From assembly GCA_030704615.1 (NCBI GenBank), contig JAKLZA010000330.1, positions 1 to 10,442 on the forward strand: a DNA stretch of 10,442 bases. The letters are read 5' to 3'. Under the pieces are notes generated by a model, which did not search any database, was not told where the DNA came from, and saw only the letters and a list, made by a program, of their open reading frames with translations. The DNA comes from Takakia lepidozioides. Its lineage: Eukaryota; Plantae; Bryophyta. The translations under genes were made by a program, and so were the position numbers. Numbering within the stretch: the first letter of the stretch is position 1; each line of letters starts with the position of its first letter. Shown here piece after piece: positions 1 to 10,442 of this stretch.

Positions 1-26
1 TAGCTGTCAAGTTATTTTACCACTAG

Positions 27-374
27 TGTGAAACTAGCTAGGAAATAGCTAGCTTTTACATATTGACATTTGGGATTGGCCCAAGTGTCAATCCAGGGGT
101 CAAGCAGATTTAGGCCCTGGAGTGGTTATCTTCACGGCAAGCGCGGGAGGCTCATCTTTCTCGAGTTGAGCCTCACCGCGCCTAGCTATGGCGCCGTAGT
201 GTGGATTCCCCATGGCGTGGGGTGCACTTGGCTTGACTTGTATTTGAGTGATGAGGTTATATATGCATGAGTTTATGCTTCAGCTTTGTGAGCTCGCATG
301 AGCTTGTGCTTGTATTCTTCTTCTTTATCACTCGAGAAAGATGAGCTCGTATCTATGAGTGCTAGATACGAGTT
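27..374 (+). other. Cluster of stem-loops; putative structured RNA (U5/5' leader of the element)
   Basis: Hand-identified stems: 27-40/46-60, 62-74/80-92, 92-103/110-121, 141-154/167-181, 243-256/323-336 enclosing 265-278/296-309, and 344-355/363-374. Imperfections are mostly G-U pairs on the + strand. Confidence 0.6.
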
Positions 375-1043
375 AGTTGTAGCACTTGTGGTTTTTGCTT
401 GAGAATGAGAGAAACCAAGTTGTTATGCAAGGAGCACCGTGGAGCTCTTGGTTGTTAGAAGCGGAGGCGATGTGGGTTACGAGGTGGTACCTTGGCATTC
501 GATCTTCAGCTTCAGAGATGAAAGCACCATACTGTAGGTAATTCCAGAGCACCTTGATGGTTTCAGATTGTGTACATGCATGAGCAAGCACGATTGGGAA
601 GAGGACCAGTCAAGAGCAGGTTATAGTGGCTTTGGTGGCAAAGCTGAGAACTGGACTTGGGAATGCGAGCTTTCATTGTGTGAAGGATTGCAAGACCAAG
701 CGAAAGGGCTGATTTGGCTTGGGGCAAATCAGTGCACTTTGTGGAGTATGGTGAGATTGGGTTTCAATCTCGAGCTTCAGCATTGAGAGGGCTCTTGTCA
801 TGGCGAGAGCAGGGCTGGAACAGGAGCTAAGAGGTGCGGCAAGGCCATGGAATGTGCACCTAGGGTTACAGAGCTTGGAAGAAGAGCTCTTGCACCACAA
901 GAGAAGTGTCTTGTGGCTGGAAATGTAAGCCTTAGGGTTTCAGGAGCTTGGCAAAGGCTATGGAGTGCTTAGTCTTGTCTTAGAGAGCATCAAGGAGCCA
1001 AGGAGCCAAGATAGGGGGCTGATATCTCTTGTGTGAAGAGGTT

Positions 1044-1460
1044 GCATGTGTGGAGCATGTATTCAGCTCATTGAAGCTTCCATCTTCAAGCTTGGAGGGC
1101 AAGCAAGGAAGAGGGAAGGGCTGACTTCCCTTATGTGAGGGCAAAAGCTTGCACTTTCAGGTGTGGGAGTGCAAGAAAGGAAGGAAGGGGCTGGTTTCCC
1201 TGTAGGGCATGTGGAGCATGCTTTCAGCATGCTGAAGCTTGTATTTTCAGGTTTGTGGGTGCAAGAAATGAAGCAAAGGAGCTGATTCTTTATGGTGAGA
1301 GTGGGGCATGTGTGGAGCATGCCTTCAGCCCATTGAGGCTCTTGTTTTCAAGCTTTAGAGAGCTAGAACGGAAGGTCTAGGGCTGGTTTCCACTTGGAGT
1401 GAAAGAAAAGCACTTGTAGGGCCTATGTGAGTTGGGGTTTCAACTTCAAGCTTGAAGGGA
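1044..1460. repeat. Degenerate dispersed/tandem repeat (~70-110 bp modules, about 4 copies)
   Basis: GCATGT(GT)GGAGCATG..TTCAGC...TGA(A/G)GCT starts at 1044, 1207 and 1306. Related AGCTT...TTCA(A/G)G...GCAAG...GCTG(A/G) modules occur at ~1075, ~1146, ~1236 and ~1337. Confidence 0.7.
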
Positions 1461-1831
1461 GCGCAACTCTTGAAGCAGCAGGTGTAGGGGGCTGGAATAG
1501 GCTCTAAGACAGATGCTATGGCCAAGGAGAGTGCTTGAATGAGTGCTCACAAGGGCTGGGAACCAGCAGGGCTTGGTTGTTTGCCATTGAGTTTAGTGGC
1601 GTGTTTGGGTAGGCTAAGTGAGAAAGAAGGCTTGGTTTGTGGGCAACCACCTCATGGCTTAGGGCTACTATGGTGGTGTGTGGGAGCCGAAAGAGCAAGG
1701 ATACCTTGCTGATTTCCTCACAGCCACCATAGCTCGGTGGAAAGAAGCCTAGAGTCCAAGAGACACAAACCCTAGCTTGGCGTGGCTAAACCCCTTGGAG
1801 AAATGGCTAAACTGCCAGAGCGGCCATGTGT

Positions 1832-3330
1832 GGGGCTGTGGCAAGCTGTGGCAAGCTGTGACGGGCTGTGACGGGCTGTGTCAGGCCTTGGCGAGCTGTG
1901 TGGGCTGTGACGGGCTGTGGCAAGCTTGAAGGCTGTGAGGGCAGTGACAGGCTGTGCCCTGTGCCCTGTGGGGCTGTGACGGGCTGTGTCAGGCTGTGAC
2001 AGGCTGTGCCAGTGGCCTTTTGGGGCTGTGACGGGCTGTGACAGGCTGTGCCCTGAGGCCTTGTGGGGCTGTGACGGGCTGTGACAGGCTGTGCCCATGG
2101 CCTTTGGGGCTGTGATGGCTGTGAGGGGCTGTGACAGGCCGTGCCTGAGGCCTTTGAGGCTGTGATGGGCTGTGACGGGCTGTGTCAGGCTTGTGGACAG
2201 GCTGTGACAGCCGTGCCTGAGGCCTTGAGGCTGTGACGGGCTGTGAGGGGCTGTGACAGGCCGTGCCCATGGCCTTTGGGGCTGTGACGGGCTGTGAGGG
2301 GCTGTGACAGGCCGTGCCTGAGCCTTTGAGGCTGTGACGGGCTGTGAGGGGCTGTGACAGGCCGTGCCCATGGCCTTTGGGGCTGTGGGGACGGGTGTGA
2401 GGGGCTGTGACAGGCCGTGCCTGAGGCCTTTGGGGCTGTGACGGGCTGTGAGGGGCTGTGACAGGCCGTGGCCTGAGGCCTTTGGGGCTGTGTGGGCTGT
2501 GACAGGCCGTGCCTGAGGCCTTTGAGGCTGTGACGGGCTGTGAGGGGCTGTGACAGGCCGTGCCCATGGCCTTTGGGGCTGTGACGGGCTGTGAGGGGCT
2601 GTGACAGGCCGTGCCTGAGGCCTTTGGGCTGTGACGGGCTGTGAGGGGCTGTGACAGGCCGTGCCTGAGGCCTTTGGGGCTGTGATGGGCTGTGACAGGC
2701 CGTGCCTGAGGCCTTTGAGGCTGTGACGGGGCTGTGAGGGGCTGTGACAGGCCGTGCCCATGGCCTTTGGGGCTGTGACGGGCTGTGAGGGGCTGTGACA
2801 GGCCGTGCCTGAGGCCTTTGGGCTGTGACGGGCTGTGAGGGGCTGTGACAGGCCGTGCCCATGGCCTTTGGGGCTGTGACGGGCTGTGAGGGGCTGTGAC
2901 AGGCCGTGCCTGAGGCCTTTGGGGCTGTGACGGGCTGTGAGGGGCTGTGACAGGCCGTGCCTGAGGCCTTTGGGGCTGTGACGGGCTGTGAGGGGCTGTG
3001 ACAGGCCGTGCCTGAGGCCTTTGGGCTGTGACGGGCTGTGAGGGGCTGTGACAGGCCGTGCCTGAGGCCTTTGGGGCTGTGATGGGCTGTGACATGCCGT
3101 GCCTGAGGCCTTTGAGGCTGTGACGGCTGTGAGGGCTGTGACACGCCGTGCCATGGCCTTTGGGGCTGTGACGGGCTGTGAGGGGCTGTGACAGGCCGCG
3201 CCTTAGGCCTTTGGGGCTGTTGACGGCTGTGAGGGGCTGTGACAGGCTGTGCCTGAGGCCTTTGAGGCTGGACGAGCTGTGAGGGGCTGTGACAGGCTGT
3301 GCCCAGTGGCCTGTGGACTGTGACGGCGTG
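1832..3330. repeat. G/T-rich minisatellite; 51-bp unit GGGGCTGTGACGGGCTGTGAGGGGCTGTGACAGGCCGTGCCTGAGGCCTTT built from 10-bp (G/C)GGGCTGTGA subunits; roughly 25-29 units
   Basis: Directly visible, e.g. consecutive units start at 2921 and 2972. The core (~2060-3300) is homogeneous and both edges are degenerate (1832-2050, 3300-3420). Linker variants are CCTGAGGCC and CCCATGGCC. Confidence 0.97.
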
Positions 3331-3603
3331 ACCAGTGAGCTGTGTGGGCCTGTGCTGGTCTGTGGTGGCCCGTGTTGACCTGTGGATGGCCTGTGCTGAC
3401 TTGTGGAGGCACTGGTGGACTAAGGACTGGCATGTGGTCTGGAAGGCCGAATTTTGAAGCTCGTGGAGGGCGGTTTGAGGAGTATCTTCATGATATTCCC
3501 ATGGTCATGCAAGTTCAGGTGTAGGCTATGTTAGGAACTTAGTATTCCAAACCATAAGCCGCAACAGGTTCTCTACCCGGTTACCTTGTGGAGAGGGGGT
3601 TAG

Positions 3604-3791
3604 GGACATGTTCATGACCGGTTGAGTGTCAACACGGAGGTGCCACTAGTTGCTGGGGACAGTGCCGGTTCGAGCACTAGCGATACTAGTGGGTACACGA
3701 GACGAGGTGTGCGGTTTAGGCCACCTTCACCTCCTGTGTCTTCCACGGAAGGTTCTGATTCGGATTGTGAATCAGGAGGCTCATACAGGCG
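3604..3791 (+). pseudogene. Possible frameshifted N-terminal extension of Gag
   Basis: The frame of ORF 3622 reads ...RRGVRFRPPSPPVSSTEGSDSDCE. Adding one A at 3770-3771 (GAA>GAAA) joins it to IRRLIQAVQVVSLPLLWDTMEEMYG in the gag frame. No homology evidence is available here. Confidence 0.35.
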
Positions 3792-6700
3792 GTGCAAGTT
3801 GTTTCTTTGCCATTGTTGTGGGACACAATGGAGGAGATGTATGGAGCTACCAAGGGGCCACGAAGGTACTCTGGGGCGGTGGGCACCATTGAGTTGGATG
3901 ATTTTATCCAAGAGTTTGATAGTTGGTGTGATTTGCAGCAAATGCGCAATCCACAACTATTTACGCCGTTCATGGCATGGAAAGGGCTGTTTCAGCACCT
4001 TGAGGGGCCGCCTATGGATGATTACCATGAGTTCAGGCGGGGGCATGAGGTTGAGATCGAGGAGTGGAGGATGTACTGGTCACCCGACTATGTCTCCATC
4101 ACTAGGGGCACTAGAGCCACGAGGGCAGTGGCTACACCTGCCGCTGCACCGGCAGCTTCAGCAAGCAGCAGTGGGACTGGTGGTACAGTAGCTACGACGT
4201 CCACCCAAGCCACTACCGCACCAGCACTAGCACCCGTGCCTGCCTTCAACCCTGTTGTGGAGTTCTTCGAAGAGTTGAGAGGGAACTACCAAGGGGTGAG
4301 GACAGAGAAGTTGCGGAGCTTGCAAGAGTTCCAACGGAAGCCGACCGAGAGCTTGAGGGAGGCTTTCACTCGCATGAGGCGCTTGATAAATGTAACCCAA
4401 GGGGTTACGGAAGCTCAGGCAGTCCAATTCTGGTATGGGATATTGGACAAGGAGCTGAGGAGAAGGGTGCGGGATGCAACTCTCCTACAAGCGGCCCAAC
4501 CCACCTTAGCAAATGTGTTTTTGCTGGCAGAGCGGATAGAGCTCAACATGGTGGAGGAACGAGTGGTCATGGTGGGATTTGCTAAGGAGACACCACGGGG
4601 TAGTGGTGCTCCTAGCCAACCACTACCTCAACGTGCTCAAGGCAACAAGGGGGCTCAGGTGAAGCTCAGGGAAGGGCAGAGAGGACCTCAAATGCAGGGG
4701 TCTCTCCCTTCATTTGCTGGCCAACAACGGGCGGATGTGGTGTGCTGGACATGTGGAGGACCCCATGTCAAGAAGGATTGCCCAGAGGGAGGCAAAGGGT
4801 CGGCACATGCACAGCCTGCACAGTTGCAGTGTGGGCATTGTGGCAAGCACGGGCATGGAGAGGCCCAGTGTTATAGTTTGCATCCTGAGTTGCGCCCAGG
4901 CCAGTTCCAAGGGAACAATGGTGGCCGGGGGCGAGGTGGAGCAGCCCAGAGAGGACGAGGTGGCCAGCCACGAGGTGCAGGCCAAGGGCAAGCTCAACGT
5001 GGCCAAGGACGCGGAGGTCAGGGTGTTGACCAAGGCATGGCCAACCGGCTTCAGCAGCTAGAGCAGAGGCTCGCTGCCATGGCTACAGCTCAGGTGGTAC
5101 CGGCTCTAAGGCCGGATGGTCCACCTCCTGCTCCTGAGGGAGGAGATATGGGAGGCATGGGATTCATGTGTGGAGCAGCACTACCACTAGTGCAGGTGGA
5201 GTCTGCTGCAGCCGTGACTCGAGGAGCAGCACGAGTTCCTGAGCCACGAGGTGCAGAGGTGGAGTTGGATCCACAGCGTGGGGAGGCAAGCCGTCAGGCT
5301 AGGCTTCCTCAGTCATTCACATTGGCGGAGACAGTGTCGACGCCATCCATGGCACCTAGTTCTCGCCCGACTATTACCGAGGCGGAGGTTACTATGCCAT
5401 TGGGGAGAGCTACACGGGCAGCACCACTACCTAGTGTTGCCAAGGCTACGGCAGCTAGTGTGCTGTTAGGAGCGGCCACATCTGTGTGCCAGGCTCCATT
5501 GTTCTCGGCTACCATGATTGCGACGCCGGGGATAAGACCAGCTGAGGTGTTCAGGCTGGCAGCTACACTCTGTGAGAGTGGGGAGGTTACTTCATCTTCT
5601 GCGGAGATAGTGGGAGGTGTAGTGCCGGAGGGATCCTCGGATTTGAGGGTCAAGACTGCCACGGCGGCGCCATGGCAAGCTGCAGCTGCCAGGTTGATGG
5701 AGCTGCCAGCTAGGCCAGCCATTGAGCGCGCCATGGTGACACCTGGAGTTGTCATGTTAGACAACCAGGATGGCATTTTCTGTTTGAGTGGACCGGCAGG
5801 CAAGAGGTACCGGCCACTGCGAGTCTTGTTGGACTCGGGAGCTCAGCCACTGATGCTGGGCAGAGCTGCTATTGCAGGCTTGGGCCTCACGGAGGCGGAT
5901 ATGGAGCCTTGTCCTTTCCAGATACAGACGTCTCTGGGAGGATCGGAGCAGGCTCGGGGCATGACACGGCATGAGTTGGCTATCAGACTACGGCCGGATC
6001 ACCCTACAGATGGCTCAGTGATGCGAGCCAAGGCCATTGTGACAGACGCAGTCTCATACGATGTCCTGGTTGGTGGGGCAGTGTTGTACCCCATGGGCTT
6101 CACCCTGGATTTTTGGGAGGAGTCAGCTTCCTATAGGCCTGCATGGCAGTCAGGGGAGGGCCGGCGTGTGCAGCTCCCTGTGACGTTCATAGGAGGAGTT
6201 GCGGTTGCCCAGCGAGGCAAGATGCCGACACTAGCAGCATTCACAGCGGCAGTGAGTTGGCCTAGAGAGTTGCTTGAGGGCAATGCTCATTCAGAGGATG
6301 TACCACCTCCGGGAGAGCAGGATGACATGTATGGTATGGCGGAGTTGCCTACCATGGTTGCTCAGACTCCATTGTGGGGCACGAGCAAGGATTTGCAGCG
6401 GGATGCTGATCGACGGGTGCAACAAGCCTGGGTGGAGGCTTTTGTACCGTCAAGAGAGGAGGAGAGTGTGGGGATTGCACCAGGACCACCTCAATTGTCT
6501 CCATTGGACACCACACCTATTGTGTGGCAGTCTCCGGATGAAGGCATTTGTCTTCTGGACTTGTTTGGCGGGATCAGCACCGGATTGGCTGCTGTGTTAC
6601 AGGCAGGTGTACGAGTTCGGCGTTACCTGTATGTGGAGAGGGATGAGACTGCACGACGCGTTTCACTTCGCCATGTTGCTCAGTTGGTGCAGCGGTACCC

Positions 6701-6800
6701 TGAGTTGTTGTCGGTGTCTGCAATTTGGATATCAGCAGGCCTTGCCAGCAGACATTTCGTTGCTGGGGGCGCAGGATTTGGAGCGGGTTGGCTCCATTGA
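3792..6800 (+). CDS. gag: Gag-protease polyprotein, continuing into the N-terminal part of the DNA methyltransferase (first in-frame ATG at 3828; true reading leaves this frame at ~6726)
   Basis: 1002-codon ORF. It has a capsid-like region with an MHR-like LQEFQRKPTESLREAFTRM (4320-4376), two zinc knuckles, an RGG tract, the protease active site LLDSGA, and then MTase motif I LDLFGGISTG. Confidence 0.9.
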   Translation: MQVVSLPLLWDTMEEMYGATKGPRRYSGAVGTIELDDFIQEFDSWCDLQQMRNPQLFTPFMAWKGLFQHLEGPPMDDYHEFRRGHEVEIEEWRMYWSPDYVSITRGTRATRAVATPAAAPAASASSSGTGGTVATTSTQATTAPALAPVPAFNPVVEFFEELRGNYQGVRTEKLRSLQEFQRKPTESLREAFTRMRRLINVTQGVTEAQAVQFWYGILDKELRRRVRDATLLQAAQPTLANVFLLAERIELNMVEERVVMVGFAKETPRGSGAPSQPLPQRAQGNKGAQVKLREGQRGPQMQGSLPSFAGQQRADVVCWTCGGPHVKKDCPEGGKGSAHAQPAQLQCGHCGKHGHGEAQCYSLHPELRPGQFQGNNGGRGRGGAAQRGRGGQPRGAGQGQAQRGQGRGGQGVDQGMANRLQQLEQRLAAMATAQVVPALRPDGPPPAPEGGDMGGMGFMCGAALPLVQVESAAAVTRGAARVPEPRGAEVELDPQRGEASRQARLPQSFTLAETVSTPSMAPSSRPTITEAEVTMPLGRATRAAPLPSVAKATAASVLLGAATSVCQAPLFSATMIATPGIRPAEVFRLAATLCESGEVTSSSAEIVGGVVPEGSSDLRVKTATAAPWQAAAARLMELPARPAIERAMVTPGVVMLDNQDGIFCLSGPAGKRYRPLRVLLDSGAQPLMLGRAAIAGLGLTEADMEPCPFQIQTSLGGSEQARGMTRHELAIRLRPDHPTDGSVMRAKAIVTDAVSYDVLVGGAVLYPMGFTLDFWEESASYRPAWQSGEGRRVQLPVTFIGGVAVAQRGKMPTLAAFTAAVSWPRELLEGNAHSEDVPPPGEQDDMYGMAELPTMVAQTPLWGTSKDLQRDADRRVQQAWVEAFVPSREEESVGIAPGPPQLSPLDTTPIVWQSPDEGICLLDLFGGISTGLAAVLQAGVRVRRYLYVERDETARRVSLRHVAQLVQRYPELLSVSAIWISAGLASRHFVAGGAGFGAGWLH
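4743..4871 (+). other. Gag nucleocapsid: two CCHC zinc knuckles
   Basis: CWTCGGPHVKKDC (CX2CX3HX4C, 4743-4781) and CGHCGKHGHGEAQC (CX2CX4HX4C, 4830-4871), followed by an RGG-rich tract (GGRGRGGAAQRGRGG, ~4920-5025). Confidence 0.9.
5790..6130 (+). other. Retropepsin-type aspartic protease domain
   Basis: RVLLDSGAQPLMLG (catalytic Asp codon 5832-5834), flap-like IQTSLGGS, and C-terminal YDVLVGGAVLYPMG (retropepsin DxLxG-type motif). Boundaries are approximate. Confidence 0.88.
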
Positions 6801-7510
6801 TCTGGTAGTGGCAGGTTGGCCCTGCCAAGGGCATTCATCAGCCGGGCATGGCAATGGATTGCGAGACTCGAGGTCGGGTCTGTTTTGGGAGATGGTGCGG
6901 GTTTTGCGCCACTTGCAGCTTCATCAAGCTGTATCTCCAGCATACATCTTGGAGAATGTGCCACTGATGGGCGATTCTCGGGCCAGGGTGATGGCCAGTG
7001 TGCATCAAGTCCGGTCGTGGCTTGGGTCAGCAGTGTTGCTAGATGCAGCTACAGTGGGGTCACGGGCTCATCGTCCACGGCTATGGTGGACTAACATGAT
7101 GCCACCCGCACTGCTCAAGCGTGCATTTGATGGGGTGCAGCGGCCAGCACATCTCACAGTGGATAACATTCTGGACACAGGAGGCAGTCTCAACGTGTGA
7201 GACACGATGACCGTTCGCCTTTGGCAGTGGTCAACAAGGTGGGTCAACCACGAGCAGCATTACCTACACTGCTCAGCTTCCCAGGATCGCATGCTTTCCG
7301 GGATAGTGGACCTGGCCTCCTGTGGGATGCTCAGTTGCAGCAGTTAGTGGAGCCTAATGCTGACGAGCGTGAGCGGGCAATGGGTTTTACCACTGGTACC
7401 ACGGCGGTGTCGTCTCTTTCTGAGGCATCACGTCGTCAAGTGTTGGGGCAAGCAATGGATCTCAATTGCTTGACCTGGATTATCAGCTTGGCTCTAGCTG
7501 AGCAACGCAG
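6543..7510 (+). pseudogene. DNMT3-like C5-cytosine DNA methyltransferase domain within the polyprotein; two frameshifts in this copy
   Basis: Catalytic motifs occur in canonical order: I LDLFGGISTG (6555-6584), II YLYVERD, IV IDLVVAGWPCQGHS (PC at 6820-6825), SGLFWE, VI YILENV (ENV 6952-6960), VIII AHRPRLWWTN (7066-7095), IX ERERAMGF (from 7365), X RRQVLGQAMD (~7431-7460). The domain is spread over three reading segments: to ~6725, 6727-7181, and from 7182. Confidence 0.92.
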
Positions 7511-7787
7511 AGTGCGGAATACACTTCCCTCAATGGTCTCTCTGCCTACCGAGACGGTACAGGCAGTGAGTGGGGGCGAGCATATGAGGACCACGGGGTG
7601 CATGCATCCATGGCACACGTGGGAGGTGCTCGAGGTTCAGAGGGAGTTGGCAGCCAAGGCGGCTGTGATGGATGAGGTTGGGGATTCTTCTCGAGTTGAG
7701 GAGGTCCTCAAGGATGAGATGATGGGGCAGGATGATGCCTTGTCATTGACTGAGCAGGTAGGGAGTACTGCTCAAGAGGTTGCAGCA

Positions 7788-7796
7788 TAGCAACCA
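7788..7796 (+). promoter_or_regulatory. Candidate programmed stop-codon readthrough signal TAG-CAA-CCA (UAG CARYYA)
   Basis: A single in-frame TAG lies in the linker between DNMT and RT. The next six bases match the established TMV-type CARYYA leaky-stop consensus. The alternative is a CAG>TAG nonsense mutation. Confidence 0.4.
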
Positions 7797-10442
7797 CGGG
7801 ACGCGTCCTCTACCTCTAAGCCCACTGGACTTAAGGTTGTAGTTACGGAGGACAATTGGGAGCCTGACATTGGACCCATTGTCACCGGAGGAGAGAGACG
7901 ACGTATACGGCGGTTCCTGAGGGCTTACAGGAATTGCTTTGCCTTCAGTTTGAAGGACTTGGGAGCACTGAAGGGTCAAGAGATCCGTATTGAGTTGGCC
8001 ACTGACACGCCAATCTTTCGGAGACCCTATAGATACAGTGACATGGAGAGGTCTTTGATTCAGATGAGGACTCAAGATCTCTGGGAGGCAGGTTTGGTGG
8101 AGCTCTCTGGTGGAGAGTATGCTTCAGCCACAGTGATGCCAGCCAAGAAGGATGTCTATGGCAATTGGACGGAGAGACGTATGTGCGGTGATTACCGGCC
8201 TGTAAATCGTCAGACCAAGTCCGATAAGTATGCCATGCCAACACCAGAGGAGATCTTTGATGCCATCGGGCATGCTAAGGCCTTTAGCACTTTGGATTTA
8301 CGATCCGGATATCACCAGTTGCCAATCAAGGAGGCGGACAAGCAGAAGACGGCATTCTGGGGGATCAATGAGCACGGCAAGGATTGCCTATATCAGTGGC
8401 GGTTCTTACCATTTGGGCTTAAGAATGCTCCTGCAGAGTTTCAGAGAGTCATGGATAGGATTCTAGCAGGGGTGGACTTTGCTCGGTGCTACATAGATGA
8501 CATCATCATCTTTAGTGTTACGATGGAGGAGCATGAGAGACACCTTCAGGTGGTATTGGAGCGCTTGAGAGCGCACGGATTGAAGTTGCATCCGGGGAAG
8601 TGCAAGTTTTTCCACAACCAGATTGAGTATCTGGGTCACATGATATATCCTGGAGGATTGGGGGTACAGCAGACTAAGGTAGAGGCCATTGCACAAATTC
8701 CACGCCCCACGGATGTGAGCCGAGTTCGAGCTTTCATGGGGTTGGCAAACTATTATAGACGGTTTGTCAAGGGATTTAGTACCATTGCAAAGGCTCTAAC
8801 CAAGCTGACCAAGGTGGACCAGGAGTGGCAGTGGGAAGATGAGCAGGAACGAGCTTTTCAAGAGCTCAAGGCGAGGTTGACCTCGGCGCCTATCTTGAGA
8901 CGACCTATCAGGGGGCGTCCCTTTCAGCTGCATACGGATTGGAGCATGCTGGGGCTTGGAGCGGTGCTCACACAGGTGGATGATGAGGGAAGAGAGTTCG
9001 TAGTGGCTTACGCTAGCCGCTCGAACAACGCTGCAGAGGCTAAGTACAGCTCATATGAGGGAGAGTGCTTAGCTGCAGTGTGGGCCGTGGCACACTTCAG
9101 GTGCTATCTATACGGCAATCTTTTCACCCTTGTCACGGATCACCAGCCACTCAAGTGGTTGATGGAGTCAGACAAGCTTACAGGGAAGCTTGCACGGTGG
9201 GCACTTATACTCCAGGAGTATGACTTTCAGGTTGTGCATCGACCGGGTTTGGTCAATCGGGATGCGGATGGATTGAGTCGCAATCCATGCATGAGCCAGC
9301 AGGATGACACTGGAGCTCGGTGGCATGGTGAGACGGACGAGGAGATGGTGCCGGGATGGCACGCATCTGCATTTTTGTGTATCTTGGCATCGGGAGGTCA
9401 GATTGGACCTACAACAGGGATGACTGTAGACGGAGTGTCTGAGGACCCTGAGGCTAGTGATGAGCTAGGTGGTGCCAGAGATATACATGAGGATTCGGCT
9501 GTGTTGGACTACCTCCGCACGGGAGACACGGCAGCCATTGTGACTGCCAGGGAGAGGGATCGGATCCTGCAACGAGCCAAGAGGTTCAAGTGGGAGGGGA
9601 TACACCTACTTCGAGTGTGGGAGGATGGTCGGGTGAGGATTGTGCCTCACCCCACACAGCGTGCACGGTTAGTGCGGCATGCCCATGAGGAGTTGGGGCA
9701 TTTTGGAGTGCGACGCACTCACAGTTTACTGCAGGGGCAGTATTGGTGGCGTGGTATGCATACAGAGGTGCAACAGTTTGTGGCTAGGTGCATGGTGTGT
9801 GACAGGGTGCGTGCTTCATTCAACGCCCCTACACCACAGTTGCATCATTTACCAATCATGGGATTAGGCTACAGGTGGAGTCTTGACTTCGCAGGACCGT
9901 TGCCACTGACTATGCGCCACCACAGATATGTGTTGGTGATGGTGGAGCACTTCTCCAAGTGGATTGAGTTGGTTCCATTGCCTGACAAGGCTAGTGAGGG
10001 GGCTGCGTATGCATTCTTGGATCGTGTGCTTAGCCGATTTGGTGCTCCAGCTGAGGTACTCACGGACCAAGGGAGAGAGTTCTTGGGGGAGTTTCAGGCT
10101 TTGTGTGATAAAGCCTTGATAGACCACCGCACCACTTCTCGGGATCATCCTGAGGCCGATGGCTTAGCAGAGAGAGTTGTTCAGACGGTGAAGAGGGGTT
10201 TGCGCAAGTATGGCTTGCAGAAGGGACACCTAGGAGATTGGGATCTTCAGGTTCCTTGGTTAGCCATGGGCTACAGGTTCAGCAAAGCCTCCTTCTCACC
10301 ATATTTCCTTCTCTTTGGCCGAGAGCCGGATTTGCCTGCAGCCATTCGTAGGGACACTGCTCAAGTCCTTAACCTTGACGATCCGGACATGTGGGTACGT
10401 GCATGTGATCAGCGTGCAGAGTTGTTCAAGAAAGTCATGCCC
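7791..10442 (+). CDS. pol: Pol: reverse transcriptase - RNase H - integrase; 884 uninterrupted codons, open at the window end, in frame with the upstream DNMT C-terminal segment across the TAG at 7788-7790
   Basis: Manual translation found no stop. RT: RMCGDYRPVN, FSTLDLRSGYHQ, LPFGLKNAPAEFQR, YIDDII, KCKF, EYLGH. RNase H: FQLHTDWS...GAVL...VAYASR...EGECLAAVWA...TDHQPL...DADGLSR. Integrase: HHCC plus DDE. It is absent from the ORF track, presumably because it has no stop codon inside the window. Confidence 0.95.
7980..8650 (+). other. Reverse transcriptase domain
   Basis: MCGDYR at 8181, LDLRSGYHQ at 8292, catalytic YIDD at 8490-8501. Boundaries are approximate. Confidence 0.95.
8922..9281 (+). 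other. Ty3/Gypsy-type RNase H domain
   Basis: TDWS (Asp 8937-8939), YSSYEGECLA, TDHQPL and DADGLSR supply the D-E-D-D catalytic set. Confidence 0.93.
9684..10442 (+). other. Integrase (HHCC zinc finger + DDE core), C-terminus beyond the window
   Basis: HEELGH (9684-9701), CMVC (9789-9800), WSLDFAGP (Asp 9885), LTDQG (Asp 10065), HPEADGLAER (Glu 10170). There are 34 residues between the second D and the E. Confidence 0.94.

Follow-up and report, generated by a model that had tools for sequence, protein, structure and literature searches.

The closest described system is KnitGypsy-Dnmt3 from Klebsormidium nitens (de Mendoza et al. 2018, PMC5890265), a Gypsy element that carries a Dnmt3-type methyltransferase domain, and the precedent to which the initial annotation of the present locus had pointed is accurate. 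The accessible text of that paper describes the domain as intronless, unpermuted and subject to purifying selection, as part of the Pol ORF and as acquired in the K. nitens lineage; the legend to its Fig. 4c reports a DIRS-like repeat layout combined with Gypsy domains, and the same portions make no mention of a stop codon, self-priming, target duplications or a PHD finger. In the K. nitens protein set, KFL_013780020 is a protease (PR)-DNMT protein, and the next-numbered KFL_013780010, whose contig is of equal length, contains RT, RNase H (RH) and an integrase (IN) zinc finger. EpiLTRs (bioRxiv 10.64898/2026.05.21.726589) similarly unite a methyltransferase and a chromatin-reader domain in an LTR element but, as far as the available text of the preprint goes, differ in combining DAM, a DNMT4-sister enzyme and a chromodomain, and the preprint counts Gypsy-DNMT3 as a separate acquisition. 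In their accessible parts, the REXdb accounts of plant Gypsy clades (chromovirus, OTA, Phygy and Selgy) mention neither Marchantia, Klebsormidium nor PHD.

The window analysed here, a 10,442-nucleotide stretch of DNA from Takakia lepidozioides (contig JAKLZA010000330.1), contains an element with the Ty3/Gypsy order of RT, RH and integrase, as in KnitGypsy-Dnmt3, and likewise an intronless, unpermuted Dnmt3-type domain (Table 1). We give a slightly better than even chance to the interpretation that it represents a Gypsy family with a DNMT encoded in the Gag-PR frame, ahead of a probably leaky TAG-CAACCA, and that the particle-held enzyme methylates CG sites of the element's own cDNA before integration.

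Table 1. Features of the retrotransposon in the Takakia lepidozioides window
Feature	Position	Strand	Remarks
Predicted 5' terminal repeat A	5..330	+	TGTCA start, CA end; start resembles A repeats of relatives; 3' limit set by the adjoining self-complementary site; window holds the 5' copy only
Predicted transcript start / self-primer segment	150..166	+	17-nt perfect complement of 330-346
Predicted self-priming primer-binding site	330..346	+	complement of 150-166; no tRNA-type TGG site
GC-rich tandem array, 5' leader	1833..3407	+	10-bp subunit, 51/101-bp higher periods
Gag	3828..5100	+	first Met of ORF at 3828; weak Pfam Retrotrans_gag match, E 0.006, below cut-off; two Cys/His knuckle-like motifs, 4743-4781 and 4830-4871
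Aspartic protease, in Gag frame	5745..6155	+	LLDSGA 5826-5843; weak Pfam Asp_protease_2 match, E 0.052
DNMT3-like C5 cytosine methyltransferase	6540..7505	+	broken in window copy near 6725 and 7179
C5-MTase motifs I and II	6555-6584; 6624-6644	+	within Gag-PR ORF 3771-6800
C5-MTase motifs IV (PC) and VI (ENV)	6799-6831; 6943-6963	+	
C5-MTase motifs VIII, IX and X	7063-7095; 7365-7388; 7443-7466	+	
In-frame TAG, then CAACCA	7788..7796	+	type I readthrough context CARYYA; kept in relatives
Reverse transcriptase and RNase H	7950..9230	+	YIDD 8490-8501; Pfam RVT_1 E 3e-33, RT_RNaseH E 1e-35
DDE integrase, H2C2 finger and core	9642..10442	+	Pfam Integrase_H2C2 E 2e-16, rve E 1e-13; truncated by window end

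The life cycle that we infer would include stop-codon readthrough, packaging and a catalytically active enzyme that prefers CG, together with self-priming and passage through a circular intermediate. Low-rate readthrough of TAG-CAACCA would yield RT, RNase H and integrase, and each particle would hold DNMT at the level of Gag. This DNMT would likely methylate CG sites of the newly made cDNA prior to integration, the likely benefit being that the new copy would arrive with host-like CG methylation. In figures calculated for the element only, CpG across codon junctions reaches 0.30-0.34 of the expected frequency and CHG 0.94-0.96, which speaks for this scheme, although the CG depletion could stem from host methylation. 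A different role, which we regard as unlikely, is that DNMT works chiefly on targets beyond the particle or once integration has taken place, in trans on sister copies or host chromatin, and serves copy-number control or silencing. Synthesis at the Gag level would supply the enzyme in large excess over the needs of one or two cDNAs, and the relatives also carry a PHD finger; however, fusion to Gag, which in established retroelement biology leads to encapsidation, points to an enzyme held in the particle. In the accessible text of de Mendoza et al. (PMC5890265), a self-slowing role is named as a possibility, yet the K. nitens methylome is described as ordinary and plant-like.

The proposed particle-held enzyme differs in its placement from that of KnitGypsy-Dnmt3. 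The C-terminal part of DNMT is in frame with RT, as the initial annotation states, but a TAG (7788-7790) that it does not mention intervenes family-wide, and the wording "integral pol domain" is not supported as it stands: in the branch to which the window belongs, the stop between DNMT and RT-RH-IN is conserved, which makes DNMT a Gag-PR-side domain. Among the variants listed in four runs, none affects this TAG. Of the 47 close loci, 39 have a stop followed by CARYY at the junction of DNMT and RT, as do 4 of the 33 distant ones, encompassing five sequence families and four different hexamers; by chance, CARYYA is expected after a stop with a frequency of about 0.001. The largest locus family (L001) has CAACCC, one letter off the CARYYA consensus. 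The Gag-PR-DNMT proteins of Marchantia and Calypogeia terminate at the position that matches the window TAG. The ~83-84 codons 3' of the stop lack Met (the first Met is at 8043), and dN/dS across the 83-codon stretch is 0.24-0.31. CARYYA is a known plant type I readthrough signal (TMV UAG-CARYYA; PMC5382211 and PMC2754532, in their accessible parts), and the feature shared by type I systems, an in-frame stop in a CARYYA-type context between an abundant and a scarce product, is present here as UAG-CARYYA with conservation and an open frame downstream. Stop readthrough is also described, in the available text of PMC2194720 and PMC2829016, for MuLV gag-pol and soybean SIRE1 pol-env; compared with these, the stop in the window follows Gag-PR-DNMT and precedes RT. 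Thus, as far as sequence features go, the TAG is likely to be leaky, with DNMT made at the Gag level and RT-RH-IN-PHD produced by readthrough. In several branches (L049, L052 and L065; P0041, P0065 and P0117), there is no stop and DNMT and RT share a single open frame, so that the lineage as a whole can do without dosage at the level of Gag.

An improbable variant of this scheme retains DNMT and its Gag-side position but derives RT-RH-IN either from splicing, in which TAG would act as the 3' splice site, or from a transcript that starts internally. The TAG does end in AG, the L001 family has TTTGC(A/G)TAG, and in Candida Tca2 the gag-pol stop was not read through when tested, so that such a stop need not leak. 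Against splicing, TAA, which is unable to act as an acceptor, is found in every one of the four members of a single family (L064, L073-75) as well as in 9 close loci, and the downstream hexamer varies yet stays within CARYY; an internal start would truncate RT because no Met is available for 84 codons after the stop. Readthrough remains the preferred reading.

The enzyme itself is identified by several searches. All the C5-MTase motifs named in the initial annotation are located at their coordinates, and the significant profile match comes from the middle piece of the domain, which hits Pfam DNA_methylase (E 7.3e-14). The DNMT3-like affinity and linear motif order are likewise borne out: the best PDB sequence match is DNMT3A both for the window piece (E 2.5e-6) and for the unbroken relative P0007 (E 6e-12), with DRM and bacterial enzymes ranking below in each case, and the top Foldseek matches of an AlphaFold model of relative P0021, at a mediocre mean pLDDT of 58.9, are DNMT3A (E 2e-14). 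The two frameshifts are private to the window copy, the relatives being open; at each break, sister contigs show an indel in 4 of 4 runs. The domain could in principle have lost catalysis and persist in the Gag polyprotein for DNA binding or as a structural element, and the available text of PMC5890265 reports that no de novo methylation by the K. nitens Gypsy enzyme, the single Gypsy DNMT assayed in print, was detected in yeast, a result that its authors deem inconclusive. This possibility is rather remote given that the SAM-binding, PC, ENV and RxR residues form a complete set in the window and the aligned relatives and that, in the same source, CG activity is described for the related Dnmt3 domains that DIRS elements carry.

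The initial annotation considered the domain to be an inherited part of the element, and several lines of evidence agree. Most of the 80 metagenome loci kept have DNMT after PR and/or before RT, three (L053, L056 and L072) being of the RT-DNMT-PHD type; Marchantia has unbroken Gag-PR-DNMT proteins of 1280-1281 aa; the protease upstream of DNMT is kept in relative loci, and Gag HSPs in close loci are 49-75% identical. A single 2754-nt sister contig spans 6454-9172, and none of the sister-contig joints listed skips the domain. Purifying selection acting on DNMT is indicated by dN/dS of 0.05-0.06 where computable, with similar values for RT and integrase; in comparisons between families, of the window with all five L001-type loci tested, dN is 0.18-0.20 and dS is saturated. 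Among the within-family variants listed, at least 38 were classified, 20 as synonymous and 18 not. The window groups with Marchantia, Calypogeia and L001-type loci in both the DNMT and the RT tree. In the RT-RH tree, which was midpoint-rooted, the outgroup rows P0141, P0144 and P0164 being left out for length, the window and the K. nitens element fall inside one 24-row clade (SH-aLRT 93); the RT-RH-DNMT-IN and PR-DNMT-RT groups are not recovered as one clade in this tree. A quick DNMT tree, containing no host DNMT3 and with an unresolved base, assigns the window and the K. nitens element to the 70 element-borne rows, which stand off from 7 viral enzymes, the outgroup from an IMG/VR scan consisting of distant methyltransferases only (E 1e-4 to 1e-12). 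A one-off insertion or assembly chimera, for which the two breaks inside the domain might speak, can be dismissed in view of the identical domain order shared by dozens of loci and by named proteins from several genera, the bridging contig with no domain-skipping joint among those listed, and dN/dS.

The ends of the element suggest an unusual replication mode. The predicted 17-nt self-pairing compares with a longest pairing of 9 nt across 200 shuffles; L039 and L052 have the equivalent layout in different letters, and among 16 other loci the complementarity is at least 15 nt in 5, 10-11 nt in 5 and at most 8 nt in 6. A TATA-like box lies ~30 nt upstream of the predicted primer segment in L052; none is evident near the predicted transcript start in the window. 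In Tf1/sushi and plant Tcn1/TAR (PMC7175516 and PMC6317226, accessible parts), a site after the 5' repeat is likewise complementary to a segment within the repeat, but the complement is 11 nt there and 15-17 nt here, and the present relatives have PHD instead of a chromodomain, and split terminal repeats. These repeats, arranged as A-body-B-A-B in L034/L035, L039, L051, L052 and L065, resemble the A1-internal-B1-A2-B2 layout of DIRS elements (PMC8969392, in the part available), which, however, use a tyrosine recombinase without target duplication, whereas here a DDE integrase is accompanied by 4-bp target duplications at 4 of 5 independent insertions of relatives. The NCGN preference given for the Phygy clade in the accessible REXdb account does not match these four duplications. 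The split repeats and duplications in relatives suggest that a circle is opened and then integrated, which for a DDE integrase would be an unusual substrate. In relatives, the integrase region runs on into a C-terminal PHD finger. A more far-reaching scenario, tentative and as a whole rather doubtful, is an ancient green-plant lineage, still expanding in bryophyte-like plants, that self-primes, packs each particle with DNMT3 made at the Gag level thanks to a leaky stop, and forms a pre-methylated two-repeat circle opened at an internal CA-nn-TG by a PHD-guided DDE integrase; if true, this circle, not linear cDNA, would be the integration substrate.

Named relatives come from the land plants Marchantia, Calypogeia and Sphagnum, and the lineage, which includes a second domain order (RT-RH-DNMT-IN-PHD), also takes in Closterium, Tetraselmis, Scenedesmus and Cymbomonas; judged from these sequences, it spans bryophytes, charophytes and chlorophytes. 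Neither such elements in bryophytes nor a DNMT-RT stop was found in the accessible text of the literature, including 10.1101/363937, PMC11982613, PMC10508981, PMC12344493 and PMC6317226, of which figures or supplements may hold one; PMC12344493 and the 2026 preprint (bioRxiv 10.64898/2026.05.21.726589) speak of "streptophytes" in the parts available, and their trees may include such elements. The chlorophyte-charophyte-bryophyte spread would revise the published view, which places the acquisition in the K. nitens lineage. In its accessible text, PMC6338049 proposes a loss of transposon methylases at the rise of land plants; the bryophyte elements narrow this idea, although tracheophytes are what the paper names. 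The family in the window makes the role of DNMTs borne by retrotransposons accessible to tests in a genetic model, since Gag-PR-DNMT ORFs without breaks are present in Marchantia polymorpha, where their annotation is that of hypothetical proteins. The conserved stop, if leaky, would mean that dosage matters in the window's branch and that the enzyme is tied to Gag, not Pol, levels.

Database searches bear out the initial annotation of a DNMT3-like C5-methyltransferase (DNMT). The profile search matches the middle piece of the domain to Pfam DNA_methylase (E 7.3e-14); among sequences of solved structures, DNMT3A is the top match and DNMT3B/C come next, ranking above DRM and bacterial enzymes. 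When a relative's structure, modelled at mediocre confidence (pLDDT 58.9), is searched by fold, DNMT3A again ranks first. The window represents the 5' 10.4 kb of a single Ty3/Gypsy element on the + strand. As annotated, the N-terminal part of the methyltransferase shares the ORF of Gag and protease (PR); the C-terminal part is indeed in the frame of reverse transcriptase (RT), RNase H (RH) and integrase (IN), but a TAG intervenes. The 5' leader also contains a GC-rich 1.5-kb tandem array (1833-3407), the units of which include TGACA/TGTGAC, similar to the terminal motif of the element. In the integrase, sister contigs from runs X1 and X5 have loose ends around position 10286, which hints at one more minor copy-specific difference.

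Features of the element in the window
Feature	Position	Strand	Basis
Predicted primer-binding site, self-complementary pair	150-166 and 330-346		17 nt, perfect
Gag, two knuckle-like motifs, protease, methyltransferase motifs I-II	ORF 3771-6800	+	translated frames, motif reading
First frame break, inside methyltransferase	near 6725	+	frame reading
Methyltransferase motifs IV, VI, VIII	between breaks near 6725 and near 7179	+	
Second frame break, inside methyltransferase	near 7179	+	frame reading
Methyltransferase motifs IX-X, frame ending in TAG	near 7179 to 7788-7790	+	
RT, RNase H, integrase	after TAG 7788-7790, same frame, to window end	+	

The methyltransferase is almost certainly a selected part of the element. 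Fifty proteins among 1118 candidates match its middle piece, the best with 63-77% identity, including those from Marchantia, Calypogeia and Sphagnum. In four public sequencing runs, sister contigs show an indel relative to the window at each of the two breaks; one contig bridges 6454-9172 and none of the joints listed for the contigs of these runs skips the domain, which argues against an assembly chimera. The best 80 of 312 confirmed metagenome stretches (close relatives L001-L047, distant ones L048-L080) have the order Gag-PR-DNMT-RT-RH-IN-PHD as far as each reaches, except three loci with a second order, so that the domain is, as claimed, no bystander insertion; families rather than loci were counted because many loci repeat the same insertion. 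Between the window and five L001-type loci, DNMT dN is 0.18-0.20 with dS saturated, and dN/dS, where computable, is 0.05-0.06 rather than about 1; RT and integrase behave alike. In a quick DNMT tree, the window groups with Marchantia, Calypogeia and L001-type loci (13 rows, SH-aLRT 99), and in the midpoint-rooted RT tree with the same relatives in nested sets of 5, 6 and 10 rows (SH-aLRT 95-99); these neighbours suggest a bryophyte-like plant as host. Just outside lies a transcript of Coleochaete scutata with 69% identity across RT-IN. This transcript (P0053) carries an RT-RH-IN-PHD ORF; therefore, a close algal relative is transcribed.

A further profile search yields 458 clusters at E <=1e-30, the best 150 of which were inspected. 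The 235 collected domain-bearing proteins comprise 69 with PR-DNMT or DNMT-RT, 80 with RH-DNMT or DNMT-IN, 85 with the domain only and one PR-DNMT-IN; named members include those from Klebsormidium nitens, Closterium, Tetraselmis, Scenedesmus and Cymbomonas. The second architecture, RT-RH-DNMT-IN-PHD (proteins P0044, P0269 and P0315, the last from Scenedesmus, and locus L053), is a large group of 80 collected proteins, one chlorophyte included, and its DNMTs form one group of 26 rows including Cymbomonas (SH-aLRT 95, quick tree). The database entry for one RT-IN-PHD ORF of the window's family (P0185, P0056 cluster) names an uncultured Synechococcales cyanobacterium as the source; the ORF is probably plant DNA in a metagenome. 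The precedent invoked initially is real, DNMT3-bearing Gypsy elements being already in print for K. nitens. For the Gag-side stop, self-priming and target-duplicated split ends of the window's family, no published description was found; figures, supplements and subscription papers may hold one.

The proposal of an integral pol domain is not supported as worded for the window's branch, where a stop followed by CARYY separates DNMT from RT (39 of loci L001-L047; of the eight misses, three end upstream of the site, three are rearranged there and two are without the pattern). The same arrangement occurs in four of loci L048-L080. The context is TAG CAACCA in the window and L043, TAG/TAA CAACCC in the L001 type, TAG CAGTTA in L044 and L046, and TAA CAATCA in L064 and L073-75; the computed chance of CARYYA after a stop is ~0.001. 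With a 2% threshold, the four runs list no variant of the TAG; position 7791 varies in one low-depth contig. Eight homologous proteins terminate 91-97 residues past motif X, and five Marchantia proteins stop equally far from the domain. The DNMT-to-RT spacings vary in steps of three: 472, 475, 535 and 592 nt. The 83 codons downstream of the stop contain no Met, yet are constrained (dN/dS 0.24-0.31). Judging from the sequences, the stop looks derived, because all stop-bearing rows fall within one 17-row clade of the DNMT tree (moderate support, 87); branches without it include L049, L052 and L065 and proteins P0041, P0065, P0072 and P0117 (Closterium). Unbroken Gag-PR-DNMT ORFs of 1280-1281 aa, annotated as hypothetical proteins, are present in Marchantia (P0250, P0251, P0257 and P0258, i.e., Mp_Vg00370, Mp_Vg00540, Mp_5g06330 and Mp_5g06860), the two Mp_Vg genes presumably lying, according to the naming, on the V sex chromosome.

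The TAG context of the window fits the plant type I readthrough signal, UAG-CARYYA, as given in PMC5382211. When measured with a dual reporter in plants, this signal let 32% of ribosomes through, and UAA gave a lower value (PMC2754532); the MuLV stop is read through at 5% (PMC2194720). Readthrough between DNMT and RT is very likely, and Gag-PR-DNMT would be in 3- to 20-fold excess over RT-IN.

The relatives have the repeat layout A-body-purine tract-B-A-B (A and B being segments of split terminal repeats), start with TGTCA and end with GACA; the Fig. 4c legend of PMC5890265 gives the same layout for KnitGypsy-Dnmt3 of K. nitens. The B|A joint reads GACA, two bases, T(G/A)TCATG in 11/11 loci examined, and four of five independent insertions show a 4-bp target duplication, which, together with the split repeats, suggests integration of an opened circle. 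The relatives with these split termini and the GACA-nn-TGTCA joint are the DDE-integrase elements L034, L035, L039, L051, L052 and L065. The window starts TGTCA at position 5, and against its self-complementary pair of 17 nt, none of 200 shuffled sequences gives a pairing longer than 9 nt; L039 and L052, from two other families, have the same arrangement in other letters, and the complementarity in 16 other loci is at least 15 nt in five, 10-11 nt in five and at most 8 in six. The arrangement matches Tf1-type self-priming, as described in PMC7175516 and PMC6317226. The reverse transcription product would carry [B-A] at either end, and the integrated form would be a two-repeat circle, circularly permuted and opened at one B|A joint.

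Codon-junction CpG is at 0.30-0.34 of expectation, compared to 0.94-0.96 for CHG. This depletion fits CG methylation by the DNMT, but host methylation could account for it too. Speaking against activity, the K. nitens enzyme is silent in yeast (PMC5890265), a result that the authors call inconclusive; in the same paper, DIRS-borne Dnmt3 domains are active on CG. The leading scheme, as a whole slightly more likely than not, is one in which a particle would be built from the Gag-PR-DNMT protein, RT-RH-IN-PHD would be supplied via readthrough, and the DNMT of the particle would methylate the new cDNA at CG.
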